Position numbers and translations under genes: made by a program
Notes under the pieces: model-generated
Database searches by the model: none
The model's input: only the letters and a program-made list of their open reading frames with translations
What the model was told of the DNA's origin: nothing
Origin: a phage
Assembly: GCA_016389475.1 (NCBI GenBank)
Contig: GCA_016389475.1_3042.1
Length of the DNA: 64,000 nucleotides
Reading direction: 5' to 3' (one strand)
In this document: positions 1 through 64,000 of the stretch, one piece after another
Layout: each line of letters begins with the position of its first letter
How positions within the stretch are numbered: the first letter of the stretch is position 1

Positions 1-1306
1 GATGAATATTCAAAGTGTTATTAAATTCACTATCATCTAACGCGTGTGCTAATCCACGGACAATATTAACACGATTTTTAATATTATCAATAACGATATT
101 AATTTTTGTTGTATTAATACCAAACAGACGATAACTTGATGCAACGGCTGAAGTTTCATGACTTTGCTTAATGCGTTTCAGTCGAGGGTCAAGATTTACT
201 TCATACACCACGCCTGCATTACATAACTTACTGTCAGGTTCAAACATGCTCTGCATCTTTTTATATGACAGATTTTTAGTCGTGAATTTGACTGAATTAC
301 TAATCATATAATCTCGAGCAGAATACCCCATCTTCATCAATTCACGATATGTGTGACGAGGAGATGTAGATTCTTTAAATCGTTTTACATCTTCATTAAA
401 TGCTTTCTCACTGAGTTCTTTAACTCGTTCAATAATATTTTTACGAGTACGATCATCCAGTGAAAGAGCCTCACGAGATGGAGCAATATCAAGTGAACCC
501 ATTGGAAATTTAATGTAATTCACTTCATTACGAATGCTTAGCCAGTTACGGTCTCTAATAACACCATCGATAGGATAAACGATACCGCCGTAGATAGCAT
601 ATAATCCACCACGATCAGGCCAGTATCTTTCTGGATTTACACCGTAATAATCATCAAAATCCGGAAAATAATCAATTTCACGGTCAAGACCATTAATAAT
701 AGCTAAATCTTTGAACGGTCGCATGATATAAGAAACTTCATAAGCAAAGTTTCTAAAGTCTTTTTCTTCAACTGGAACTACGATTTCAATACCGGTTTTA
801 TCATCTGGACCCATTTCTTTTACGAATGTAGGTTTAATCTGTGGGCCATCACCATCCATGTAAGCTACATAACCACGAATTTCACCTTTATGATACGAAG
901 TAATACTAAATGTATCAGTATAACTAAACGGAGATTTAGAACCTAAACCAAATCCGCCAATGAAATCGTTAGATTCAGCCTTAGATGAACTGAAGTATGA
1001 ATTATACAGCCCAGGAGAATTATCATCACCCTGAATATCAAAATCACTCATACCCGGACCAAAATCTCGGCAAACAAATCGTGGATCTAATCGTCCTGGA
1101 ACTTGAATGATAAATTTTTCAGGATTTCCATTGAGTGCATGGGCATCAATCATGTTAGTAATCAATTCACGGACTACTGCGCGAATTTTGTTTGTATACA
1201 AATCAGATGACAGAATTTTAAATACTTTAGGAGATGCTGTGATGCTAAATGCTTTTGATTTAGAACCATTACCAAGAATTGTTTCTTTTTCAGTGGTGAT
1301 AATCAT
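1..1306 (-). CDS. rIIA: rIIA protein, N-terminal ~435 codons (gene continues past window start)
   Basis: Minus-strand translation from ATG at 1306 reads [60 protein letters not shown], recognised as T4 rIIA; GAGGA RBS upstream; no stop before coordinate 1. Confidence 0.9.
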
Positions 1307-1316
1307 AATTTCCTCA

Positions 1317-1520
1317 TTAATTCATATTACGCTTAATAACTTCAGCAACTTCTAGTAGTTCATCTTTAGTTGCGGTGTCGGATTGAATTTTATCTCTAAT
1401 ATCTTTAAAGCGGTTTTTAAATTCTTCGGCTTCTCCCATATCGAAAAAGCGTTGAATGATTCTATATTCTCGATGAACTGCTTTATCAAAAAGTTCTAAA
1501 TTTACTTTATATGATTTCAT
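1317..1520 (-). CDS. rIIA.1-position small protein (67 aa)
   Basis: ORF track; ATG at 1520 with GAGGA RBS; lies between rIIA and gene 39 just downstream of an early promoter. Confidence 0.6.
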
Positions 1521-1545
1521 TCCAATATCCTCATTTGCCCAATTA

Positions 1546-1575
1546 ATTATACCACATCCTTGTGGTAAAGTAAAC
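1546..1575 (-). promoter_or_regulatory. T4-type early promoter (GTTTAC-N18-TATAAT on minus strand)
   Basis: plus-strand attata at 1546-1551 and gtaaac at 1570-1575; drives rIIA.1/rIIA. Confidence 0.6.
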
Positions 1576-3395
1576 TACTGGCTCATCCATTCTTTACGAA
1601 GGTCAGCATTATCTCCCATGAGCATTTCAAAAAGCTCTTTCCAGTTCTCAGGAAGTTTAACAACATCATATACTGGGTTTTGAATCATCTCACGATATTC
1701 AGATTTTTCCAAAGAGCCAAGTCCCTTAATATAACGGATGCTATGTTTAGGTAGAGCATCTTTGGCACTCTCATATTCAGCGACTGTATAAAACCATTCT
1801 TGTTTTTTACCGACCTGAGCGATGATTACAGGAGTTTTGACAAAGCGAATTCTTCCTTGTTCAAACAGTTCTGGCCAATTACTAAAAAATCCGAGCAGAG
1901 AAGGATAAATGCTTCCTAAACCATCATGGTCAGCATCGGTCATAATAGCAATATTATGATAATTCAAGTTTTCAGCTTTTTCACCAAGAACTAATCCAGT
2001 GATTGCGCAAATATCAAATAGTTCTTTGTTTTTAAGCATATCAGCATATGACATACCCCAACTGTTGAGAACTTTACCACGCAATGGATAACCACCATGA
2101 AGTTCTTTATCACGAACATCAATAAGATATCCGATAGCAGAATCACCCTCAGTCAAGAAAAGAGTAGTGTCAGCATCTTTACCGCAAAGATTCGCTTTGA
2201 TATGTTTATGAACCTTAGCTTTAGAAGCCTTTTTAGCTGCTTTAGTTTCTGCTGCTTTTTCTGCTGCTAATTTACGTGCTAAAGCAGCTTCAATAATCGG
2301 CATTAAAATTGCTTCATTATTTAGAATAGCGCGTGAAATCTTTTTAGCATCAAGTTGAATATGACTACGAATTTCACCAAAAGGAGAAGTAAGTCGTTCT
2401 TTAGTTTGAGAATCAAATCGCATGTTTTTCATATCACGAACAAACATAACGATAGTCAAACATTCTTTGACACGTGCTTTAGTTACATCAATTTTGAACT
2501 TACGTTTGATTTGTGGAATAAGGTCTTCACAAATATCATCCATAACACAGTCAATGTGATGGCCACCATTCTTAGTGTGAATGTTATTCACATAAGTTAA
2601 TTGACGAAAACCATCAGGTGAACGACCAACCGCAATAGAACAATTTTCTTGTTCTTGAACAATAGCATGTTCATCATACTGCCGTGCATATTTCTTAAAA
2701 TTGCCCTGAACCTTTTTACCATTAAAAGTAAATTGAATATCAGGATAAACAACAGCAAGTGTCTGAAGACGATCTAGTGTAATGTCAAGATAAACTTGGG
2801 ACAGCTCATTAGTTTCAAATGACATAAAATCAGGAATGAAAGTAACACGAGTTCCTTTCCATTTTCCTGGAATAGTTTCCCATGATTTATTTTCCATGCC
2901 ATTTGAACAACGAACTACAATATTATTTTGACCATCGCCAGTTTCACCGACAAACATCACAGAAAAAATGTTAGTTAAACTAGAACCAACACCATTCATA
3001 CCACCGGTGACACGTTCTTTATCATCACCAAAGTTACCACCTGCTTTTGGAATAGTCCACGCAGCAACAGGACCAGGAATTTCTTCACCAGTAGGTGTTT
3101 TAACCATCGCTTGTGGAATACCGCGACCGTTATCTTCAACTGTCACCTGATTATTTTTAATGGTAACATTAATTTTATTTGCGAACTTAAATTTAGTACG
3201 AATACCTTCATCGACTGAGTTATCGATAATTTCATCAATAAGCTTAACAAGACCAGGTACATACTGAACACTTTCCCATTTACCAAACAGAAAGCGCTCA
3301 TGCATTTCATTAGCAGAAGAGCCAATGTACATGCCACTACGCTTTTTGATATGTTCAATATCGCTCAGAATTTTAATTTCATTCTTAATCATCAC
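1575..3395 (-). CDS. 39: DNA topoisomerase II large subunit, single uninterrupted ORF (606 aa)
   Basis: ORF track; MIKNEIKILSDIEHIKKRSGMYIGS N-terminus and GHKL ATPase motifs match T4 gp39; the C-terminal part that T4 encodes separately as gene 60 is fused in-frame. Confidence 0.95.
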   Translation of the reverse strand: MMIKNEIKILSDIEHIKKRSGMYIGSSANEMHERFLFGKWESVQYVPGLVKLIDEIIDNSVDEGIRTKFKFANKINVTIKNNQVTVEDNGRGIPQAMVKTPTGEEIPGPVAAWTIPKAGGNFGDDKERVTGGMNGVGSSLTNIFSVMFVGETGDGQNNIVVRCSNGMENKSWETIPGKWKGTRVTFIPDFMSFETNELSQVYLDITLDRLQTLAVVYPDIQFTFNGKKVQGNFKKYARQYDEHAIVQEQENCSIAVGRSPDGFRQLTYVNNIHTKNGGHHIDCVMDDICEDLIPQIKRKFKIDVTKARVKECLTIVMFVRDMKNMRFDSQTKERLTSPFGEIRSHIQLDAKKISRAILNNEAILMPIIEAALARKLAAEKAAETKAAKKASKAKVHKHIKANLCGKDADTTLFLTEGDSAIGYLIDVRDKELHGGYPLRGKVLNSWGMSYADMLKNKELFDICAITGLVLGEKAENLNYHNIAIMTDADHDGLGSIYPSLLGFFSNWPELFEQGRIRFVKTPVIIAQVGKKQEWFYTVAEYESAKDALPKHSIRYIKGLGSLEKSEYREMIQNPVYDVVKLPENWKELFEMLMGDNADLRKEWMSQ

Positions 3396-3445
3396 TTATC
3401 CTCGTTTGGTTTCGGGAATATTATACTCCGGCAATCATAAAGCTA

Positions 3446-3461
3446 AAGGCCCGAAGGCCTT
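3446..3461 (-). terminator. C(UUCG)G tetraloop hairpin after 39.1-position gene
   Basis: aaggcc-cgaa-ggcctt inverted repeat; on minus RNA it is GGCC-UUCG-GGCC followed by U-rich tract. Confidence 0.45.
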
Positions 3462-3731
3462 TTATTTAAAACGAATAGTTGAATCCTTAAAGAACAGCCC
3501 AGAACATACTGTTCCTTCTACTTTCTGCCCGGTAGGTCCAATAGCACGAAATCCAGTATGCTGGAAATCATTTTCAGAGCAACCGAACCAGTTATATCCA
3601 GTGATTTCAATATTCGTAAAACCACTTGATGATAAAATTTTAGTTGCATTATCAGCATCAGTACATCCTACTAAAGATACTGCTAATACTAATGCTGCGA
3701 TAGAACGATTAACATATTTCATAATTTTCAC
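3462..3731 (-). CDS. small lipoprotein (89 aa), 39.1 position
   Basis: ORF track; signal peptide with LVGC lipobox (MKIMKYVNRSIAALVLAVSLVGC). Confidence 0.6.
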   Translation of the reverse strand: MKIMKYVNRSIAALVLAVSLVGCTDADNATKILSSSGFTNIEITGYNWFGCSENDFQHTGFRAIGPTGQKVEGTVCSGLFFKDSTIRFK

Positions 3732-4102
3732 TTAAATTTAATGGCTTGAAGGAGACTAATAATTCTCAAACGGCTTCTTTCATCTTTAACTGTAAAAGAA
3801 AGAGGGTCGCCAGATTTCATGGTAATAGTGCATTCAAAATCAAAATCTTCAGTGACTTCTTCGAAGAAGTCAAATTCTTCATCATAAATTAGAACACTAC
3901 TTTGCAGACTGTGAAGAGTTTTTCCAGCATTTCTGCTAACTGCTGTACTAATCATTGTAACATTATGACCTTTCATATCTTCAACGATAAATTCACTAGT
4001 CAATATTACAGCATTAATAGAACTATTCCTATTACTAGCAGAAAGTAGAAATTTCTGCTCTTCACCTTCACGAATACGATATTTCTTACCAATTTTAAAC
4101 AT
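3728..4102 (-). CDS. hypothetical protein (124 aa), 39.2 position
   Basis: ORF track; ATGA start/stop overlap with neighbour. Confidence 0.55.
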   Translation of the reverse strand: MFKIGKKYRIREGEEQKFLLSASNRNSSINAVILTSEFIVEDMKGHNVTMISTAVSRNAGKTLHSLQSSVLIYDEEFDFFEEVTEDFDFECTITMKSGDPLSFTVKDERSRLRIISLLQAIKFK

Positions 4103-4104
4103 AA

Positions 4105-4281
4105 TTACCCTTTAAGTAAATCGTAAAATCCACCATTCACATGCTTAGGAGCAGAAGGCCGACGAGTAGACAAACGATGACATTTAGGACAAACATCATT
4201 TTCTCGTTCAGAAATCTTTTTAATTTTTTCATATTCATGCCCGCAATCTTCGGATTGGCATTTATAATCATACATTGGCAT
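4105..4281 (-). CDS. zinc-ribbon micro-protein (58 aa), absent from ORF track
   Basis: Hand translation MPMYDYKCQSEDCGHEYEKIKKISERENDVCPKCHRLSTRRPSAPKHVNGGFYDLLKG; C-x4-C...C-x2-C; AAGGA RBS; exactly fills gap between flanking genes. Confidence 0.5.
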   Translation of the reverse strand: MPMYDYKCQSEDCGHEYEKIKKISERENDVCPKCHRLSTRRPSAPKHVNGGFYDLLKG

Positions 4282-4283
4282 AA

Positions 4284-4709
4284 TTATTCCTTAAAGTGTG
4301 CTTTCAACATCTGATACAAAGACCATGCCTGTTCATTATTTTCAATAGTAACTTTCATGACCGGGAATTCTGTGAAATCTTCTATTTGTTCTTGCTCTTT
4401 CTCTTCCTGCTCTTGCTCTTCAGCTGCCTGGTATGGATTTTCCACTTCATCAAAGAACACAGCTTCACTCGTTGAAAGCCAGATAAAATCTTCATCCAAA
4501 ATATCTTTACCAGAAGATAACGCCAATTTTCCACTAGATGTCACAAGTTTAGTAGGACGACCAAGATAGTCAATATCTGTAACTCTAAAAGGTTCCATAC
4601 CAAGACGTCGTGCATAAATTCCGTTTTCAGTATGGTCCTTGATAAAATCTTCTTGAGCTTGTTTATTTTTAAATTGATACCATTTATTAACTTCAAATTT
4701 AATAGCCAT
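4284..4709 (-). CDS. goF: GoF (comC-alpha)-position protein, 141 aa from the ATG
   Basis: ORF track ORF begins at an upstream TTG; ATG at 4709 shares one base with upstream stop (TAATG); acidic [12 protein letters not shown] stretch; assignment by position and length. Confidence 0.5.
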
Positions 4710-4924
4710 TAATAAGTTTCCTTCCAATAAGTTGTACCATCTTCAGTAATTTCGCGAAACACACCATAAATTGGTTGTTTATCACCAACTTTTTCGTACA
4801 CATAAACCGAAGTCAAGTGAGTAAACTTGATGGTGTGTTCCTTTTGAACTACTACAAGATTTGGATCAAATAATACATCTTCAAATTCGTCATTAGTGCA
4901 ATTCTGAACAATTTTACGTTTCAT
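4709..4924 (-). CDS. hypothetical protein (71 aa), cef position
   Basis: ORF track; positional only. Confidence 0.45.
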
Positions 4925-4937
4925 TACAATTTCCTCA

Positions 4938-5207
4938 TTAATTGAACAGTGGAGCGATGCGTTTCAGAAGAGTAGCAGCACCTTTAGCGAATTTTACATC
5001 ATGAAAAACAGTTTCTTCTTCCGTTACAACACGAGCTTTAATGTTTTCACAATCCCAATTTTTGCGAACAATCTTCAAAAGCTGCAGTAAATCTTTACAT
5101 TCAGCAATATCGATAACACATCCACGAGAATTTTCCATTATCGCACGATAACCGTAAGCCATACCATAATCGTTGAAAGATTGCTCGATGATAATTAAGT
5201 TTTCCAT
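4938..5207 (-). CDS. hypothetical protein (89 aa from ATG)
   Basis: ORF track (start given as TTG at 5219); ATG at 5207 preceded by GGAG RBS; first gene behind a promoter-like leader. Confidence 0.5.
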   Translation of the reverse strand: MENLIIIEQSFNDYGMAYGYRAIMENSRGCVIDIAECKDLLQLLKIVRKNWDCENIKARVVTEEETVFHDVKFAKGAATLLKRIAPLFN

Positions 5208-5304
5208 TTTATTCTCCAAGTTATTTTCTGTATCAGTAGTTGATATTGATATAGTACCATAATCAACTACTGATGTATATAGTTTTATGAAAAAATTTTA
5301 AACT

Positions 5305-5802
5305 TTATGCATAGCGAGCTTTGCTATAGTGTTTAATCCAACTTTCAGGAATGACTTTGTATGTTCCTAAAAATACCGCGTTGTACAGCTTAACACCGTC
5401 TTCTACCCACTGATCGGTAATGTATGCGCACATAGCACGAGTACGGTGTTTTTGAACAACCCCTTCCTCATCTTCAGTAAATTCGAATTCATAAGGAGCA
5501 ACGAACTTAATAGCCTGACCGAGTTTCCACTTAAAGTCTACACCTACATGCGAAGTATCAATCGTTTCAATTCCTTTAGCAGGAACAGCTTTCAAAAACG
5601 CAGATTCAAGAAATTTCGCACGAACATAGCCAAACTGAGGTTTAGACTTTCCATCTTTAGGAATGATACGCACTTTTACTTCAGAATCTTCATCTTTAAC
5701 GCCGTGTTTAAGCTGAATGCTTACAATTTCGACCAATTTTCCCGCTGCTTTAGAACGGGATTTATCAGATACACGAGCAATTTCACCAATATTAATAATC
5801 AT
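5305..5802 (-). CDS. MotB-position protein (165 aa), paralog of next gene
   Basis: ORF track; C-terminal ITDQWVEDGVKLYNAV motif shared with 5879-6418 product. Confidence 0.55.
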   Translation of the reverse strand: MIINIGEIARVSDKSRSKAAGKLVEIVSIQLKHGVKDEDSEVKVRIIPKDGKSKPQFGYVRAKFLESAFLKAVPAKGIETIDTSHVGVDFKWKLGQAIKFVAPYEFEFTEDEEGVVQKHRTRAMCAYITDQWVEDGVKLYNAVFLGTYKVIPESWIKHYSKARYA

Positions 5803-5878
5803 AGTTATCTCTCACTTGTTAAAAAGATTTTATACTCCACAGGACCATTATACTCTGGTCCCAAGAGTTTGTAAACTA

Positions 5879-6418
5879 TTAATTCAAAATAGCTACCACT
5901 GCACTACGAGGTACTACGCTAAAATCACCTGCATGAACAACGTTCAGAAGTTCAACACCATCTTCAATCCATTGGTCTGTTACCCAACCACAGACCGAAA
6001 TAAATGGAGTCTTGATAGCTACCGCATGAGTTAGAAGGTCAGTAGGATCGCATTCTTGAAAGAGGATGAACTCTGCTTCAAAAACTATAGTTTTAATTAC
6101 TTCATCATTATCTAAACGGCGTACTCGAATCACGTAAGCTTTATTCTTATCATACCAGTTACTTTTTGAAAAGCTTTTAACCACAAACTCGCCTTCACCA
6201 AAAGCATTAGTCAATGCTTTATAACCCAAATTTAGTTCAGTAGTTTTAATTTCAGTTTCAACCAGTTTGTAGGTTTTGCCGATTTCAATAGCGGTAGTCA
6301 TAGTAGGTTCCTTAATTTCCAGTGGTTTAACAGGGCATACATAAGTGCTTACAACATCAAAATCAATCAGTTTAGCTACCGGATTTGGTATGTATTCAGG
6401 ATTATAATTAAATTTCAT
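5879..6418 (-). CDS. hypothetical protein (179 aa), paralog of 5305-5802
   Basis: ORF track; C-terminal VTDQWIEDGVELLNVV motif. Confidence 0.55.
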   Translation of the reverse strand: MKFNYNPEYIPNPVAKLIDFDVVSTYVCPVKPLEIKEPTMTTAIEIGKTYKLVETEIKTTELNLGYKALTNAFGEGEFVVKSFSKSNWYDKNKAYVIRVRRLDNDEVIKTIVFEAEFILFQECDPTDLLTHAVAIKTPFISVCGWVTDQWIEDGVELLNVVHAGDFSVVPRSAVVAILN

Positions 6419-6420
6419 AA

Positions 6421-6921
6421 TTATCTCATTTCAATAAAATCTACAAGTTCAGCATGGGATTTACGGAACATTACTTGATGCCCACCAATGATAACTTGGT
6501 CATCTGGTACTTCGTATACAGCGAGATAAAATCCTTTAGAAGATAATTCTTCCCGCTCTTCTCGTGTGAACCATCTCATCATATCATATTCGCTAGCGAA
6601 AGCAAAATGATAAAGAGCTATAAACCATCCTGGAATATGATATTCTACTCCAACATAATCTTTCTTGAACTTAGTATTAATTACTATATTAGCGTTTTTA
6701 ACTAATAGTTTATCTTCGTGTGGTAAAGGAATTCTTTTATTATTATCGCTATGATGCATAAAATTAGGTCTGTCATAACCTACGTGTAATAGCCACTCTT
6801 CGCTCCATGAATCTATTATACTCCTGTACGGCGTTATTTGAACACAAAGATTTCGACGTATTGTTATAGCATCTTCATAATCAAGAATACTAAACGATGA
6901 TTCAACACGATAAATTTTCAT
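6421..6921 (-). CDS. hypothetical protein (166 aa from ATG)
   Basis: ORF track start is a TTG upstream of the promoter -10; ATG at 6921 with GAGGA RBS lies downstream of promoter. Confidence 0.55.
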   Translation of the reverse strand: MKIYRVESSFSILDYEDAITIRRNLCVQITPYRSIIDSWSEEWLLHVGYDRPNFMHHSDNNKRIPLPHEDKLLVKNANIVINTKFKKDYVGVEYHIPGWFIALYHFAFASEYDMMRWFTREEREELSSKGFYLAVYEVPDDQVIIGGHQVMFRKSHAELVDFIEMR

Positions 6922-6948
6922 TTTATTATCCTCAGTAGCTATGGTGTT

Positions 6949-6978
6949 ATAATACCACAACTAACCGAGGAAGTAAAC
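6949..6978 (-). promoter_or_regulatory. T4-type early promoter
   Basis: gtaaac at 6973-6978, ataata (TATTAT) at 6949-6954, 18-nt spacer. Confidence 0.55.
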
Positions 6979-6984
6979 AACTTT

Positions 6985-7668
6985 TTATCGTTTTGTTGGA
7001 AGAGATAGAGGATCGCACTCTTCCTCTGACGGAGCATCTTCAAGACCCATAGCGTATCGCAAAGCATACTTCATCATCAGGATGTCTTTCGCACAGTCAT
7101 GAATAGAATCATGTGCAACGAATCCATCTAAAGTTCCCTTTGGAAGAGGGCAAGTGGTCATATCACGAACAAGGAGAAGTGCTTCAATTCTAGTACGAAT
7201 GTCGCGTTGATTCCAGAATTTACACGGTTCTAACTTAAATGTATCAAGCTCATTCTCGGAAACGCCGTTAAGACGTTGAATATCGCGAATGAGATCGACT
7301 AAAATTGGAAAATCAAACGACATTCCACGGCACCAACCTTGAGATTTCCAAGGATCGATGTTATGTGCATTGATGTAATCATTGAATTTTGCAATACCAT
7401 CGATAGTGCTTACATCTTCATCTGATGGTGCAATATTTTTTCTAGCTTCAGGAGATTGATTCTTCCACCATTCGATAGTGCTTTTAGTAAAAAGACGATG
7501 TCCTTTTTGACTTTTTAAGTCAAATTTAATTTTAATGCCACGTGAAACTAGTTCATCGAATGTTTCAACAACTTCCGGGTTAGGGTCAAAAGCAATTACA
7601 GCCAAATCAATAACAGCTGCTTTTTCACCGCTTCCCATCGTTTCAAAATCTATAATAAAATCAAACAT
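6985..7668 (-). CDS. dexA: exonuclease A (3'-5' DEDD exonuclease)
   Basis: ORF track 227 aa; MFDFIIDFETMGSGEKAAVIDLAV Exo I motif; size and position match T4 DexA. Confidence 0.85.
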   Translation of the reverse strand: MFDFIIDFETMGSGEKAAVIDLAVIAFDPNPEVVETFDELVSRGIKIKFDLKSQKGHRLFTKSTIEWWKNQSPEARKNIAPSDEDVSTIDGIAKFNDYINAHNIDPWKSQGWCRGMSFDFPILVDLIRDIQRLNGVSENELDTFKLEPCKFWNQRDIRTRIEALLLVRDMTTCPLPKGTLDGFVAHDSIHDCAKDILMMKYALRYAMGLEDAPSEEECDPLSLPTKR

Positions 7669-7910
7669 TAAACTCTCCTCGCTAAATCGCGAATTTGACC
7701 TACAGTATAATCTTGGATATAAACTTTATTAATGGGCTCATCAATAAATTTTGCCATAGATTCAATATCTTTTTGCATCTCTTCAAGACTGTATACTATC
7801 TTTGAAGCTTTTTCACGAATAGTTACATTTTCAGGTCCTGGATTTTCTTCAATGACAGCTTTAACATTTGCCATAAGAGATTTAAACTGATACCAACTTA
7901 ATTCAATCAT
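7668..7910 (-). CDS. hypothetical protein (80 aa)
   Basis: ORF track; ATG start. Confidence 0.5.
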   Translation of the reverse strand: MIELSWYQFKSLMANVKAVIEENPGPENVTIREKASKIVYSLEEMQKDIESMAKFIDEPINKVYIQDYTVGQIRDLARRV

Positions 7911-8163
7911 TAATAATCGCCTTATAAAGATGGCTAATTTCGCCTAAAACATAATCACTGATTGTAACAGTTTTCACTTCACCACAAAAGAATTCTAACG
8001 CAATTAAATCTCGTTCAATTTCTTCTAATTGAAGCATTAACTTGCCAGATTCAATTTTTACATTTCTACGATTTTTACTATAAGCTATTTCATAAATTTC
8101 GCTCACTTTATCTTGAAGCAGATAAAACTGGTCTTTAGTTATTTCCACGAATAGCTTCCTCAA
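7903..8163 (-). CDS. hypothetical protein (86 aa; likely GTG start at 8148 giving 81 aa)
   Basis: ORF track start is TTG; GTG at 8148 has GAGGAAG RBS 8 nt upstream. Confidence 0.45.
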   Translation of the reverse strand: MRKLFVEITKDQFYLLQDKVSEIYEIAYSKNRRNVKIESGKLMLQLEEIERDLIALEFFCGEVKTVTISDYVLGEISHLYKAIIND

Positions 8164-8395
8164 ATTTAATTAGTAATTTACAGACACTTTCATCTAATGT
8201 AATTACTGTATCTGTATTACTATGATATGATTGTTTTTCAATTCGTTTAATTGCTAATATAGTATCACTTATAAGATAAAGCTTATGAAGGAGCTCAGCT
8301 CCTGTTACCATAACATCGAGATTATCTTGCTTATTAGTATGCTTCCTTATACCATCTATTAGACGATTTAAATATTTTGAATTGATGTTAATCAT
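8135..8395 (-). CDS. hypothetical protein (86 aa)
   Basis: ORF track; ATG start. Confidence 0.5.
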   Translation of the reverse strand: MININSKYLNRLIDGIRKHTNKQDNLDVMVTGAELLHKLYLISDTILAIKRIEKQSYHSNTDTVITLDESVCKLLIKFEEAIRGNN

Positions 8396-8401
8396 ATAGC
8401 C

Positions 8402-9721
8402 TCACACATAAAATACGTCATAACGACCACGGGTAACACCAACATAAAGAAGTTGTTGAGCTAGTTCAGCATCTGCATAATGAATACAAGGCGTATAAAT
8501 GAAAGCACGGTCTACAGACATACCCTGAGCTTTATGGAATGTTGATGCAGGAAGTGCTTTCACTTTACTGAACTGTGATTTAGCATCCCAAAAATCACTC
8601 CACGGAGCTTTTCCGCCTTTGTTCCAATTTTTATAAGTTTCTGCCGTTTTACCTAAAAATAGGTTAAACTTATATAACTCTTCATCAGATGAAATTATTT
8701 TAATCTTTTCACGATAATATTCATCATCACCGTAAGTTTCTACTGTTAAATCCCAATGACGAATTAGATATTCTCCAGGAACACCACGAGCTTTAACAAA
8801 CGTCGATGTATACTCTGCTTCTATAATACGAACTAATTGTCCGTTATTAAAAATAATTTCTGACACAGGCTTTCCATCAATTTTATATGTTTTAATTAAT
8901 GGTTCCTGCATTACAATAATTTCACCGACAATAAAATCTTTATCAGTTTCAAAAATCTTTTTACGAATAATGCTATTTAACTTGTCAACAGATTTATTCG
9001 TAAATGCCATTACGCGATTTTCAAACAAATCATCTAGAGATTTGACGATTGAAAAATAATTTACCATAAAATCGCGTAAAGCGGTATCACCAGTAAATCC
9101 ACGTACTCCATGCCCGTCAACAATTTTATCATAAATCCACTTACCGTTACGAACGTCAGTAGCTACATCAATAATAGGAGCATTACTGCGTTTAACTTCA
9201 GTAAGTTCACACTGATAAAAATCTTTGTGTGTAAAGAATGGACTGATATAAGCAGTATTTTCTCCTGGATCAACAGGTCTAATTTGCTTATTATCACCTA
9301 TTCCAATTATAGTACACCAAGGTGGAATAGTTGAAAGCAGAATTTTAAATAGCTTTCTATCATACATTGACACTTCGTCGCAGATTAATACCCTGCATTT
9401 AGCTAAATCTGGTACTTCCTTCTGTTCAAAAAGAACATTTTCTTCATATGTTACCGGGTTAATTTTAAGAATACTGTGAATAGTACTCGCTTCTTTCCCC
9501 GACAGTTTTGAAAGAATCTTTTTAGCTGCATGTGTAGGAGCTGCCAAAATGATACCAGTTTCGCCCGTAGATATTAAAGCTTCAATGATGAACTTAGTAA
9601 GAGTAGTCTTACCAGTACCAGCAGGTCCATTAATAGTTACATGATGTTTCTTTTCTTTAATAGCCCTCATAACGATGTTAAAGGCATTTTTCTGACCTTC
9701 GGTCAAATCATCAAATGTCAT
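8402..9721 (-). CDS. dda: Dda DNA helicase (SF1B)
   Basis: ORF track 439 aa; GPAGTGKTT Walker A; length equals T4 Dda. Confidence 0.95.
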   Translation of the reverse strand: MTFDDLTEGQKNAFNIVMRAIKEKKHHVTINGPAGTGKTTLTKFIIEALISTGETGIILAAPTHAAKKILSKLSGKEASTIHSILKINPVTYEENVLFEQKEVPDLAKCRVLICDEVSMYDRKLFKILLSTIPPWCTIIGIGDNKQIRPVDPGENTAYISPFFTHKDFYQCELTEVKRSNAPIIDVATDVRNGKWIYDKIVDGHGVRGFTGDTALRDFMVNYFSIVKSLDDLFENRVMAFTNKSVDKLNSIIRKKIFETDKDFIVGEIIVMQEPLIKTYKIDGKPVSEIIFNNGQLVRIIEAEYTSTFVKARGVPGEYLIRHWDLTVETYGDDEYYREKIKIISSDEELYKFNLFLGKTAETYKNWNKGGKAPWSDFWDAKSQFSKVKALPASTFHKAQGMSVDRAFIYTPCIHYADAELAQQLLYVGVTRGRYDVFYV

Positions 9722-10029
9722 CGTAAATTCCCTGCAATTGGTATACTAACAATACGCCCAGTATCTAAAATTCGCCGATATAATCTTTGTGTGTCTACAT
9801 CAGGCTTAACGTGTTTAACTTCTATTTTATTAAACCAAAACTTGCGTGGAGTTTCAACTAATCTTGGAATTCCCATACCTAAAGCTAGTCGATACTGCTC
9901 TTTAAGAGTGGTAAATACTCTATCAGCAATCTCCCTTTCAAAAAATACAGCAGGACGATGTTCATCAAGAGGAACAGGCACCGCAAATCCATCTTTATCT
10001 CTATACACTATCGCATATACATAAACCAT
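9718..10029 (-). CDS. dda.1-position protein (103 aa)
   Basis: ORF track; ATGA overlap with dda. Confidence 0.55.
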   Translation of the reverse strand: MVYVYAIVYRDKDGFAVPVPLDEHRPAVFFEREIADRVFTTLKEQYRLALGMGIPRLVETPRKFWFNKIEVKHVKPDVDTQRLYRRILDTGRIVSIPIAGNLR

Positions 10030-10030
10030 A

Positions 10031-10777
10031 TTATCCTCGGATAAGTTTAAAAATTGAACAATTTAGCGGGTATCCTCTTTTCAGTTTAAGTTTATCAATA
10101 AAAGACAAGTTTTGATACCGCTCTACACCTTGAATAATTTTATCACACATATCATATTGCATTTCTGCTTCTGACAACTTTTTCACAATTTTCCAATCCG
10201 AGCCTTTAAGAAGAACGTTCAGTTTAACAACTTCAGCGCCTTCTGCTATGCGAGAACCATCAATACGAGCTTTAAGTGCTATAATCGTTAGCTTAATGTC
10301 AGAGGTCTGTTTTGATTTAGAAAGCTGAGAAATGTGTTCAATTCGATTTTCACGTTTTTTCTGTATAGCTTTAATTTGATTATAAGTCTTTTTGATTTTA
10401 GCCCATTTCTTTTCATCTAAATTTAGTTTATGAACTTTTTTCGCAGATGAACGGCCAATTCGCAAAGCAAATAAATCACGCTTTTCAATCAACTCTTCTA
10501 AAGTATAATCAGAACGAAATGTATTATACTTTTTCTTTACTGCAATAACATTCCCTTTAATGTATCCAATGTTATTATCAAAACGTTCTAATGATAATTT
10601 CTCTCCTTCAATACGATTATCAAAAGGTTCTCCTGAATAGGCACAAACTTTTTGATCTAAAATGTTCTTAATGTAATTGAAGTCTAAGTTAAAATCTTTA
10701 GAACGTCTTTTTGCAGATGCCTGAGTGTGCTCTAAACGACGTTTAATTTTACGAATTTGATTATTAGACAGTTTCAT
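10031..10777 (-). CDS. basic protein with degenerate HNH-like segment (248 aa), srd position
   Basis: ORF track; CAYSGEPF...SLERFDNNIGYIKGNV resembles C-x-Y-C-G...DRIDN-x-KGY-x-x-NV motif of phage HNH endonucleases but lacks second Cys pair; lies between dda.1 and modA. Confidence 0.55.
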   Translation of the reverse strand: MKLSNNQIRKIKRRLEHTQASAKRRSKDFNLDFNYIKNILDQKVCAYSGEPFDNRIEGEKLSLERFDNNIGYIKGNVIAVKKKYNTFRSDYTLEELIEKRDLFALRIGRSSAKKVHKLNLDEKKWAKIKKTYNQIKAIQKKRENRIEHISQLSKSKQTSDIKLTIIALKARIDGSRIAEGAEVVKLNVLLKGSDWKIVKKLSEAEMQYDMCDKIIQGVERYQNLSFIDKLKLKRGYPLNCSIFKLIRG

Positions 10778-10812
10778 ATTTTTCTCACATCTTACGGACG
10801 ATTGACTACTAT

Positions 10813-10842
10813 ACTATAACATTTTTACCTTAGCTTGTAAAC
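10813..10842 (-). promoter_or_regulatory. T4-type early promoter
   Basis: gtaaac 10837-10842, actata (TATAGT) 10813-10818, 18-nt spacer. Confidence 0.55.
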
Positions 10843-10899
10843 AACTTTATGTAAAAATGCTTTAAAACTTTCATGGTATAATGAATCTAAGTCCTTCCA

Positions 10900-11502
10900 T
10901 TATAGATTAAATCTTTCAAAATCAAGAGTATAGATAGTGTATGTTGAATACTTTTTATACTCATATCTATCTGCAATTCTAAATACACTTCCAGCTGGTA
11001 TCATTACTTCTTGTTCATCTGAAACTAATTCCATATTACGATAACGATGACTATCCGGAAACTTAAAGTTTGGATTGTATTCTTTACAGCGTAGAGCTTT
11101 TATAGCATACTCCTGGAAATTGAATACCATAGGAGCTTTGAATTCAAAAATAACCTGTGTGTTATACTCTAAACCGGAAGCAAAATGTAGAGCTATATTT
11201 TTATCATATGAAGCTGATACTACTTTATCAAATGTAATAATATCAATTCCTTGATTTAACACTTGCTTAGTCTCGACTGGAACACCTCTCCAAAGAGGTT
11301 TATCGTTTGGTTCCAAACGAGATTTGATTATTTCATTTAACCAAGTATGGTCATCTGGTTTGTTGGTAATACAATGAATTAAAAGTTCAATTTCAGATAA
11401 ATTAAACCCTTCAGAAAGTAATTCTTCACGAATAGAAGCACGCACCGATGCATCCATTGATTTTATTTTAAAATCTTTTAGTTGCATTACTGAGTATTTC
11501 AT
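10900..11502 (-). CDS. modA: ADP-ribosyltransferase ModA
   Basis: ORF track 200 aa; R (LWRG), STS-like (VSAS) and EQE (EQEVMIP) ART motifs. Confidence 0.85.
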   Translation of the reverse strand: MKYSVMQLKDFKIKSMDASVRASIREELLSEGFNLSEIELLIHCITNKPDDHTWLNEIIKSRLEPNDKPLWRGVPVETKQVLNQGIDIITFDKVVSASYDKNIALHFASGLEYNTQVIFEFKAPMVFNFQEYAIKALRCKEYNPNFKFPDSHRYRNMELVSDEQEVMIPAGSVFRIADRYEYKKYSTYTIYTLDFERFNL

Positions 11503-12122
11503 TCAACTACCTCAATATCATAAACTTTAAATGTTCCAAATGAATCGTGTAATTTTTCTTTTGAAATAGAAGTTATTTTATACTTTCCAATTGGAATCAT
11601 CCATTCTTGTTCACGTACAATCATCATTAAGTTATCAGTACGTTCTGAATCTAATCCATCAGTATCTTCATATGTATACTTAAATTCAGTATTAGGAGAA
11701 GAAAGTATAATATCGCTGATATGGTCAGAATAATTAAAAGCTTTATCAGTTTTTAAGCGAAATATTATTTCAGTGAAATACTCAACATAAGAAAAACCAC
11801 ATGCTGTGTGCAAACTAGTAGTAAATGAATCTACTCTGTTCGTTGAAAACACTTCTCCAACTTGTAAATCTTTAATGAGTTCTTTTGTCGATTTTGATAT
11901 ACCACGATATAGCTGATAAGGCGATTTAGTTAAATGCTTTTTAACGATTTTATTCAACTGCCGATGAAGAGCTTCATTCTTTTTGGCTTCCATACATTGC
12001 CAAAGAACAGACTGCTCAAAGTCAGTAAATTTTTCACAGACTTTTTTATACATATCATATTGAAAATCAACGCTTTCAGCTTTTATAGATAACTGTTCAA
12101 CATCTGCAAGATTAATAATCAT
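11499..12122 (-). CDS. modB: ADP-ribosyltransferase ModB
   Basis: ORF track 207 aa; LYRG, FTTS, EQEWMIP motifs; paralog of modA. Confidence 0.85.
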   Translation of the reverse strand: MIINLADVEQLSIKAESVDFQYDMYKKVCEKFTDFEQSVLWQCMEAKKNEALHRQLNKIVKKHLTKSPYQLYRGISKSTKELIKDLQVGEVFSTNRVDSFTTSLHTACGFSYVEYFTEIIFRLKTDKAFNYSDHISDIILSSPNTEFKYTYEDTDGLDSERTDNLMMIVREQEWMIPIGKYKITSISKEKLHDSFGTFKVYDIEVVE

Positions 12123-12148
12123 GATAGCCTCCGTATACTTCAGAAGCT

Positions 12149-12178
12149 ATCATATCATTGTTAGAAAGGAAAGTAAAC
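12149..12178 (-). promoter_or_regulatory. T4-type early promoter
   Basis: gtaaac 12173-12178, atcata (TATGAT) 12149-12154. Confidence 0.55.
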
Positions 12179-12189
12179 AACTTTTTGAA

Positions 12190-12372
12190 TTATTTTGCCC
12201 AGGGAGCCCAAGGCGGAGGGTCAAGATGGTATGAAGCTAGTTCTTCTAGAAGAGCATCTGGGGCTTCAATTCCATAATTCTGTAATACTATACGGTATTC
12301 TTTCTTATAATCACTAGAATCATTCCGGATATTCGTAGAATGATTATCTTCTAACATCTCAAATAAATCCAT
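12190..12372 (-). CDS. hypothetical protein (60 aa)
   Basis: ORF track; ATG start. Confidence 0.45.
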   Translation of the reverse strand: MDLFEMLEDNHSTNIRNDSSDYKKEYRIVLQNYGIEAPDALLEELASYHLDPPPWAPWAK

Positions 12373-12380
12373 ACTAATTC

Positions 12381-12851
12381 CTAGCGATAAAAACCAAATT
12401 GACGATTAGCTTCAATAATCTTTCTTTCTTCTTCGGACATTCTCCAGCGTAGTCCAACATCAAAATGAGCCCAGACCATCTTAACAAATGCATTTATATC
12501 TTTAATATCTTCAATAATGAATGTTTTACTTTTAGAAGGTTGGCTTGCTAATTTAACCTTATCATCTTCAAACAAATCAAAAAGGCTATATTCATGAGCT
12601 CTTTTATAACCTTTAATTATTAAAGCTTCAGAAGAAGAAAATGGAGAATCAGTATTATGTAGAATATCTTCAGTATGCTTTATCATTAGAATAACATTTT
12701 CTGGATATTTTCTTTCTTTTATATCTTTAATTAAAAAATCCGGATTTTCTGCTAAAGGAATAATTAATGAGCATTTTTTATCAAGTGTATTTACTGATTT
12801 ACCTTCTTTAGACATAAATTCTATTGAATAGAATTTTGCTACTTCAATCAT
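12381..12851 (-). CDS. hypothetical protein (156 aa)
   Basis: ORF track. Confidence 0.55.
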
Positions 12852-13008
12852 GTGTTTTCCTCTTGCCTACTAATGGACCATCAGGAATTTTATTTTCCTG
12901 AATATACTTCTCATTTTCTTCCATCATTTTACTACCAATTTTAAGAAGCAAATCTAAGGCTTCATTTGCTTTAGCCTTGGCCTCTTCTAACGTCATATCT
13001 TTGGTCAT
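12844..13008 (-). CDS. micro-ORF (54 aa), absent from ORF track
   Basis: Hand translation [54 protein letters not shown]; ATGA overlaps on both sides. Confidence 0.35.
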
Positions 13009-13208
13009 GATTTATCACCATAGATGTCTCTCATCAATTTAAGCGCTGAGCGCTCTAATTTCTTTTCTTGCTCAGCTTTAATCATAGATTTCATCCACTC
13101 TTCTGATTCATTCTGCATTTCTTTATTTGCTTGTTCAACCCAGCCATCATCAATATACATTGAGTTTGGTCGATTAAACCATTCAAATATTTTCTTTAGG
13201 ACTTTCAT
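13005..13208 (-). CDS. hypothetical protein (67 aa)
   Basis: ORF track. Confidence 0.5.
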
Positions 13209-13677
13209 TCATTTTACCTAAAACAATAGTAGGAGCATCGTCAAATTTATGAATTTTTAGCAAATTTGGAGTTAATTTATTCCATAAAGAAGTAATAAAA
13301 TATGATAGCGCAATTTCTTCCGCAATTATGAATTTATTTCCCTTATCTCCCTTATCTATTTTCCAGTCATGTACTGAATCATATGAATAGAAGGACAGCG
13401 GTTTATTGTTATAAAATGCTTCACCAACATCAATATAGTTAGATTTAGTAAATGCTTGAATTGACGTAAATGGAGAATTTTGTACAGTTTCAATAATTCC
13501 GATCTTTTTAAGTTTTATTTCAACATCTTCTGGAACTGGCATTGAAATAAAATCTTCTACTAGATACATGCTATTGTCATATCTTTTGTCAATCATTACT
13601 GCTACAGTAATTGGAACATCCTTGACAAACGCCATACTAATACTATTAATAAACATTTCAAACAAAATTGCTTCCAT
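13183..13677 (-). CDS. hypothetical protein (164 aa from ATG)
   Basis: ORF track start is TTG; ATG at 13677 with GAGGA RBS. Confidence 0.5.
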
Positions 13678-13685
13678 AATTTTCC

Positions 13686-14018
13686 TCAATCACAAGATGT
13701 AGATGAACAACTAGAATCACAAGAACTTCCGCATGAATCACTTGCCCATACGTGAACAGGAACATTTGTATCATATGAAGAATTAGAACTTTTAACTTCG
13801 TTAGAAGATGTAGGTACTGACCATCGCCAAGGATTTTTATAATATTCTTGGGCTTCTTCATAAGTCATAGTAACTGCTTCTACTGTTCCATCTCCCATAT
13901 AAACATACTCAACTACAGTTAAAGGAAGGTAGTCATTTGAAATAGGAACTACACCTTCCCCAGGAGTCGTAGAGAAAAAATCCGTAAAGAAACTTTTAAA
14001 CCAATTAAAGATAAACAC
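13686..14018 (-). CDS. hypothetical protein with Cys/Ser-rich C-terminal tail (110 aa)
   Basis: ORF track; C-terminus ...[20 protein letters not shown]. Confidence 0.5.
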
Positions 14019-14224
14019 TACAAAAAACCTCTCTTGAATTCAACTTGCTTCTCGCCATAATCATATCGAATCTCTGCATTAAATTCGACAGAACCATCTG
14101 CGTACATCATAAATGAATGCACAACAACTTCTGTGGACCATGGCTGCAGTTCATATTTCTTCATTACATGTCGTGAAATGATAATATCTAAATCTTCATT
14201 TGGTTTAATCCAACGATTTAACAT
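14018..14224 (-). CDS. hypothetical protein (68 aa)
   Basis: ORF track; first gene downstream of promoter 14251-14280. Confidence 0.5.
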   Translation of the reverse strand: MLNRWIKPNEDLDIIISRHVMKKYELQPWSTEVVVHSFMMYADGSVEFNAEIRYDYGEKQVEFKRGFL

Positions 14225-14250
14225 AGTGCTCTCCTCTATAAGATAATTTT

Positions 14251-14280
14251 ATTATACCATACTCATTTTGGAAAGTAAAC
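14251..14280 (-). promoter_or_regulatory. T4-type early promoter with consensus -10
   Basis: gtaaac 14275-14280, attata (TATAAT) 14251-14256, 18-nt spacer. Confidence 0.6.
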
Positions 14281-14296
14281 CGGTAAAATGAAAAAA

Positions 14297-14314
14297 GGAC
14301 TCCCTAGGGAGTCC
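14297..14314 (-). terminator. intrinsic terminator after soc
   Basis: ggactccc-tagg-gagtcc hairpin followed on minus RNA by UUUUUUCAUUUU. Confidence 0.6.
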
Positions 14315-14322
14315 TTGAATTA

Positions 14323-14559
14323 TTAACCACCTATTTCTGTAGGCGTAAACATTGCAGCATTCTTAGTTTTCCAAGTTGCTGCATCGGAAACTACATCAGA
14401 ATAAGCTGCTTTTTCTGACGGAAAGATTTGATAATGAGAATCTGCAATACGGTGTTCATTTGAATATACATCAAATGCTACAGAAACTTCCATACCTTTA
14501 ACTTCTTTGCCTTCACCTGCTGGATGAGTAAAGGTCTTGATGTTAACGAAACCACCCAT
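14323..14559 (-). CDS. soc: small outer capsid protein Soc
   Basis: ORF track 78 aa; VNIKTF...VSVAF...HYQIFPSEKAAYS matches T4 Soc; AAGGAG RBS. Confidence 0.85.
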   Translation of the reverse strand: MGGFVNIKTFTHPAGEGKEVKGMEVSVAFDVYSNEHRIADSHYQIFPSEKAAYSDVVSDAATWKTKNAAMFTPTEIGG

Positions 14560-14590
14560 AATAAACTCCTTTATTGTTTAATTACAGGTG

Positions 14591-14598
14591 TATTTATA
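14591..14598 (-). promoter_or_regulatory. T4 late promoter TATAAATA upstream of soc
   Basis: plus-strand tatttata = TATAAATA on minus strand, about 30 nt upstream of soc ATG. Confidence 0.55.
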
Positions 14599-14600
14599 AC

Positions 14601-14741
14601 TTACAATTTAGCGGCTTTCCAGAGTTGTTCAATAATCTCTTGGTCTATTTCTTTAGTTATTTCATTACGTAATAAAGCAGTAAGGGCTTTCGCCCTTTTC
14701 TTATTCAACTTTTTGAGTTGACGTTTATTTAAACGAGACAT
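14601..14741 (-). CDS. basic micro-ORF (46 aa), absent from ORF track
   Basis: Hand translation MSRLNKRQLKKLNKKRAKALTALLRNEITKEIDQEIIEQLWKAAKL; start overlaps gene 56 stop. Confidence 0.3.
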   Translation of the reverse strand: MSRLNKRQLKKLNKKRAKALTALLRNEITKEIDQEIIEQLWKAAKL

Positions 14742-15259
14742 TAATAACCTCGGTCCTGACGTGCGAAATTTTCAGCATTTTTCAGGTAATAAAGTTTAAA
14801 GATTTCTTCAGCTGTAAGACCAAGACCCTGGAACATATTCAGAACGAAATGAAGAATATCAATCATTTCAAATTTAATTTCTAACTGGTCTTGCGGAGAC
14901 AAATCAGTAATCAGAGTTTCACGACGCTCACCATGCTGCGACTTCCAAGGTTTCCATACAGCAGATGCGTCTTTTTCACCATTACTCATACCACCAAGAG
15001 AAGTCAGAAGTTCACGGAATTCATCGTCAATATAATCTTTCTGATTACGCAACCAATCAACAACTTCACCGGCAGTAGCCAAGTCATCAGGATGACGATT
15101 ATATTCAGGTTTATCTTTAGCTAAACGAATTTGCAGAGATTTCTGCATGTCAAGCATTACCTGCAGCGGGTCTTTTTCATCACCGAGAATATCCCAATAT
15201 TCATTTTGAGCTTTATCAGCGCCTTCGATCAGTTGACTACATTCGTTGAAATGTGGCAT
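14741..15259 (-). CDS. 56: dCTP/dUTP pyrophosphatase (MazG-like)
   Basis: ORF track 172 aa; size and position match T4 gp56. Confidence 0.85.
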   Translation of the reverse strand: MPHFNECSQLIEGADKAQNEYWDILGDEKDPLQVMLDMQKSLQIRLAKDKPEYNRHPDDLATAGEVVDWLRNQKDYIDDEFRELLTSLGGMSNGEKDASAVWKPWKSQHGERRETLITDLSPQDQLEIKFEMIDILHFVLNMFQGLGLTAEEIFKLYYLKNAENFARQDRGY

Positions 15260-15295
15260 GTTATTTTTCCTTTCAATTCATGGGTTAGTAGATTA

Positions 15296-15320
15296 ATTAT
15301 ACAATAAATATATAAAGCAA
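15296..15320 (-). promoter_or_regulatory. putative MotA-dependent middle promoter for gene 56
   Basis: minus strand reads TTGCTTTA (MotA box), 11-nt gap, TATAAT. Confidence 0.35.
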
Positions 15321-15332
15321 TAAGGAGGACAT

Positions 15333-15533
15333 ATGGTACAAAAATTAATGGCACTTGTTAATGCCATAAAAGGTAATAAAAAACGTATAGCTTTTACTAT
15401 TTCTGCTATGGTAGGAATTTTACTCTGGAACTTTATTCTATCACCTGTTGCAATTGCGCATGGTATTAATATTCCAGTAGTTACTCTTGATACATTTGTA
15501 GATTTAGCATTTGCTTTAGTTGGGTTAATTTAA
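15333..15533 (+). CDS. small hydrophobic protein (66 aa) on the opposite strand
   Basis: ORF track; AAGGAGG RBS 4 nt before ATG; two predicted TM segments; fills the gap between genes 56 and 61; stop overlaps gene 61 stop convergently. Confidence 0.35.
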   Translation: MVQKLMALVNAIKGNKKRIAFTISAMVGILLWNFILSPVAIAHGINIPVVTLDTFVDLAFALVGLI

Positions 15534-16558
15534 ATCTTAGCATATTTAGATAGCCGCATTTTAGCCATCAACCCCTGGGCAATATTATTTTTCATATATT
15601 CCATAATTTGTTCAGGGGTTGCACCTTCCTTTCTAATCATATCATTAACATCTTTTGATTTCCAGGGAGATTTATCCCAAAACATAACCCTTTCTCCTGC
15701 ATCAACTAATTTAGTCATTCGCTTAATAGTGTCAGGATGACGAGGTTCATTATCTAAGACCCACACACGCCTATCTTTAAATGGAACAACTTCTAGGTCT
15801 AATTGACCACCCGTAATAGCTATACCATTTTCAATAAAAAGTGAATCTATAGGTCCTTCTAGAACATATACATCGCCATCTTTAACTCGTTCAACACCGT
15901 AAATTTTTGTTGCCTCAGGATAAGCTTTAATGGTGATATATTTTTGAGGAGCATCTTTCTTTAATGCACGTCCTTGAAAAGACTCAGCTTTTCCATTAGC
16001 ATTATAAATTGGAATAACAAGACGAGGCTCAGAAATTTCCTTTTTGTATGTTCCCGGTGCTATGCTATTAACTAATTTAGGCCATTCGGTTGTAAACCAA
16101 AGATATTTCCATTTATCCTTTGGAATACAACGAGCTTTTACATATTTTATAATTGGATGGTCTTCCGCCAGTTTATCTAATCTAACACACGACGGAAGAG
16201 ATTTAATTATTTTCTTCTCAGGTTGTTTAGGAAGTTCTTTAGGTTTTTCTACTGGACGACTTTTACCTTTTTCTTTTCTTATTTCAAAGATATACTCACG
16301 ATATAAATCGGGTTCAAACTCCTTTAAATATATTCCGATTGGTGCATGATAGTTACAGTTATAACAATGAATATTTCCTTCATTATTATCACCATAATAC
16401 CATCCACGAGCTTTATTCTGATCGGTTTTTGAATCTCCACAAACGGGGCATCTAAACCGCAATTTAAAAGTTGAACTATTATTTACTTGTGTGAATTTAG
16501 GTAAATGAGCCAATGCACGATACGCAAACTCATTATCAATCCAAGGTATTGATGACAT
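15530..16558 (-). CDS. 61: DNA primase
   Basis: ORF track 342 aa; zinc ribbon CPVCGDSK...CYNC and toprim region; length equals T4 gp61. Confidence 0.95.
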   Translation of the reverse strand: MSSIPWIDNEFAYRALAHLPKFTQVNNSSTFKLRFRCPVCGDSKTDQNKARGWYYGDNNEGNIHCYNCNYHAPIGIYLKEFEPDLYREYIFEIRKEKGKSRPVEKPKELPKQPEKKIIKSLPSCVRLDKLAEDHPIIKYVKARCIPKDKWKYLWFTTEWPKLVNSIAPGTYKKEISEPRLVIPIYNANGKAESFQGRALKKDAPQKYITIKAYPEATKIYGVERVKDGDVYVLEGPIDSLFIENGIAITGGQLDLEVVPFKDRRVWVLDNEPRHPDTIKRMTKLVDAGERVMFWDKSPWKSKDVNDMIRKEGATPEQIMEYMKNNIAQGLMAKMRLSKYAKI

Positions 16559-16560
16559 TT

Positions 16561-16725
16561 TTACTCTTCTTTTTCTTTAGATTCCTCTTTTTTCTTTTTA
16601 GGAATCTGTTCAGGACCTTTATTTACTACAGCACCTGACGTTGTTCCAGTAGAGATATTTTCAGGATTACCACCTGAATCTCCAGCAACCATATCTTCTT
16701 TAATAAATTCTTTATATGTTTTCAT
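16561..16725 (-). CDS. Lys/Glu-rich micro-ORF (54 aa), 61.1 position
   Basis: Hand translation MKTYKEFIKEDMVAGDSGGNPENISTGTTSGAVVNKGPEQIPKKKKEESKEKEE; fills gap exactly. Confidence 0.4.
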   Translation of the reverse strand: MKTYKEFIKEDMVAGDSGGNPENISTGTTSGAVVNKGPEQIPKKKKEESKEKEE

Positions 16726-16726
16726 A

Positions 16727-17368
16727 TTAACCTTTATTCATAAAAGCATTAAAAATTTGATCGTCAATAGAAACATTTACTTTAGACTGTTTTTCTGATG
16801 GTAATTCATATCCACATATTACAATTTTGTGATCAATATCAAAATACACAGAAGCAATATGATTAATGATGTTTTCAGTAAAGTCTAAATCAACATCAAT
16901 ATCTTTTTGACCACAGCCCAAAGGATAAATAATGCGAGTAATTCGATTATCTTTAACAAATATTCCACCGACATACTCTGTGCTGCGTTTAAAGTTTACA
17001 CGTTTCCTAAATGAAAAATATTCAGGTTCTTTATGAGCCCGACTCATAGGACACAATGAGTAGCTAGAATAAGAGATGTCAAATCCTACACCTTCAATAT
17101 GAGCCAACGCGTCATGATTAAACCAATTATAATCATATGCCAAATCCATTATATTGTAATATGTGAAAGGCACCGGATTAACATCATGTGTTGTACCTTT
17201 AAAATCTGCCCAGGCAACGATTTCGTTATCTTTAACAATTACAAAAATTGTGTCAATAAGATATCCACGGTTATTTTCATCAGGCGTTATATTATAACAT
17301 TGTGCATCAGGAAATTTACCGTATTTAAACGGTGGATTTTTGTGCATATAATAAATCATATTATTCAC
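16727..17368 (-). CDS. hypothetical protein (213 aa), 61.2 position
   Basis: ORF track. Confidence 0.55.
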   Translation of the reverse strand: MNNMIYYMHKNPPFKYGKFPDAQCYNITPDENNRGYLIDTIFVIVKDNEIVAWADFKGTTHDVNPVPFTYYNIMDLAYDYNWFNHDALAHIEGVGFDISYSSYSLCPMSRAHKEPEYFSFRKRVNFKRSTEYVGGIFVKDNRITRIIYPLGCGQKDIDVDLDFTENIINHIASVYFDIDHKIVICGYELPSEKQSKVNVSIDDQIFNAFMNKG

Positions 17369-17654
17369 CTGTGATTTCGGTTACGATATCTTTGTTATTA
17401 AAGTTTTTATCGCAATACAGAACATAATTATACTGCATTACACCACCAGACTTAAGTTGTTTTTGCACTTCAGCTTTCATTTTAGGACGATCGCGCTCAA
17501 CAATATTCATAATATCCGCTTCAATTTGAGTTTCAACTTCAGTCTGATCTGCAGTCATAGACCATTCACACAAGTCTTTATCATATCCTGCCATAGCAGG
17601 CTGAGCAGCACAAGAAGCCAAAGTAAAAATTGTAGCAAAAATAAATTTTTTCAT
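17361..17654 (-). CDS. sp: Spackle periplasmic superinfection-exclusion protein
   Basis: ORF track 97 aa; signal peptide MKKFIFATIFTLASCAAQPAMA; size and position match T4 Sp. Confidence 0.75.
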   Translation of the reverse strand: MKKFIFATIFTLASCAAQPAMAGYDKDLCEWSMTADQTEVETQIEADIMNIVERDRPKMKAEVQKQLKSGGVMQYNYVLYCDKNFNNKDIVTEITGE

Positions 17655-17682
17655 GATAATCTCCTCAGTAGTTTATGTTTAT

Positions 17683-17712
17683 ATAGTATCTCAATTTCCA
17701 ACAAAAGTAAAC
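17683..17712 (-). promoter_or_regulatory. T4-type early promoter
   Basis: gtaaac 17707-17712, atagta (TACTAT) 17683-17688. Confidence 0.5.
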
Positions 17713-17714
17713 AG

Positions 17715-17972
17715 CTATTTTAAAACTTCTGCATAATCACATGTTACAAACTGTTTCTCTAGCTTAACGATCTTACGAAAGTATCTTTTGCATTGACGAA
17801 TCTGCCGTTTCGTAGGACGTACAGCAAACTTAATAAATTCCACTCGACCAAATGGAGGGCTTTCTTCTGCCGGAATATCTAACACCAATTCCCACGTATC
17901 CGCAATAAGTGCTTTGAATTGAGTATTTTTCCTGACGTTATACGGAGTAGGTTTAAATAAAACAATATGCAT
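17715..17972 (-). CDS. hypothetical protein (85 aa from ATG), 61.4 position
   Basis: ORF track extended to TTG; ATG at 17972 has GAGGA RBS and abuts dmd stop. Confidence 0.5.
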   Translation of the reverse strand: MHIVLFKPTPYNVRKNTQFKALIADTWELVLDIPAEESPPFGRVEFIKFAVRPTKRQIRQCKRYFRKIVKLEKQFVTCDYAEVLK

Positions 17973-17973
17973 A

Positions 17974-18156
17974 TTATCCTCGGCAATCCACTTCGCACAC
18001 TTTCTTGTCATCAATGAAAGCTTTAACTAATGCTTTATTAACTTCAGCATATTGAGTAGTAGCCCATTGAACGTCATCTTTCATCATTGTGATTTCTTTA
18101 GTAAACATGCTTTCATTCTTAAACCACCCCATAAAAACTACCTTTACCAATTCCAT
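17974..18156 (-). CDS. dmd: Dmd antitoxin (inhibitor of RnlA/LsoA)
   Basis: ORF track 60 aa, MELVKVVFMGWFKNE...; matches T4 Dmd from memory and position. Confidence 0.65.
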   Translation of the reverse strand: MELVKVVFMGWFKNESMFTKEITMMKDDVQWATTQYAEVNKALVKAFIDDKKVCEVDCRG

Positions 18157-18185
18157 AACAATCTCCTCATTTAACCAACAAGACT

Positions 18186-18215
18186 ACTATACCATAGTCT
18201 TGTCAGTTTGTAAAC
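18186..18215 (-). promoter_or_regulatory. T4-type early promoter
   Basis: gtaaac 18210-18215, actata (TATAGT) 18186-18191. Confidence 0.55.
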
Positions 18216-19642
18216 TAAAATTTTAATTCATTTGCCAAAGCATCTAACTGAGCTCGAGTGGATTCATTTCTTTGATAGCGATTCTGTTCAGCCTGAATCT
18301 GTTGTGAACCTGCTACTTCACTCACTTCGGTTGGAGTAGAATCTTGTTCAATTTCTACCCATTTTTGATTTCCTTTTTGAACACCCATCAAAAACTTATT
18401 CCACTTATTCTTATCACCATATCGTGATTTGATTTGCTTAATAAGTTGTTGTTCAGCAGCTGCTAGCTCCTCGGTTTCAATGACCGCAAGCATAAAATCA
18501 GCTGTTGCTGGAAGACCAGCAGATTCTGCAATATCGCTCATGTTAACATCGGAAGAGTCCCAAGCTTGTTTACCGACCTGTGCTGCAGTCCAAAGAACAG
18601 TTTCGGTTTCAACAGCCAGAGCACGCAATTCCTCTGCGATAGCTTTAACAGTTGTGTAACTATTTTCTGAATAAACTCTAATGCGGCAAGATTTACAAAT
18701 ACCTAGATAGTCGACAATAATGATTGTTGGAACAAAATTCTTTTTGAGCTTTAATTCATTTAAAAGCGATCGAAATGTATTAGCGTCTGCCCCACCAGTA
18801 GGATACTGTTTAACGATTAAACGACCGAGAGTAGATTTCTCACGCCATTTTTCCATTTTTCCTTTATACTCAGCGTAAGAAATATGCCCATCATCAATAT
18901 CGTCAAGAGAAACATCGAGCATGTTAGCATCAATACGTTTAGCACAGACTTCTTCTGCCATTTCCATGGAGATATAAAGAACGTTATGACCAAGCTGCAA
19001 ATAATCTGCTGCTAATGAACAAAGTCCTAATGACTTACCAACGTTAACGCCAGCCATTAAAACGTTCAGTGTTCCTGTTTCAGCTCCGCCTTTAGTAATT
19101 TTGTTTAGAATTCTGAGTTTAAATGGAACTTTACGAGCTTTATTCATATAAGATAGCCAGCGTGCTTCGTAGTCATCCATCCAATCATGACCAACGTAGC
19201 TATCAAATGAAATTGATAATGCTTGACGCATGATGTCAGGAATAGCACCAACATCCGGCATTTTCTTATTTCGTTTTTCCGGAGGAAGCTCAGCATTAGT
19301 TTGAATTTCGATTATTTTAGACGTAGCATTAAACATCGCCCTTTGCTGAACATATTTTTCTGTTTCTTTTACTAACCAACTGTGGTCTTCTGGAGAATCG
19401 GCTAGTTTTGAAATAAGTGTTTTTACACCAGAATATTCTGTTTCAGTAAATGAACTATTTTCTAATGCAACATTTAACGCATTAATAGATGGAACGCTAT
19501 GGTACTCATTAACGTGAGATTTAATTAATTTGAATGTATTTTTAGCTGGACCACTTTCAAAATATTCTGAATCCATATATGGCCAAACTTTTGAAAAATA
19601 AGCTTGATCAAATATGAGATGAGAAAGAATAATTTCTACCAC
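18215..19642 (-). CDS. 41: replicative DNA helicase (DnaB-like)
   Basis: ORF track 475 aa; Walker A GVNVGKS; length equals T4 gp41. Confidence 0.95.
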   Translation of the reverse strand: MVEIILSHLIFDQAYFSKVWPYMDSEYFESGPAKNTFKLIKSHVNEYHSVPSINALNVALENSSFTETEYSGVKTLISKLADSPEDHSWLVKETEKYVQQRAMFNATSKIIEIQTNAELPPEKRNKKMPDVGAIPDIMRQALSISFDSYVGHDWMDDYEARWLSYMNKARKVPFKLRILNKITKGGAETGTLNVLMAGVNVGKSLGLCSLAADYLQLGHNVLYISMEMAEEVCAKRIDANMLDVSLDDIDDGHISYAEYKGKMEKWREKSTLGRLIVKQYPTGGADANTFRSLLNELKLKKNFVPTIIIVDYLGICKSCRIRVYSENSYTTVKAIAEELRALAVETETVLWTAAQVGKQAWDSSDVNMSDIAESAGLPATADFMLAVIETEELAAAEQQLIKQIKSRYGDKNKWNKFLMGVQKGNQKWVEIEQDSTPTEVSEVAGSQQIQAEQNRYQRNESTRAQLDALANELKF

Positions 19643-19651
19643 ACTTACTCC

Positions 19652-19996
19652 TTAAAAGAATTTAAATTTTTTCTTTGACCTTTTATTAAATGCATCTTGT
19701 AGTTGCATTGTAATACATTTTTCTACATGAGGAGCTAACTCAGCTTTTCTTTCTTGGTCAAGAACAGCAAAGTCCATTACGACTTTTCCATCAACCCAAT
19801 CTAATTTTGTCACATACACAATGTGTGTAGAACCATCTTCTAGTTTAATGACAATCTCCTGGATAACATTTTCCATGGCAGATTTAATTATCTTAAGAGA
19901 TTCATTAAAAAGACGTTCTTTTCTTTCTTCTTCCCCCTCCGAAGAGGGGGATTCATCGATAATTTCTAGATCTAAATCTAAATCATCTTTATTCAT
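19652..19996 (-). CDS. 40: head vertex assembly protein gp40 (114 aa from ATG)
   Basis: ORF track starts at GTG 20014; ATG at 19996 overlaps uvsX stop by 8 nt. Confidence 0.65.
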   Translation of the reverse strand: MNKDDLDLDLEIIDESPSSEGEEERKERLFNESLKIIKSAMENVIQEIVIKLEDGSTHIVYVTKLDWVDGKVVMDFAVLDQERKAELAPHVEKCITMQLQDAFNKRSKKKFKFF

Positions 19997-21170
19997 TAAA
20001 TTCTTCCATATCACTTAACTGCTCGAGGTCAGTTTCTAAATCAGCAGCTGATTTACTTTTACTTTCTGGAGATTTAAATTTTTCAACCTTTGAGTTAATT
20101 AATTCATCAACTTCAGCTTCAACAATTTCATTACTATCAATAGCACCTAACTGATAAGCGCGTTTAATAGCATCTCGGAATGGTTGATGCTTAAATAAAG
20201 GACCCCAGAATGTAGTGCAGTTGGTATCTTTTGCACGCCAAGATTTTTCTTCGCGAATCATCTCGCCGGTTTCTTCGTCAAGAAATTCACGAGCATACCA
20301 GCCATTTTTAGGTTTTACTACAAATCCTAATTCTAGAGCCATATCTAACAATCCAGAATAAGGATCGATACCACCGTCAAATTTAACATCAATAAAGAAT
20401 TTACTTTTTTCTTTAACGGTACGAGATTTTTCTACATTTAGAACAAATTGATACCCCTGAAGATCAGAACCATCTTTAATCTGGCGTTTACCGATAATGA
20501 ATACAGTATCAGCCGAATACATTACGCCTGTACCACCTGTCATCACGGTTTTACTAAACATTTCAATTGTTTCAATTGTATGGTTAACCGCAACACATGG
20601 AATATTTTTAATGCTAAAGTAAGGAGTAACAATACGGAATAATGACTTCAGTGATTTAGCACGAGTCATATCTGCCACAGATTTTTCATTCAAGGCATCT
20701 TCCGTTTCTTTCTTAGAAGCCATATTACCGATTGAGTCGATGAATACAATAACCTTTTCACCACGCTCAATAGCTTCAAGCTGATTCACCATATCAATTT
20801 TCAGCTGTTCAACTGACTGAATTGGCGTATGAATTACTCGTTCCGGGTCAACTCCCATGGATCGCAAATAAGCTGGAGTAATACCAAATTCGCTATCATA
20901 GAATAGACAAACCGCGTCAGGATATTTGTTCAAATATGCCGCAACCATAGTCAAAGACATATTTGATTTAAAGTGTTTAGAAGGCCCTGCGAAAATAGTT
21001 AAACCAGACTGCATGCCGCCATCAATCGCACCAGAAATAGCAATATTAAGCATTGGAATTTTTGTACGAATTACATCCTTTTCATTAAAGAATTTAGATG
21101 TAGTCAGTTCAGCAGTCATTTTAGAAGTGGAAGCTTTAATCAAACGGGATTTTAAATCTGCAATAGACAT
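19989..21170 (-). CDS. uvsX: UvsX recombinase (RecA-like)
   Basis: ORF track 393 aa; RecA fold motifs; position between 41/40 and 42. Confidence 0.95.
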   Translation of the reverse strand: MSIADLKSRLIKASTSKMTAELTTSKFFNEKDVIRTKIPMLNIAISGAIDGGMQSGLTIFAGPSKHFKSNMSLTMVAAYLNKYPDAVCLFYDSEFGITPAYLRSMGVDPERVIHTPIQSVEQLKIDMVNQLEAIERGEKVIVFIDSIGNMASKKETEDALNEKSVADMTRAKSLKSLFRIVTPYFSIKNIPCVAVNHTIETIEMFSKTVMTGGTGVMYSADTVFIIGKRQIKDGSDLQGYQFVLNVEKSRTVKEKSKFFIDVKFDGGIDPYSGLLDMALELGFVVKPKNGWYAREFLDEETGEMIREEKSWRAKDTNCTTFWGPLFKHQPFRDAIKRAYQLGAIDSNEIVEAEVDELINSKVEKFKSPESKSKSAADLETDLEQLSDMEEFNE

Positions 21171-21247
21171 TCATTTTTTCCATAGGCATCATTATATTTT
21201 CCTCACTGGTTAAAGATAGAGTAATTATAACACAATAAATTTAGGCA

Positions 21248-22090
21248 TTAATCAACTGCTATTGGATGAATAGCATTAAACTTATGAAATGCTTCTGATT
21301 TTTCTTTACGCGAAACACACATGCGAAGAACCTTTAGTGGTTCATCTTCTTCACCCAACGATTTTCGTTTTTCAATATTAGAAGTTTTCCAACGAGCTTG
21401 CTCTGGAAACTCTCTATTGATTTGCTCAAGCGCTCTATTATGTTTAGAATTACTGCGAATTGAACTACACCCACCAGGAGCTTGTGCTTTTCCAGATACA
21501 ACCAGATATTTGAACAAGGCCAAATGCGGATAACCTTGATTAATTAAATTGAGAAATGCATACATATCTTCGCACAAATCAATTTTTCCATACCCAATTT
21601 GTTCTGTCGTAAGTTTTCCGAGGTCATACCATGTATTCGTGAATCCATATGAGTTTTCACGATAATTACCCCAAGATGAAGTAATTTTAAAAATTGGTAG
21701 GCGAGCATGACCGTGATAATACCCGCAATCCATGGCATCTTCGACGTATTGAATCAATTCATAGAACTGTTCATGAGTCAATTGATTGACTTTATCTACA
21801 CAACGACGGTCATCTCTTTTTCGCATTGAACTCATACGAATAGTAGTATCATCGTCAATCATCCAGATTCGTTGACCTGCATACATATCAGTAATTGCTT
21901 TACGAGTACCGGCAATTCCGTTTACATCATCAGGAATAGTTACAATTTTAGCTCTAGACCCATAGGCATCATAATAAGCTTTTTCTTCATGTTCACGCAC
22001 TACAATATGGGGTTCATAATCAGTCGGAAACATATCAAGGGCAGAAACTGCCCCGACACGCTGATAACTTGGAATTACGAATTGAATCAT
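21248..22090 (-). CDS. DxD-motif glycosyltransferase in the beta-gt slot (280 aa from ATG)
   Basis: ORF track (GTG start at 22096); ATG at 22090 in ATGA overlap with gene 42; IWMIDDDTTI DxD motif; much shorter than T4 beta-gt (351 aa, GT-B). Confidence 0.6.
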   Translation of the reverse strand: MIQFVIPSYQRVGAVSALDMFPTDYEPHIVVREHEEKAYYDAYGSRAKIVTIPDDVNGIAGTRKAITDMYAGQRIWMIDDDTTIRMSSMRKRDDRRCVDKVNQLTHEQFYELIQYVEDAMDCGYYHGHARLPIFKITSSWGNYRENSYGFTNTWYDLGKLTTEQIGYGKIDLCEDMYAFLNLINQGYPHLALFKYLVVSGKAQAPGGCSSIRSNSKHNRALEQINREFPEQARWKTSNIEKRKSLGEEDEPLKVLRMCVSRKEKSEAFHKFNAIHPIAVD

Positions 22091-22827
22091 TTCCACTCAC
22101 CGTTATAGTCTTTTTTCACAATATGAGTTTCGCCAGTATTCCACCAATGATCAACCAAGTAAAAATGACGAGAATATACATGAAGACTTCCGACATTCCA
22201 TATAATAGAACCTGCTTTATACTGACGAGTTGAATCGCCTGCATTCAAATCAGATACTAATTTATCTAATACGTATTTTTGCCATGCATAATCATTACGG
22301 AATCCGAAGACCACGTCATTTGAGCGCATGCTTACTACTGCATTGACTTTCTTATCACGAATCAAGTACTGTACTGTATTAGTACACATGAAATCTGACA
22401 TACCATCTTTATTGTAATCAAATTGCATGGATGGACGAGTATAAATCATGATACCACGTCGAGAATCAGGATTTTGACCAAGTTCAGCTAAACACATATC
22501 ATACTGGGCATAGTTATCTTCTGACCAAATAGCCCAACCATAATTCGAGTTAATTTCGCCTTTAGAAGATGCTACCTGCTGCCAAATCTTTGGTGTTTCA
22601 CCTGGAATATCTTTAACAAACAAACTCTTAGATTTATACCATTCAAGTTCGCGCTGAATGTATTCATCATTGAGAGCGCCAAAAATAAACGGTTCATCTG
22701 CTACAAATGATGCGCCAATAATTTCAATAGTTTTAACACCAGTTTTATCAACTACGAAATCTTTTTCCTTTAATGCAAGCCCCAAATGAAGACGGATTTC
22801 TTCAACTGTCATAGAGTCACTAATCAT
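22087..22827 (-). CDS. 42: dCMP hydroxymethylase
   Basis: ORF track 246 aa; thymidylate-synthase-like fold; length equals T4 gp42. Confidence 0.95.
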   Translation of the reverse strand: MISDSMTVEEIRLHLGLALKEKDFVVDKTGVKTIEIIGASFVADEPFIFGALNDEYIQRELEWYKSKSLFVKDIPGETPKIWQQVASSKGEINSNYGWAIWSEDNYAQYDMCLAELGQNPDSRRGIMIYTRPSMQFDYNKDGMSDFMCTNTVQYLIRDKKVNAVVSMRSNDVVFGFRNDYAWQKYVLDKLVSDLNAGDSTRQYKAGSIIWNVGSLHVYSRHFYLVDHWWNTGETHIVKKDYNGEWK

Positions 22828-22980
22828 TTAAACCTCAATTGATGCATTCATATTTAAATTGTAACAGTAATAAACCCCACCCTATGATAAGAGTTGGAAT
22901 CATAGCAGGAACTGTTACGCTATAGTATATACTTATTATAACCATCAAGATTAAAAGCAACACTGTTATAATTTTGCTTT

Positions 22981-23232
22981 TCATTCTTTCTCTCTGATGA
23001 TAATTACCTGATTTGGCTGTGCAGACTTTTTAGTTTCACCAGCAATTGACCAAATAAATGTAATAAACCAACCAATAATTGACCAGTTAAACAGTAAAGA
23101 TGTGAAAAAGATTCCTACTGTCGATTTTGACCCACGCATCAAGGCGATAAACCATGGAAGCATGTATATAATAATAGCCAACACACCTGAAACTAAAACC
23201 ATAAAAATTGAACCTGCTACTAAAGTTTCCAT
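22981..23232 (-). CDS. imm: immunity (superinfection exclusion) membrane protein
   Basis: ORF track 83 aa; two TM segments; matches T4 Imm. Confidence 0.85.
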   Translation of the reverse strand: METLVAGSIFMVLVSGVLAIIIYMLPWFIALMRGSKSTVGIFFTSLLFNWSIIGWFITFIWSIAGETKKSAQPNQVIIIREKE

Positions 23233-23239
23233 GTTTTCC

Positions 23240-23620
23240 TCACTTAGTCAAATTTTTTACACATGAATTATAAGAATTCACTACATACTCCATCGGAGCA
23301 TTTTTACCAGTACGCCATTGGTAATTATTAGCCCAATTAGCCCAAATTTCGGCGCAGTAGTTTTCAATTTTTTCTTCGTGTGTAATTACATCAGAATTAC
23401 GATATGCTTGAGCAGATTCATCTGGACGAATAGCTTCGTCAAAATTCGCCTGCATTTGTTCGACTGTTTGCTTTGGAGCTTCTTTATAACACTTGACATT
23501 AGGATTATAAAATTTGCTTGAACAGTTTACAATTTTTCCTACATCAGACTGATTTACTACCGGTCCTTGAGCCACACAACCAGTAAGACCTAATGCAATA
23601 ACCAAAATAGCGATTTTCAT
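23240..23620 (-). CDS. lipoprotein (126 aa)
   Basis: ORF track; signal peptide with LTGC lipobox. Confidence 0.55.
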   Translation of the reverse strand: MKIAILVIALGLTGCVAQGPVVNQSDVGKIVNCSSKFYNPNVKCYKEAPKQTVEQMQANFDEAIRPDESAQAYRNSDVITHEEKIENYCAEIWANWANNYQWRTGKNAPMEYVVNSYNSCVKNLTK

Positions 23621-23630
23621 AATAATTTCC

Positions 23631-23867
23631 TCAAATGCAAGTAGTAATTACTCCAGTAGTGCTTATGCAGGTATTACTCATTTGCACACCTAAAGATCCA
23701 TTTGTATTCACATGAAGATTATCATCAATTTTAACTGATATTTTACCATTAGTGTGAATAACGGTGCTAGATTTAATCACAGGTTGAGTATCATTTTCAA
23801 CACTAACAAATGGAACTGCTACTAATGCAACTAAACAAACTGCTAAGCATCCCATAACAATTTTCAT
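23631..23867 (-). CDS. secreted small protein (78 aa from ATG)
   Basis: ORF track starts at upstream TTG; ATG at 23867 with GGAG RBS; cleavable signal peptide. Confidence 0.5.
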   Translation of the reverse strand: MKIVMGCLAVCLVALVAVPFVSVENDTQPVIKSSTVIHTNGKISVKIDDNLHVNTNGSLGVQMSNTCISTTGVITTCI

Positions 23868-23904
23868 TTTATTCTCCAAATCTGTATCAGTAGTTGATAG
23901 TTGT

Positions 23905-23934
23905 ATAGTACCACAGAAGAACAGTCTTGTAAAC
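23905..23934 (-). promoter_or_regulatory. T4-type early promoter
   Basis: gtaaac 23929-23934, atagta (TACTAT) 23905-23910. Confidence 0.55.
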
Positions 23935-24020
23935 AGTTTTGTGAAAATTTTTTAGGGAATTCTAAAGGTCCAGAATCATCTGTTTTTCATAAGTATAGAT
24001 TTATATTACTTGTATGAAAA

Positions 24021-24038
24021 AGGGACCCGGAGGTCCCT
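24021..24038 (-). terminator. intrinsic terminator after gene 43
   Basis: agggacc-cgga-ggtccct hairpin followed on minus RNA by UUUUUCAUAC. Confidence 0.6.
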
Positions 24039-24050
24039 AGATTTATTCTA

Positions 24051-26747
24051 TCAGCCAAACAGGAAGTCTAACGAAGCTTTTTCTTCATAGTCCATACCAG
24101 CCGATTCACACATGCCCGCAAGCGGTTTAACAAACGATTTTTGGAACAAAGTTGAGTAGTCAATCCAAGACAGTACGTCAGAACGAATTTCTTTTGGAAG
24201 TTCTGTACCCGACGGCCAAGCAATGCACTTATCACCAAATGGATTTCCTTCACGCAATGGAAGAACCATTACCTTATTTCCATCCAAAATTGGAGCTACA
24301 CCTAAACCGCTAACAGCTCGACGATAAGTTAGCACACCACGAATATGGAACGGGCATTTAAATCCTGGCCAACCTTTATCATCATATTTCGCTATATCGT
24401 TCGCAGTTTTTACTTCAGCAATAACTTTATAGTCGAGTTGACGATATTCTTTCTCGAAGTTCTTGTAATATTCTTGGACAGACTCTTCACCTTCCTGAAG
24501 AATACGACGAATACTTTCTTCGAGAGCTTCTTGGACCGCTTTGGGCGTTGAACTCTGCTGGGTTTCCATACCCATGATTTTTAGATGCGGTTCAGCAAAT
24601 CGCTTATCTTCCATATCATAAACGTTCAGAGCATAACGCTTTTTCGCTTTCCAAAATCCACCAACGCCCTTTGAACCAAGTGGAGGGCAAGAAATAGCTT
24701 CACGGTCCATATGCATCAGATGCTCGCGGTTATTCATATAATCACATAACTCACGATATGCAACATCAATCATAGGTTCCATCTTTTTCTTACCGAACTG
24801 ATTCATGAATTCAACTAAATCGTTCTGCTCTTTGAATCGGTCAAGACCAACTTTTTCAATAACTTTATCTACACAAACATATACCGAATCAGTATCACCT
24901 GCTGCGATGAAATCTTCGCCATTGGTTCCGCATACTTTATTCAGATATTCATTAATTTTACGAGCAATCCACTGAATACCAACTTGTCCGAAAATTGTGA
25001 TAGCAGTAGCATTTCGCAAATCATAGTAACGGAAATGAATATTACCAAGAGCACCATAAAGACTGTTAATAAGAATTTTACGGTTAAGCTGATTTGTATT
25101 AGCAAGTGTAGCTGCTTTTTCACATTCTTCGATCAGACTATTAAGAACAGATTCAGTGTAATTCGATAATTCGTTTAAGAAATCATCACTGAACTTAACA
25201 TATCGTTTAACTTCAGGTTTAGTTGAACAAGACCCTGCGCCTTTCATAATAATCTTTTTAATAGCTTCGGCATTCATTTCTTCAGCGAACATTTTCTTTT
25301 TCCAATCTTTACGCTGGAAAAATACTTTAGCGATTTCCTTTGGAATGATACCTTCTTGATGCTTATCGTACATCCATCCATTCGGAGAACAAGAATATTC
25401 ATCACTCGGTTTAGGAGCTGTTCCTGCGATATATTCATGAATTGGATGAACTTTAAACTGACCACGAATAGTCTCAGGACTAATGTTAACCTGACGAATA
25501 ATGCTCGGATACAGAGACGTCAAGTCAAAACTCATAATGTATCGACGAGCAATCGGTTTAGGTTCAAACACAAATGCACCTGGAAAACTCTGTTTAACGT
25601 GCGAACCTTGTTGAGGAATAACCTTATGTTCACCTTTCAATGAGTTAAAAATAATAGCATCCCAAGTTTTAATAGGACTCATTACACCGGAAAAAGGCAT
25701 TTTAGCGTAATAAGACATACTTAAAACTAGATCGATAAACCCGCGAATTTTATCAATTGCTTGAACTGATTCTACGTCAATGATGTTATAACTAATGTAT
25801 CGTTGATGATTAGTCTCACGAAGTTTATTAATAGGACCGTCGTATGGTAATTTACCTTTTTTGGTTTCATGTTGAGCAACTGATTCCAAAGAGAATGACG
25901 GCAAATTAGTAAATGCGAATTTCTTGTACAAATCTAAATAATCAAGAATAGATACGCCATCAATAGAATAAATTTCTTTGCTACCGTACATATTTTGAAT
26001 TAGTTTAGATTTTACTCGACCGATTGGAGAGAAGCGTTTCATACTACGTTCACCGAGAACCATTTTAACGCGATTCATGATATACGGAACGTCAAATCCC
26101 TCAATATTCCAACCAGTAAAAATAGCAGGTCGTTTCTGTTCCCAGAGATTGATATATTCCATGAGCATATCACGCTCATTATCGAATGGCATATAAATTA
26201 CTCGGTCAAGAATTTCTTGAGGAACTTCATCACCACCTTCACAGTCAAGCTTAGCAGCTAACTTTGCATCCCATTTTGATACTGAACCATACATTGAATT
26301 CAAAAGGTCGAAAACATAAAAACGATCATCAATTGAATCGTAATGAGTGATAGCATCAATTTCATATTCAGCTTTCATTGGGTCAGGAAATTTATCACCA
26401 GTAACCTCAATGTCACAGTTAGCTACACGAACAAATTTTCGGTCATAAACAATTTCTGAACCGTATGTATCACTGATATAAGCGAGTTTAAAATCGTTCA
26501 TACCGAGAGCTTCGAGACCGATGTCTTCCATTCGTTTCATCCAATCTCGAGCATCTTTCATTGATGGAAATTTTTGAGGAGAGCAGTTTTTACCATAAAT
26601 GTCTTTGTACTTTGACTCTTCCTTACAATGCCTAAACATAGTTGGAAGATATTCTACTTCACGAGTACGTTCCTTTCCGTTTTCATCAATATAACGTTCA
26701 ACAATGTTATTTCCGACTGTTTCAATAGAGATATAAAATTCTTTCAT
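24051..26747 (-). CDS. 43: DNA polymerase (family B) with 3'-5' exonuclease
   Basis: ORF track 898 aa; MKEFYISIETVGNNIVERYIDENGKERTREVEY N-terminus and polymerase motifs near-identical to T4 gp43. Confidence 0.97.
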   Translation of the reverse strand: MKEFYISIETVGNNIVERYIDENGKERTREVEYLPTMFRHCKEESKYKDIYGKNCSPQKFPSMKDARDWMKRMEDIGLEALGMNDFKLAYISDTYGSEIVYDRKFVRVANCDIEVTGDKFPDPMKAEYEIDAITHYDSIDDRFYVFDLLNSMYGSVSKWDAKLAAKLDCEGGDEVPQEILDRVIYMPFDNERDMLMEYINLWEQKRPAIFTGWNIEGFDVPYIMNRVKMVLGERSMKRFSPIGRVKSKLIQNMYGSKEIYSIDGVSILDYLDLYKKFAFTNLPSFSLESVAQHETKKGKLPYDGPINKLRETNHQRYISYNIIDVESVQAIDKIRGFIDLVLSMSYYAKMPFSGVMSPIKTWDAIIFNSLKGEHKVIPQQGSHVKQSFPGAFVFEPKPIARRYIMSFDLTSLYPSIIRQVNISPETIRGQFKVHPIHEYIAGTAPKPSDEYSCSPNGWMYDKHQEGIIPKEIAKVFFQRKDWKKKMFAEEMNAEAIKKIIMKGAGSCSTKPEVKRYVKFSDDFLNELSNYTESVLNSLIEECEKAATLANTNQLNRKILINSLYGALGNIHFRYYDLRNATAITIFGQVGIQWIARKINEYLNKVCGTNGEDFIAAGDTDSVYVCVDKVIEKVGLDRFKEQNDLVEFMNQFGKKKMEPMIDVAYRELCDYMNNREHLMHMDREAISCPPLGSKGVGGFWKAKKRYALNVYDMEDKRFAEPHLKIMGMETQQSSTPKAVQEALEESIRRILQEGEESVQEYYKNFEKEYRQLDYKVIAEVKTANDIAKYDDKGWPGFKCPFHIRGVLTYRRAVSGLGVAPILDGNKVMVLPLREGNPFGDKCIAWPSGTELPKEIRSDVLSWIDYSTLFQKSFVKPLAGMCESAGMDYEEKASLDFLFG

Positions 26748-26765
26748 AGATATTCCTTAGTTTAT

Positions 26766-26783
26766 AGCCCGAGTTATTAGGCT
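26766..26783 (-). promoter_or_regulatory. possible gene 43 translational operator hairpin
   Basis: short stem AGCC/GGCU with ~10-nt loop just 5' of the gene 43 RBS on the minus RNA; weak by eye. Confidence 0.25.
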
Positions 26784-26805
26784 CTTGATATATTATACTC
26801 CAAAT

Positions 26806-26823
26806 AAGGGGCCGAAGCCCCTT
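26806..26823 (-). terminator. C(UUCG)G tetraloop hairpin
   Basis: aaggggc-cgaa-gcccctt; on minus RNA GGGGC-UUCG-GCCCC followed by UUAUUUGG. Confidence 0.5.
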
Positions 26824-26825
26824 GC

Positions 26826-27047
26826 TTAAATTAGTACTATTTGCCGGGTGAAAATTGTCAATCCATCTGCATTAATTGACTTAACGACTGCAGTAAAATG
26901 TTTTTGTTCTGGGTGAACTAATTTTTGAAATTCTACCTGAAATTTTAATTGGAGGTTTTCTGGTAAATCAAAAAGTGTTTCTGTTGCAGAAAGATTATAT
27001 TTTTCTTTAAGAGACGCCATGTATTCTTGCGGAGTTATAGCAGTCAT
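26826..27047 (-). CDS. hypothetical protein (73 aa from ATG) between regA and gene 43
   Basis: ORF track starts at TTG 27059; ATG at 27047 abuts regA stop. Confidence 0.4.
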   Translation of the reverse strand: MTAITPQEYMASLKEKYNLSATETLFDLPENLQLKFQVEFQKLVHPEQKHFTAVVKSINADGLTIFTRQIVLI

Positions 27048-27048
27048 A

Positions 27049-27417
27049 TTAATTACCAATCGTATATTTAGGAACGAGTTTCCATTCGTGTTTTTGTTTA
27101 AAAGAAATAACTCGGAAGTTATTAGTTAAATCTTTCATAAAAGTTCTTTGACCAGGAACGATTTCAATCAGTCCCCAATCTTCTAACAGCCATGCAATCG
27201 AATCACGACGAACTTCATCTTCTTCTGTCATTTCAACTTGACGGCCATCCATACGAAGCATTTCTTTAAAATGAACGATATAGTATAGTCCTTTTTTCTG
27301 AAGAATATGACAGGACTGATACAGAACTTTATCTTTATTATTAGCAATTCCCATACGAGTCAAAGTTTCTTTTACTTTCAGAAAATCTTCAGGTTTTTTA
27401 AGAGTAATTTCAATCAT
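27049..27417 (-). CDS. regA: RegA translational repressor
   Basis: ORF track 122 aa; MIEITLKKPEDFLKVKETLTRMGIANN matches T4 RegA. Confidence 0.9.
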   Translation of the reverse strand: MIEITLKKPEDFLKVKETLTRMGIANNKDKVLYQSCHILQKKGLYYIVHFKEMLRMDGRQVEMTEEDEVRRDSIAWLLEDWGLIEIVPGQRTFMKDLTNNFRVISFKQKHEWKLVPKYTIGN

Positions 27418-27418
27418 T

Positions 27419-27982
27419 TTACCATTCCAATGCTAGTTTTTTGAGTTGTTTCTGTTCTTTTACGTTCTTAGTCACTTCTTTCAAAAAATCATCCGTGACT
27501 AATCCTTTAAGTTCTTTTAATACTAAAGGTAGTTTTCCATTTTTAGTAAGAATTGATTTATAGTTAATTGCATCATTTGTATTAACTTGATAACGCTTAG
27601 CAAGTAACTTAATAATCAATACTTCGGTGGAATCTTCAACTAGTTTTGCCCATTTACCATATCTTTTACCACGAGGAACTGCAGCCATTAGATAATTAAA
27701 ATGAGCTTCATCACTTAATCCAGAACCGATTAAATTCATAGCATATACAGCTGGCATGCACTCTGGAAATTGTGATAATGCATTTTCAACCATGAATTTT
27801 GAATAATCTTTTTGAGCAATAGAGCATTTAGTTTTATTATTAATAGCTCCAATTATTTCAAAAAACTCATTTTCAGCTTTTTCTTTAAAAGAATCAGCAG
27901 CGGATTGGACAGCTGTCCAATCTTTTGAATACCAAGCAACTTGATGCTCGTTTAATTGAATATCATCTTCAAATAAGCTCAT
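27419..27982 (-). CDS. 62: clamp loader small subunit (187 aa from ATG)
   Basis: ORF track extended upstream; ATG at 27982 abuts gene 44 stop; position 62-44-45. Confidence 0.8.
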
Positions 27983-27983
27983 A

Positions 27984-28943
27984 TCACTTCCACTGCATTT
28001 CACATGCTAACTGAATGAAAAGATAAGCTAAATGCAATTCAGTATTAGCTGCAATACCATGATACTGATTATTTTCGCCGACAATTTCGTACATACGAAT
28101 AATACTCTGTGGAGTTACACGTGAATAGATTTCTTCGGCAAGTTTACCCACGAACCACGAATAATCGGCTGCATATTTTGGTGCTAAAGCTCTGAGTTGT
28201 TTAACATCTTTATTTTTGAGAGACTCAAGAACATCATCAATAGCACCACGATCGTTAGTAACCAGTGATAAAATACCAGCATCCAAAACACCCTTAGATG
28301 AATAACTATCGAGCTCACCAATAGTTTTACGAAAATCAGGAAAATTCTTTTTAACCAAAGCTGCTACAACTTTCATATCAGCTATAGCAATTCCTTCATG
28401 CTTGCAGATTTCAGTCAATCGACGAATCATCTGCTTCATCATTTCAATTTTATCTTCATCGGTCGGTTGACCGAATGTAATAACTCGGCAGCGTGACTGA
28501 AGTGGTTTAATAATACCATCAATATTGTTAGCAGTAATAATAATACTACAGTTTGAACTATAAGCTTCCATAAAGGAACGAAGATGTCGCTGAGACTCTG
28601 CTAGCCCTGAACGGTCAAATTCATCAATAACGATTACTTTTTGACGACCATCAAATGAAGCTGCACTAGCAAAATTAGTCAAAGGACCGCGAACGAAATC
28701 AATTTTACAATCTGACCCATTCACAAACATCATATCAGCATTTACATCATGACACAATGCTTTTGCTACAGTTGTTTTACCTGTTCCTGGAGAAGGAGAA
28801 TGAAGAATAATATGTGGAATCTTACCTTTACTTGTAATAGATTTAAAGGTTTCTTTATCAAAGGCGGGAAGAATACATTCATCGATAGTAGATGGACGAT
28901 ATTTCTGTTCAAGAATGTGTTCTTTTTCATTTACGGTAATCAT
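27984..28943 (-). CDS. 44: clamp loader AAA+ ATPase subunit (319 aa from ATG)
   Basis: ORF track; Walker [11 protein letters not shown]; ATG at 28943. Confidence 0.9.
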
Positions 28944-28977
28944 AATTTCCTCATTCAAGTTTTAGTGTAAATTATAA

Positions 28978-28991
28978 AGGGCCGAAGCCCT
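28978..28991 (-). terminator. C(UUCG)G tetraloop hairpin between genes 45 and 44
   Basis: agggc-cgaa-gccct. Confidence 0.4.
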
Positions 28992-28994
28992 CTA

Positions 28995-29681
28995 TTAAAA
29001 ATCGTGGGTAGAATCAGCTTCAAGAGCTACTACATAATTCGCGTGTTCACCTTCAAATTTAGCAGCACCTTGTTTACCTTTTGCCCAGAGCAGAAGTTTA
29101 TAATTTCCTGGTTGCATTTTCATATTTGCCATATTGATAATAAAATTAAATGTATTTTCACCATCATAATCACCAAGAGTCAAAGAATATTTAACACGGG
29201 TCAGAGCAGAATCTTCTACTTTATTAAAACCGTTAATTACGATTTTACCTTCTTTTACCGTGATAGCAATTGTATCAATTTGCAGACCACGAGATACACG
29301 CAACAGTTGTTGAAGGTCTTCAGCTTTAATTTCAGTAACAACAGATGCTACCGGGAATGGAATTGGTTTATTAGGAGCAACTACTGTACTCGGATCGGCT
29401 GCTGGCCAAAAAATTGTTGAACGGGCATCAGCAATTTTAATATTTCCATCTTCTGACTGGGAAATTTCTGCATCATCATTAACTAAAGACAGAATACCGA
29501 GAAAACCGTTCAAATCGTAAATTGCTACATCAAAATCAATAACGTCAGAAATATTTGCTTCCGCATAAGTTGTACCATTAACTGCGCGAGTCATAATAAA
29601 TTGACCAGATTTAAGCATAATGCCAGAGTTAATAGTAGCGAAATTTTTGAGCAGAGCAGTAGTATCTTTAGACAGTTTCAT
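28995..29681 (-). CDS. 45: sliding clamp
   Basis: ORF track 228 aa; MKLSKDTTALLKNFATINSGIMLKSGQFIMTRAV matches T4 gp45. Confidence 0.95.
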   Translation of the reverse strand: MKLSKDTTALLKNFATINSGIMLKSGQFIMTRAVNGTTYAEANISDVIDFDVAIYDLNGFLGILSLVNDDAEISQSEDGNIKIADARSTIFWPAADPSTVVAPNKPIPFPVASVVTEIKAEDLQQLLRVSRGLQIDTIAITVKEGKIVINGFNKVEDSALTRVKYSLTLGDYDGENTFNFIINMANMKMQPGNYKLLLWAKGKQGAAKFEGEHANYVVALEADSTHDF

Positions 29682-29712
29682 GTAATTTCCTTCAATTCAA
29701 ATGAGATTTAAT

Positions 29713-29736
29713 TTTATAACCAATTTAATAAAGCAA
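29713..29736 (-). promoter_or_regulatory. putative MotA-dependent middle promoter for gene 45
   Basis: minus strand TTGCTTTA MotA box (29729-29736) then TATAAA about 10 nt downstream. Confidence 0.35.
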
Positions 29737-30126
29737 TTAACGATTAAAATCGGCAGCAATTGTTTCCGCAACAATTTGAGCAGCAACAATTAGACGTTCA
29801 TCTGCATTACCACAATAATCATCTTCAAGGCGTTCACCACATGAAGTCATAATAAATTTAGCACCAGCATTTAGAGATTCTGACGTATGTTTGCGCATTA
29901 GTTCAATCCATTTATCACTCACTTCGCGATCGATGGCTTCATAATACGCATGGCGAGCAGGTGCAGATTTAATTTTGCTCTGAATAACTTCCATCGCGTT
30001 ATCAGAAAGAGACAAAACCCATGCTCGACGAATTTTATTTTGGTTTTGTGGATTTGATTCAGAACGCACGTGTTTTGGCTGAATATCTTTTACATCAACA
30101 GTATAATTCACAGTAATTTTAGTCAT
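29737..30126 (-). CDS. rpbA: RNA polymerase binding protein RpbA (positional)
   Basis: ORF track 129 aa; located between genes 45 and 46 as in T4. Confidence 0.5.
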
Positions 30127-30135
30127 AATACACCT

Positions 30136-30336
30136 TTAGTCATAATAATCAGTAACAGTCCAAGCTTCATTTCTGTTGGACATTATTTTCGTATATTCTG
30201 CTTTAAATGCATTCTTAAGCATAGATTCAGTAACTATATGCTCTTCATTAGAAAAATTATTTCTCAGAATATATCGTTTTATTTCAGGAATAGTTAATAG
30301 ATGCTGTCCAGTTGAATATTCCATGTTTTCCTCCAT
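30136..30336 (-). CDS. hypothetical protein (66 aa), 45.2 position
   Basis: ORF track. Confidence 0.45.
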   Translation of the reverse strand: MEENMEYSTGQHLLTIPEIKRYILRNNFSNEEHIVTESMLKNAFKAEYTKIMSNRNEAWTVTDYYD

Positions 30337-30378
30337 AGAGATTATACTCTAATAAATTAAAGCATAATCTCTTATAAA

Positions 30379-32061
30379 TTAAACCATTATAGTAAATCGA
30401 CCAACTTTCTTCATTTGAAGATGCTGACCGTATGCTTGCGGGTCATGGTCTCTATGTGAAATAACAAAAACATTAGTATTTTTTAAACTATCTAAAATAG
30501 TTGAAATAGCTTTTACACCTTCAACGTCGGTCGCTGAATCAAAAACTTCATCAAGAATTAGTGTGTTTATTTTAACACCTGAAACTTTTTCAGCAATATC
30601 ACGCCAAGTAAATAAAAGAGCAATATCAATTCGTGCTTTTTCACCTTGACTGAATGAAGCATAACTAAAATCTTCACGACCACGGGATTTAATTGTCTCA
30701 TTAAATTCTTCATCTAATGTAAACACATAATCCGCTTCCATTATTTTAAGATAATGGTTAATCTGCTTATTAAATAATGGAATGTACTTTTTAATAATAG
30801 CACCTTTAATACCAGAATCTTTGAGCATATCAGTCAAAATTCCTCGGTGGTATTTTTCCATTACTAAATTAGTTTTTGTCTTAACAATTTTATCAAGTTC
30901 TTCTTGAAGCAGTGCTATTTCATCAGCATGGTCAATAAACTCAGAAGATGCTTTTTCTATAGCTGCTTTAACTTTTTTAGCTTTATCTACCGTCGTGATT
31001 AGAGATTGCTTTTTATTGCGAATATCATTTGCCAACGACTGCTGGGTTTTAATATTATCTCGGTATTCATCAACAAGAACTTTTAAATTATCACGGTGTG
31101 TTGAAAGCTGTTCAAATGAATGCGTACATTCAGAAACTTTATCTTTAATTTTAGAAACAACTTTATCACCGGAACTTAATTGTGACAAACAGGTTGGACA
31201 TAATCCACCTTCGTGATACATATTAATGACTTTATTATACGAGTCAATTTTTGATTTAATTAAAAATGCTTCTTGACCGATTTTATTAAATGCATCAGTC
31301 GGGTCTTCATCCAAAACAATATTAACTAATCTTTCATTAGCTTCTTCTATTTCCGATTTTAGCGTTCTAGCTTCTTTTGCCAAATCATCATACATATTTT
31401 GAAGACGAGTAAGGTTGTCACCCGTTAATTTTTTCTGACGTTCAACATTATCATTATATATTTTAATTTGTTGGATAATACTATCTTTTTTAACATCAAG
31501 CACTTGGTTTTGTGAATTTAATTCACGTATTAGTGCTTTATTAAGCTTATCCATTTCAGCTAATGTTCCTACCTCAAGCAGGTCTTCCACAAGCTTTCTT
31601 CGTGCAGGGGTCGACAAACCCATGAAAGGGGTATACCCTGCTGTACCAAGGACAACAATCTGCTTGAAACTGGCATATGACATTCCGATAAGCTGTTCAA
31701 ATTCTGCTTGGAAATCTTTACTGCTGGCAGATTCATTAAGACGTGTACCGTTAACGGTGATTTCGAAAACGTTTGGTTTTTGTCCTCTTTTGATATAGTA
31801 CTTTTTCTCATCATATTCCATCCACAGTTCAACTAAAAGTTCTTTCTTATTTGTGCTGTTTATTAATTGACCTTTCTTTACATCACGAAATGGCTTACCA
31901 AAAAGCCCAAATGTGATGGCTTCTAGCATAGTAGACTTACCACCGCCATTTCGTCCAGTAATAAGAGTTTTTTGAACCTTATCTAATTGAATGTCAATAG
32001 GATTTCCACCTACTGACATTATATTTTGATACCTAACTCGGTTTAGTTTAAAATTCTTCAC
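30379..32061 (-). CDS. 46: recombination endonuclease subunit (SbcC/Rad50-like ATPase)
   Basis: ORF track 560 aa; Walker A GRNGGGKST, central coiled coil with CPTC zinc hook, Walker B LILDEVFD. Confidence 0.95.
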   Translation of the reverse strand: MKNFKLNRVRYQNIMSVGGNPIDIQLDKVQKTLITGRNGGGKSTMLEAITFGLFGKPFRDVKKGQLINSTNKKELLVELWMEYDEKKYYIKRGQKPNVFEITVNGTRLNESASSKDFQAEFEQLIGMSYASFKQIVVLGTAGYTPFMGLSTPARRKLVEDLLEVGTLAEMDKLNKALIRELNSQNQVLDVKKDSIIQQIKIYNDNVERQKKLTGDNLTRLQNMYDDLAKEARTLKSEIEEANERLVNIVLDEDPTDAFNKIGQEAFLIKSKIDSYNKVINMYHEGGLCPTCLSQLSSGDKVVSKIKDKVSECTHSFEQLSTHRDNLKVLVDEYRDNIKTQQSLANDIRNKKQSLITTVDKAKKVKAAIEKASSEFIDHADEIALLQEELDKIVKTKTNLVMEKYHRGILTDMLKDSGIKGAIIKKYIPLFNKQINHYLKIMEADYVFTLDEEFNETIKSRGREDFSYASFSQGEKARIDIALLFTWRDIAEKVSGVKINTLILDEVFDSATDVEGVKAISTILDSLKNTNVFVISHRDHDPQAYGQHLQMKKVGRFTIMV

Positions 32062-32321
32062 AAAAGATTCCTTTTAATGTATCTTTTAGACCATTCTATC
32101 ATATCATCATAATCTAAAAAGTATTCATCAAATTCAGCCACGCAAACAACGCCTTGTGCTGTTTTTGATGTAATATAAATTATTCCAACATATCTAGAAT
32201 CTTCTTCGGTATAATCAATATTTGCTATGAATTCATCATTAATGTCAAATGTCGAAAACTTCACAGTATGCATCCTTAATACAAGATACAGCCATATCTT
32301 GTAATGATTTAGGTGTGTCAT
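32058..32321 (-). CDS. hypothetical protein (87 aa), 46.1 position
   Basis: ORF track; start uncertain (overlaps next ORF by 77 nt; internal ATG at 32273 possible). Confidence 0.4.
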   Translation of the reverse strand: MTHLNHYKIWLYLVLRMHTVKFSTFDINDEFIANIDYTEEDSRYVGIIYITSKTAQGVVCVAEFDEYFLDYDDMIEWSKRYIKRNLL

Positions 32322-32508
32322 TATCTAAAATGTTGAAGTTAAAAGATACAGCCCAGTCAGTGCAGACCGTAACCTTTTTAATACAATTATCTTCAACCTC
32401 TAGCGGTTCAAACCAATATTCAATAATTTCTTTATGACCAATATCATCTTTTACTTCGCATTCAAAATGCTGACTCATCATAACATTTTTAAATTCATCA
32501 AAAGTCAT
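32245..32508 (-). CDS. hypothetical protein (87 aa), 46.2 position
   Basis: ORF track; ATGA-type overlap with gene 47. Confidence 0.45.
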   Translation of the reverse strand: MTFDEFKNVMMSQHFECEVKDDIGHKEIIEYWFEPLEVEDNCIKKVTVCTDWAVSFNFNILDNDTPKSLQDMAVSCIKDAYCEVFDI

Positions 32509-33524
32509 TGTGTTGCCTCTACATATAACTGATTTGCATATTGAATAAGTGCTTCGCGATCAGAATCAGTGATGTCTGGAATTGCATTAATGTATTCTTC
32601 CATCAACGTCTGAAGAGATTGAACTTCAACTTCTTCACTGTCATCTGACTCGACAGAGTTATCAATCTTTGACACAACTCGTAATGAATGCACAACTTTT
32701 TCTAGTTCAGATTCGAACTTCGTTAGATTTTTGTCTACTTCAGTTACTATAACACGTACTGATAGATTTGTAAAATCTTTATAGTCAATTTTTCCTTTAA
32801 ATGGATAATGAATTCTACGATGCCAGGTAGTATTGTTTGGAATAAATTCCATTCGTTCTGTTTCTGTATCAAACATCCAGAACCCACGAGGGTCATTCTC
32901 GTCACCTGCAGTTAGTGTCCATGGTGTCCCAATATATCTAACGTTAGCAGCCTCAGAGATAGTATGGAAGTGACCAGACCACACTTCTTTATAAGTCTTA
33001 AGGAAATCAGGTTCAAGACCATGAGATTTCATTCCTTTATAAAAATAAAATCCATTCAGTTCCCAGTGACCAACACAAAAAGAAGCAGATGAAGTTTTGA
33101 TGTGTTCAAGAATTTCACCAGTATTTTCTTCACACATCCAAGGAATTAAATCAATTAAACATCCGTCAAAATCTACTGTAGTAGGCTTATCATATACTTT
33201 AACATTAGGATATTTAGCCAAAAGCTCAGTAGAAGCATTTGGATGCATTACATTTTTGTAGTGAAGATCGTGATTTCCTACAATAGTATGTAGGGTAATA
33301 CCAGCATCATCAAGCATTTGAACTATTTCACGAGCAAACTCCATAGTTTTATGCGTGATCGCTTTTCGCACATCAAAAATATCACCGTATTGAATCCATA
33401 CCGTAATTCCATTTTTCTTAGAATATTCTATCGCTTGCTTAATTCCATCAATTTGAATACCGCGAATCCACTCATCATCAGCTTTAACGCCTAAATGCCA
33501 ATCACCTAAATTTAAAATTTTCAT
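32505..33524 (-). CDS. 47: recombination endonuclease subunit (SbcD/Mre11-like phosphoesterase)
   Basis: ORF track 339 aa; calcineurin-like motifs (LGDWH, GNHD, GHWE). Confidence 0.95.
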   Translation of the reverse strand: MKILNLGDWHLGVKADDEWIRGIQIDGIKQAIEYSKKNGITVWIQYGDIFDVRKAITHKTMEFAREIVQMLDDAGITLHTIVGNHDLHYKNVMHPNASTELLAKYPNVKVYDKPTTVDFDGCLIDLIPWMCEENTGEILEHIKTSSASFCVGHWELNGFYFYKGMKSHGLEPDFLKTYKEVWSGHFHTISEAANVRYIGTPWTLTAGDENDPRGFWMFDTETERMEFIPNNTTWHRRIHYPFKGKIDYKDFTNLSVRVIVTEVDKNLTKFESELEKVVHSLRVVSKIDNSVESDDSEEVEVQSLQTLMEEYINAIPDITDSDREALIQYANQLYVEATQ

Positions 33525-33661
33525 ATATCAAGAACCGTCATTGAAATGCAAAATAAAATTATTGAAATAAACCCATCTGGTGTGCTAAAGAACCCAATCC
33601 AACATGCTCTAGTGAATAGATAAAATGCGAGAAAAAGTATCACATATCCAAGAAATATCAT
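33521..33661 (-). CDS. hydrophobic micro-ORF (46 aa), absent from ORF track
   Basis: Hand translation MIFLGYVILFLAFYLFTRACWIGFFSTPDGFISIILFCISMTVLDI; ATGA overlap with gene 47. Confidence 0.4.
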   Translation of the reverse strand: MIFLGYVILFLAFYLFTRACWIGFFSTPDGFISIILFCISMTVLDI

Positions 33662-33684
33662 TATATCAAACTCCGTATAAAGCT

Positions 33685-33702
33685 AAAGGGCCGAAGCCCT
33701 TT
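33685..33702 (-). terminator. C(UUCG)G tetraloop hairpin overlapping alpha-gt stop
   Basis: aaagggc-cgaa-gcccttt. Confidence 0.45.
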
Positions 33703-34903
33703 ATTTTGTAATAATGTCAAACTGTTCTTTAAAGCAGAAGCTTGAATCTTGGTGCTGATACAAAAATTCATATGCTTTTTCTCGCTCACGGTCATAAAGA
33801 GTTCGGTCAGATGACAGTTCTTTAATACGTTCAAATGTTGATTCCATGTCATTTTCATCAAACCAAATGATACCGCTATCATGCGAGGTCAAAGGAGTAT
33901 TATCAACACGGAATTTTAAATTTTCGCCAGTAGATTTCCAAAATACCGGAATTGTTCCACATGCACCAAGCTCGAGATGAGTATATTCTAAAGAACGTTG
34001 TAGATATTTTTTATCCAACTTACTCAACTGATAACCAAAACCGGATTTACTCATACGTTCAAGCATTTCGCTATTTACATAACGGTCAAGAATTTGCGTT
34101 GGCAAATTAGGAGCAATTTTAATTTGGTCTACTTGATGAAGACGATAATACTCGTATGGAATTCCTTTTTCTTTAATAGGAATGAACGCTGGAGAACGTT
34201 CCAGACCTTCCATAATAGTACTTAGTCCTGCAGGTTTAAGATGTTTTTCATGAAAATCAAACATCTGATAAAAACCTTTCCATGTAGTCGTACGACCAAT
34301 CCAACGGTTGATATTCATGTTAATTTCAGAAACATCTTTCCAGTAAGTTGACCGAACCTTCGCAATATCCATAGGAGGCTGAAAGTTATATACGGTCGGT
34401 GCTTCTTCAATATCATCAAACAGAGAAACAGTTTCTGGATACCACTCTTTCATCAGAACTTTATTAAAATCACCATTATCAGAATGGCTAAAAATAACAT
34501 CAGCTCGACGAACAGTTTCTTCTAATCCCAAATTTCGACGCAAAGAAAGAGAAGAATGGTCATGTTGATAAACTACAACACGAACAGAAGGTTTAATGTT
34601 ATCAATAATTTTTTTATAGTTATTAATAGTGTCTTCTTCAACCGAAGTAGCAGGAACTGAATTGATAATTAGAATATCACAATCATTTACCAGCTTAAGT
34701 GTTTTATCATATTCTTTTGCCAATAAAACCGGAATTGAAAATGATTTATAATCATGCGCGCAATTACGAGTAAATGATTTATCTTTAGCATAAACCAAAG
34801 TCACTTCATGACCATTTTTAATAAACCAATCACGTTGCTCGAGTGAGAATTTAGTTACACCACAGCCTTCAAGACCTCGAGCCATAAAAATACATACTTT
34901 CAT
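33701..34903 (-). CDS. a-gt: DNA alpha-glucosyltransferase
   Basis: ORF track 400 aa; CIFMARGLEGCGVTKFSLEQRDWFIKNGHEVTLVYAKDKSF matches T4 alpha-gt. Confidence 0.9.
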   Translation of the reverse strand: MKVCIFMARGLEGCGVTKFSLEQRDWFIKNGHEVTLVYAKDKSFTRNCAHDYKSFSIPVLLAKEYDKTLKLVNDCDILIINSVPATSVEEDTINNYKKIIDNIKPSVRVVVYQHDHSSLSLRRNLGLEETVRRADVIFSHSDNGDFNKVLMKEWYPETVSLFDDIEEAPTVYNFQPPMDIAKVRSTYWKDVSEINMNINRWIGRTTTWKGFYQMFDFHEKHLKPAGLSTIMEGLERSPAFIPIKEKGIPYEYYRLHQVDQIKIAPNLPTQILDRYVNSEMLERMSKSGFGYQLSKLDKKYLQRSLEYTHLELGACGTIPVFWKSTGENLKFRVDNTPLTSHDSGIIWFDENDMESTFERIKELSSDRTLYDREREKAYEFLYQHQDSSFCFKEQFDIITK

Positions 34904-34927
34904 TTAATATCCTCTTTGTTTTGGTTT

Positions 34928-34952
34928 ATTTTACCAAAAATTTATAAAGCAA
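34928..34952 (-). promoter_or_regulatory. putative MotA-dependent middle promoter for alpha-gt
   Basis: minus strand TTGCTTTA (34945-34952), 11-nt gap, TAAAAT. Confidence 0.35.
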
Positions 34953-34954
34953 TA

Positions 34955-34972
34955 TAGGAGCCGAAGCTCCTA
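34955..34972 (-). terminator. C(UUCG)G tetraloop hairpin
   Basis: taggagc-cgaa-gctccta. Confidence 0.4.
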
Positions 34973-35146
34973 TCCGCATAATACACCGTATAGAGGCTCA
35001 TTAGAGCTTCTAAATTTTATACGCTTATATGTTATAGTTCCTTCTGCTTTAGCTTTATCATGAGACTCTTTAAAGCGTCTCATCATTTCCTCTTTAGAGG
35101 AACGAACTTTATTATAATCTATTTCAGAAGTCTGGGTGTTCATCTT

Positions 35147-35353
35147 TCATAACTGCCACCATTTTTTGACTTGATAAGAATCAACCCACACTTTCATATT
35201 AGGGTCTGCTCTTACAATAGGAGGATTAACTTCTTTAATTGAACTATCATGGTATTCTTTTTCAGAAATTTTCACACAAAGATGACCATTCAAAGATTCA
35301 GTAAATCCTGCATTAATTTTAAGACGCTTGAATTTTACATGTGTAAGCATCAA
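35147..35353 (-). CDS. hypothetical protein (68 aa; ATG at 35350)
   Basis: ORF track. Confidence 0.4.
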   Translation of the reverse strand: MMLTHVKFKRLKINAGFTESLNGHLCVKISEKEYHDSSIKEVNPPIVRADPNMKVWVDSYQVKKWWQL

Positions 35354-35636
35354 TCATATCCTCAATCTGTGATCTAGTAGTCTTCCAAAGAATACTAATA
35401 AGTTCATCGTTATATGGCTGTTTTAGAATATCCCGACTTTTCTTGATAGCATATTCGTATTGAGCAAAATTATTGTTTTCAGCTGCGATCTGAGCGTGCT
35501 TATAAAGACGATTCAGTTCGCGTTTGTTTTTAGACAATAACTTATTTGCTTTTCTTTCTGCTTCAAGACGGTTCTTTTCTTCAATAGAAGAAATAAGCTT
35601 TTCCACTTCATCATTAATTTCGGGTTTATCAGTCAT
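35319..35636 (-). CDS. hypothetical protein (105 aa)
   Basis: ORF track; helical, charged. Confidence 0.45.
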   Translation of the reverse strand: MTDKPEINDEVEKLISSIEEKNRLEAERKANKLLSKNKRELNRLYKHAQIAAENNNFAQYEYAIKKSRDILKQPYNDELISILWKTTRSQIEDMIDAYTCKIQAS

Positions 35637-35637
35637 A

Positions 35638-35856
35638 TTATTTCTCTAATATAAAATAAAAATCATCATCTGTTAAATGATACCGATAGTTTAATTCTAC
35701 ACCATTAGATTTAAAAGCGGTATCATACGGATTTTCTGGATCAATATCAATGTCAAGAGCTAAAACTTCCCTGAGATACATTTTAAGTAAATAGGGAATA
35801 GCTTCAACTTCAGGTATTTCTTCCAAGAATCCGGAGAGGTTAATCGTTAGCCTCAT
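35638..35856 (-). CDS. hypothetical protein (72 aa)
   Basis: ORF track. Confidence 0.45.
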
Positions 35857-36397
35857 ATAAAAAATCCAAACTAGGAGAATCGTCTACAACACTTTTCTTT
35901 TCAGCCCCCGGTGTTCTATAGGTTGATTCTTCGTAATGCGTCATTTTATCATAGATGTCTTGAATAAAAGTTTCATCTACTAACGCAACCATATCGTCGT
36001 CACGGCTGTCATAGACATTGTGAACGAAGTAACTATATTTCTTTGCAACTTCCTTACGTTCTTTTTTAATACGTTGGACGAATGCATTAAAACAAGCTTG
36101 AGTTATATATGCATGTGGGTTTTTATATTTCGTTTCATCAAAATTGTGAAGCCCCTTAATAGAAGCTTCTATACCATCTGCAATCATTTCTTGTTTCCAA
36201 GACTGGGTGTATCCTGAAAAGTTGAAACGTTTAGATAAGCCTTCTGCAATAAGCATAATGGCTAATCCGATAGTATCATTCTGACGAACTACTTTATTTG
36301 GGTCTTTATTATTTGCTAATTCTGTTTTCCAATCAATAATAGCTTGTAAAAGCTCTTTATTGTTTACGTAATTATATTTAGGCTTAGTTTCTGACAT
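35840..36397 (-). CDS. 55: late-transcription sigma factor gp55 (185 aa from ATG)
   Basis: ORF track from GTG 36403; ATG at 36397 with AAGAGG RBS; length equals T4 gp55. Confidence 0.85.
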
Positions 36398-36475
36398 TTT
36401 CACCTCTTAGCTCAATTCATAGATCTATTATATCATAATATTTGAAGATCTATCTTAAAGCATAGAGGATATCAG

Positions 36476-36745
36476 TTATCTAAGTAAACAGTATGCTTGG
36501 AACACTTTCTCCATCATCTTTTTAAATTCATGAATATCTATATAATGACTAGTTAGATCAGCATGATATAAAAAGTCTAAAAACTTTTCATGTGTACTAG
36601 CATATTCGCTTTCATTTAATTCAGAAACATGGCTTTCCCAATATCCAACACCAGTCTTATTTGGGAAAAATGAAATTTTCATGTATTGATCAACATAGAA
36701 AATGCCATAATTTTCAATAGTAATAGAAATATTAATAAATTTCAT
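36476..36745 (-). CDS. hypothetical protein (89 aa)
   Basis: ORF track. Confidence 0.45.
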   Translation of the reverse strand: MKFINISITIENYGIFYVDQYMKISFFPNKTGVGYWESHVSELNESEYASTHEKFLDFLYHADLTSHYIDIHEFKKMMEKVFQAYCLLR

Positions 36746-36957
36746 ACATTCATCAACTTAGCCGCTCCAAGAGCTGCATCTAGTGAATCAAATTGGTCAA
36801 CATATTCAATCAATTCGCCGTAATTGGCATATAACCACCATTGGCTAAATTCATACTCAAGGATGAATCCATTTCCTTCAATTTGAGTTAAACCATTGCC
36901 GTTTGTATTTACTTCATATCCGGCAAGACGCAAATCGTTAATAAGAGATTCGTTCAT
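36742..36957 (-). CDS. hypothetical protein (71 aa)
   Basis: ORF track. Confidence 0.45.
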   Translation of the reverse strand: MNESLINDLRLAGYEVNTNGNGLTQIEGNGFILEYEFSQWWLYANYGELIEYVDQFDSLDAALGAAKLMNV

Positions 36958-36959
36958 AA

Positions 36960-37286
36960 TTATACCTTAGTAATTTTCAGGTCTGCAAATTTTTTCTTGC
37001 GTTGATTTTTCATGCGACGAATAGTTTTATCGGAAATTTCATGCTTTTGATAAGCTTTAGATTCTACACCAAAAGCTTTAACATCAAATTCTGACAAGAT
37101 ATATTGAACCAACAATTCACGGACAGTATTGCGTCCAATTTTCTGATCATTCTGTTTCATCGTCTGATGAAGTTCTTTTTCCCATTTATCCAAAATTTGA
37201 GGAGTTACAATATCGCCTTTTTCTAGCAAAGAAACTACTTTATCATATGCGTAAGAATTGATGGCGTTTTTAATTTGAATAGTCAT
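36960..37286 (-). CDS. hypothetical protein (108 aa)
   Basis: ORF track. Confidence 0.5.
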   Translation of the reverse strand: MTIQIKNAINSYAYDKVVSLLEKGDIVTPQILDKWEKELHQTMKQNDQKIGRNTVRELLVQYILSEFDVKAFGVESKAYQKHEISDKTIRRMKNQRKKKFADLKITKV

Positions 37287-37326
37287 ACATTATCCTCAAT
37301 TGCGTTAAAATTTTATTATCCAAAAA

Positions 37327-37342
37327 AAGGGCCGAAGCCCTT
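37327..37342 (-). terminator. intrinsic terminator with C(UUCG)G tetraloop
   Basis: aagggc-cgaa-gccctt followed on minus RNA by UUUUUUUGG. Confidence 0.6.
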
Positions 37343-37541
37343 AGCTAAACTGTTTGGCACCCTTCCAGCCTTCGTACATCATTGCGACTGACAATGACAA
37401 AGCTCCTTCGCATGCTGCATACTTATTATTCCAGAACCAATTTAGAAAAACTTCATCCTCAATACCATTGTGTTTCATGTTCTGGAAAAATTTGGCGCGT
37501 TCTTCACGAAGCTTTTGCGATAACATAGATTCAGGATTCAT
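37341..37541 (-). CDS. hypothetical protein (66 aa)
   Basis: ORF track. Confidence 0.45.
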   Translation of the reverse strand: MNPESMLSQKLREERAKFFQNMKHNGIEDEVFLNWFWNNKYAACEGALSLSVAMMYEGWKGAKQFS

Positions 37542-37673
37542 TTAAATTTTCCAGTTACCGTTTTCATCAATAAATTTAATCCAGTCATTTACTGACCACT
37601 TAGTTGTATCGCCTTTTGGAGTAACATTTAAAGTATATAGCCCTTGCTTAAAAAGCATTCGTTTGATATTCAT
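37542..37673 (-). CDS. micro-ORF (43 aa), absent from ORF track
   Basis: Hand translation MNIKRMLFKQGLYTLNVTPKGDTTKWSVNDWIKFIDENGNWKI; GAGGA RBS. Confidence 0.4.
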   Translation of the reverse strand: MNIKRMLFKQGLYTLNVTPKGDTTKWSVNDWIKFIDENGNWKI

Positions 37674-37680
37674 ATTTTCC

Positions 37681-37974
37681 TCAGCTGTAACGATAGCACT
37701 CGTTTGATTTACGCTTAGCAACTAGTTGAGAAGTATTATAATCAAAATCATCGTCAATGTAAACAGATTTTTTCAACTTTCTTACTTCACCACGCAGTTG
37801 ACGATTCAATTCATTCTTAACCTCTGAATCAACACCTCGCATACGTCGCCATTTATCTGAACGAAAAATGTTTTCAACCATATCTTTATGACTTACCCCA
37901 TCAGGAGCTTTACGCTTTCCGAAATAGTCATAATCACGAACTTTCAAGTCTTTACGACGATACGTTTTACCCAT
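37681..37974 (-). CDS. basic hypothetical protein (97 aa from ATG)
   Basis: ORF track from GTG 38019; ATG at 37974. Confidence 0.45.
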   Translation of the reverse strand: MGKTYRRKDLKVRDYDYFGKRKAPDGVSHKDMVENIFRSDKWRRMRGVDSEVKNELNRQLRGEVRKLKKSVYIDDDFDYNTSQLVAKRKSNECYRYS

Positions 37975-38143
37975 GGAGTTTAATTTCCTTAGCAACTGAA
38001 CTAAATACAGCACGGTCACAAATCATACGTTTGTTCCATTTAATCACAGTATAATGAACATCTAAATCATCGACTGCTGTAACAATAACGATATGTCCGT
38101 TAACACGATAGTACTGGTCAATTTTAATCTCTTTATCAACCAT
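37964..38143 (-). CDS. micro-ORF (59 aa), absent from ORF track
   Basis: Hand translation MVDKEIKIDQYYRVNGHIVIVTAVDDLDVHYTVIKWNKRMICDRAVFSSVAKEIKLHG; GAGGA RBS; first gene behind promoter 38174-38203. Confidence 0.45.
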
Positions 38144-38173
38144 ATCAATTCCTCAAAGGTAATTCATATGTTA

Positions 38174-38203
38174 ATAATACCACGGTTTGAACTTCTTGTA
38201 AAC
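38174..38203 (-). promoter_or_regulatory. T4-type early promoter
   Basis: gtaaac 38198-38203, ataata (TATTAT) 38174-38179. Confidence 0.55.
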
Positions 38204-38301
38204 AACTTTGTGAAAATTATTTTAGGGAATGATAAGAAGTGAACGATAGCTTAGAATGGTAATATACAGAATGTGAGAAAGAAAGGCCCAGAGGGCCCGT
38301 C

Positions 38302-38625
38302 TTAGTCTTCTATGATATCTCTATCATATCCAAGTGAAATGAGAGTTTCTTTGAAGTGTTTAATGTTCTTTTGTCTAGAATCATTAATGAAAATGACTGG
38401 ATAACGAATGTTAAGAGATGTGAATCCGGCGCGTTTGGCAAGAGATACAATCAGTGGACGATCATACTCAATCTTACCATTATTTGTAAGAACTTTATAG
38501 AAAGTAAAAGGAGCACTGAGCTCCTTTAGAAGTTTTGTAACTGATTGACATCCAGGACAACGACCTACTTCATCTGGAATTCCATAGACTTCAATCTTAT
38601 TCTTTAAGTTCGAGTTTTGTTCCAC
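38302..38625 (-). CDS. nrdH: glutaredoxin-like protein NrdH (107 aa from proposed GTG start)
   Basis: ORF track ORF 38302-38754 overlaps upstream gene by 158 nt; CPGC redox motif; GTG at 38625 has AAGGA RBS; start uncertain. Confidence 0.6.
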   Translation of the reverse strand: MEQNSNLKNKIEVYGIPDEVGRCPGCQSVTKLLKELSAPFTFYKVLTNNGKIEYDRPLIVSLAKRAGFTSLNIRYPVIFINDSRQKNIKHFKETLISLGYDRDIIED

Positions 38626-38908
38626 GAGAAATAATTCCTTGATAAGCCCAGTATGGCGGGTTAACAGAATCCTCACCAGAGTTTTCTTCAGGAAAATAAA
38701 CCTGGATAACGAAGCCGGATTCATCAAAGGTGAAATAAGTAGTAGGCAGTTCACCTAACAAATCAGCACGAGCGTTGATTTCTTCGAGGTCTTGTTCACG
38801 TCCAGCCCAGAAGCTTGGGTTCAGACTACATTCATAGAAATAATAGTCATTACCGAACATATCAAAACCATTCCAACTCTCTACTACATACCGCTCAAAA
38901 CTAATCAT
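38597..38908 (-). CDS. hypothetical protein (103 aa)
   Basis: ORF track. Confidence 0.5.
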   Translation of the reverse strand: MISFERYVVESWNGFDMFGNDYYFYECSLNPSFWAGREQDLEEINARADLLGELPTTYFTFDESGFVIQVYFPEENSGEDSVNPPYWAYQGIISRGTKLELKE

Positions 38909-38910
38909 AA

Positions 38911-39126
38911 TTAAGCCTTTTTATCAAGAACAGCATTCAGCTTATTAGTAATTTTATCCAGACGCTCATTGAACTCACTAGAAGATAAGCCCTTTTCTGG
39001 AGAAATCAAACTAATTACGAAAAATATAACAATAAAAGGAATAAGGAAAATAGCTCCAACTGCCATGAACAAAAAGAATGTTACAGTTGTAAGAAAATCA
39101 GCTAAACCTTTACGAAATTTATACAT
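38911..39126 (-). CDS. small membrane protein (71 aa)
   Basis: ORF track; one long hydrophobic segment. Confidence 0.5.
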   Translation of the reverse strand: MYKFRKGLADFLTTVTFFLFMAVGAIFLIPFIVIFFVISLISPEKGLSSSEFNERLDKITNKLNAVLDKKA

Positions 39127-39241
39127 ATTTTACCCTTAATTGATTAACCAAGCATTGATAAGCACTAAACTATATTGCGAATAAAATTCTGGACCAAAAT
39201 GAAAAATCATATCATTTATAGTATCCATAATGTAATTCAAT

Positions 39242-39712
39242 TTAATCATGTTTCCACACCCCATCGGTATTTGACCAAAGTCGCTGATTATCTGATCCTC
39301 GCCACAGCTTTTTGGTCGGAAGATTTTTCTCATACTTCCCATCAATAATAACATCAACATATTTAAGCATTTCTAGTTGTTTAATATCTTCAAACTTATA
39401 TCCTGTCCACAACCAAATGCTTTTATTGGGATAAAGATTTTTAATAGTTTGAACCACAGAGTGAATCATGTCTCTGTTATCAGGATAAAGAGGGTCACCT
39501 CCAGTTATAGTTAATCCTTCTATATAATCATTATTCAAACATTCAATTAATTGCTCTAGTGTCTCTCCAGTGAATGGAATACCATTTCTAGCATTCCATG
39601 TTGATTTATTATAACACCCTTCGCATTTATGCAAACAACCTGTAACGAAAAGAACGACCCTGCAACCAGGGCCATTAACAAAATCGCAAGGATAAAATCT
39701 ATCATAATTCAT
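39242..39712 (-). CDS. nrdG: anaerobic ribonucleotide reductase activase (radical SAM)
   Basis: ORF track 156 aa; CLHKCEGCYN radical-SAM cysteine cluster. Confidence 0.9.
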   Translation of the reverse strand: MNYDRFYPCDFVNGPGCRVVLFVTGCLHKCEGCYNKSTWNARNGIPFTGETLEQLIECLNNDYIEGLTITGGDPLYPDNRDMIHSVVQTIKNLYPNKSIWLWTGYKFEDIKQLEMLKYVDVIIDGKYEKNLPTKKLWRGSDNQRLWSNTDGVWKHD

Positions 39713-41526
39713 TGGTGTTTAACCCTATGCATGATTTCTTTATTTTTACCGAGATTAAATCCGCGCTCGTTCGGATTTCCCAAATAACCACATGTTCTTC
39801 TTATGGTATTCATCTTTTTAGGATCAGTTTCTCCACAAATAGAACAAACAAATCCGTTTTCAGTAGGAGTCATTTCATGGGTACTTCCACACGTAAAACA
39901 TTTATCTACCGGCATATTAACACCAAAATAATCTAAATGTTGTGCAGCATAATCCCACACGGCCTCAAGACCTTTTAGGTTATTTTTCATATCAGGAAGT
40001 TCAACATAAGAAATGTGACCACCTGTCGCAATGAAATGATATGGCGCTTCACGAGAAATCTTTTCAAACGGAGTAACATTTTCTTCTACTGAAACGTGGA
40101 AACTGTTAGTGTACCAACCTTTATCAGTAACATCCTTTACACTTCCATATTTTTCTGTATCAAGTTTACAGAAGCGATAGCAAAGGTTTTCAGCAGGAGT
40201 AGAATACAAGCTAAAAGCAAACCCAGTTCTTTCAGTCCACTGTTTAAGATGAGCATTCATTTTAGTTAAAATTTCCTGTCCAATATCACGACCGATAAGA
40301 ATATTCAATTCGTGAATACCAATGTATCCTAAAGACACTGAACTTCTACCGTTTTTAAATAACTCAATTATGTCGTCATCAGGTTTAAGACGAACCCCGA
40401 ATGCACCTTCTTGGTAAAGAATAGGAGCAACAGTCGCTTTAACTCCTTTTAAGGAACTAATTCTGCACATCAAAGCTTCAAAACATAAATCCATTCGTTC
40501 ATTGAACAATTCGATAAATTTCTGTTCATTGAACTGTGTTCCAATATAAGAATCTAACGCGATGCGAGGAAGATTCAGTGTTACAACACCAAGATTATTA
40601 CGTCCATCAAGAATTTCATTGCCAGTCGAATCTTTCCATACGCTCAAGAAACTACGACAACCCATTGGAGAAACAGGAATAGATGAGCCGGTGATAGCTT
40701 TATTGTTCTTAGCTGAAATAATATCAGGATACATTCTTTTGCTTGCGCACTCTAGAGCAAGCTGTTTAATATCATAGTTCGGATCGTCTTTATAAAGATT
40801 AACACCTTCTTCAACGAACATAACAAGCTTAGGGAAAATAGGAGTTATCCCATCACGACCAAGACCTTTAATACGATTTTTCAGAATTGCTTTCTGAATC
40901 ATTCGTTCAGTCCAGTCAGTTCCCGTACCAAATGTAATTGTTACAAAAGGCGTTTGTCCGTTTGAACTAAAGAGAGTATTTACTTCATATTCATAAGCTT
41001 GGAATGCATCGTATACGTCTTTTTCTGTTTTAGATTGAGCATAATTCAACGCATCAGCGATTTGCCATTTTTCTGCATCCTCAATATGTTTTGCATAGGT
41101 GCGTTTAACATAAGGAGAAAGTACTTTATCTACATTAGCAAAAGTCGTTCCGCCGTATTGATGGGAAGCAACCTGTGCAGTAATTTGTGCCATAATTGCA
41201 GTAGCAACACCGATTGATTTAGGAGTTTCAATCTGTGCATTACCAAGCTTAAATCCATTCTCAAGCATTCCTTTTAAATCTACTAAACAACAATTAGTAA
41301 ATGGAAGAGCAGGGGAATAATCAATATCATGGAAATGGATAATTCCGCTTTCATGCGCTTTCATAATAAAAGACGGGACCATATTTTTGGCAATGTGTTT
41401 AGACACAATACCAGCCATAAGGTCCCGTTGAGTTGGAAAAACACGAGAATCTTTATTAGCATTCTCGTTTAAAAGGTCTTTATTAGTTTTATGAATCAAT
41501 CCTTCAATTTCTTTTTCAATTGTCAT
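39709..41526 (-). CDS. nrdD: anaerobic ribonucleoside-triphosphate reductase, uninterrupted
   Basis: ORF track 605 aa; single continuous ORF, no intron-like interruption. Confidence 0.9.
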   Translation of the reverse strand: MTIEKEIEGLIHKTNKDLLNENANKDSRVFPTQRDLMAGIVSKHIAKNMVPSFIMKAHESGIIHFHDIDYSPALPFTNCCLVDLKGMLENGFKLGNAQIETPKSIGVATAIMAQITAQVASHQYGGTTFANVDKVLSPYVKRTYAKHIEDAEKWQIADALNYAQSKTEKDVYDAFQAYEYEVNTLFSSNGQTPFVTITFGTGTDWTERMIQKAILKNRIKGLGRDGITPIFPKLVMFVEEGVNLYKDDPNYDIKQLALECASKRMYPDIISAKNNKAITGSSIPVSPMGCRSFLSVWKDSTGNEILDGRNNLGVVTLNLPRIALDSYIGTQFNEQKFIELFNERMDLCFEALMCRISSLKGVKATVAPILYQEGAFGVRLKPDDDIIELFKNGRSSVSLGYIGIHELNILIGRDIGQEILTKMNAHLKQWTERTGFAFSLYSTPAENLCYRFCKLDTEKYGSVKDVTDKGWYTNSFHVSVEENVTPFEKISREAPYHFIATGGHISYVELPDMKNNLKGLEAVWDYAAQHLDYFGVNMPVDKCFTCGSTHEMTPTENGFVCSICGETDPKKMNTIRRTCGYLGNPNERGFNLGKNKEIMHRVKHQ

Positions 41527-41996
41527 TTTAAACTCTTTCTAAGCTGCTTCTTAAATGAAGCTATTAATTGTGTTTTAGTGTCAGATTCATTATATTCAAA
41601 TCCTCTTTGAAGCATCTCAGCCATCATTTCCTCTTTTCCTAAACGAGAAAATTCCTTTGATTTATCTCCAACAAAGTTAGGGTGAATATTATTTTGGGTG
41701 TAATCGGATTTTAAATAAGTAAGTAAATTTTCTAACCATTCAAGATAATCAACACCTTGCCCCTTTAAGCCAGAACGATTAAATTTATGCTTCATTTGAC
41801 CTTCTGCGGCATTGCAGAGATTACAAAGCAATCCACGCACCTTTCCTGCTTTTGGTCCATTTAATTCATGGTCATGATCAAGATGATTAGCTTGAACATC
41901 AGGATTTAGTTCTCGTTGGCAAATTAAGCATTTACCATTTTGTGCATCATAAAATTTCTGTTTTTCTTCTTTGTATAATTTGCCAGTCAATAACAT
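41523..41996 (-). CDS. 49: recombination endonuclease VII (Holliday junction resolvase)
   Basis: ORF track 157 aa; CLICQ...HLDHDHELNG zinc/His motif. Confidence 0.9.
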   Translation of the reverse strand: MLLTGKLYKEEKQKFYDAQNGKCLICQRELNPDVQANHLDHDHELNGPKAGKVRGLLCNLCNAAEGQMKHKFNRSGLKGQGVDYLEWLENLLTYLKSDYTQNNIHPNFVGDKSKEFSRLGKEEMMAEMLQRGFEYNESDTKTQLIASFKKQLRKSLK

Positions 41997-42001
41997 AATA
42001 A

Positions 42002-42026
42002 ACCCTTACCTTAAATAGATAAGGGT
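42002..42026 (-). promoter_or_regulatory. RBS-sequestering hairpin upstream of gene 49
   Basis: 7-bp stem accctta/taagggt with 11-nt loop; 3' arm on the minus RNA contains the AAGGG Shine-Dalgarno of gene 49. Confidence 0.4.
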
Positions 42027-42037
42027 ATTTATTATTT

Positions 42038-42214
42038 TCAAGTATTGTAAAAGGCTCGATGCAATCGCTTATATTGTCGAATCATCTTTTTAGTAGGACG
42101 AGAATAAGTTCCTACACAAGTGGTCATATTAGGGTCGGTAGGACTTCCTTTAATAAAAAGTTTCCAAACCTTACCGCCATTTAACTTTTCAGTATAAATC
42201 AATTCAGTTTTCAT
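42038..42214 (-). CDS. micro-ORF (58 aa), absent from ORF track
   Basis: Hand translation MKTELIYTEKLNGGKVWKLFIKGSPTDPNMTTCVGTYSRPTKKMIRQYKRLHRAFYNT. Confidence 0.35.
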   Translation of the reverse strand: MKTELIYTEKLNGGKVWKLFIKGSPTDPNMTTCVGTYSRPTKKMIRQYKRLHRAFYNT

Positions 42215-42660
42215 TAAAACGCTCGGTCAGAAAAAGAAATTTGAGTTTCAAGCCATTCAATATATTCTGCCGCGGCTTGCATTAAATTTCCTTCGTAATC
42301 ATCAATATCTTTTTTCAACGCCGATTTAGATAATGCATATGAAATGCGTTCACCCTGAAATCCAGCTTTAGGTTTATGAAGAACTTGATCAATTCGTTCT
42401 ACAACTTCTTCAATTTCGCCATTTTCTGCGGATTCAGTATTCCACAAGCACCAATACGTAATTGGCTTATCGTAGATGTTAATAATCTTTCCATCAGAAA
42501 GTTCAATTTCAATAATTCCAGTATCAGGTTCTATATCATCTTCGCATTCTTTTGCAAGTTCACGAACTTTAAAGACAGTACCTGCACTAAGTTCCGGCCA
42601 GTAATTACACAGCCCTTTATCAGCACGATTAATTCTAAACCACTTATCTACTGCAATCAT
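42214..42660 (-). CDS. hypothetical protein (148 aa from ATG)
   Basis: ORF track from TTG 42678; ATG at 42660 with GGAG RBS. Confidence 0.5.
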   Translation of the reverse strand: MIAVDKWFRINRADKGLCNYWPELSAGTVFKVRELAKECEDDIEPDTGIIEIELSDGKIINIYDKPITYWCLWNTESAENGEIEEVVERIDQVLHKPKAGFQGERISYALSKSALKKDIDDYEGNLMQAAAEYIEWLETQISFSDRAF

Positions 42661-42783
42661 ATCCCATCTCCATATCAATTAAGTCATTTATCGTCGGTTC
42701 ATTATATATTGTTTCTTCATCAGTGTAAACCGGTTCTTCCGGCTCTGGCTCTGCAGTTTCCCATCTAGCCGCCCACCAAGGTT

Positions 42784-43104
42784 TTATAGCGTAATCCATT
42801 CTCGTACTATCTGAGTTACTACACGTTCACGGGGCTCGACTAGTTCAACAGTCGGAACTGCATAATACCAGTCAGAATGATAAGAACCTGACCGAGATTC
42901 ATTTACCGCTACATGTACATTATGTTTTGGACTAAAGTAAACACACTGACGATATTGACATTTACCATCTTGCACCCAGTCTTCTATTTCGACAGGTTTA
43001 AGATAATCGGAAAAATCGAAATCATAGTTTTCCGAAAATGCATCATGGTCTTCAATGATTTCGCTCAGAACTGCATCAACATCTAATTTATTTTCAATAG
43101 TCAT
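42784..43104 (-). CDS. hypothetical protein (106 aa)
   Basis: ORF track. Confidence 0.5.
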   Translation of the reverse strand: MTIENKLDVDAVLSEIIEDHDAFSENYDFDFSDYLKPVEIEDWVQDGKCQYRQCVYFSPKHNVHVAVNESRSGSYHSDWYYAVPTVELVEPRERVVTQIVREWITL

Positions 43105-43114
43105 TTTTCACCAA

Positions 43115-43324
43115 TTAATTTCGCAATTTATTAAGTTCTTCATCATCAATCCAGGATTCTAGTCCTGATGGCAGGTCACATTCAATTTCCCAAAGAAGTT
43201 CTTCAATTTTCTGAAGACGATCTAATTCTTCGGCTGGAATAGTAACCATTGACGGAGCTCGTGATACATTAATATCGTAAATCATATTTACCCCAGTTTG
43301 ACCATGCAATCGCCGTATTTCCAC
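43115..43324 (-). CDS. hypothetical protein (69 aa)
   Basis: ORF track. Confidence 0.45.
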   Translation of the reverse strand: MEIRRLHGQTGVNMIYDINVSRAPSMVTIPAEELDRLQKIEELLWEIECDLPSGLESWIDDEELNKLRN

Positions 43325-43503
43325 TTAGAAATAGACTTTTCACCATTAGAATAATAAACTTCGAGTTTAGCACGATTATTTTTAATTTGAATAACCTTGG
43401 CTGTCATCAAAGTTCCATACCCATAATAAACTGCAACCTCATCACCTACATATACCGCGCTTCCGCGGTAGTCATGGATATAATCGGTTCCTTCGAGCAT
43501 CAT
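43288..43503 (-). CDS. hypothetical protein (71 aa)
   Basis: ORF track. Confidence 0.45.
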   Translation of the reverse strand: MMLEGTDYIHDYRGSAVYVGDEVAVYYGYGTLMTAKVIQIKNNRAKLEVYYSNGEKSISKWKYGDCMVKLG

Positions 43504-43763
43504 TTAAAGTATTCCCGCAATTGGTCAAATCCACCAATATGACTTCCATCTGGAGCGAATACCTGCGGCATTGTCAATCCAATTTGAGTATCACGACCTA
43601 GTTTAGTCAGAAGCTCAGCGATTTTCTCATCATCAAAAACACCTTTTTCCGGCATAATGTTGATAAATTCAAACGGCTGTTTCTTCACGGTCAAAAGACG
43701 TTTTGCATTATCGCAATACACACATTTATGAATGTTGCTATCATAACCATATACTTTAAACAT
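43500..43763 (-). CDS. nrdC: thioredoxin/glutaredoxin NrdC
   Basis: ORF track 87 aa; CVYC redox motif. Confidence 0.85.
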   Translation of the reverse strand: MFKVYGYDSNIHKCVYCDNAKRLLTVKKQPFEFINIMPEKGVFDDEKIAELLTKLGRDTQIGLTMPQVFAPDGSHIGGFDQLREYFK

Positions 43764-43764
43764 A

Positions 43765-44007
43765 TTATTCCTTAATTCCTAATACTTGTTTAAAAGTCTC
43801 GTCGTAATCAAGACTTTGGCCCGTTTGTTCTTTATGTTTGTATATAATATCACTTACTTCTGATAGCATATTTTTATATGAACGAGTTAAAGCAGATTTA
43901 AGCACGCTGTATCTATCAGGAAATTTACCATGTTCATTATAATAAGCTATTGCTAATTCACGGACTGCCTTTTCAGCAGCCTCCATATATTCTTTACGCT
44001 TGGTCAT
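43765..44007 (-). CDS. hypothetical protein (80 aa)
   Basis: ORF track. Confidence 0.5.
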
Positions 44008-44009
44008 TT

Positions 44010-44399
44010 TTAATCCAAAATATTATTAGGCATTGGTTGAACACTCACAAGTTCTTTAAAGAACTCAGTAGAGTCAGGCAATTTAACCATTTCCGGAGCA
44101 TGCTTACTGAATTTATGTTTACATTGACGGCATTTATATTCAAGCTCTGGTTTACGCCAGTTAATCAATTGAACTTGTTCAGTACCGCATTCAGGGCAAT
44201 TAGGAACGTTTTTAGAAGCTCTTTCACGTCGTTCAACCATAGCCATAATAGCATCCCATGCTGGAGGTTTAAAATCTAAATCGTCGCAGCCGTGAATCTT
44301 TCCACGCATTTCCATATCATCTTCCTCACCAGCCATAATAATTTTAATTAAACTGGAATTACTTGAAGCTGCAATGTCTTCTAATAAACGCTTTTTCAT
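44010..44399 (-). CDS. zinc-ribbon protein (129 aa)
   Basis: ORF track; CPECG...CRQCKH. Confidence 0.5.
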
Positions 44400-45322
44400 T
44401 TCAATACCTCAATAGCATTACGTAAACCATTTGCTTTGGCGGTTAAAGCCTTAAGAACTTTAGTATGCTCTTCAATTTGTTTTTCAACTTCAGTCAAACG
44501 GACATTGAGATATTCACGTTCTTCTTTCATAGTATCATTTCCATGATTGGATTTTGGTATAGGTTTAAATTCACTAGGGTCCTTTAATTTAATAACAAAT
44601 TTAGTTTCAAACAGTGAAAGACCATAATTCGTATTATCATCAAAGGATTTGACTACATCCATATCAGATAATAACACGCGCAAATTATAAGCCAAAGAAC
44701 TAATAGTTTCATTGTGTTTATTAGCTTCGCGTGGTTTCATATACGGAAGATTTTTATATATCTCATGCGGAGCGCAAACGATAATTGACAATTCAAATTG
44801 TCCATTCTGGGACGATGGAATGAATTTAGCCGTAACCCAGTCTTTTACATTCACATTAATAGTACGGTTATCACCATGACAAAACAGTCTACGAGAATGC
44901 TTAAAAAGCATATTCACGTTATTATTGAATTCGTGTGAAAATTCACTAGCAAATTTTTCTTTACTATCTTTAGAAAACCATTCTTCTAAATAAGTTCTTT
45001 TCACGTCGTTAATAATATTAAATGTAACAACACTAGCATTTGATACATTAGTCTTAATGTAGCTTGGATACATAAATTTTTTAACATTATTAACAGCTAT
45101 CACAGAAGATAGTAATCGGGAACGTTTGAACCACTCGAGCAAAGAACCAAGAGAATGTGAATACGCATTTTGTGTATCTTTACAAATATGGTTTTCCCAT
45201 CCAATATAGTCTAAAAAATCACGAAGAATATTATTGATTACTGCTCTGTGTCCGATTTGATAATTACGGTGTTTAGTAATAAGACTGTCAAAATAATCAA
45301 TATAATGTTTACGAGTTTTCAT
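44396..45322 (-). CDS. coiled-coil-tailed protein, paralog family member 1 (308 aa)
   Basis: ORF track; N-terminus MKTRKHYIDYFDSLI...AVINNIL; C-terminal ~40-aa heptad-like segment. Confidence 0.6.
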   Translation of the reverse strand: MKTRKHYIDYFDSLITKHRNYQIGHRAVINNILRDFLDYIGWENHICKDTQNAYSHSLGSLLEWFKRSRLLSSVIAVNNVKKFMYPSYIKTNVSNASVVTFNIINDVKRTYLEEWFSKDSKEKFASEFSHEFNNNVNMLFKHSRRLFCHGDNRTINVNVKDWVTAKFIPSSQNGQFELSIIVCAPHEIYKNLPYMKPREANKHNETISSLAYNLRVLLSDMDVVKSFDDNTNYGLSLFETKFVIKLKDPSEFKPIPKSNHGNDTMKEEREYLNVRLTEVEKQIEEHTKVLKALTAKANGLRNAIEVLK

Positions 45323-45373
45323 GTTCTTCTCACTTGTTAATGATTTATACTCCGAGCCATCCTTGGCTTTAAA

Positions 45374-46375
45374 TTACTTAATTAACTGTAAAGCTTGTTC
45401 AAGACGATCCAAGCGATTAACAGATTCTTCCCAAATCTTTTTAGCCTTCTCATATTCTTTCTGCGCTTTATTAGAAATTTCTAGAACTTCTTTATAAGCT
45501 TTTTCTAGTGCAACAACTTCTGGACGAATTTCTACCGGTTCAAGTGAATCGTCAAGATTATCCATTAGTTCCTCAAGGGTAGTTTCTTCTTTAGGAGTAT
45601 TCACAATTTCTTCGCATTTTTGTTGGTAAATTTCTTTATCAGTTAGTGAATAAGCACATTTCACTTCACGAAGACTAATTACAATTTTATATCCTTCCCA
45701 ACCACCAATATTTTTGAAAGGATATGTATGAATACTTTTTACAGTTTCCATACAATCCAAAGCCGTCTCTAATTGATGAGTTATAGTGCTAGCAATTGAG
45801 AAAAATTTATTAATATTCTTTTGGTTAGCTTCTGGTGTAAAAAATTCATAATTCACAAAAATAGCTACTTTATTTTTATCAAGCTCATATTCTTTTACGA
45901 TAATCATATCAGAAGCCAAAGGATGAATTTGACGATAATCGCCATAACATAATTTAGAAGCTGATTTTAGAATTTGTCCTTTAAAAAGTCTGAAATTACT
46001 AATCCAACGACGAGTAAAAATATTCTTAGGGTCTTCTTTGATATTAAGATGATAAGAATTAACATCACCGAACCAATTGTATCCTATTACACCTTTAGTT
46101 CGTTTAATTTCTTTCCCAAAATTACCAAGAATATCCCGATTAACTAAATATGAAAGAAGACGAGACCCTTTAAAGATTATCTTAATATCATCTTTATCTA
46201 CACGGCTAGAAATTTCACGAACTTCATGAATAAATTTACTGGAAGAAACAATACTTGCATCAATACTGCTGAGCCATTGATTGATAATAGAAAGAACAGC
46301 ATTCTGACTAGACATGGGTTTAACTTTATCATCAATAACCCTATTGAATGATTTGATATATTCGTTACGAGTCAT
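45374..46375 (-). CDS. coiled-coil-tailed protein, paralog family member 2 (333 aa from ATG)
   Basis: ORF track extends to 46426 above the promoter -10; ATG at 46375 with GAGGAG RBS; MTRNEYIKSFNRVI...AVLSIIN resembles member 1. Confidence 0.6.
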   Translation of the reverse strand: MTRNEYIKSFNRVIDDKVKPMSSQNAVLSIINQWLSSIDASIVSSSKFIHEVREISSRVDKDDIKIIFKGSRLLSYLVNRDILGNFGKEIKRTKGVIGYNWFGDVNSYHLNIKEDPKNIFTRRWISNFRLFKGQILKSASKLCYGDYRQIHPLASDMIIVKEYELDKNKVAIFVNYEFFTPEANQKNINKFFSIASTITHQLETALDCMETVKSIHTYPFKNIGGWEGYKIVISLREVKCAYSLTDKEIYQQKCEEIVNTPKEETTLEELMDNLDDSLEPVEIRPEVVALEKAYKEVLEISNKAQKEYEKAKKIWEESVNRLDRLEQALQLIK

Positions 46376-46403
46376 ATTAATCTCCTCAGTAGAAAGTAAG
46401 AAC

Positions 46404-46433
46404 ATTATACCACATCCTTGTGGCAAAGTAAAC
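46404..46433 (-). promoter_or_regulatory. T4-type early promoter, near-duplicate of 1546-1575
   Basis: attataccacatccttgtgg-c-aaagtaaac, one mismatch versus the rIIA.1 promoter. Confidence 0.6.
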
Positions 46434-47452
46434 TAGTTCAGTGCATTTAATGCACTGTTCAGTTTAGAACGTTGCTTTGTCAGATTTTGAACCCTTGACT
46501 GAGCTTGTTCTAACGCCTTTTCAGCTTCTAGCACTTCATTGGTCGCTTTAACGAGTTCATCATCTACTGCCTTGATAGACTTCTCAATCGCATCCGCGTG
46601 CCATTTTTCAACAGGTTTAAGACTCGGATTTTCAACAGGAAGAAAATTCACTTTATTGAATTTCCATGCATCATTATTACCTGAACTATACATCCAAAAT
46701 TTAGGATCGTTTGATAAGTAATTGGATAAATTTAAGTTATCTTGTACTTCCTGCTTTTTCTCTTGCGGGACTTCGTCCTTTCTCAAAAAATCGTATTTAA
46801 ATGAAACGATCATATCAAGTTCATATGATGTTGTATCTAACTTAAATCGTTCAAAACGAGGTAAAATCTTAGACTGAACAGCGGCAACAACATCCATATA
46901 CTTAAATGCTTCTGTCAACTGTGATTTAAGGCATTCACAAATTGAAAGAGAATTTTTTGTATTAGGTTTAAAGCTAATTCGTGCAGTTCTATTATTTTCT
47001 TTTAATGGTCTTACTTCCATCTGAAGAGTATAACCATCAAATTTCAGGTTCTTTAAGTTATTGTCAGAACCTTTTAATCGACTAGCTGTCGACAAAATTT
47101 GCTTTAACTGTTTACGGAATAGAGCAATAAATCTCCATTCAATACGATAATGATTGGGATTGAAAAATCCAGATGATAAATCAACCTTACTCTGACCAAC
47201 ACCTTGAACAAATAGAGGATTTTTATAATCAATAGTTTTACAGAAATCGGTGAGCTGCTCACGAGCAGTCATTTGTGTAATATATCCCGCTTTACTAAAA
47301 TGACGTAACCATTCACTGCTATTCATATACTTAAAGTGAATGGAACTATTAACTCTATCAGGGTCTAAATTATTTTGGCACAAAAATGTCATAACATCAC
47401 GAGTATAGCTGGCATTACGAACCATATCTTCAATTTGAGAACGAGTTTTCAT
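46433..47452 (-). CDS. coiled-coil-tailed protein, paralog family member 3 (339 aa)
   Basis: ORF track; N-terminus MKTRSQIEDMV; C-terminal coiled coil. Confidence 0.6.
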   Translation of the reverse strand: MKTRSQIEDMVRNASYTRDVMTFLCQNNLDPDRVNSSIHFKYMNSSEWLRHFSKAGYITQMTAREQLTDFCKTIDYKNPLFVQGVGQSKVDLSSGFFNPNHYRIEWRFIALFRKQLKQILSTASRLKGSDNNLKNLKFDGYTLQMEVRPLKENNRTARISFKPNTKNSLSICECLKSQLTEAFKYMDVVAAVQSKILPRFERFKLDTTSYELDMIVSFKYDFLRKDEVPQEKKQEVQDNLNLSNYLSNDPKFWMYSSGNNDAWKFNKVNFLPVENPSLKPVEKWHADAIEKSIKAVDDELVKATNEVLEAEKALEQAQSRVQNLTKQRSKLNSALNALN

Positions 47453-47460
47453 AGTGTTCC

Positions 47461-48348
47461 TTAAGATTTAAGTAAATCAACAATTTTAATTAACTTTTCA
47501 CGCTCAGATTTAGCTTTACTACTCAATCCAGATAGTCTAAAGATTTCATCGTCATATTGTTGAATAGAAATATTCAGCTCTTCAATTTGCTTATTAAAAT
47601 AATCAATTTGCTCAGAATGTTTTTCGTTACTACGAACTGGTACAGGTTTTGTAGGCAATTTAGTTGAACTGGATTCATCCGGGCGATAAATTAAAATACA
47701 ACTTGAACCAATTGGACATTTTGCACCAGATGAATATTCTAATGTTCCAGATTCTTTTAAAACTTCAAAAGCTAAACAGAGATGATGACCCATATTGACA
47801 TAATCAGTAGAGCAAGCTCTGATGTAATAATCATCTCCACGAGTACTAAATTTAAAGCATTTAAGGTCTTCTGTATTATTGGTCTTAAAAATCATTTGTT
47901 TATCTAGACCTTTAGCTAATCGAGCGCCTAATGCTAATAATCGTCGTTGATTTTCCCACAAATCTGCAATCATTTGGTCAAATGATAATTTTGGCATTAG
48001 TCGACCATAAAGGTCATATCCTTTATTATAATTACGAAGAATTTCACTCGCATTAATACGAGACAATGCTCCAATTTTATTAAGGGCTTTCATGATGCGA
48101 TTAGATAAACTCATTCCAGATCCGTTTGTTCGCTGTAAATGTTTTTCTAATCCAAATCCAATATCAACTTTAAATTTATCTAAAATTTCAGCATGAACAT
48201 CTCTGTCAATAACATTCAAATCCAAAGTTGGGTTAAATCTATGAAAAAATTTATCTGGCTCTCCACGACGAAGTACAGTCCATTCATTCAATTTTTTATT
48301 AACTAAAGATTTAATTACTGTATTGACATTATTAATTACTACTGACAT
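47461..48348 (-). CDS. coiled-coil-tailed protein, paralog family member 4 (295 aa from ATG)
   Basis: ORF track from GTG 48384; ATG at 48348 with GAGGA RBS; C-terminal coiled coil. Confidence 0.55.
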   Translation of the reverse strand: MSVVINNVNTVIKSLVNKKLNEWTVLRRGEPDKFFHRFNPTLDLNVIDRDVHAEILDKFKVDIGFGLEKHLQRTNGSGMSLSNRIMKALNKIGALSRINASEILRNYNKGYDLYGRLMPKLSFDQMIADLWENQRRLLALGARLAKGLDKQMIFKTNNTEDLKCFKFSTRGDDYYIRACSTDYVNMGHHLCLAFEVLKESGTLEYSSGAKCPIGSSCILIYRPDESSSTKLPTKPVPVRSNEKHSEQIDYFNKQIEELNISIQQYDDEIFRLSGLSSKAKSEREKLIKIVDLLKS

Positions 48349-48355
48349 ATTTTCC

Positions 48356-48763
48356 TCACTCAATTTCAATTTTACTAAATACACAGAATATGATGGAAAA
48401 GACTATATAAGCACCGCATACAGATTGAACTAATACCATTCCAAAGAACCAAACGATATTATCAAACAATGTCTGTTTTACGTCGAAAGGACGTAAACTT
48501 ACAGTAATATTATCACCTTTTTCTATTGAAGAATACATCTCTGGGGAAATATATTCACTAAATCTATAACCGTCTTTGAGTTCATATACGGCAATAAACG
48601 ATAAACTAGACCCCTTTCCTTGAGTTCCTGTAATGGTATTAACTACAGTAACATCATAATCTTTATAATGCATATAATCATTAATAGCATAATAACCATA
48701 TGCAATTACTATACATAAACAACATATCAATAAATTCAATCTTTTAATTATCAACTGTTTCAT
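48356..48763 (-). CDS. membrane protein (135 aa)
   Basis: ORF track; N- and C-terminal hydrophobic segments. Confidence 0.55.
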   Translation of the reverse strand: MKQLIIKRLNLLICCLCIVIAYGYYAINDYMHYKDYDVTVVNTITGTQGKGSSLSFIAVYELKDGYRFSEYISPEMYSSIEKGDNITVSLRPFDVKQTLFDNIVWFFGMVLVQSVCGAYIVFSIIFCVFSKIEIE

Positions 48764-48818
48764 AATAATCTCAATTAAAAGGGCTTAGAACCATTATACC
48801 ATCCTTGGTATAAAGCGG

Positions 48819-49346
48819 TTATGCGAGTACCGTCTTTAACCGTTCTTCAAATTTCCGAAGAGTGTTCTGGCGTTCAGCTCTTTGCTTTTTGTAAGTTTCA
48901 ATACGCTCTGAAATGAGAGTGTATCGTTCATTTACTGATTCTTTCATAAAATCAGGAATTTCACGAGAAGCTTTAATCTCATCAAATTTATCAATAACAG
49001 CTTGCTCTTCAGCAATTAAGTTATCATACATTAAAATATCTTTCTTGATGAACTCAATATCTTCTTGAGTTACACGAGATAATTTAGATGCTTTATCCTT
49101 TTTGTACTGTTCGTTAGTATCACGAGACCAGTGTAATGTACGATTTTTATTCGTATTTTTGTAAATTTCTACAATACCAATTTCATCAATAATAACGATC
49201 CAATTCCAACGGGATTTGTAAATTTGTCCTCCATCAACAGTGATTTCACCTCCGATTGAGATGTCATTAAAGAACTTGCTTTGTGCTTCAGATTTAAATT
49301 TACCGTCGTTATAATTTACCAGGTTGAAAATATCTTTAGCGTTCAT
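48819..49346 (-). CDS. hypothetical protein with C-terminal coiled coil (175 aa)
   Basis: ORF track. Confidence 0.55.
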   Translation of the reverse strand: MNAKDIFNLVNYNDGKFKSEAQSKFFNDISIGGEITVDGGQIYKSRWNWIVIIDEIGIVEIYKNTNKNRTLHWSRDTNEQYKKDKASKLSRVTQEDIEFIKKDILMYDNLIAEEQAVIDKFDEIKASREIPDFMKESVNERYTLISERIETYKKQRAERQNTLRKFEERLKTVLA

Positions 49347-49373
49347 GTTTTACCTCCAGTAGTTGATAGGTCT

Positions 49374-49402
49374 ATAATAACATAACCATAGACCTTGTAA
49401 AC
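49374..49402 (-). promoter_or_regulatory. T4-type early promoter
   Basis: gtaaac 49397-49402, ataata (TATTAT) 49374-49379, 17-nt spacer. Confidence 0.5.
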
Positions 49403-49404
49403 AA

Positions 49405-49692
49405 CTAAAAGAAACTTTTTTCGGTATTTTTTCCACTGAACCAAACAGACTTCGGGATTTTTTGTAATTTTTCAGATTTAAGTTTCTCTTCCTGTTCTTT
49501 CTTATATACACTCTTGTCGTACTGGAGCATCTCTAGGGCATTCTTTTGCAAACGATCTAAGGTAATTAAGGCTTTAGTTTTTCCTTTCAAGGAAGAGTCC
49601 TGGCGAACTTCCTCGCTATATTGCATCGTAGAACTAACCATACGATGTGCATACAGTTCGACTGCGGCTTTAATTTTTTGCATAAAATCCAT
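49405..49692 (-). CDS. hypothetical protein (95 aa)
   Basis: ORF track; AGAGGA RBS. Confidence 0.5.
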   Translation of the reverse strand: MDFMQKIKAAVELYAHRMVSSTMQYSEEVRQDSSLKGKTKALITLDRLQKNALEMLQYDKSVYKKEQEEKLKSEKLQKIPKSVWFSGKNTEKSFF

Positions 49693-49830
49693 AACATATC
49701 CTCTTTGATTTGTACATCATTATTTTTAAATATTTCTATGCCCTCAGTAGGTTCCTGGTGTCCTTCTTTGAGGTAAGCCATATGATTATTCATCTTTATG
49801 GCTTTTGTTACCTCAGAACTTCCTATAAGC

Positions 49831-50799
49831 TTATTTCAGTAAAGTAACTTCCGAGATTTCTTCCCAACCATCTTTATCAGTTGAAATAAAATCTGCTACA
49901 TAAAGAGCCGTACGTAATGATACATTGCGAAGACGAGATACGTTAGCCTTCATCCAGGACAATGCTTTATACGTTTCTGCATCCGTCAGACCACGTTTCT
50001 GCATCATGTCAGTAGATAATATTACATCTTCAACTCGAACCATAATCTCTTCATTAGAGTGTACTCCAAGGTCGAGATACACTGAACGAGATACTAAAGC
50101 TTGAAGGTGTGGAGCAAGTTTCGAACCCCGTTCTAACTCTTTATCGATATCAACGTTTGTAATGAAAACGATAGTACCTTCAAACTCAAATTCTTTATCA
50201 ATACCCTTATCCTCGAGATAAGATGACGCAGTGCTCCAACAAACTTTGCGTTTATCTCCGGTATCTAATGCTGCTTTAAGAAGGTTCAGGATGTCCATAT
50301 CTGAGAATACGTCAACGTCATCGATTAAGAGAACGCTGTCTTCATCACGGTTGAGCCAAAGTTGTTCGTAAAGGCCAATACCAGAGATTTTACCATTAAT
50401 GCTTTTGTATTTGATGAAACCGTTATCATTAGCATTATTAAGTGCTTTATCCAGAGAATACGTTTTACCAATACCTGCTGCTCCCGAGATAATTAATGAA
50501 CGAATGTTTCCGTTAATAATACCATTCGTCATCATTCCCATAACATTAAATCTTTTATTAATGCGGGTTTTCATATCTTCATACGATTCTTTAACTTCTT
50601 CAACTTTTACACCATCATATGAAATGTCTGATTTGTAAACCCAAACACCGCGACGCTTACCGTCAATTTCAACAAAAACTTTACCATCTCCTTGTGCATC
50701 TACCGGAGCATTATCTGGGAACCATTCACCTAAGAGCTCAAAAGTTCCAGAGATTTCTTTACCGAAGTAGATACCCTTATTGATAGTTACAGTTTTCAT
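49831..50799 (-). CDS. P-loop ATPase (322 aa from ATG)
   Basis: ORF track; Walker A GAAGIGKT and Walker B LLIDDVD; ATG at 50799. Confidence 0.65.
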   Translation of the reverse strand: MKTVTINKGIYFGKEISGTFELLGEWFPDNAPVDAQGDGKVFVEIDGKRRGVWVYKSDISYDGVKVEEVKESYEDMKTRINKRFNVMGMMTNGIINGNIRSLIISGAAGIGKTYSLDKALNNANDNGFIKYKSINGKISGIGLYEQLWLNRDEDSVLLIDDVDVFSDMDILNLLKAALDTGDKRKVCWSTASSYLEDKGIDKEFEFEGTIVFITNVDIDKELERGSKLAPHLQALVSRSVYLDLGVHSNEEIMVRVEDVILSTDMMQKRGLTDAETYKALSWMKANVSRLRNVSLRTALYVADFISTDKDGWEEISEVTLLK

Positions 50800-50833
50800 T
50801 TTATTCTCCAAATCCGTATCAGTTGATAGTTGT

Positions 50834-50863
50834 ATAGTACCATAAAGCTTTATGCTTGTAAAC
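50834..50863 (-). promoter_or_regulatory. T4-type early promoter
   Basis: gtaaac 50858-50863, atagta (TACTAT) 50834-50839. Confidence 0.55.
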
Positions 50864-50893
50864 CGTTTTGTGAAAAATTTTTGAAATAAAAAA

Positions 50894-50911
50894 GGGAGCC
50901 CGAAGGCTCCC
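50894..50911 (-). terminator. intrinsic terminator with C(UUCG)G tetraloop
   Basis: gggagcc-cgaa-ggctccc followed on minus RNA by UUUUUUAUUU. Confidence 0.65.
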
Positions 50912-50913
50912 TA

Positions 50914-51927
50914 TCATTTATAATAACTTCGGTGGTTTTCAAGATAGACCTTCTCAAGGAAGTCATCCCAGAAACCCATGTCTACTTTTTGCTGCATACC
51001 GTTCTTAGAAGCTTCAGTAGATGCTGCTTCTACTTGATCGACCACATCTTCCAAAAACTCTTGAACTGTTTTAAATGGATGTTTACCCAACTTCACGTCG
51101 AGAATAAATGGAGCATCTTGGAGTGGATAAACCAAGTCACCAGTTTTGTAAATTTCCAATAGTTGGAGTCCACCACGACAAGCATGACTCAGAGCTTTCC
51201 AGTCAATGCCTTCATTAGCTTCGGCTTTACGAGCACGTTCACCATATTCAGCATCTAATTTATTCAGTGACTGCTTAAGCTCAATAAGAGAAAGTGTTGT
51301 CTGATATTTACGACCCAACACAGTGTAGAACGTTTGCGGGCCTGTTTTCTCGTGATTATGGAACACCCATTCACAGAATTCGTTTTCTGGAAGACGATGC
51401 TTAATATCTTCAACTTTAGTGCGACGCTGCTTAATAGAACCATCTTCTTGGTAATCAACCCATTGCTCGGGGATTTGATTAACTACTTTCAATACATCAC
51501 GTAATGCAGCCAAACGAGAACCCTTGACACCGTATTTAGAAGCTTGCTTGCGAACATATCCTAAATAGGATTTCATGTTAGTCGTATAAAAACGAGAACG
51601 GTTGTCTTGAATAAACTTCCACACATCAGGCAAATCAGATTTAACCACTAGTTCAGGTGGAGTGTGAAGCATATCCAATGCTACAGTTTCACCATCTGCT
51701 GCTAATTTAAAGAAATATTTAAGACTGTATAGTTCATGGTCAATATCATCTTTAGTGTTTTTAGATGATGTGTTGTTAGTGTTTTTACTCATGTGCTCTT
51801 TGACATTTCCGATAAGAATATCACGAGCAGGAGGAACAAAAATTTCTTTAAAATCTACATCAGATTCTGGGGTAGAAGTTCCATAAAGATGACTACCAAA
51901 ATAGCTTTTCATTACTGTTTTCATCAT
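50914..51927 (-). CDS. nucleotidyltransferase-fold protein (337 aa)
   Basis: ORF track; YFGSHLYGTSTPESDVDF matches minimal NTase G-S-x(9-13)-D-x-D motif; later VALDML third acidic site. Confidence 0.6.
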   Translation of the reverse strand: MMKTVMKSYFGSHLYGTSTPESDVDFKEIFVPPARDILIGNVKEHMSKNTNNTSSKNTKDDIDHELYSLKYFFKLAADGETVALDMLHTPPELVVKSDLPDVWKFIQDNRSRFYTTNMKSYLGYVRKQASKYGVKGSRLAALRDVLKVVNQIPEQWVDYQEDGSIKQRRTKVEDIKHRLPENEFCEWVFHNHEKTGPQTFYTVLGRKYQTTLSLIELKQSLNKLDAEYGERARKAEANEGIDWKALSHACRGGLQLLEIYKTGDLVYPLQDAPFILDVKLGKHPFKTVQEFLEDVVDQVEAASTEASKNGMQQKVDMGFWDDFLEKVYLENHRSYYK

Positions 51928-52385
51928 TCAGCCTTATATTCAATAACAGGACATACTTTAGCTTTACGAGCTTTTAAAAATTCAACGATAATCGATTTCT
52001 TGGGTTGAATAGGAGGTAAACCTTTATACGCCCTATCAATATTTTCTACGTGTAAAGCATAATCCTTTTTCCATTTATAATCTTTATATTTTTCACGCAA
52101 ATGTGCAGGAATAACAAATGAACCGATAATAAGTAAAACAACCAAAAGCGCAAGTATAAATGCTGATGGAAGCAAAGTCCATAAACTACCAAAAATAAGC
52201 CAACGCTGTAGGCTTTCTGCACAAATAATTGTTAGCCCTACGAGTATAGCACATCCAAAAATAGAAACGAAAAATGTAGGAATGGCAATAGACCAAAAAT
52301 ATGCGCATAGTGTCTTAGGTCGTTGCCATTCATCGTTAAACAATTTGAATAATTTATAGTGCCAAGAGTTTTCATTAATAATCAT
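51924..52385 (-). CDS. membrane protein (153 aa)
   Basis: ORF track; 2-3 TM segments. Confidence 0.55.
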   Translation of the reverse strand: MIINENSWHYKLFKLFNDEWQRPKTLCAYFWSIAIPTFFVSIFGCAILVGLTIICAESLQRWLIFGSLWTLLPSAFILALLVVLLIIGSFVIPAHLREKYKDYKWKKDYALHVENIDRAYKGLPPIQPKKSIIVEFLKARKAKVCPVIEYKAE

Positions 52386-52387
52386 AA

Positions 52388-52909
52388 TTATCCTTTCATT
52401 GAAGGCGTAACGGTTGTTAAATACTTAATCATAGCTTCAGCTTCTGATTTTGACAATGAAATTTCTTCATTGTTTTGACGAATAGAAATAAAATCCGGAT
52501 GACGGTCACCACCAGCTTTTAAAACACACATATAAGTATCAACTTCATCTTCAATATTTGAAATGATTGAAGCAGTTCCACATGAATGCGGTTTTTGATA
52601 AATCAATGCAGCTTTTCTTCCGCCATTTGACTGTTCATAAACTTTTAATACATCAAACAAATCACTTCTTTTATCAATAGCTAAAATGTTATTTTCATCT
52701 TCAATGTTAAATCCTTCGGATACTTCATAAAGTGTCACCCATAAATCGCCAATATCAATAACAGCATTTACTTTTCCATGACTTTCAAGAGCATGACAAA
52801 TTTTCTTGATTTCGTCATAACTCATTTTAATAATATCATCTCCTTGACTAAGAAAGATGTCATTTTTAAATTCAACACGAATTAAACCGCTTCCACTTGA
52901 AATAAACAT
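52388..52909 (-). CDS. hypothetical protein (173 aa)
   Basis: ORF track. Confidence 0.5.
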   Translation of the reverse strand: MFISSGSGLIRVEFKNDIFLSQGDDIIKMSYDEIKKICHALESHGKVNAVIDIGDLWVTLYEVSEGFNIEDENNILAIDKRSDLFDVLKVYEQSNGGRKAALIYQKPHSCGTASIISNIEDEVDTYMCVLKAGGDRHPDFISIRQNNEEISLSKSEAEAMIKYLTTVTPSMKG

Positions 52910-52915
52910 ATTTCC

Positions 52916-53473
52916 TCACTTTGAAATCATAGTTGGAATAACAGAATCAAGATAAGTCTTTAGTGCAATAGTTTCGTCTTTGGTAAATGTGACAATATGT
53001 GCTCGAAAATCATCAATTTGACGAATAGTTAAGACATCTCCATCTTCATAACATTTTGATACGTTTAAAACAGTTTCATCATTCTGATTGCAAGCGTTAG
53101 TAATAATAGCATTGCAATTTTTAAACCATTTTAAACTATGTTTTCTTTCATTAGAATAATAAAAATATTTAATCTTATCTATAAAACTATCCCAATGGAT
53201 AACTGATAAGCATATTGACTCGCTTTCAATATTAAATCCTGGGCATGAAGAATAAAAATGAATTTTATGCTCATCATTAATGCTTATAATTTTATCAGTA
53301 TAAGGATTTTCAATTTTGGTTAAATGAATGATTTCACTAGGCGTAAAATACAGCATATCGTCTTCTTGTGTCAAACGATACATATTATTTACTTTTTCTA
53401 TAGCCAATTCACCAAAAAGTGAACTAACTTCTAATACTAATCGTTTCATATTGATTCTCTTCGACTCGCTCAC
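52916..53473 (-). CDS. hypothetical protein (185 aa)
   Basis: ORF track. Confidence 0.5.
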   Translation of the reverse strand: MSESKRINMKRLVLEVSSLFGELAIEKVNNMYRLTQEDDMLYFTPSEIIHLTKIENPYTDKIISINDEHKIHFYSSCPGFNIESESICLSVIHWDSFIDKIKYFYYSNERKHSLKWFKNCNAIITNACNQNDETVLNVSKCYEDGDVLTIRQIDDFRAHIVTFTKDETIALKTYLDSVIPTMISK

Positions 53474-53607
53474 AATTACATACTCCTTTGAATAATATCA
53501 ATAATGTTGTTCACCAGATTATAGGTAAACAAAGGATAATTATATTGAATCATCACATACACAACAAACAAAATTTTCATTCTCTTCTCCTCAGTAGTTG
53601 ACAAGAT

Positions 53608-53637
53608 TACTATACCATAACCTTGCCAACTTGTAAA
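53608..53637 (-). promoter_or_regulatory. T4-type early promoter
   Basis: gtaaac 53632-53637, actata (TATAGT) 53608-53613. Confidence 0.55.
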
Positions 53638-53814
53638 CCATTAAATGGCGTTTTCAATAAAATTCTGAAGCTTTGTGTGAGCATCAACCATGATTTTCAT
53701 TTCTTCTTTGGCGAAAGCTGTACCTCTTTCCCGAGAAGAACATTCATAGTCAGAAACTGCATTAGCATATTCTTCGATTAGTTTCATTAAAAACATCTGT
53801 TTTTCAGTTTTCAT
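53635..53814 (-). CDS. micro-ORF (59 aa), absent from ORF track
   Basis: Hand translation MKTEKQMFLMKLIEEYANAVSDYECSSRERGTAFAKEEMKIMVDAHTKLQNFIENAI. Confidence 0.35.
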
Positions 53815-53998
53815 TATTCCACCTAATCATTTCAAGATATTGAACTAACTTAGCTTTAGATTTATCCAAATCCTTTTTAGCTGCTTCTATACCGTCGTAT
53901 GAATATCCTTCACAATGCTCAACTGCTAATTGATATGAATCTATTTCAATATCACGTGCTAATTTAATGATTTTTTCAAACTGTTCGCGTGTTAGCAT
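53804..53998 (-). CDS. hypothetical protein (64 aa)
   Basis: ORF track. Confidence 0.45.
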   Translation of the reverse strand: MLTREQFEKIIKLARDIEIDSYQLAVEHCEGYSYDGIEAAKKDLDKSKAKLVQYLEMIRWNNEN

Positions 53999-54000
53999 AC

Positions 54001-54240
54001 TTACACTCTCGTATTATGATCGATAATTTCATCAAGAAACATATCTAACGCTTCTATAGCATTATCCACTTTAGTTTCAAAGTCTTTAATGCCTTTATTC
54101 GAAATACCCGATGAATACCAAGCAAAGTCAATCAGCTCTTCATCTGCTTTACGAATTGAAGCCACTAATTCCTTGATTTTATCTGCTTGCTCTATACTAA
54201 TCATTATTCCACCACATATGACAGAGAGAATATTGCGCAC
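54001..54240 (-). CDS. hypothetical protein (79 aa)
   Basis: ORF track. Confidence 0.45.
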
Positions 54241-54392
54241 GCCATGTGAGTTGCAACTTCATCACACATATTATAACGTTTCTTAAGAAGTTCTACAAGT
54301 TCTTCACTAGTAACTTCATCCATGTCGACGAAAAAATCACCATTAATGATGACGTAGATATTTCCTTCTTGATTGAGTGCTTCAATTTTCAT
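54204..54392 (-). CDS. hypothetical protein (62 aa from ATG)
   Basis: ORF track start 54437 lies inside the promoter; ATG at 54392 has GGAGGAG RBS. Confidence 0.45.
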
Positions 54393-54420
54393 GATATTCT
54401 CCTCTTTATCTGATAGTTGT

Positions 54421-54450
54421 ATAGTATCACAGCTCAAACGGAAAGTAAAC
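54421..54450 (-). promoter_or_regulatory. T4-type early promoter
   Basis: gtaaac 54445-54450, atagta (TACTAT) 54421-54426. Confidence 0.55.
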
Positions 54451-54465
54451 CGGTAAAATGAAAAA

Positions 54466-54483
54466 AGTCTCCCGAAGGAGACT
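54466..54483 (-). terminator. intrinsic terminator with C(UUCG)G tetraloop
   Basis: agtctcc-cgaa-ggagact followed on minus RNA by UUUUUUCAUUUU. Confidence 0.65.
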
Positions 54484-54487
54484 AATG

Positions 54488-54874
54488 TTATTCGAGGGAA
54501 AGAAGATACTTACTCTGGTAAAACATTCCAGTAATATCATCTATCGTGCTTTGAATGGCTGGAGGCATTTCTTTATAAATGCTGTTAGATTGGTCTAGTA
54601 TGCGATCAATCATTTTAATTGTGTCGGTAGGAAGTTTACTGGCATCTGGAATTGAAGGCGTGTATTTTCTACCAGAATACCCCAAATATTGCTCACCAAA
54701 TTTATCAATCAAATCTGGCAACTCGGAGAAAATAAAATCGTATGCTTTGTGTCTAGCATAACTTTTAGTTTCAAAATGTGCAGAATGAAAATAAGCTTGT
54801 GCAGCCATTAATAAACCTAAGTATTCATCTGCCTTTGAAGGTTTTCCACTTTGTGAAAAGTCGCTGAATTTCAT
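54488..54874 (-). CDS. hypothetical protein (128 aa), rI.-1 position
   Basis: ORF track. Confidence 0.5.
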
Positions 54875-55164
54875 TCAGTCTCCAATTTAATGTTCATAAT
54901 TCTAGCGTATGATTGTGCCATCTCCGCGCCTCGTTCTATACATTCAAAATCAGAAGAGCACGGGTCATTTTTATAGGTCGTTCTCATAAAACTATAGAAC
55001 TGTTCAGATGATTCTACGCTTTTATTTTCAAAAAGCATATAAACATGTCTAATACCAGATTCCATAAATTTATCAAAATGAGGATCGACATTCGCTTCAA
55101 TCGGTGGAGATAAAGCAAACGCTAATCCTAGCATGGCAAATAGTGCCGTTGCTTTTAAGGCCAT
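54871..55164 (-). CDS. rI: lysis inhibition regulator RI (antiholin)
   Basis: ORF track 97 aa; MALKATALFAMLGLAFALSPPIEANVDPHFDKFMESGIRHVYMLFENKSVESSEQ matches T4 RI. Confidence 0.85.
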   Translation of the reverse strand: MALKATALFAMLGLAFALSPPIEANVDPHFDKFMESGIRHVYMLFENKSVESSEQFYSFMRTTYKNDPCSSDFECIERGAEMAQSYARIMNIKLETE

Positions 55165-55176
55165 AAAGGCCTCCTA

Positions 55177-55389
55177 TCATTTTTGTCCTGTATTTACTTT
55201 ATGCCGATGCACGGCCTTAACTTTATCAAGGTATTTTTCAAAATTTCGCAATCTAGTATAGTCTGCCGGAGATTGGTTGAGTGATACTTCTCGACGCAAA
55301 GCTGAAATGATATTTCCAACTTTCCTACGAATTTCATCTAATTGAAGCACAGTAAGATTGCGAAGTTGCTTTTCAGTTAATTGTAGCAT
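55177..55389 (-). CDS. hypothetical protein (70 aa), rI.1 position
   Basis: ORF track. Confidence 0.45.
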
Positions 55390-55431
55390 ATATACCCCTT
55401 TAGTTAGATAAACCTATTTATAACTTTTGCA

Positions 55432-56013
55432 CTAACCAAGCTTTTTAGTTAATTCATTCCAATGTTTTCTGCACAAAGAAACATAAATTTCATCACCAAT
55501 ACAGATTTGATTACCTTCTTTAACTGGTGTTCCATCTTCCATTAATCGAGCTGTCATAATCGCTTTTTTGCCGCAATGACAAACTGCCTTTAGTTCAATA
55601 AGTTTATCTGCAATCGCTAAAAGTTCTTTAGAACCTTCAAACAATTTTCCAGCGAAATCAGTCCTTAATCCATAAGCCATAACAGGAACATTATATGTAT
55701 CAACAATTCGGCTTAATTGGTGCACCTGTTCAGTTTTTAAAAATTGGGCTTCATCCACAAATACGCAATGAATATCTTTTTGTGCTTCAGCCCATTTATA
55801 GAACTCGAAAATATCCATATCATCTGTAATAATATTCGCTTCCTGTTTAATTCCAATGCGAGAAACAACTTCACAGACAGAATCGCGAGTATCAATAGCA
55901 GGCTTAAGAACTAATACACTCATTCCACGTTCTTTATAATTATGTGCAGCAGTCAAAAGAGAAGCAGATTTTCCAGCATTCATTGCTGCATAAGTAAAAA
56001 TTAAACTCGCCAT
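55432..56013 (-). CDS. tk: thymidine kinase
   Basis: ORF track 193 aa; Walker A AMNAGKS and C-terminal zinc ribbon CHCGKK...CRKH. Confidence 0.9.
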   Translation of the reverse strand: MASLIFTYAAMNAGKSASLLTAAHNYKERGMSVLVLKPAIDTRDSVCEVVSRIGIKQEANIITDDMDIFEFYKWAEAQKDIHCVFVDEAQFLKTEQVHQLSRIVDTYNVPVMAYGLRTDFAGKLFEGSKELLAIADKLIELKAVCHCGKKAIMTARLMEDGTPVKEGNQICIGDEIYVSLCRKHWNELTKKLG

Positions 56014-56022
56014 ATCACCTTC

Positions 56023-56208
56023 TTAAAGCGTATTCACATAAGCTATTAATTCATTTTCTTTCTTATCAAACCGATCAGCAAATTCTTCCTGCTGTTCAGG
56101 AGATAGCGGGCCGTATTCATCATAAAAGGTGTTTGCTTCTGTATGCTCATCTAGAAGTTCATGGATAAGCTCAAACAATTTATCTTTTTGTTCTTTACTC
56201 AGACTCAT
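56023..56208 (-). CDS. hypothetical acidic protein (61 aa)
   Basis: ORF track. Confidence 0.45.
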   Translation of the reverse strand: MSLSKEQKDKLFELIHELLDEHTEANTFYDEYGPLSPEQQEEFADRFDKKENELIAYVNTL

Positions 56209-56374
56209 ATATTAATTTCCAGGAGTTTTAAAATAATTCGCTTTTGCTTAAATATTTCCATAGTTAAATGACTAGTATCTTTTTGACCGATTCCAATGGC
56301 AAAACCTTTATTAACAGCGAGTTCAATTAAATTATCAAGCTCACGTAACACTTCGTATTGTAACTCAAAACTAT

Positions 56375-56602
56375 TCATTTTGGTTTACCTTCTTTAACGA
56401 AATCAGGATAAGGATAAAATCCTGAATAAAATCCTTCACCTTTATGATTGATGCATCCTTTATTAGAACAATAGCACCAATAATCGAAATCACAAGCCAT
56501 TTCATCATTACATAAAGCAAAAACAACAGGCCACTTACACTTTTCACAGTGGGCATTTTTAAGAATACTAGTTTGGCTCATAACCATGTAACCTTTAAGC
56601 AA
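56375..56602 (-). CDS. cysteine-rich small protein (75 aa, 9 Cys)
   Basis: ORF track; HCEKCKW...CNDEMACDFDYWCYCSNKGC. Confidence 0.45.
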   Translation of the reverse strand: MLKGYMVMSQTSILKNAHCEKCKWPVVFALCNDEMACDFDYWCYCSNKGCINHKGEGFYSGFYPYPDFVKEGKPK

Positions 56603-56790
56603 TATTCTTCTACATGTTGTTTACGACCTTTCTTATCAATAAAGGTATATTCAACGAATGTTCCAATGTAGTCTTTATCTACATCATGTGGACTATTAAT
56701 TGGACATTTAGTACGGCAAATGCGTTCCCATTGACGAATAATTTCCACTTTGTTTTTAGGATCAAACGGATGTGGGTAATGTACTTTCAT
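56578..56790 (-). CDS. hypothetical protein (70 aa)
   Basis: ORF track. Confidence 0.45.
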   Translation of the reverse strand: MKVHYPHPFDPKNKVEIIRQWERICRTKCPINSPHDVDKDYIGTFVEYTFIDKKGRKQHVEEYCLKVTWL

Positions 56791-57241
56791 AATCCACCAC
56801 TATTAAATCAATATCAGGAGTAAACATGTCGATTAATTTAGAAACCTTATCCCAATCGCCGCCAGCAATACCACAACCTATGCGTGGAATGTAAATTACT
56901 GGTTTAAACAAAAGGGTTTCTGCCTGTAGATTTAATTCTATCATGCAGTTTACTAAAGCACCATAATCAAGATTAGGACCTGGTTCGTATTGCGTATACA
57001 AGTTATAACATATGCCAAAACCATTAGGTTTATGTTTAAAAACTATAGACATATCGCCTAATTTATCACGAGAACCGTACTCAGTAGTGGTTTTATCTAT
57101 TTCTAAAATTTTGGGATAGGCTCTTGCTAATTGACCCGCTACACCTGAACCCATAGTATGAAAACAATTGCACCCGTGCGCAATAATATTACCTTGAAGA
57201 AATAGGGCGACAATATCGCCCTTGATATATTTTACAATCAT
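56762..57241 (-). CDS. macro-domain protein (159 aa)
   Basis: ORF track; GDIVALFLQGNIIAHGCNCFHTMGSGVAGQLA resembles macrodomain ADP-ribose-binding N-terminal motif. Confidence 0.55.
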   Translation of the reverse strand: MIVKYIKGDIVALFLQGNIIAHGCNCFHTMGSGVAGQLARAYPKILEIDKTTTEYGSRDKLGDMSIVFKHKPNGFGICYNLYTQYEPGPNLDYGALVNCMIELNLQAETLLFKPVIYIPRIGCGIAGGDWDKVSKLIDMFTPDIDLIVVDYESTLPTSV

Positions 57242-57579
57242 CTAGTACTCAATCCTCGATTATAAGAATCTACCAAACGGTCAACCATTGAATGACAAGC
57301 GGCTTTATCTTTCTCCTCCGCAACTGAACATTCTAAAGTATTCCACTTTTTAGCATATCGTTTTAACAATGTATCGTTTTTGTATCTACTTGATTTATCT
57401 CTTTCTCCGTCTTTATATGCATATATTAATTTCTGCGCAAATTCAGCTTGGCATGCTTTATTTTTCCCGCAATAATCCGCTGCAGTACGGTTTACATACT
57501 CTCTAATTTCAGTATATGATGTATCTGCTAACGCAGAAAATGAAATTAATCCTATACATAAAACCAAAATTTTAGTCAT
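57238..57579 (-). CDS. secreted protein (113 aa)
   Basis: ORF track; signal peptide MTKILVLCIGLISFSALA. Confidence 0.5.
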   Translation of the reverse strand: MTKILVLCIGLISFSALADTSYTEIREYVNRTAADYCGKNKACQAEFAQKLIYAYKDGERDKSSRYKNDTLLKRYAKKWNTLECSVAEEKDKAACHSMVDRLVDSYNRGLSTR

Positions 57580-58117
57580 TTACTATTTCCAAAAGTTTAT
57601 TATTTTTAAGGTAATTAGCCTTTTCTAGGACTTCAGAAGCATATTTAGAACCTGCTTTAACATTCCATCCCGAATTATAAGAGGATATTGCTTTTCTTAT
57701 ATCGCCCTTATGTATATTTAACCAATAAGAAAGTTCAATGTACGCCCAGGAAGCTGAATTGGACCGTTTATTCAACATTCTTTTTATTTCAGCATCGGTC
57801 ATATTATAACCAAGTTCCTTAACTCTTGCTCGCATAGTAGGCAAATAATTTTGGAACATTCCGTAGGCGTGATGCTTTGGTTTAGATTTTAAATTAACTC
57901 CGCCAGAGCTTTCTTGCCATAAAATAGCAGCCATTATATGACCTAATCCACTCTTGTGGATGTTTTTATGTGTTTTATATTTTCCATCCTTAGAAAATTG
58001 TTCCCCGAATTGATACGCGTAACGCATGTTATCGAGTTGGACATTACTGAAAGTATGCTCGGAGCTATGTGCCATCATTGAAATGGCCAATAGACCAGCG
58101 AGTAGTGCTTTTCTCAT
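57572..58117 (-). CDS. periplasmic lytic-transglycosylase-like protein (181 aa)
   Basis: ORF track; signal peptide; AILWQESSGG and YGMFQ motifs resemble the SLT domain. Confidence 0.5.
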   Translation of the reverse strand: MRKALLAGLLAISMMAHSSEHTFSNVQLDNMRYAYQFGEQFSKDGKYKTHKNIHKSGLGHIMAAILWQESSGGVNLKSKPKHHAYGMFQNYLPTMRARVKELGYNMTDAEIKRMLNKRSNSASWAYIELSYWLNIHKGDIRKAISSYNSGWNVKAGSKYASEVLEKANYLKNNKLLEIVND

Positions 58118-58124
58118 GCTTACC

Positions 58125-58586
58125 TCATTGAGTTTTAATTACTGCTTTAGAAGCCTTTCCTGGTAAACGACGACTGTTGATAATTGCCATCCTGCATTGG
58201 AGTGACGGGTCTTTGAACTTCTCATTAGGTTTACAAACTGTAAATCCAAGCCAAAGATTTCCATCTGTGATTTCTAAACGTCCAGGACGATATTCAACCC
58301 CATCAATAAAATCCTCGTCAATGTCAGGACGCGGAGGCATACTCAGGAATTCATTAACTTCTAAAACATGGTCTTTTATTTTGTGGAATAATTCAAAAAC
58401 ATATGTCTCATCAATCTCCCGTTGAATTGCACGATCAAGAAGATGTTGAGAATATTTTAGATGAAACGATGAGACTCCTGCTGCTTTTGATGCCTCACGA
58501 ATCTCATTGTTAATTTGACGAAACTCCGACTCAAAATGACGACGAAGCTTATTTCGACGGATAAAAACTTCTGTATTGATAGTCAT
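58125..58586 (-). CDS. regB: RegB site-specific endoribonuclease
   Basis: ORF track 153 aa; length and position match T4 RegB. Confidence 0.8.
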   Translation of the reverse strand: MTINTEVFIRRNKLRRHFESEFRQINNEIREASKAAGVSSFHLKYSQHLLDRAIQREIDETYVFELFHKIKDHVLEVNEFLSMPPRPDIDEDFIDGVEYRPGRLEITDGNLWLGFTVCKPNEKFKDPSLQCRMAIINSRRLPGKASKAVIKTQ

Positions 58587-58613
58587 GTTGTTCTCCTCTT
58601 AACTGATAGAAAA

Positions 58614-58643
58614 ATTATACCACAGTCAAGAGGAAAAGTAAAC
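58614..58643 (-). promoter_or_regulatory. T4-type early promoter
   Basis: gtaaac 58638-58643, attata (TATAAT) 58614-58619. Confidence 0.6.
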
Positions 58644-58645
58644 AG

Positions 58646-58924
58646 TTATTCTTTAAATCTAATCAATTTATTCATAGACTTTGAAACTTCTGCACGAACC
58701 TCATGTAAGTTTTTAAGCTGTTCAAGACGCTGCTCATAGTAAGCAATTTCATCTTCTTCGAGACAGTCCTGTGAATCTTCTTTAAGATAACGTGCATAGT
58801 CCTGAAAAGCTTTACGGACTACTTCCTGGAAGTCATCAAGACTTTGAATTTTCTTAGGAGCGGCAGATACACGACGAGGTGCAGTATAATACTCATAACC
58901 AAACCCTGCGCTTAATTGAGCCAT
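58646..58924 (-). CDS. hypothetical protein (92 aa from ATG)
   Basis: ORF track from GTG 58966; ATG at 58924 with GAGGA RBS. Confidence 0.45.
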
Positions 58925-59190
58925 TAGTATTTTTCCTCTGGTTGGAACACTGCGCGACAAGCCCACATACTAGCTTCTTTGAGTTTCGTTTTAGCAATAG
59001 TTAACTGATCGAGGCTTTCAGCATAATTCTTCGCGAGTTCATCATCTTCACAGCTATCGAATGCTTCCCAGAATTCATCGTATAAAGCATCAAAGATAAG
59101 TCCTAAACGAACTTCAGCGTCTTTGATAGCATTCACTTTACCGATTTTCTCTTCAGTATGCGGCTTATAACCTTTAATGTCTTCAATCAT
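58924..59190 (-). CDS. hypothetical protein (88 aa from ATG)
   Basis: ORF track from TTG 59226; ATG at 59190 with GAGGAAG RBS. Confidence 0.45.
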
Positions 59191-59404
59191 ATTTGACTTC
59201 CTCACCAGTACATAAATCATATTCAACTAAACGAATAGGTTCATGAATGCCATATCCTTGAACAGAAATTTCTGTCGTAGGATAAATTCCATCAATATCA
59301 CCCATATTCCAGGCTTCATTAAATTGCTGTTCGCCTGAATTACTAAACCACTCGGCGAAAGCATTTAGCACATCTTCAGAACCTTCAATAATTATCTTTG
59401 CCAT
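59183..59404 (-). CDS. hypothetical acidic protein (73 aa)
   Basis: ORF track. Confidence 0.45.
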   Translation of the reverse strand: MAKIIIEGSEDVLNAFAEWFSNSGEQQFNEAWNMGDIDGIYPTTEISVQGYGIHEPIRLVEYDLCTGEEVKYD

Positions 59405-59766
59405 TACAAACTCTCGGTGAATGTACGAGCGATAACGTCGCGCTGCTGTTCCGGAGTCAGAGAGTTAAAGCGAACTGCATAACCTGATACACGGATGGTC
59501 AGCTGCGGATATTTTTCCGGATGCTTAACTGCATCTTCCAGAGTTTCACGACGCAGAACGTTAACGTTCAGGTGTTGACCACCTTCAATTTTAACTGCAG
59601 GCTGTTGCTCAATTTCAATTTCACGGGCATGCAAACCATAGAAAATTTCTGGGTCTACAAAAGAGTCCTCTTTAAAGGTTTTAGAAACGATAATTCGTGC
59701 TTGAATACCATCTTCAAAATAAATAGTACCTTTGTGTATGCCTTCAAGAATTTGATATGCTTTCAT
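59404..59766 (-). CDS. autonomous glycyl-radical cofactor (GrcA/YfiD-like)
   Basis: ORF track 120 aa; C-terminal ...[29 protein letters not shown] carries the glycyl-radical motif and appears near-identical to E. coli GrcA from memory. Confidence 0.75.
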
Positions 59767-59773
59767 ATAAACC

Positions 59774-60103
59774 TCAATTAGAAAATAAATTTATCCAAGA
59801 TTGTTCTTTAATTAAAAACGGCTCAGAATCATATGCCATTAAACTTTGCGTAATTAATCCTTTAAAAGGTCCATCAATAAATTCCATGGTAAAATATGGA
59901 ATTTTATTCATTAGCCGTGCATTAGGAGCAGTACATAAAACTCTGCATCCTTTGAATACACCTTTTTGTAATTTGTATTGCTTGGGATAAAATTCGCTCA
60001 AAATGTTATTATTTGCTAAAATTTCAAAATGATTCACCAATTTATTTTTAATAGTTTTTGGCGAAAAATAAAGATATTCGAAAAGTTGCGTATCTGTCAT
60101 CAT
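59774..60103 (-). CDS. hypothetical protein (109 aa from ATG)
   Basis: ORF track extended upstream; ATG at 60103 in ATGA overlap with preceding stop. Confidence 0.45.
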
Positions 60104-60690
60104 TGCATTCCAATTACGAAAAACTGCGGACGAGTAATACCACCAATACAGCATTTACTATTGCAGCAATATTGCACAGTTTCAATATGAATATCGTAAA
60201 TTTTATCCATATCAGGAGATTTAACAGGCTCATCGATTATATACAAAATTCGAGAAAGCGATAAACCTCTGAACTTGCTACCTCTATTACCAACAAAACT
60301 ACGGACAGAATCAGTAAATAAACGGAATCGAATATCATCGCTAGAATAACGAGAAAATTCTTTTTTAATGCGGCCCACAGAAATTTTAGCGTAAGCTGAA
60401 GTATTAGAAAGAACAATAACTGTTCCACCATCATACAACCAATTAGCGGCAAAATTAGTTACTGCAGTTGATTTACCGGATTGTCTGCCACCATCTAAAC
60501 GAAGTGTACAATATTCTTTAAATAAATACGACGAATCAGGTACATAAAATCCACTATTACAAATTTCTTCTACTCTAGCGTCAGAATGGTGTGTAAAAGC
60601 ATTCATCAGGGATAGATAAGGACCAGTTAAAAATGTTCTCATTTTATTCTCTCTAAATTTGGGCCATTCCATGGCGCATGAATTGTCCAT
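60100..60690 (-). CDS. P-loop NTPase (196 aa; start may be ATG at 60642)
   Basis: ORF track; Walker A GGRQSGKST and Walker B ILYIIDEP; best RBS precedes internal ATG at 60642. Confidence 0.55.
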   Translation of the reverse strand: MDNSCAMEWPKFRENKMRTFLTGPYLSLMNAFTHHSDARVEEICNSGFYVPDSSYLFKEYCTLRLDGGRQSGKSTAVTNFAANWLYDGGTVIVLSNTSAYAKISVGRIKKEFSRYSSDDIRFRLFTDSVRSFVGNRGSKFRGLSLSRILYIIDEPVKSPDMDKIYDIHIETVQYCCNSKCCIGGITRPQFFVIGMQ

Positions 60691-60783
60691 TTCTGTATTT
60701 ACCCATTACCGCACTTGGGCTCGACCTTATTACAGGTTGGCGGGAATCCCTCACAGAATCATGAGGTCCAGCTTGTTCCCATA

Positions 60784-61257
60784 TTATTTGAACGATTTAA
60801 CGTACTGAATAGAACCTTTACTATTTACAAAGGCAATTTTACCATTTTTATTATACATGGTAGCAGTACGCTGATAGCCATAAGTTTGCTTACCAGATTG
60901 ATAACCAACTAATGCAAAATTATCTTCACCCATTTTATTCTGTTTAGCGCGAATGCGTTCATGACCATGTGCCATAAGAACCTTAGCATCACCAGTTACA
61001 ATGGATCGACGAGTTTTTTCATCTTCAACTGTATTAACAAAGTCGTCAAATGAATCAAATTTAGCATGAGATTTATTATACAGTTTTCCATCTACTGCAT
61101 AATTATATCCCTGTACATCCATCTCAACTTCTGTACCATCATCCAATACAGCAGTAATTTTCTGTCCTTTTTTAAATTTCAAAAGATCAGTAAAAGATTC
61201 AGCAATAATTTGAGAATTAATAGCTGCTTCAGTGATAAATTCTTGATATGTTTTCAT
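60784..61257 (-). CDS. capsid-targeted internal protein (157 aa)
   Basis: ORF track; N-terminal MKTYQEFITE resembles the T4 internal-protein capsid targeting sequence; sits in the ipII/ipIII slot upstream of e. Confidence 0.6.
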   Translation of the reverse strand: MKTYQEFITEAAINSQIIAESFTDLLKFKKGQKITAVLDDGTEVEMDVQGYNYAVDGKLYNKSHAKFDSFDDFVNTVEDEKTRRSIVTGDAKVLMAHGHERIRAKQNKMGEDNFALVGYQSGKQTYGYQRTATMYNKNGKIAFVNSKGSIQYVKSFK

Positions 61258-61301
61258 GTGTTTCCTTTAAATATTTTAATTAGTAATTTGTCTCTTCAAG
61301 C

Positions 61302-61331
61302 AACTGTGAATATACTATCACAATTCTAGGA
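61302..61331 (-). promoter_or_regulatory. T4-type early promoter (weak -10)
   Basis: gtaaac 61326-61331, -10 about TAGTAT. Confidence 0.4.
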
Positions 61332-61345
61332 GAAAGTAAACAACT

Positions 61346-61876
<531 letters not shown>

Positions 61877-62317
61877 TTAAAAGAGGCTGTTCATTATTCG
61901 GTAAAGTGAAGGACCCATCACATATTGCCACTGAGTACGAGGAATAAGAGCAAAAGCATCCATCTCTGGAATCATAACGCCATCTTTATTTTCAAAATAA
62001 GACTCGCAATGGCAATTTCTGAACATCTCATGCTCTACTGGAATCGTATAATAAAATAACTGTAAGTCTTTATTACTAGAATATTTAAATATACCTAGGT
62101 CTTCTAGAAGGTCTGGATTATAATTGCTAAAACCGGTCTCTTCTAAGCATTCTCTTTTTGCAGCTTCCAGTGCATTCAAATCAGAACTTTCTACACGCCC
62201 CTTTGGAATATCCCAGCGATGTGCCATCATTCCAGGCTTACGAGAACCAGTAACCCGACCCATAAATAAATCTTTATCTTCTGTCATAAAGATAATACCA
62301 GCTGATAGTGTTTTCAT
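61877..62317 (-). CDS. nudE: NUDIX hydrolase (146 aa from ATG)
   Basis: ORF track; Nudix box GRVESSDLNALEAAKRECLEETG; ATG at 62317 with AGGA RBS. Confidence 0.85.
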   Translation of the reverse strand: MKTLSAGIIFMTEDKDLFMGRVTGSRKPGMMAHRWDIPKGRVESSDLNALEAAKRECLEETGFSNYNPDLLEDLGIFKYSSNKDLQLFYYTIPVEHEMFRNCHCESYFENKDGVMIPEMDAFALIPRTQWQYVMGPSLYRIMNSLF

Positions 62318-62802
62318 TTTAATTTCCTGCATTCAGTGATAAAGTTATTTAAATTTTGAGTATATTTCTTTTCATCAAAAATCTTTTGTTGTCTGCGTAG
62401 TCGCCATGGCATTTCAATGAACGTGTACCATATCCCAGATAATATTGCTGCAGTAAAAATATTAACAAGTATAGTTAAAAGAATCCAATCTCCTATTCTG
62501 TCCATTGGATTTTTTATAAAAAAGTAAAATACGAATGATGTCACAGGAAGACTAATAATATACCACAGAATCATAATTTTATCTGTGAACCAATCAGCGT
62601 TCGTTAACTTAGCGCGACCATTATGAATACACACGAATTTATCATCTGTTATAATAGATGGCTTAGCTGCTTGATATCCCATTCTAAACTCCCTAATCAA
62701 CAAATTTTTCATATCTTCGGAACAACCATTCCAGTCAACTCTATCAACTGAAATGCCATCATCCCCATCATCTAAATCATACCAGCGAGTTTTTAAAATC
62801 AT
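62314..62802 (-). CDS. membrane protein (162 aa)
   Basis: ORF track; 2 TM segments. Confidence 0.5.
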   Translation of the reverse strand: MILKTRWYDLDDGDDGISVDRVDWNGCSEDMKNLLIREFRMGYQAAKPSIITDDKFVCIHNGRAKLTNADWFTDKIMILWYIISLPVTSFVFYFFIKNPMDRIGDWILLTILVNIFTAAILSGIWYTFIEMPWRLRRQQKIFDEKKYTQNLNNFITECRKLK

Positions 62803-63173
62803 TTAATTTTCCTACAATCACTCACAAACTCTTCCATTGATTCTTTTTCAATATAAGACATGTAGCTATTATATTCCTTTAATTGTATTTTGTAATCTTT
62901 TTTTCTTTGCCAATTTATTTTAAAATTATCATAATGAAAATATAACATGGTACCAAAGAATGAAAATAATGAAATCGCTATAGTATAATGAAGTTCACTC
63001 CAAACTTCTATTATATCTATTATACCGCTGACGTTACTACGGATGTTTAAAATAAGACAGTCAATTAACAATCCAAAAAGACTACCCGCAAGAGCTGCAG
63101 CCAACGCTACAGCAAAAATTAAAAATGACTCAGGAAGAGAATATTTGACTTTATTTAGTTTTGGCTTTTGCAT
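62799..63173 (-). CDS. membrane protein (124 aa)
   Basis: ORF track; 2 TM segments. Confidence 0.5.
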   Translation of the reverse strand: MQKPKLNKVKYSLPESFLIFAVALAAALAGSLFGLLIDCLILNIRSNVSGIIDIIEVWSELHYTIAISLFSFFGTMLYFHYDNFKINWQRKKDYKIQLKEYNSYMSYIEKESMEEFVSDCRKIK

Positions 63174-63568
63174 CGTGATTCCTTAACAAATTTCATAATT
63201 TCATCAAATTCATGCGCAGCAAGTTTAAGCTGATGTTCCTTTTTAATCTTTTTACACTGAGCTTTCCAATCACGTACACGTTTACGATAGTGTCTTCCTT
63301 GATACCAATATCCTATCCAATTTATAGGTACTAATAAAAGCGGAACTACCAACGGAAGAATTAGTGTTGCTCCAAATATTGCACCAGATTCAATATCAGT
63401 CATAACGTCTATAACCATTCCAGCAATCACCAGAATCACAAATGATACAACTACCACAGGACCTATTAACACATCAGTAGAAATTATCTGACGCTTTAAT
63501 TCATACTTCAACGGTTTACTTGGAAGGTATAGTGATGGTTTTGACATATTCTCTACATTCCTTAACAA
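63155..63568 (-). CDS. membrane protein (137 aa; ATG at 63547 gives 130 aa)
   Basis: ORF track start is TTG. Confidence 0.5.
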   Translation of the reverse strand: MLRNVENMSKPSLYLPSKPLKYELKRQIISTDVLIGPVVVVSFVILVIAGMVIDVMTDIESGAIFGATLILPLVVPLLLVPINWIGYWYQGRHYRKRVRDWKAQCKKIKKEHQLKLAAHEFDEIMKFVKESRCKSQN

Positions 63569-64000
63569 ATTTTTCTAATAATAAATCGCTTTCAAAATTG
63601 GGATTTTCTACGAATTTATCAAAAAGATCATCGACAATAGTTAAGATATTCTTTTTACTAAGAATACGTTTATTTTCATATTTTGTTTCAGAGTCAACTA
63701 TAAGAGTAAAGAAATATTTCTTGCCCTGAAATTTTACAGTAGTATCAATATAGAATAAATTTGACTTTTGTAAATTACGTTTAAACCATGCATCACTTAA
63801 ACTATAAACGCCAAGATAATCATAATCGTCGTTTAAATAACAGACCGTCCATTCAGGAGAAACAAAATCAGTAAATTCAACGTCAAAATCGCATGTTAAT
63901 GAATGAATTGATTCAATACTGTTAATAAGTATTCCAGGACGTATTAAAGACTTTTTACCTCTAGAAAATCTTCCAGAAAGATTTTCATCAGTTTCATATG
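63516..64000 (-). CDS. hypothetical protein, C-terminal ~160 codons (start beyond window end)
   Basis: Open minus-strand frame from window end to TAA at 63516-63518; fragment ends ...KFVKECREYVKTITIPSK. Confidence 0.45.
   Translation of the reverse strand, partial: YETDENLSGRFSRGKKSLIRPGILINSIESIHSLTCDFDVEFTDFVSPEWTVCYLNDDYDYLGVYSLSDAWFKRNLQKSNLFYIDTTVKFQGKKYFFTLIVDSETKYENKRILSKKNILTIVDDLFDKFVENPNFESDLLLEKFVKECREYVKTITIPSK

What the first reader, a model, noticed from the sequence alone, without database searches (positions are those of the whole stretch)
5305..6418. Tandem paralogs at the motB locus
Adjacent 165-aa and 179-aa proteins share a conserved C-terminal block (ITDQWVEDGVKLYNAV vs VTDQWIEDGVELLNVV) and similar overall organisation, indicating a local duplication followed by divergence. 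T4 MotB is a DNA-binding early protein; a duplicated copy could have altered specificity.
Basis: seen in the sequence. Interest (0 to 1): 0.4.

Follow-up and report, generated by a model that had tools for sequence, protein, structure and literature searches.

The report
motB and motB.1 share a tail domain
Two neighbouring early genes of a T4-like phage (motB and its upstream neighbour motB.1) really do share a short C-terminal protein module, but this partial relationship is conserved across T-even phages and was already published in 2021, so the finding is real and ordinary.

Summary
The window is a Tequatrovirus (99.2% identical to Shigella phage ESh30). The 165-aa ORF (5305-5802, minus strand) is full-length MotB (Pfam PF17613, 331 bits). 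The 179-aa ORF (5879-6418, minus strand) sits where T4 has motB.1 and is a divergent allele of that gene.

The shared C-terminal block is real: 16/32 identical residues, BLASTP E=5e-11, z=15.7 against shuffles, hhalign 98.6% over 38 columns. The N-terminal two thirds show no similarity (81% of shuffles score at least as high). MotB is basic (pI 9.2) with a KOW-like N-domain. The 179-aa protein is acidic (pI 4.9) and has a constrained N-terminal peptide followed by a barrel homologous to the T4 MotB.1 N-domain, which has been published as LSm-like. The relationship is therefore old domain-level paralogy (49% nucleotide identity in the block), not a recent tandem duplication.

Patterson-West et al. 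2021 (PMC7827196) already described the shared C-terminal domain, the different N-domains and a possible duplication, and their table lists close homologues of this very protein.

By-products:
- The T4 reference record carries a one-base frameshift that truncates MotB.1 to 119 aa; other T4 records encode 143 aa.
- The N-terminal part of motB.1 is a diverged cassette between flanks that are 93-95% identical.
- A short conserved peptide motif occupies different positions in different family members.

The parts
5305..5802 (-). motB: 165-aa MotB (stop codon included). Basic N-terminal KOW-like barrel (aa 1-68, net +5), low-confidence linker (aa 69-83), neutral C-terminal domain (aa 89-165).
   Evidence: Pfam PF17613 full length, 331.6 bits, E=9e-100. 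phrog_1671 E=2e-76. 88% identical to the T4-type MotB cluster P0128. AF2 model pLDDT 79. Charges. dN/dS 0.0-0.2 in the N- and C-terminal domains.
5326..5439 (-). Shared C-terminal block in MotB (aa 122-159, RAMCAYITDQWVEDGVKLYNAVFLGTYKVIPESWIKHY).
   Evidence: hhalign aligned columns. HMM hit at 5326-5436, 75 bits.
5803..5878 (-). 76-bp intergenic region with a sigma-70/T4-early-type promoter for motB (TTTACA, 17 nt, TATAAT; 5875 to 5847). A hairpin carries the -10 hexamer in its loop.
   Evidence: Promoter scan, 11 of 12 matches. RNA fold -22.1 kcal/mol, z=-3.1. The same sequence is present in T4.
5879..6418 (-). motB.1-locus gene: 179-aa acidic protein (stop codon included), a divergent allele of T4 motB.1.
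   Evidence: Synteny dexA - motB.2 - this gene - motB - cef, as in T4 and KIT01, where the homologue is labelled motB.1. phrog_2333 E=2e-81. PF17613 matches only aa 141-174, 34.1 bits. hhalign against T4-type MotB.1 gives 99.9% over 104 columns. BFVD hit to T4 P39415, E=6e-6. dN/dS 0.05-0.45 in all segments.
5888..6001 (-). Shared C-terminal block in the 179-aa protein (aa 140-177, ISVCGWVTDQWIEDGVELLNVVHAGDFSVVPRSAVVAI).
6083..6295 (-). N-terminal barrel of the 179-aa protein (aa 42-112). Colinear with the T4 MotB.1 N-domain, which has been published as LSm-like.
   Evidence: AF2 secondary structure, pLDDT about 70-78. Alignment A6. hhalign reaches back to aa 72. PMC12152347 for the T4 N-domain.
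6302..6418 (-). N-terminal 39-codon extension. Predicted disordered, and carries the conserved peptide motif DxD-hydrophobic-xxx-Y-xx-P-hydrophobic-x-P (aa 19-32, DFDVVSTYVCPVKP).
   Evidence: pLDDT about 30 for aa 1-41. Many invariant residues in 19 homologues. dN/dS 0.05-0.19 and an in-frame 2-codon insertion in KIT01. The same motif lies in-frame in linkers of other family members.
5992..6432 (.). Segment with no nucleotide match to T4, covering codons 1-142 of motB.1. It is flanked by sequence 93-95% identical to T4, so the N-terminal part of the gene is a diverged or exchanged cassette.
   Evidence: blastn of window against T4. DNA alignment across the boundary.

Best explanation
The two ORFs are the early genes motB and motB.1 of a Tequatrovirus. 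They are domain-level paralogues. They share one C-terminal beta-rich module of roughly 60-70 residues, of which only the last 38 are strongly conserved. That module is joined to N-terminal small beta-barrels of different lineages. The family is modular: the module always lies at the C-terminus of 100-250-aa phage proteins, behind a KOW-like barrel, one or two MotB.1-type barrels, or other N-terminal segments, often together with a short DxD..Y..P peptide motif.

Shown by others, for T4 MotB (88% identical): MotB binds DNA tightly without sequence specificity, copurifies with H-NS and StpA, changes H-NS footprints, derepresses H-NS-silenced genes and doubles burst size.

Inferred here: MotB's basic KOW-like N-domain (net +5) supplies most of the electrostatic DNA affinity. 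The shared module is neutral in MotB and acidic in MotB.1, and its conserved residues are D-Q-W-x-E-x-G...L-x-N-x-V. It is therefore more likely a common scaffold or interaction module (self-association, a shared partner, or aromatic stacking on nucleic acid) than a duplicated DNA-specificity determinant.

The acidic 179-aa MotB.1 therefore probably does something different from MotB. Its function remains unknown.
For: Identity and synteny.

Extent of homology.

Homology of the 179-aa protein to T4 MotB.1 over 104 columns: and (BFVD hit to P39415).

Modularity: a scan of 1.84 billion representative proteins finds only 36 with E<=0.001. In the roughly 27 that are family members (100-250 aa) the module lies at or within a few residues of the C-terminus. 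The others are fragments (P0261, P0267) or long repeat proteins matched in several short stretches. They include proteins with a MotB-type KOW N-terminus and a MotB.1-type C-terminal domain (P0247, P0249, P0250, P0252, P0253, P0255, P0256, P0258).

Charges.

Purifying selection on all segments.

Published biology: PMC6070864, PMC7827196, PMC12152347.
Confidence: 0.8

Rival explanations
1. A whole-gene tandem duplication of an ancestral KOW-plus-C-terminal-domain motB. The N-terminal domain of one copy then diverged beyond sequence recognition.
For: The genes are adjacent and co-oriented. Both products are an N-terminal small barrel plus the shared C-terminal domain. Both models hit the same SH3-like fold classes. 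Proteins with a KOW-type N-terminus and a MotB.1-type C-terminal domain exist and could be intermediates. The 2021 paper also suggests duplication.
Against: There is no residual similarity in the N-terminal parts, and hhalign stops at 38 columns. The MotB.1 N-domain is grouped with GoF and Frd.2, not with KOW domains, in PMC12152347. The N-terminal part of motB.1 behaves as an exchangeable cassette between conserved flanks, which favours replacement by recombination.
Confidence: 0.15
2. The block is similar because of recent gene conversion or recombination between the two neighbouring genes, not because of old common ancestry.
For: The genes lie 76 bp apart, and T-even phages recombine very actively (established knowledge).
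Against: The two blocks are only 49% identical at the nucleotide level over 114 nt. Each block is much closer to its orthologue in other phages; the window and T4 are about 93% identical across the motB.1 block. The two types keep distinct signatures across the family, KLYN.VF against ELLNVVH.
Confidence: 0.02
3. The similarity is chance or compositional, or the 179-aa ORF is not a real gene.
For: None beyond the short length of the block.
Against: z=15.7 against shuffles, and hhalign E=7e-16. The ORF is conserved in at least 384 phage records at 80% coverage or more. dN/dS is 0.05-0.45.
Confidence: 0.01

Closest known systems
T4 MotB (Pfam PF17613; Patterson-West et al. 2018 and 2021)
   Same: The 165-aa ORF is its orthologue: a full-length PF17613 match, the same position between cef and motB.1, and 88% identity to the T4-type cluster.
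   Different: Nothing substantive. It is three residues longer than T4 MotB, and its most variable region is aa 69-121.
T4 MotB.1 (P39415; 'Category 2-4' MotB.1 group of PMC7827196; LSm-like family of PMC12152347)
   Same: Same locus. Same C-terminal domain signature (DPTDLL...GWVTDQWIEDGVELLNVVHAG..SVVPRS). Colinear N-terminal barrel (hhalign 99.9%, 104 columns).
   Different: The 179-aa allele has a 39-residue N-terminal extension with the DxD..Y..P motif, which T4 lacks. Its N-terminal barrel is strongly diverged, with no nucleotide match to T4 over codons 1-142. The T4 reference product is also artificially short (119 aa) because of a one-base frameshift in that record.
GoF and Frd.2 (T4 LSm-like fold proteins)
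   Same: Published structural relatives of the MotB.1 N-domain. goF lies about 1 kb downstream in the window (4284-4727).
   Different: They lack the MotB-type C-terminal module. I did not test the relationship for this allele, and no Pfam or PHROG cross-hit was seen.
Tudor, KOW and PWWP SH3-like small beta-barrels
   Different: There is no sequence relationship. It is unknown which domain of each model produced the hits. The published HHpred assignment for the MotB C-terminal domain is OB-fold.

Membership tests
MotB (PF17613) | Full-length match to the 162-position Pfam model | tested here: met
   The 165-aa ORF matches aa 1-165 to model positions 1-162, 331.6 bits. The 179-aa ORF matches only model positions 120-153 (34.1 bits, above the 25-bit cut-off), so it carries the C-terminal module only.
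MotB (PF17613) | Basic N-terminal KOW-like domain with the conserved VS..S.SK.AG motif | tested here: met
   The 165-aa ORF has it (alignment A3; net +5). The 179-aa ORF does not, so the 179-aa protein is not a MotB.
MotB (PF17613) | Nonspecific DNA binding and H-NS/StpA association | not testable with these tools
   Known only for T4 MotB (PMC6070864, PMC7827196).
MotB.1 | Gene located between motB.2 and motB, same strand | tested here: met
MotB.1 | MotB.1-type C-terminal domain signature (DPTDLL...GWVTDQWIEDGVELLNVVH) | tested here: met
   About 93% nucleotide identity to T4 over the last 37 or so codons.
MotB.1 | N-terminal barrel homologous to the T4 MotB.1 N-domain | tested here: met
   hhalign 99.94%, E=3e-37, aligned from aa 72 to 179. 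Colinear MAFFT alignment from aa 42. BFVD TM-score 0.60 over all 119 residues of P39415. The first 30 or so residues of the barrel align only weakly.
LSm-like fold family (GoF, Frd.2, MotB.1) | Five-stranded bent antiparallel sheet in the N-domain, related to GoF and Frd.2 | tested here: inconclusive
   The AF2 model shows strand, helix, then three strands in aa 49-111 at pLDDT about 70-78. No direct comparison with GoF or Frd.2 was possible.
OB-fold / cold-shock domain (published assignment of the MotB C-terminal domain) | Structural neighbours are OB-folds | tested here: inconclusive

The most novel reading that the evidence does not exclude
The shared C-terminal module could be a common oligomerisation or partner-binding domain. 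In that case the acidic MotB.1 would work together with, or against, the basic MotB at H-NS-DNA complexes. The exchangeable N-terminal cassette and the movable DxD..Y..P peptide would then tune which host target is engaged. All published negative results for T4 MotB.1 would need re-examination, because they appear to have used the 119-aa product of the frameshifted reference sequence, which lacks the last 28 residues of this module.
Probability: 0.1. Interest if true: 0.5.

Novelty: already known. Interest (0 to 1): 0.15.

Why it matters
The paralogy itself adds nothing new, because it is in the 2021 MotB paper. What could matter in practice is the by-product. The T4 reference genome (NC_000866.4 / AF158101.6) mis-states MotB.1 as a 119-aa protein lacking half of the module it shares with MotB. 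The 13.8-kDa protein used in the 2025 functional study matches that truncated form. Anyone studying MotB.1, or the function of the shared module, should use the 143-aa sequence, or a natural full-length allele such as the 179-aa protein in this window.

Tried and rejected
- **Third paralogue in the window:** a profile of the block scanned against all six frames found only the two copies. MotB.2 is unrelated, despite 'transcriptional regulator' labels in some records.
- **Solved structures by sequence:** searches with both proteins and with the C-terminal-domain profile gave nothing significant.
- **Anti-defence or defence annotation (PADLOC):** no hits.
- **Alternative start at Met40 of the 179-aa ORF:** it has a strong AAGGA Shine-Dalgarno sequence, and some records annotate 140-141-aa products. 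I rejected it as the only start because codons 1-39 are under the strongest constraint in the gene (dN/dS 0.05-0.19) and carry a motif conserved in-frame elsewhere. Internal initiation as an additional product is not excluded.
- **Recent gene conversion between the blocks:** rejected because of the 49% nucleotide identity.
- **NAR 2021 MotB paper (doi 10.1093/nar/gkab678):** not held in the library, so its domain data could not be consulted.

Full report
**What the locus is.** The window is a Tequatrovirus. A 2.1-kb stretch around the finding is 99.2% identical to Shigella phage ESh30 and matches 639 phage records. All genes here are on the minus strand, in the T4 order: dda, dexA.2, dexA.1, dexA (6985-7668), motB.2 (6421-6960 as an ORF; the T4-equivalent ATG is at 6921), the 179-aa gene (5879-6418), motB (5305-5802), an extra 93-aa ORF (4938-5219), cef (4709-4924) and goF. 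The 165-aa protein is MotB along its full length (PF17613, 331.6 bits; phrog_1671). The 179-aa protein occupies the position of T4 motB.1. In phage KIT01 the homologue is annotated motB.1 in the same context.

**Check of the observation.** The C-terminal block is real. BLASTP gives 16/32 identities with E=5e-11. The Smith-Waterman score is 105 against 29.9 +/- 4.8 in 2000 shuffles, z=15.7. hhalign between family alignments gives 98.6% and E=7e-16, but over only 38 columns (179-aa protein aa 140-177; MotB aa 122-159). Pfam's motB model matches the 179-aa protein only at model positions 120-153. The N-terminal parts are not similar: 81% of shuffles score at least as high. The block is 49% identical at the nucleotide level, so the relationship is old. 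There are exactly two copies in the window.

**Anatomy of the two proteins.**
- The AF2 model of MotB (pLDDT 79) has an N-terminal five-stranded barrel (aa 1-67), a low-confidence linker (aa 69-83) and a C-terminal beta domain (aa 89-165).
- The AF2 model of the 179-aa protein (pLDDT 63) has a disordered N-terminus (aa 1-41), a mixed alpha/beta barrel (aa 49-111) and a C-terminal beta domain (aa 114-178).
- With the blocks in register, the last three strands coincide exactly and the preceding two roughly. The common fold therefore probably spans about 60 residues, although only 38 are well conserved.
- MotB is basic (pI 9.2; N-domain net +5; C-terminal domain net 0). The 179-aa protein is acidic (pI 4.9; net -7; C-terminal part net -8).

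**Relation to T4 motB.1.**
- Pairwise BLASTP against the 119-aa T4 reference product aligns only aa 111-151.
- With family alignments the relationship is clear. hhalign between the 179-aa family and the T4-type family gives 99.94%, E=3e-37, over 104 columns reaching back to aa 72.
- MAFFT aligns the two N-terminal barrels colinearly, with T4 Met1 falling near residue 42 of the 179-aa protein.
- Foldseek against BFVD hits T4 P39415 over all 119 of its residues (E=6e-6, TM-score 0.60).
- The 179-aa protein is therefore a divergent motB.1 allele with a 39-residue N-terminal extension.
- At the nucleotide level the window and T4 are 93-95% identical on both sides, but there is no blastn match for window 5992-6432, which covers motB.1 codons 1-142. 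The boundary falls exactly at the start of the shared block.
- Both allele types are common: 384 records carry the 179-aa type and 341 the T4 type at 80% coverage or more.

**The N-terminal extension is coding.** Residues 1-40 are highly conserved in 19 homologues. dN/dS for codons 1-39 is 0.05-0.19, the lowest in the gene, and KIT01 has an in-frame two-codon insertion there. The extension carries a peptide motif, D-x-D-[VI]-x-x-x-Y-x-x-P-hydrophobic-x-P. The same motif recurs in-frame in the linker between the N- and C-terminal domains of T4-type variants (P0282, P0289, P0294, P0297, P0246). It also recurs directly before the DPTDLL start of the C-terminal domain in proteins with a KOW-type N-terminus (P0249, P0252, P0255, P0256). 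hhalign between the T4-type and MotB alignments extends to 73 columns and places this motif opposite MotB's VDFKWKL strand. That placement is weak (22% identity). I record it only as a lead that the motif may be the first element of the ancestral C-terminal domain.

**Distribution.** A profile of the C-terminal domain, searched against 1.84 billion representative proteins, finds only 36 with E<=0.001. Apart from a few long repeat proteins that look spurious and two fragments (P0261, P0267), all are 100-250-aa proteins with the module at or within a few residues of the C-terminus. N-terminal architectures seen in these proteins are:
- a KOW-type barrel, joined either to a MotB-type or to a MotB.1-type C-terminal domain;
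- one or two MotB.1-type barrels;
- an extra N-terminal segment;
- a 43-aa fusion of the MotB.2 N-terminus to the tail of the module.
The family is small, confined to phages and modular.

**How it most likely works.** Shown by others for T4 MotB: it is toxic when expressed, binds unmodified and glucosyl-hmC DNA without sequence specificity, copurifies with H-NS and StpA, alters H-NS footprints, up-regulates H-NS-repressed genes and doubles burst size (PMC6070864, PMC7827196). Shown by others for T4 motB.1: it is an early, dispensable gene, its N-domain is predicted to be LSm-like, and it had no effect in an RNA-reporter assay (PMC12152347). My inference is as follows. The shared module is the only part common to a basic DNA binder and an acidic protein, and its conserved residues are acidic, aromatic or hydrophobic. 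It is therefore more likely a structural or interaction module than the element that sets DNA specificity. MotB's DNA affinity probably resides largely in its basic KOW-like N-domain. This inference is untested.

**Novelty.** The shared C-terminal domain, the different N-terminal domains, the tandem position and the duplication hypothesis are all stated in PMC7827196 (section 3.2 and discussion). Its supplementary homologue table lists HY03_0194 (92% identical to the window protein), RB32ORF010c and the ime09 motB-like protein. The finding is therefore already known. Only two papers in the searchable library mention motB.1, and neither mentions a frameshift.

**By-product: a frameshift in the T4 reference.**
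- In NC_000866.4 / AF158101.6, motB.1 reads ...TGGATTGGAAGATGG... The window, T4T (HM137666) and T4 MT984581 read ...TGGATTGAAGATGG....
- The extra G ends the reference ORF after 119 aa. The remaining 28 residues of the conserved module are still encoded downstream in another frame.
- A frameshift-corrected 143-aa query matches 13 other T4, RB55 and RB59 records in one piece at 100% identity. Only the two reference records need two pieces.
- In the protein collection the 143-aa form (P0280) is seen on 256 contigs, and the 119-aa form (P0291) on 2.
- The 2025 study describes MotB.1 as a 13.8-kDa protein and cites NC_000866.4 for its constructs. It therefore appears to have used the truncated form.

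**Regulatory context.** The 76-bp spacer between the two genes holds an 11/12 sigma-70-type promoter (TTTACA, 17 nt, TATAAT), so motB has its own early-type promoter. A hairpin places the -10 hexamer in its loop (z=-3.1). A 13-bp-stem hairpin follows motB at 5232-5274 (z=-5.2).

Noticed in passing
L001 3292-3651 (T4 NC_000866.4 record 7291-7650); the equivalent of window 5879-6001: The T4 reference record has one extra G in motB.1 (TGGATTgGAAGATGG), which truncates the product to 119 aa. 13 other T4, RB55 and RB59 records and the window encode the full module. The intact 143-aa form is seen on 256 contigs and the 119-aa form on 2. The 13.8-kDa MotB.1 used in PMC12152347 matches the truncated form.
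   Followed up: yes
window 5992-6432: Codons 1-142 of motB.1 have no nucleotide match to T4, although the flanks are 93-95% identical. The 179-aa type and the T4 type each occur in about 340-380 phage records, so this is a dimorphic cassette whose left boundary is the start of the shared block.
   Followed up: partly
window 6314-6370 (aa 17-35 of the 179-aa protein); also P0246, P0249, P0252, P0255, P0256, P0282, P0289, P0294, P0297: The conserved short peptide motif DxD[VI]xxxYxxP-hydrophobic-xP sits at the N-terminus in this allele. In other family members it sits in the linker between the N- and C-terminal domains or directly before the C-terminal domain. Its partner or role is unknown.
   Followed up: partly
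window 4938-5219 (minus strand): A 93-aa ORF (phrog_3720, unknown function) lies between cef and motB. T4 has no counterpart; it has only a 170-bp gap there.
   Followed up: no
window 5232-5274: A near-perfect 13-bp-stem hairpin lies just downstream of the motB stop codon (-20.2 kcal/mol, z=-5.2), without a U-tract. It is conserved in T4.
   Followed up: partly
window 5836-5865 within the 5803-5878 spacer: A hairpin whose loop contains the -10 hexamer of the motB early-type promoter (z=-3.1). It would form only in read-through transcripts from upstream.
   Followed up: partly
window 6421-6960 (motB.2): There is a weak Pfam hit to the SRA (SET and RING associated, 5mC-binding) domain: E=0.09, 13 bits, well below the cut-off. 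A sequence search of the PDB gave nothing. It is probably noise, but curious in a phage with modified cytosine. Separately, the mechanical ORF starts at a TTG (179 aa), whereas T4 annotates the ATG that gives 166 aa.
   Followed up: partly
P0261 (43 aa, metagenomic): A natural deletion variant fuses the first 17 residues of MotB.2 to the last 26 residues of the MotB.1 module. It resembles the 29-aa 'Category 3' peptide reported for RB69.
   Followed up: no

Follow-up and report, generated by a model that had tools for sequence, protein, structure and literature searches.

The gene at positions 10031 to 10777 of the 64,000-nucleotide stretch of phage DNA analyzed here (the window) raises the question of why a protein usually named as an anti-sigma factor should carry a motif resembling the core of HNH endonucleases. 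The first-pass annotation described this motif as degenerate, with the second cysteine pair and the usual histidine missing, and offered two explanations, an inactivated and domesticated homing-endonuclease domain or a nucleic-acid-binding fold reused for regulation. We have examined the gene and its motif, the fold of the domain that contains it, its conservation among relatives, and the roles that it might play in the one function published for this protein.

The srd gene and its HNH-like motif

The open reading frame is Srd of a T4-type phage, because it matches PHROG 1400 ("Srd anti-sigma factor"; E value of 3.6e-108 over aa 4-248 of 248), lies between dda/dda.1 and modA/modB, and is 99.1% identical to T4 srd over its first 110 aa. 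It is also 98% identical to protein cluster P0005, and the near-identical phage ECML-363 carries at the same coordinates a gene annotated as "putative anti-sigma factor / Srd." The genome is that of a Tequatrovirus (T4-type), of which the window covers the early region, and bases 9000-12500 share 98 to 99% identity with many Escherichia and Shigella T4-like phages. The gene order, taken from the list of open reading frames and the ECML-363 annotation, and the one promoter-like site discussed here are as follows.

8402-9721, minus strand: dda
9718-10029, minus strand: dda.1
10031-10777, minus strand: srd, 248 aa plus stop codon (10031-10033), 29 kDa, pI 9.95
10813-10841, minus strand: TTTACA-17 nt-TATAGT, a promoter-like site with an extended -10 (TG ahead of the hexamer), from a consensus scan; the srd start codon follows about 35 nt downstream
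10900-11502, minus strand: modA
11499-12122, minus strand: modB

Genes are tightly packed here, with 4-nt overlaps between dda.1 and dda (9718-9721) and between modB and modA (11499-11502), and with the srd stop codon one base from the start codon of dda.1 (10027-10029). The packing of dda/dda.1/srd and of modA/modB suggests translational coupling. The number of promoter-like sites near srd did not exceed the expectation from shuffled sequence, so that the site at 10813-10841, singled out by its position only, is compatible with early expression of srd.

Srd and its role with RNase E are already known. T4 Srd is described as a partner of the catalytic, N-terminal half of RNase E that raises the activity of this enzyme on host mRNAs (Qi et al. 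2015). Our search of the literature found no paper tying Srd to an HNH or His-Me fold. In GenBank, the labels of Srd homologues vary among anti-sigma factor, anti-termination protein, HNH endonuclease, putative anti-sigma cofactor, and hypothetical protein (inconsistent records include MK886800, MG751100, PQ657815, and MN662249). The label HNH endonuclease has thus already been given to a few of them (PQ657815 and MN662249), and none of the labels examined reflects the published RNase E function.

The motif reads C45-AYS...S62-LERFDNNIGYIKGNV...N85. Its first part, CAYSGEPF, corresponds to aa 45-52 of Srd (nt 10622-10645) and its second, SLERFDNNIGYIKGNV, to aa 62-77 (nt 10547-10594), while the stretch spanning 10508-10648 on the minus strand translates to VCAYSGEPFDNRIEGEKLSLERFDNNIGYIKGNVIAVKKKYNTFRSD. 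Written as the regular expression C..[CST]x(8-25)[DE]R.[DN]xxxGYxxxNx(8)N, it had a single match when the window was translated in six frames, and none of 100 shuffled versions contained it. When the profile of the domain family was compared to the open reading frames of the window, srd was recovered with an E value of 6.5e-38 versus 0.099 for the next best, and no second copy of the domain appeared among the other open reading frames. Both results establish that the degenerate HNH-like motif is real. The description of the missing residues was also correct, if slightly understated, as the first "CxxC" is already C45-A-Y-S48, the positions of the second pair are occupied by K81 and Y84, and that of the catalytic His is occupied by R65. 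Cys and His each occur just once within residues 1-105, and therefore a Cys4 or Cys3His site cannot form.

Fold of the N-terminal domain and its probable relationship to PacI

Srd can be divided into the following parts, of which the first four belong to the predicted N-terminal domain.

10463-10777, minus strand: N-terminal domain, aa 1-105, predicted as a PacI-like His-Me finger (HNH superfamily) without a zinc site
10658-10765, minus strand: two N-terminal helices, aa 5-24 and 33-40, ahead of the finger
10622-10648, minus strand: vestigial zinc-knuckle hairpin V44-C45-A-Y-S48-G-E-P-F52, with C45/S48 placed opposite PacI C63/C66 by HMMER and hhalign
10508-10597, minus strand: beta-beta-alpha core, aa 61-90, from DSSP on the model (strands 61-65 and 77-81, helix 82-90) and from the alignment with PacI (VDRSD..GY..N..C..CN)
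10034-10447, minus strand: helical C-terminal domain, aa 111-248, from a single-sequence AF2 model (helices 122-154, 159-189, and 192-222; pLDDT of about 80)

An AF2 model of residues 1-110, built with an alignment of 82 domain sequences (alignment A2), reached a pLDDT of 92.6, with all five models above 90. It contains helices at 5-24 and 33-40, a small hairpin around C45, strands at 61-65 and 77-81 separated by an 11-residue loop, and helices at 82-90 and 93-109. In the core, beta1 (L61-R65) ends in E64-R65, at the position of an Asp-His pair, and is followed by an omega-loop (66-76) that holds G71-Y72 and ends at N76, at the start of beta2 (V77-K81), after which helix K82-D90 carries N85 in its first turn; K81 and Y84 stand in what would have been the second CxxC. 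The modeled arrangement, a beta-hairpin with an omega-loop and then an alpha-helix, is that of a His-Me finger and resembles solved HNH nucleases. The structural Asn at the start of beta2 (N76) and a metal-binding Asn/His in the helix (N85) would both be in place, and the catalytic His, the general base at the end of beta1, is replaced by R65. Of the four former zinc ligands, just C45, the first, is left in the hairpin. Since C45, S48, K81, and Y84 replace the Cys4 knuckle, the fold would be held together without zinc. The two N-terminal helices are basic and include the invariant residues S21, A22, R25, F29, and L31. A poor single-sequence AlphaFold prediction (pLDDT of 61), which wrongly made the N-terminal domain all-helical, was discarded for this domain and taken only as a weak sign of helices in residues 120-222.

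The model thus supports a genuine HNH-type (beta-beta-alpha-Me) fold without zinc for the approximately 105 N-terminal residues of Srd. Curated HNH profiles (Pfam HNH, HNH_3, Endonuclease_7, and similar) gave no match on Srd at a Pfam E value of ≤10, an NCBIfam scan and a single-sequence phmmer search against the PDB gave nothing meaningful, and Foldseek against the PDB returned nothing below an E value of 0.01. Among the secondary PHROG matches over residues 4-158 were "endonuclease" (1.3e-18), "HNH endonuclease" (1.4e-16), "decoy of host sigma70" (6e-13), and "endonuclease VII" (2.4e-7).

The best match of the family profile from alignment A2 in the PDB was PacI, with an E value of 0.09 that is not significant alone. 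A profile of 201 domain copies outside Srd recovered PacI residues 31-120 with an E value of 9e-4 at PDB-sized search, and hhalign of the family against PacI gave a probability of 69% and an E value of 4.4e-5. The profile of the Srd clade alone had no match in the PDB. All three PacI alignments (A2 profile, non-Srd profile, and hhalign) share one register, in which PacI C63/C66 correspond to Srd C45/S48, D92-R93 to E64-R65, G99-Y100 to G71-Y72, N104 to N76, C109/C112 to K81/Y84, and N113 to N85. The check proposed with the original observation, by fold and profile, hence came out in its favor, with a beta-beta-alpha core in the model and PacI found in the same register by profiles and hhalign. 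The direct sequence link between Srd and PacI is itself weak.

PacI-like HNH proteins are a recognized category in phages. PacI belongs to "group 20" of the His-Me finger classification, which is mostly viral and in which the catalytic His is absent and a Tyr of the omega-loop substitutes for it (Jablonska et al. 2017). The omega-loop of PacI contains a single Tyr, in G-Y, and Y72 of Srd, in loop 66-76, is aligned to it, so that the Tyr expected of this group appears to be present. The single metal ion of PacI is described as held by one Asp and one Asn, for which Srd would offer E64, a conservative replacement of the Asp, and N85. The two Cys4 zinc sites that each PacI subunit possesses are where Srd departs, with C45/S48/K81/Y84 at the aligned positions. 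As judged from the alignment, Srd keeps the PacI-type active-site positions E64, R65, Y72, and N85 as well as the structural N76.

There are also clear differences between the two proteins. PacI (PDB 3LDY/3M7K), a 142-aa homodimeric enzyme, restricts DNA. Srd has an extra helical domain of 138 aa and is known for RNase E stimulation, not for cutting DNA. The two share only 16% identity, the one Cys of the Srd domain contrasts with two Cys4 zinc sites in PacI, and the Asp at the metal position of PacI is a Glu in Srd. Ahead of the core, a helical segment of PacI corresponds to the Srd helices at aa 5-24 and 33-40. Canonical HNH nucleases (Gme HNH 4H9D, McrA, Hpy99I, Cas9 HNH, and GVE2 HNH) rely on a His as general base and in most cases carry a CxxC...CxxC zinc site, both of which are absent from Srd.

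Because the PacI group natively lacks the His, inactivation cannot be inferred from its loss in Srd. The missing His does not show a dead domain and would fit the normal state of the nearest subgroup. Of the proposal that this is an inactivated HNH domain, the HNH-derived fold has held up and the inactivation has not, given a PacI group naturally without His and equivalent positions that are kept. For the Srd-type family, comparison at this level demonstrates neither an "inactivated" nor an "active" catalytic state.

T4 endonuclease VII (gp49) and the Mob-type HNH homing endonucleases belong to the same superfamily and the same phage group as Srd but have no detectable sequence relationship with it. 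Used as a negative control, gp49 of the window (41523-41996, minus strand) gave an hhalign probability of 0.4% and was rejected as kin. A kinship with Mob-family or endonuclease VII-type proteins was not borne out by this value, nor by the domain profile, which matched no other open reading frame of the window.

Conservation of the finger and architecture of its relatives

An exhaustive phmmer search with residues 1-110 against 1.84 billion representative proteins retrieved 2,174 relatives at an E value of ≤1e-3, 82 of them at ≤1e-10. None of ten distant relatives had a Pfam match at an E value of ≤0.01, and the zinc-less PacI-like branch matches no Pfam model in the members scanned (Srd and these ten relatives). 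The best 150 proteins and the Srd homologues together gave 238 domain copies for the assessment of conservation, with the consensus S-A-K-x-R...F-x-L...C-x-Y-S/T-G...S-L-D/E-R-I-D-N-x-x-G-Y-x-x-G-N-V...N-x-x-K/R. Neither N76 nor N85 varies in any of these copies, and C45, R65, G71, and Y72 are conserved at 96 to 100%, with C45 and Y72 at 98 to 100%, R65 at 97 to 100%, and position 65 never being His. Position 64 is always Asp or Glu, in roughly equal numbers in the relatives. Position 48 is Ser, Thr, Leu, or Phe and never Cys, position 81 is mostly Ser, Cys, Ala, or Lys, and position 84 is mostly Phe, Ala, or Tyr.

In the 75 representatives with the Srd architecture, C45, E64, R65, Y72, N76, and N85 are each conserved at 100%, and positions 81/84 are K/Y. 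Identity among Srd homologues falls to about 31% with the PacI-type positions still fully kept, and most of the 34 invariant columns of their alignment lie within aa 21-96. Since every relative examined lacks the missing cysteines, their absence is not a decay of Srd; in the sequences compared, the loss of the cysteines and of the His is a trait of every relative examined. A decay particular to Srd is contradicted by this absence throughout the relatives examined from a family of more than 2,000 clusters.

The C-terminal domain has a different distribution. In a local jackhmmer search it was found in about 75 of 176 representative relatives of the N-terminal domain, always C-terminal to the finger, which marks residues 111-248, as far as these representatives go, as specific to the Srd architecture or clade. 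These residues are predicted to be helical by a low-confidence single-sequence model. The middle part is very basic (pI of 10.5 for residues 106-200), and a conserved motif, R220...KLK-R-G235-x-P237-L, lies toward the end. At the extreme C terminus (aa 226-248; 10034-10102, minus strand) the sequence F-I-D-K-x-K-L-K-R-G-x-P-L is found, and R220, G235, and P237 are invariant among divergent homologues, making the C-terminal motif of aa 226-248 a candidate for a short docking peptide. Matches of the C-terminal domain in the PDB were rejected as uninformative, consisting of tropomyosin-like coiled-coil noise and a weak hit to TrwJ (E value of 0.16).

Other relatives carry the finger at the C terminus or in two to four tandem copies. 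P0039 (852 aa) has four (151-223, 341-418, 544-630, and 737-816), and P0058, P0060, P0061, and about 55 others also have tandem copies (2 to 4). An even number of copies would be in keeping with a PacI homodimer joined into a single chain. At least some relatives are eukaryotic: P0216 belongs to the dinoflagellate Prorocentrum cordatum, and P0204 was part of a set of eukaryote proteins. Relatives in Vibrio phage VBP47 and Acinetobacter phage phiAB441 have as neighbors only small hypothetical genes of the early region, a context that does not separate a nuclease from a regulator.

Possible roles of the finger in RNase E activation

We lean toward Srd being an adaptor or activator of RNase E, in which the finger would bind nucleic acid and the helical domain would dock on RNase E, with no requirement for catalysis. 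A nucleic-acid-binding fold reused for regulation, the second explanation offered at the outset, appears to be the most plausible functional reading of the finger. The former nuclease domain would supply a surface for binding nucleic acid or phosphate, centered on the old active site, and might be reinforced in the Srd clade by the lysines K81-K83, a patch that took the place of the former CxxC. The clade-specific helical C-terminal domain would then dock on RNase E and give the host-specific contact. [quoted passage not shown] It is an analogy only, as the fold of RapZ is unrelated and its specificity is for one sRNA, GlmZ, in contrast to the general acceleration of host mRNA decay by Srd.

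His-Me fingers have been recruited elsewhere to nonnucleolytic roles, in the SMAD MH1 domain (DNA binding in transcription) and in the ENPP nuclease-like domain (substrate binding), neither of which has a detectable specific relationship with Srd. However, these domains, the known inactivated His-Me fingers, have lost the catalytic residues, whereas Srd keeps every PacI-type position, and full conservation of those positions is what would be expected of an active enzyme. The division of labor between the two domains of an adaptor is, moreover, our deduction.

The same conservation raises the possibility, which we consider rather unlikely, that the N-terminal domain of Srd is an active Tyr-dependent nuclease of the PacI type that would cut or nick host RNA (or DNA) and leave 5'-phosphate ends to feed RNase E. 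If this were true, the monophosphorylated ends would enter the 5'-end-dependent pathway and the "stimulation" of RNase E would be partly the catalysis of Srd itself. E64 (for Asp), Y72 (Tyr), N85 (Asn), and R65 (Arg) are all retained and invariant, which inactivated His-Me fingers normally do not achieve, and the frequent presence of two or four tandem copies in relatives fits single-chain PacI dimers. Several database records also call relatives HNH endonucleases, although these labels are themselves predictions. Against a catalytic Srd, the protein has lost the structural zinc site on which PacI depends, the Asp has become Glu in all proteins of the Srd architecture, and no report of nuclease activity for Srd was found in the searchable literature. 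Srd is also described as physically binding RNase E. Reportedly, mRNA stability is unchanged by Srd in cells defective in RNase E, and cleavage is increased by Srd whether or not it depends on the 5' end, which also counts against a nuclease.

The enzymatic idea can be carried further. Srd might be a zinc-independent, Tyr-dependent His-Me nuclease tethered to RNase E, with its own cuts, or the presentation of RNA via the old active site, directing RNase E to host mRNAs. By extension, the whole family of more than 2,000 clusters, that is, the "C-x-Y-S/T-G ... S-L-D/E-R-I-D ... G-Y ... N ... N" domains of phages, giant viruses, and some eukaryotes, would be unrecognized zinc-less PacI-type nucleases. 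We regard this broader proposal as speculative and unlikely.

Improbable, in our opinion, is that the HNH-derived domain serves purely as a protein-protein module docking on RNase E, its residues being kept for folding or contact and nucleic acid playing no part. Binding of Srd to the N-terminal half of RNase E, as described, would be accounted for, the N-terminal domain is by far the most conserved part of the protein (most of the 34 invariant columns, aa 21-96), and N76 and Y72 could be structural. What makes a purely protein-binding finger less likely is that relatives without the Srd C-terminal domain (among them tandem-repeat proteins and a dinoflagellate protein), which are unlikely to target enterobacterial RNase E, keep these residues just as strictly. 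It is the C-terminal domain that is specific to the Srd clade, and so it is the likelier host-specific interface.

We find it highly improbable that Srd is a sigma-70 mimic or anti-sigma factor ("similarity with rpoD") and the HNH-like motif incidental. PHROG 1400 and most GenBank records bear this name, but no Sigma70 Pfam domain is found in Srd even at an E value of ≤10, the fold of the N-terminal domain is that of an HNH finger, the C-terminal domain gives only coiled-coil noise against the PDB, and RNase E stimulation is the only experimental function of Srd cited in the literature that we found. The "anti-sigma" name is without support here, and the reading behind it is weakly refuted. 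A chance resemblance without any HNH fold, for which the empty Pfam, NCBIfam, and single-sequence PDB searches and a Foldseek result with nothing below 0.01 could be invoked, is virtually excluded, being refuted by the HNH fold of the alignment-based model and by the hhalign (4.4e-5) and non-Srd profile (9e-4) matches.

The name "anti-sigma factor" is thus misleading for a protein that is among the very few known to bind and activate the catalytic half of RNase E. A PacI-type fold in Srd would turn the activation of RNase E into a question for point mutants, that is, whether Srd acts as an adaptor that presents RNA or as a nuclease that makes the entry sites.

Follow-up and report, generated by a model that had tools for sequence, protein, structure and literature searches.

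Genetic context of mrh.1

The gene considered here lies at 13686..14018 on the minus strand of the window, by which we mean the whole 64-kb stretch of phage DNA that was analysed. It encodes 110 amino acids plus a stop, with a GTG start at 14018..14016 and a TGA stop at 13688..13686 in the list of open reading frames (ORFs). Residues 3-110 of the product aligned with positions 1-107 of the Pfam profile DUF7206 (PF23836) at a score of 92 bits (gathering cut-off 25.6; E 4.5e-26), the ORF matched phrog_2031 (E 3.9e-35), and an identical coding sequence in Shigella phage Sf23 carries the annotation 'similar to phage T4 Mrh.1'. From the Pfam and PHROG matches and synteny, we identified the ORF as Mrh.1 (DUF7206), by sequence an ortholog of T4 Mrh.1 and a small early protein of T4-like phages. 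The region 13000-15300 was 99.6% identical to Sf23 and to Escherichia phage EO1, with matches in 810 phage records, and the source phage is, judged from its sequence, a Tequatrovirus. The Sf23 alignment of this region paired 2301 query bases with 2292 record bases; coordinate arithmetic placed the approximately 9 extra bases of the present phage downstream of mrh.1, in or near mrh, which encodes 164 amino acids here and 161 in Sf23.

The minus-strand gene order is 61 (primase), 56 (dCTPase), a 46-aa ORF, soc, mrh.2, mrh.1, mrh, srh, modA.4, modA.3, modA.2 and modB, and the early cluster 56-soc-(mrh.2)-mrh.1-(mrh)-srh-modA.4 was found in the same order in Sf23 and in 25 related loci. Immediately upstream of mrh.1, the mrh.2 ortholog (14018..14224, minus strand; 68 aa; phrog_1873) ends in a TAG stop that shares one base with the mrh.1 GTG (TAGTG), a GAGG precedes this GTG, and mrh.2 is translationally coupled to mrh.1 in this phage; orthologs carry ATG at the exact codon where mrh.1 here has GTG. 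A match of Mrh.2 to BrxC (12 bits) was discarded as noise. The downstream gene is the mrh ortholog (13183..13677, minus strand; T4_MRH, E 8.7e-37), the Shine-Dalgarno sequence of which, GAGGAAAA, overlaps the mrh.1 stop codon. In most relatives, but not in all, mrh.2 adjoins mrh.1: it was not detected by tblastn (E 1e-3) upstream of mrh.1 in L013, L016, L023, L024 and L026, which are loci of Serratia phage PS2 relatives and other distant phages, and mrh is missing from RB69/JS98-like loci. Therefore, Mrh.1 is the most persistent gene of the cluster.

A consensus scan gave two pattern matches on the minus strand: a terminator-like hairpin after soc (14316..14295) and a sigma-70-type promoter-like site upstream of mrh.2 (14279..14251; TTTACT-17-TATAAT with TG). 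The promoter-like site is likely to be the start of an early transcription unit containing mrh.1, and its position between soc and mrh.2 fits the 'early' class assigned to the T4 mrh.1 RNA (PMC9697503 supplement).

Several minor features of the neighbourhood were also recorded. A hairpin at 14682-14697 received a terminator score on both strands. In T4, the interval between soc and 56 is occupied by segF, a homing endonuclease gene (PMC9697503 supplement; bioRxiv 10.1101/2025.11.20.689424 supplement); in its place, positions 14560-14741 of the window hold only the 46-aa ORF (14601..14741), which is rich in Lys and Arg and overlaps the stop region of gene 56. T4 also carries dam between genes 56 and 61 (gene table, bioRxiv 10.1101/2025.11.20.689424 supplement); the corresponding gap here (15260-15533) has no dam and contains a 66-aa plus-strand ORF (15333..15533) that is also present in Sf23, where it is annotated as a predicted membrane protein, and that is convergent with the primase gene, with a 4-nt overlap at its end. 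The annotated name of the modA.3 ortholog (12381-12851) looks like a carried-over PHROG-derived label, or may hint at a distant Mrh paralog.

Protein layout and conservation of the tail

AlphaFold2 was run on Mrh.1 from this phage with a 117-sequence alignment and gave a mean pLDDT of 60. The predicted N-terminal amphipathic helix (residues 3-15; 13974..14012, minus strand, as are all features below) is followed by a conserved PGEGVVPI motif; the hydrophobic moment of the helix ranges over 0.45-0.56 in this phage and over 0.66-0.80 in T4, and K8 and P19 are conserved in the family alignments. A small conserved core (residues 34-61; 13836..13919) is predicted to form a beta-hairpin (strands 34-40 and 46-52) and then a helix (53-61), with pLDDT values of 78-88 over residues 31-60, and the family alignments show E37, Y38, Y40, G42, D43 and G44 to be invariant or nearly so. 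The Ser/Thr/Asn-rich linker (residues 62-90; 13749..13835) is the most variable segment, differing in length even among close relatives, and is predicted to be disordered from about residue 70. The C-terminal tail, W91-D110 (13689..13748), was delimited by sequence and family conservation and has a pLDDT below 50, as do residues 70-106 as a whole. For an RB69-type member (P0014), AlphaFold predicted the same N-terminal elements and two low-confidence helices, with the tail again lacking structure. The Mrh.1 tail is thus predicted to be a flexible, disordered acidic arm.

The sequence-only reading of this DNA had drawn attention to a Cys/Ser-rich tail on the 110-aa product, and this was borne out by the four cysteines of the tail and by its content of S, C, D, G and Y, which amounts to 85% of the last 20 residues. 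No other stop-to-stop ORF of the window, on either strand and with a length of 30 aa or more, reaches a share of 70% for these residues over the same stretch. The cysteines are C96 (codon 13731-13733), C100 (13719-13721), C104 (13707-13709) and C109 (13692-13694), forming CX3CX3CX4C, with none in the first 95 residues; the terminal Asp (13689-13691) completes a C-terminus of TSCD, in which the penultimate residue, C109, is invariant in the family. Lys, Arg and hydrophobic residues are absent from the tail, the net charge of which is -4 to -5, and its serine codons are a mixture (TCA, TCT and AGT) of the TCN and AGY types.

T4 Mrh.1 (T4p027, UniProt P20706) shares approximately 85-90% identity with this copy, is likewise encoded between mrh.2 and mrh, and has the same CX3CX3CX4C tail. 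The present copy differs from it in having a GTG rather than an ATG start, a Ser-rich linker that lacks 3 residues (110 aa in total against 113 in T4) and A92-S93 where T4 has T-G. The remark in the sequence-only reading that such a tail is not expected for a typical early T4 protein was therefore wrong in one sense: mrh.1 is a standard T4 early gene, and T4 carries the same tail.

A single-sequence exhaustive HMMER search returned only 10 matches, and a profile search was needed to reveal the family, which we represent by 116 full-length cluster representatives. All 116 end in [S/G]-C-[D/N] (SCD in 110, GCD in 4, SCN in 1 and GCN in 1), and all of them, like the protein of this phage, contain an additional S-C-D unit upstream. 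At least two Cys were found within the last 30 residues of every representative (two in 112, three in 1 and four in 3), whereas Cys outside the tail occurred in 7 of the 116 only. Ser precedes Cys in 228 of 239 cases and Asp follows it in 223 of 239; across the family the tail is 44% S, 17% D, 16% G and 8% Y, with Cys accounting for 10% of the last 20 residues. The four-Cys arrangement CX3CX3CX4C is confined to the T4 clade, the tail consensus of which is W[AT][SG]DSCGSSCDS[SG]CSSTSCD, whereas almost all other members have two Cys, 4-10 residues apart; the two extra Cys of the T4 clade sit where other lineages have Ser and Tyr. In L026, one Cys lies in the aligned tail motif and the second further upstream. 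The distant members, which include phages of Escherichia, Salmonella, Enterobacter, Serratia and Edwardsiella (for example, JS98, IME08 and PS2), have tails that are variants of W-T-G-D-S-S-Y-S-S-Y-D-S-G-S-C-D-S-S-S-S-S-C-D.

The retrieval profile included the tail and may have biased this set; however, tail-less fragments were also retrieved, so intact tail-less proteins would probably have appeared. With the low-complexity filter, tblastn alignments always ended at residue 92, and the '84% coverage' that they gave results from this filter, not from tail loss.

Nei-Gojobori counting over 21 distinct coding sequences, which gives uncorrected proportions on an imperfect low-complexity alignment, yielded a pN/pS of 0.34 for the tail, the lowest of four segments, against 0.40 for the N-terminus, 0.56 for the core and 0.68, the highest, for the linker. 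Within the T4 clade the tail value was 0.10, with every non-synonymous difference at residues 92-93. Codons of the tail are exchanged (TCA/TCG/TCT/TCC/AGT/AGC, TGT/TGC and GAT/GAC) with the residues unchanged, and synonymous sites are near saturation (pS 0.75), yet the penultimate Cys is never replaced. These comparisons indicate that the tail is under purifying selection and is the selected, functional part of Mrh.1.

A 164-aa variant (Shigella phage Sf24, P0003; 235Ecol030PP) combines a T4-type N-terminal half, an RB69-type middle and the T4-type four-Cys tail; in the Sf24 locus (L034, 447-941) it comprises a T4-type Ser-rich linker and the RB69-type middle segment, MEEIIRQPEKAGNVG...LNSKKLKEHLD...IITVTAVSSW. 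This mosaic pattern points to recombination within mrh.1 between Tequatrovirus alleles and Mosigvirus-like ones, and the presence of the four-Cys tail on such a chimera indicates that the tail was kept through recombination.

The sequence-only reading had also raised the possibility of a frame artefact. Some database copies are indeed frameshifted or truncated (L007, P0005, P0006, P0008, P0009 and CT01), and the last mrh.1 codons overlap the mrh Shine-Dalgarno sequence, so that the tail might be a product of reading frame or annotation, or its conservation might reflect a DNA or RNA signal instead of protein. However, no frameshift falls in the tail, the breaks lying upstream, either in a T-run, as in L007 (GATTTTTTC), or in the YMGDG codons, as in phage CT01 (L035, 447-787), where mrh.1 is split. 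Short contigs (10 kb or less) are the source of most protein-only fragments, P0006 and CT01 being full-length phage genomes, and the split copies may be sequencing errors or real pseudogenes. In addition, residues of the tail are kept through synonymous changes, and conservation of the tail is just as strong at loci where srh instead of mrh follows mrh.1 and the stop is TAA, not TGA; the overlap with the mrh Shine-Dalgarno sequence thus does not explain its conservation. RNA folding of the tail region was no better than that of shuffles (z = +0.9), Rfam gave nothing above threshold for this region, and Tandem Repeats Finder detected no tandem DNA repeat in it. A sub-threshold Rfam match to mir-980 was taken as chance. 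We accordingly give an artefact or nucleic-acid signal almost no credence, and the frame artefact in particular is refuted by the occurrence of the tail in every full-length homolog, by the synonymous changes and by the lowest pN/pS of the gene: across the homologs the tail was conserved in 116 of 116, with neither tail loss nor a frameshift within it.

A separate observation comes from a Mosigvirus-like contig, where an 84-aa ORF (L008, 2820-3074, plus strand of the locus) lies downstream of modA.2, starts MGSMGEMMNWLTN and contains SKSSYSSCQSP. It faintly echoes the N-terminal helix and the Ser/Tyr/Cys composition of Mrh.1, which may be chance.

A similar C-terminus in Privateervirus proteins

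A profile of the tail alone, searched against 5.8 billion proteins, returned one match, a 73-aa protein of Proteus phage 3H10_20 (Grimontviridae, Privateervirus) ending SSYDSGSSDSGGSCD, with an E value of 0.8 that alone is not significant. This search was insensitive and did not recover known family members, so its silence on bacterial proteins means nothing. A tail-pattern scan of IMG/VR produced 91 matches, 90 of which were unconfirmed by tblastn owing to low complexity. Orthologs of the 3H10_20 protein were found in Proteus phages Privateer, J3S and YP1 and in Cronobacter phage 009; each of them has SGGSCD at its C-terminus, and YDSGSSDSGGSCD is common to four of the five. The rest of these proteins diverges to 50-56% identity, and synonymous changes occur inside the tail codons. 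Comparison of Mrh.1 with the Privateervirus family by hhalign aligned the last 13 columns only (probability 84%, E 7e-6), and the Pfam DUF7206 profile scored 19 bits on the Privateervirus protein, below threshold.

The C-terminus of the Privateervirus proteins (3H10_20 gp054 and Cronobacter phage vB_CsaP_009 ORF122), (S/N)YDSGSSDSGGSCD-COOH, is almost the same as that of Mrh.1. In contrast, their N-terminal two thirds are unrelated to Mrh.1 and consist of a basic helix and LSTGLIDDEPF, they have neither the amphipathic helix nor the EYVYMGDG core, their one Cys is the penultimate residue, and the gene, unlike mrh.1, follows the DNA polymerase gene in a 90-kb phage of another family. The tail looks like a portable C-terminal module, the irreducible element of which would be S-C-D-COOH.

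These observations bear on the suggestion of the sequence-only reading that the tail is metal-binding or disulfide-rich, that is, a self-contained intrachain metal site, for Zn, an Fe-S cluster or some soft metal, or else a loop stapled by disulfides, either of which would structure the protein. The thiols are conserved, and the T4 clade has four of them within 14 residues, flanked by Asp. Nevertheless, we regard this explanation as unlikely, because the number of Cys varies from one to four and their spacing from 4 to 10 residues, and because AlphaFold gave the tail no fold in two family members. Almost all proteins outside the T4 clade have two Cys, L026 has one in the aligned motif, and the Privateervirus proteins, which retain the penultimate Cys alone, argue further against a fixed intrachain metal site. 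Zinc ribbons and knuckles have two CxxC-type (C/H) pairs at fixed spacing, whereas Mrh.1 has CX3CX3CX4C in a tail with a pLDDT below 50, and metallothioneins have CxC/CxxC clusters along the protein, whereas Mrh.1 has four Cys in 110 aa and most homologs have two, so Mrh.1 resembles neither class. As for a disulfide staple, cytoplasmic early proteins do not normally keep disulfides. A metal or disulfide role would be possible only if the tail acted in trans or between subunits.

The tail could instead be a plain acidic, Ser-rich docking or solubility element (a short linear motif, or a phospho or nucleic-acid mimic) in which Cys has no chemical role. Its composition, negative charge and predicted disorder are what such an element would have, and aromatic and acidic motifs such as YDSG are also conserved. 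However, only one tail position, that of the penultimate Cys, is invariant throughout the 116 representatives and the Privateervirus family, and it is so although Ser, which dominates its surroundings, is one mutation away; a docking tail of this kind therefore seems to us quite improbable.

Possible roles of the penultimate cysteine

Since 44% of the tail is Ser, since Ser and Cys codons are one mutation apart, and since the penultimate Cys never changes, the cysteines are unlikely to be incidental. We tentatively favour a reading that may hold, in which the flexible acidic arm presents the penultimate thiol and neighbouring carboxylates to a partner in trans; from the conservation pattern we infer both thiol chemistry and action on a partner. 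The S-C-D-COOH tail would present the C109 thiol, together with the adjacent Asp and terminal carboxylates, to a partner, perhaps a metal centre or else a reactive cysteine in a protein of the host or the phage, while the N-terminal helix and the core would serve in anchoring, localisation or oligomerisation. The upstream Cys (one in most lineages, three in the T4 clade) might act as auxiliary or resolving thiols, and the two extra Cys of the T4 clade may add resolving or chelating capacity. Persistence of the tail through recombination and beside different downstream genes, its recurrence in the Privateervirus proteins and the 'Semi-Fit' knock-down score of T4 mrh.1 speak for this reading; the dispensability of the gene in T4 and the absence of Mrh.1 from T4 proteomics speak against it.

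Disordered tails in which one or two near-terminal thiols act as shuttles are known from ribonucleotide reductase (RNR) R1 (Cys754/Cys759), MerA (C-terminal Cys pair) and high-Mr thioredoxin reductase. These tails serve a large catalytic domain of the same protein, whereas Mrh.1 has no catalytic domain. An analogy, which does not imply membership, is offered by DsrC/TusE, in which the penultimate Cys of a flexible C-terminus is strictly conserved, an upstream Cys occurs in a subset only, and the C-terminal arm enters the active site of a partner (PMC3397948). Mrh.1 shares with them the predicted flexible arm and the strict conservation of Cys as its penultimate residue; a second Cys, approximately 10 residues upstream, is found in part of the family. 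However, there is no sequence or fold relationship between the two, and the DsrC-type globular domain (TIGR03342) was not detected in Mrh.1 with Pfam and NCBIfam profiles. Mrh.1 also ends in Asp, not Val, has a Ser/Asp-rich arm and has a globular part of only approximately 30 residues.

A bolder proposal, which we consider rather unlikely, is that S-C-D-COOH is a portable 'thiol warhead' carried on different small proteins of unrelated Enterobacterales phages, which would insert into the active site of one conserved enzyme of the host, either blocking or hijacking it. Possible targets would be a zinc metalloprotease such as FtsH, or a cysteine sulfur or redox relay (IscS/Tus, thioredoxin/glutaredoxin). 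In the FtsH case, the thiol and carboxylate might ligate the metal, aided by a membrane-seeking N-terminal helix. FtsH as a target of Mrh.1 is speculative; it was proposed because the predicted amphipathic helix recalls that of lambda CIII, because the neighbours mrh and srh are sigma-32-related, and because a thiol with a carboxylate is a classic pair of zinc ligands. Sigma-32 is an FtsH substrate. Mrh.1 has no homology to lambda CIII or to Bacillus SpoVM, which are small amphipathic-helix inhibitors of the membrane Zn-protease FtsH; lambda CIII is, like Mrh.1, a small phage early protein with an amphipathic helix (PMC1838920 for CIII; predicted for Mrh.1), but it lacks a Cys tail, and inhibition of FtsH by Mrh.1 is pure hypothesis. 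If true, the thiol warhead would represent a new class of phage-encoded, Cys-dependent host-takeover motif.

Modification of the tail was considered as well, either of the RiPP type (heterocyclisation or thioether formation, as in microcin B17 and SCIFF) or as another change to Cys or Ser. The Gly/Ser/Cys composition resembles that of RiPP core peptides, and the Cronobacter phage protein gave a sub-threshold Pfam match to 'YxzE-like putative bacteriocin' (E 0.11). Against this, no maturase-like gene (YcaO/McbBCD or radical SAM) adjoins mrh.1 at the inspected loci, where the neighbours are always soc, mrh.2, mrh, srh and modA.2-4; Mrh.1 had no match in NCBIfam or PADLOC, and inspection of the sequence revealed no secretion signal. 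We thus hold a modification substrate to be very unlikely. Comparisons with the Ser-rich tails of siderophore microcins, methanobactin cores, glutathione/phytochelatin mimicry and RNR tail mimicry lacked supporting context and were dropped.

The gene itself is already known as the accessory T-even early gene mrh.1, with the identical protein annotated in Sf23; what is new is the description of the tail as a conserved, portable penultimate-cysteine motif. A search of main-text literature found no discussion of Mrh.1, DUF7206 or the tail, the gene appearing only in supplementary tables. DUF7206 thereby gains a sharp, testable signature, an invariant penultimate Cys on a disordered acidic tail. 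Purifying selection on this tail extends across T-even-like phages from seven or more host genera, and the tail recurs on an unrelated protein in another phage family.

In T4, LC-MS proteomics detected Mrh and Mrh.2 but not Mrh.1 (PMC9697503 supplement), which we attribute to the very long tryptic peptides of Mrh.1 (48 and 52 residues in T4, 34 and 53 here). Transposon sequencing of T4 recorded hits in mrh.1 at 31 of 31 TA sites (bioRxiv 10.1101/2025.11.20.689424 supplement), indicating that the gene is non-essential on E. coli K-12. About one in three T4 proteins carries the annotation uncharacterised or hypothetical (PMC9697503). In CRISPRi-ART, translational knock-down of T4 mrh.1 was scored 'Semi-Fit' (0.79, p = 0.069), whereas mrh.2, mrh, srh and soc were 'Not Fit', and mrh.1 was one of five 'Semi-Fit' genes of purely unknown function (PMC11879866 supplement).

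Follow-up and report, generated by a model that had tools for sequence, protein, structure and literature searches.

A 28-nt string, GGAAAGTAAACCGGTAAAATGAAAAAAG on the plus strand and CTTTTTTCATTTTACCGGTTTACTTTCC on the coding (minus) strand, occurs twice without a mismatch in the 64,000-nt stretch of phage DNA analysed here (hereafter the window). This raises the questions of what the string belongs to, whether it marks a place of genetic exchange, and how two such distant copies came to be identical. The window represents a Tequatrovirus (T4-like) genome, and comparison with the annotated Sf23, T4 and T4T places the first copy (A) between soc and mrh.2 and the second (B) between rI.-1 and mobD.5, the genes at both loci lying on the minus strand. 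At locus A the surroundings share 99.7% identity with phage EO1 and 99.4% with Shigella phage Sf23, at locus B 99.5% with Sa45lw. The genome is a fine-scale mosaic, EO1 being closest at locus A and only 97.9% identical at locus B, and Sa45lw reaching 97.5% at the former and 99.5% at the latter.

The window holds exactly two copies (14270-14297 and 54440-54467), as the initial annotation had seen, although it placed both one base too low. It had also suggested a genome-wide search for the 28-mer, which, run within the 64-kb window, returned the two exact copies and no third, degenerate one at up to 8 mismatches. In 100 dinucleotide-preserving shuffles no match arose, even at a tolerance of 3 mismatches. 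The shuffles and the fuzzy search refute chance or convergence on promoter and terminator consensus sequences, whose probability is practically negligible: GTTTAC, T-runs and T-rich bases past the -35 are indeed common to many promoters of the window, but the other 19 of its 21 minus-strand GTTTAC-N17-19-(-10) promoters all lack the ACCG linker and the T-tract, and neither the linker ACCG nor CATTTT corresponds to a known consensus requirement. The identity between A and B ends abruptly at both edges, and the whole intergenic spacers are only partly alike, sharing the TGn, the -10 frame, ATC and AGAGGAGA. No similarity was found between the proteins flanking A and those flanking B, so that only the cassette is common to the two loci; a segmental duplication as their origin was rejected because the flanking genes are not paralogous.

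Anatomy of the two cassettes

Each copy of the 28-mer is, by its sequence context, the middle of a predicted intergenic terminator and early-promoter module of about 95 nt on the minus strand (Table 1). Both modules follow the order hairpin, U6CAU4, 4-nt linker, GTTTAC, 18-nt spacer with TGn, -10 hexamer, GAGGAG and ATG, with 6 or 7 nt between the last two, and share the run TTTTTTCATTTT-ACCG-GTTTAC-TTTCC. The 28-mer begins in both at the last base of the hairpin stem and takes in the U-tract and the -35 hexamer. As RNA, hairpin A (AAGGACUCC-CUAG-GGAGUCCUU) folds at -15.1 kcal/mol (z -4.1) and hairpin B (AGUCUCC-UUCG-GGAGACU) at -10.8 kcal/mol (z -5.0), and in neither case did any shuffle fold as well. 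Consensus scans called both sites terminators and A also a promoter, scoring 10/12 with TGn. Independent annotations give "terminator" and "predicted early promoter" at locus A of Yersinia phage fPS-2, and "terminator" in PhAPEC2 and Melville.

The composite terminator and early-promoter reading proposed initially for both sites is thus supported by the hairpins, the U-tracts and the GTTTAC-N18-(-10) arrangement, and the two hairpins are, as had been said, unlike in sequence and alike in structure, with different stems, 4-nt loops and the same U-tract. The -35 hexamer does not overlap the U-tract, as had been thought, but starts 4 nt downstream of it (TTTTTTCATTTT-ACCG-GTTTAC).

Table 1. Coordinates of the features of cassettes A and B in the window, with the neighbouring genes.
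Feature	Coordinates	Strand	Remarks
Cassette A terminator hairpin, AAGGACTCC-CTAG-GGAGTCCTT, 9-bp stem, 4-nt loop	14295..14316	-	6 nt past soc stop codon (14323-14325)
Cassette A U-tract, TTTTTTCATTTT	14285..14296	-	Also A/T-rich zone -52 to -41 of the promoter; candidate UP element
28-nt repeat, copy A, CTTTTTTCATTTTACCGGTTTACTTTCC	14270..14297	-	
Cassette A -35 hexamer, GTTTAC (T4 early consensus)	14275..14280	-	
Cassette A extended -10, TGG + TATAAT, 18 nt past GTTTAC	14251..14259	-	TATAAT = 14256-14251
Cassette A Shine-Dalgarno GAGGAG (14231-14236) and mrh.2 ATG (14222-14224)	14222..14236	-	
soc (small outer capsid protein), Mosigvirus/RB69-type allele, upstream of cassette A	14323..14559	-	
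mrh.2, first gene past the predicted cassette A promoter	14018..14224	-	
Cassette B terminator hairpin, AGTCTCC-TTCG-GGAGACT, 7-bp stem, UUCG loop	54466..54483	-	4 nt past rI.-1 stop codon (54488-54490)
Cassette B U-tract, TTTTTTCATTTT	54455..54466	-	
28-nt repeat, copy B	54440..54467	-	
Cassette B -35 hexamer, GTTTAC	54445..54450	-	
Cassette B extended -10, TGA + TACTAT (fits PST/T4 PeSL consensus TAYWAT)	54421..54429	-	TACTAT = 54426-54421
Cassette B Shine-Dalgarno GAGGAG (54399-54404) and mobD.5 ATG (54390-54392)	54390..54404	-	
mobD.5 ORF, downstream of cassette B	54204..54392	-	
rI.-1 (MobD.6/DUF5856), upstream of cassette B	54488..54874	-	

In the mechanism that we propose, the hairpin with its U6CAU4 tract would end transcripts of the gene before it, soc at cassette A and rI/rI.-1 at cassette B, and 14 bases past the stem a T4 early promoter would restart transcription by host sigma-70 polymerase into small early genes, from mrh.2 onwards at A and from mobD.5 onwards at B. 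The terminator T-tract would occupy the place of an A/T-rich UP element (-52 to -41) and could act as one, with the T-run at -52 to -47 as a possible distal subsite. Most T4 early promoters are A-rich at -40 to -44 (Nolan et al., 2006); in both copies -44 to -40 reads TTTTA, which is A/T-rich, but through T rather than A.

For transcripts reading through at A, the fold predicts a pairing between CUUUCC, just past the -35, and the Shine-Dalgarno sequence GGAGAG of mrh.2 (14225-14280), which, if real, might silence mrh.2 translation on RNA escaping the terminator. We did not make this pairing part of the module: natural ATATC alleles lack it, and at B it falls short of significance (z -0.86).

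The window contains at least four terminator and promoter composites (A, B, 50912/50863 and 39676/39636) and at least 60 direct-repeat families, nearly all of them promoter or 5'UTR modules. Different repeat pairs have different sub-segments in common; the -10 and first transcribed bases of B, TACTATACAACTATCA, recur at 23934 and 50863. A 30-nt promoter repeat mentioned in the initial annotation is probably GTTTACTTT(A/G)CCACAAGGATGTGGTATAAT, identical over 31 of 32 nt at two loci (1546-1577 and 46404-46435; family D4) that lie 45 kb apart and carry minus-strand promoters at 1575 and 46433. A repeat of about 95 nt (23857-23954 and 50789-50883) extends from UP zone, GTTTAC and TACTAT through 5'UTR and Shine-Dalgarno sequence into the first codons (ATGAAAA) of two different genes, and a third, more diverged copy at 5197-5300 lacks GTTTAC (families D1, D3, D9). 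The near-identical terminator-like hairpin AAGGGGCCGAAGCCCCTT occurs, with variants, in three copies (26804-26835, 28974-29005 and 37324-37355; families D13, D18), one of them bordering a 219-nt indel that separates the window from Tequatrovirus BCH953P4.

Allele exchange and breakpoints at the two loci

With a 39-nt query centred on copy A, 543 phage records, T4 among them, gave 989 matches, as a rule two in each genome. The T4 B copy has the 28-mer with one extra T, and its A copy differs in the linker, with TTTAAATGG instead of TTTTACCGG; about half of the Tequatrovirus genomes, among them T4, carry another linker at A. A viral contig collection with about six Tequatrovirus contigs, too small a number for population statistics, was searched with the exact 28-mer and for Mrh.2 and RI.-1 relatives; it had the exact 28-mer in no context other than A and B. 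Hallmarks of a mobile element were absent at A and B, where there are no terminal repeats and where the 543 records show two fixed positions per genome.

Sliding identity changes sharply at cassette A. Against T4, the window stays at or above 90% through mrh.1, mrh.2 and the cassette and is only about 50-60% identical once the soc stop codon is reached; against Mosigvirus PhAPEC2 the pattern is reversed, with unrelated mrh genes, 83% identity in the hairpin and about 90% in soc. These opposite switches indicate that in the window a soc of the Mosigvirus/RB69 type is attached to a T4-like backbone at the cassette. Blast end-points over all records likewise cluster at cassette A (326-423 of the query), falling into the classes 1-430, 299-704 and 385/394-70x. 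The window soc is about 55% identical to that of T4, and both soc types circulate in Tequatrovirus.

Among 12 genomes, all four combinations of soc type (R or T4) and linker (ACCG versus AAATG, AAACG or GCA) were observed, as were all four combinations of linker and mrh.2 type (at least 95% versus about 62%), the alleles of both soc and mrh.2 being about 60% identical to one another. The hairpin (GGACTCC or GGAATCC) and the pentamer past the -35 (TTTCC or ATATC) reassort as well. The four-gamete condition is therefore met twice, and together with the reassortment of sub-segments this gives at least four distinct junction positions within the roughly 95 nt of cassette A, which, on these allele combinations, is a proven recombination junction. 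In the proposed mechanism, homologous recombination between co-infecting phages would resolve inside cassettes because these are short conserved islands between divergent genes, and at A repeated exchange would have reassorted soc alleles, cassette sub-segments and mrh.2 alleles. Cassette A thus offers a clean example, at base level, of soc alleles, hairpin, linker, post -35 bases and mrh.2 alleles reassorting within a spacer of about 95 nt.

The mosaicism at A could also stem from co-conversion by a homing endonuclease together with general recombination, the cassettes being ordinary signals and cassette A merely the nearest conserved sequence, an account which is possible, if somewhat doubtful. 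T4 segF, between soc and gene 56, cuts gene 56 and leads to co-conversion of flanking DNA (Edgell et al., 2010), an HNH gene occupies the place of segF in fPS-2 and ACG-C40, the 56|soc junction is itself hypervariable, and cassette-bearing junctions are not hit more often than others (see below). Against it, the four or more junctions lie inside the cassette, among them junctions at the start codon of mrh.2, a long way from where the endonuclease cuts, and alleles reassort on either side of the cassette; the account moreover concerns the cause of exchange, not the identity of the element. A homing-endonuclease site next to soc (segF in T4, HNH in fPS-2) is plausibly an additional driver of exchange at A, within the reading of the cassette as a recombination junction.

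In the window, the 56|soc junction (14560-14741) lacks segF and holds a 46-aa ORF (14601-14741) that contains the bidirectional hairpin AAGGGCGAAAGCCCTT (14682-14697); in relatives the place is empty or taken by segF, an HNH gene or other small ORFs. Between genes 56 and 61 lies a lone plus-strand ORF (15333-15533; 66 aa), a predicted membrane protein in Sf23, which adjoins the site of an insertion of about 1.45 kb in BCH953P4 (window 15301-15322).

Locus B is more stable. Within Tequatrovirus, the segment from mobD.4 to rI.-1 is preserved in one piece at 93-99.8% identity in 499 of 821 matching records, and cassette B is nearly invariant, with no allele or gene-content break. An insertion of about 430 nt of the PST/T6 type was considered as a break at this cassette and rejected, as it sits between MobD.1-2 and MobD.2. 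A break does appear between genera: Dhakavirus VR5 keeps rI.-1, a homologous cassette and mobD.3, and an unrelated gene replaces mobD.5/mobD.4 directly past the cassette. A terminator followed by a GTTTAC promoter stands past rI.-1 in five genera, with unrelated hairpin sequences, which indicates an old and fixed position. The suggestion that the modules are portable is therefore not borne out: their positions are fixed, with two copies per genome, and that of B is shared by five genera.

Whether cassettes in general attract breakpoints was assessed in a single rough pairwise alignment of the whole 64-kb window with BCH953P4. Of its 21 gaps, six began or ended within a promoter cassette, where random placement would give 1.5 (P ~0.003). 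When gene junctions were taken as the reference, indel edges fell at 4 of 18 cassette-bearing junctions and at 21 of 107 others (P = 0.51). In this one comparison, cassettes were thus no more prone to breakage than any gene boundary; they may simply be gene boundaries, and "hotspot" may mean no more than a conserved gene boundary. The initial idea that the repeats are recombination hotspots, tied as it was to gene-content breakpoints in related genomes, holds at A, which lies at an allele breakpoint, and at B only for the between-genus break; as a general excess at cassettes it found no support in this comparison.

Origin of the 28-nt identity

The relationships of the Tequatrovirus B copy were compared over 21 positions, 16 nt upstream and 5 nt downstream of the -35. 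It matches the Tequatrovirus A copy (window allele) at 21 of 21 positions and the Dhakavirus A copy at 18 of 21, whereas its agreement with the orthologous B copies in Dhakavirus, Gelderlandvirus, Karamvirus and a Klebsiella phage is limited to 10-13 of 21, a comparison made with few outgroups. The Dhakavirus A copies (VR5, JS98) are A-type, and GTTTAC-ATCC(T/C) is common to three of the four non-Tequatrovirus B orthologues. The B-specific -10 TACTAT is found in four genera including Tequatrovirus, the A copies having TATAAT or TAAGAT. Downstream of the 28-mer, with the -10 as anchor, Tequatrovirus B is equally distant (17-18 of 28) from A copies and from B orthologues; the view that it is B-type there was rejected, the locus-specific signal residing only in TACTAT and the hairpin.

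On this evidence the 28-nt identity looks like a short ectopic gene-conversion patch from A to B rather than independent conservation. An A-type patch would have been copied into B and fixed in the Tequatrovirus ancestor, and A would have diversified later. The sharp ends of the repeat would then correspond to the edges of the conversion tract, and the event would add a modest new detail on how distant regulatory repeats stay homogeneous. More tentatively, and somewhat short of probable, the two loci may evolve together, with ectopic short-patch conversion over 40 kb renewing homology tracts for modular exchange; in the one contig with a variant B copy (L027), no matching change was seen in its A copy (L020).

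Selection could instead have kept the 28 nt from an old duplication of the cassette, with no later exchange between A and B. The near-invariance of B in hundreds of genomes and the presence of a terminator-promoter module at both loci in several genera would agree with such retention, which is nevertheless rather unlikely, as the four non-Tequatrovirus B orthologues lack the sequence and Dhakavirus A has it. In addition, A is polymorphic within Tequatrovirus in its linker (ACCG, AAATG, AAACG or GCA) and past the -35 (TTTCC or ATATC), which makes a strict constraint on the bases of the 28-mer improbable.

The exact identity with its sharp edges might also be taken for the binding site of a sequence-specific regulator that controls the two loci together, since A follows soc and B follows rI, which we take to be late-expressed genes (soc in part also after Edgell et al.). 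The different linker at A in T4 and about half of its genus speaks against this, and the 28-mer has neither a palindrome nor operator-like symmetry. To our knowledge no factor binds it, and co-regulation through such a site appears very improbable. A-to-B conversion remains our preferred reading of the identity.

Relation to PeSLs and other known elements

Both copies are very probably promoter-early stem-loop (PeSL) cassettes, an already published kind of element; this confidence extends to the explanation as a whole, comprising the module anatomy, the PeSL class, the exchange at the A junction and, as an inference, the conversion from A to B. The first PeSLs to be described came from RB49/phi1, and those of the pairs T4/PST and KVP40/nt-1 followed (Arbiol et al., 2010, PMC2839356; Comeau et al., 2014, PMC4122927). 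Their T4/PST consensus is TTTACW-N17-TAYWAT, with a stem-loop just upstream and a Shine-Dalgarno sequence and ATG at the 3' end; promoter and terminator activity, and mini-circles between neighbouring copies, have been demonstrated for the RB49/phi1 PeSLs only (PMC2839356; PMC4122927). The discovery value of the present sites is accordingly small: T4 has both of them, and terminator and early-promoter cassettes in T4-type phages, with their link to modular shuffling, have been in print since 2010 and 2014.

The promoters read TTTACT-N17-TATAAT at A and TTTACT-N17-TACTAT at B, and the predicted hairpins end 14 nt before the -35 and are followed by U6CAU4. Both spacers have the layout TAA-(4-6 nt)-hairpin-T-tract ... 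GAGGAG-N6/7-ATG. As to membership in a repeated family, A belongs to the direct-repeat families D2 and D4 and the -10 region of B to D10. As to changes that distinguish relatives, soc and mrh.2 allele mosaics adjoin A, B adjoins such changes only between genera, and the one pairwise comparison gave no enrichment over other gene junctions. Like known PeSLs, the cassettes thus combine a stem-loop terminator with a sigma-70-type early promoter, an A/T-rich upstream zone and a Shine-Dalgarno sequence and ATG at the end, occur in many copies per genome and adjoin small genes of unknown function, and locus A coincides with allele and gene exchanges. They differ in that cassette B shows no exchange within its genus and in that essential genes lie in the 40 kb separating A from B, so that mini-circle excision as between neighbouring PeSLs does not apply and only non-crossover conversion would be viable.

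In Shigella phage SP18 (Gaprivervirus; L035 292-367) and Klebsiella phage kv_tblp5 (L015 959-1037), the soc|mrh.2 hairpin is kept without GTTTAC, and the T-tract runs into the MotA-box-like TTTGCTTTTA, followed 10-12 nt on by TATAAT or TAGAAT. This arrangement would be a composite of terminator and middle promoter, like the published "PmSL".

With regard to T4 early promoters, the -35 consensus is GTTTAC at -36 to -31 (Nolan et al., 2006) and the class is described as UP/-35/TGn/-10 promoters (Hinton, 2010). Both copies have GTTTAC in this position, the TGn and a -10 with A at -11 and T at -7; the spacing of GTTTAC to the extended -10 is the same, and TATAAT and TACTAT also serve the other early promoters of the window. 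The difference lies upstream of the -35, where A and B carry the terminator T-tract and most others in the window an A-rich run such as AAAAAGTT.

No Rfam family matched in the window. T4 terminators consist of a GC stem, a 4-nt loop and poly-U (Edgell et al., 2010). Both predicted hairpins resemble these and E. coli intrinsic terminators in their GC-rich stem, short loop (4 nt, UUCG at B and in most A alleles) and a U-run directly past the stem, but their U-tract is interrupted (U6CAU4) and runs straight into a promoter. Finally, the cassettes recall the module junctions or "moron" boundaries proposed for lambdoid phages, a scheme from which T4-like phages have been distinguished (Nolan et al., 2006), but in which a short conserved regulatory sequence between exchangeable genes likewise serves homologous exchange.
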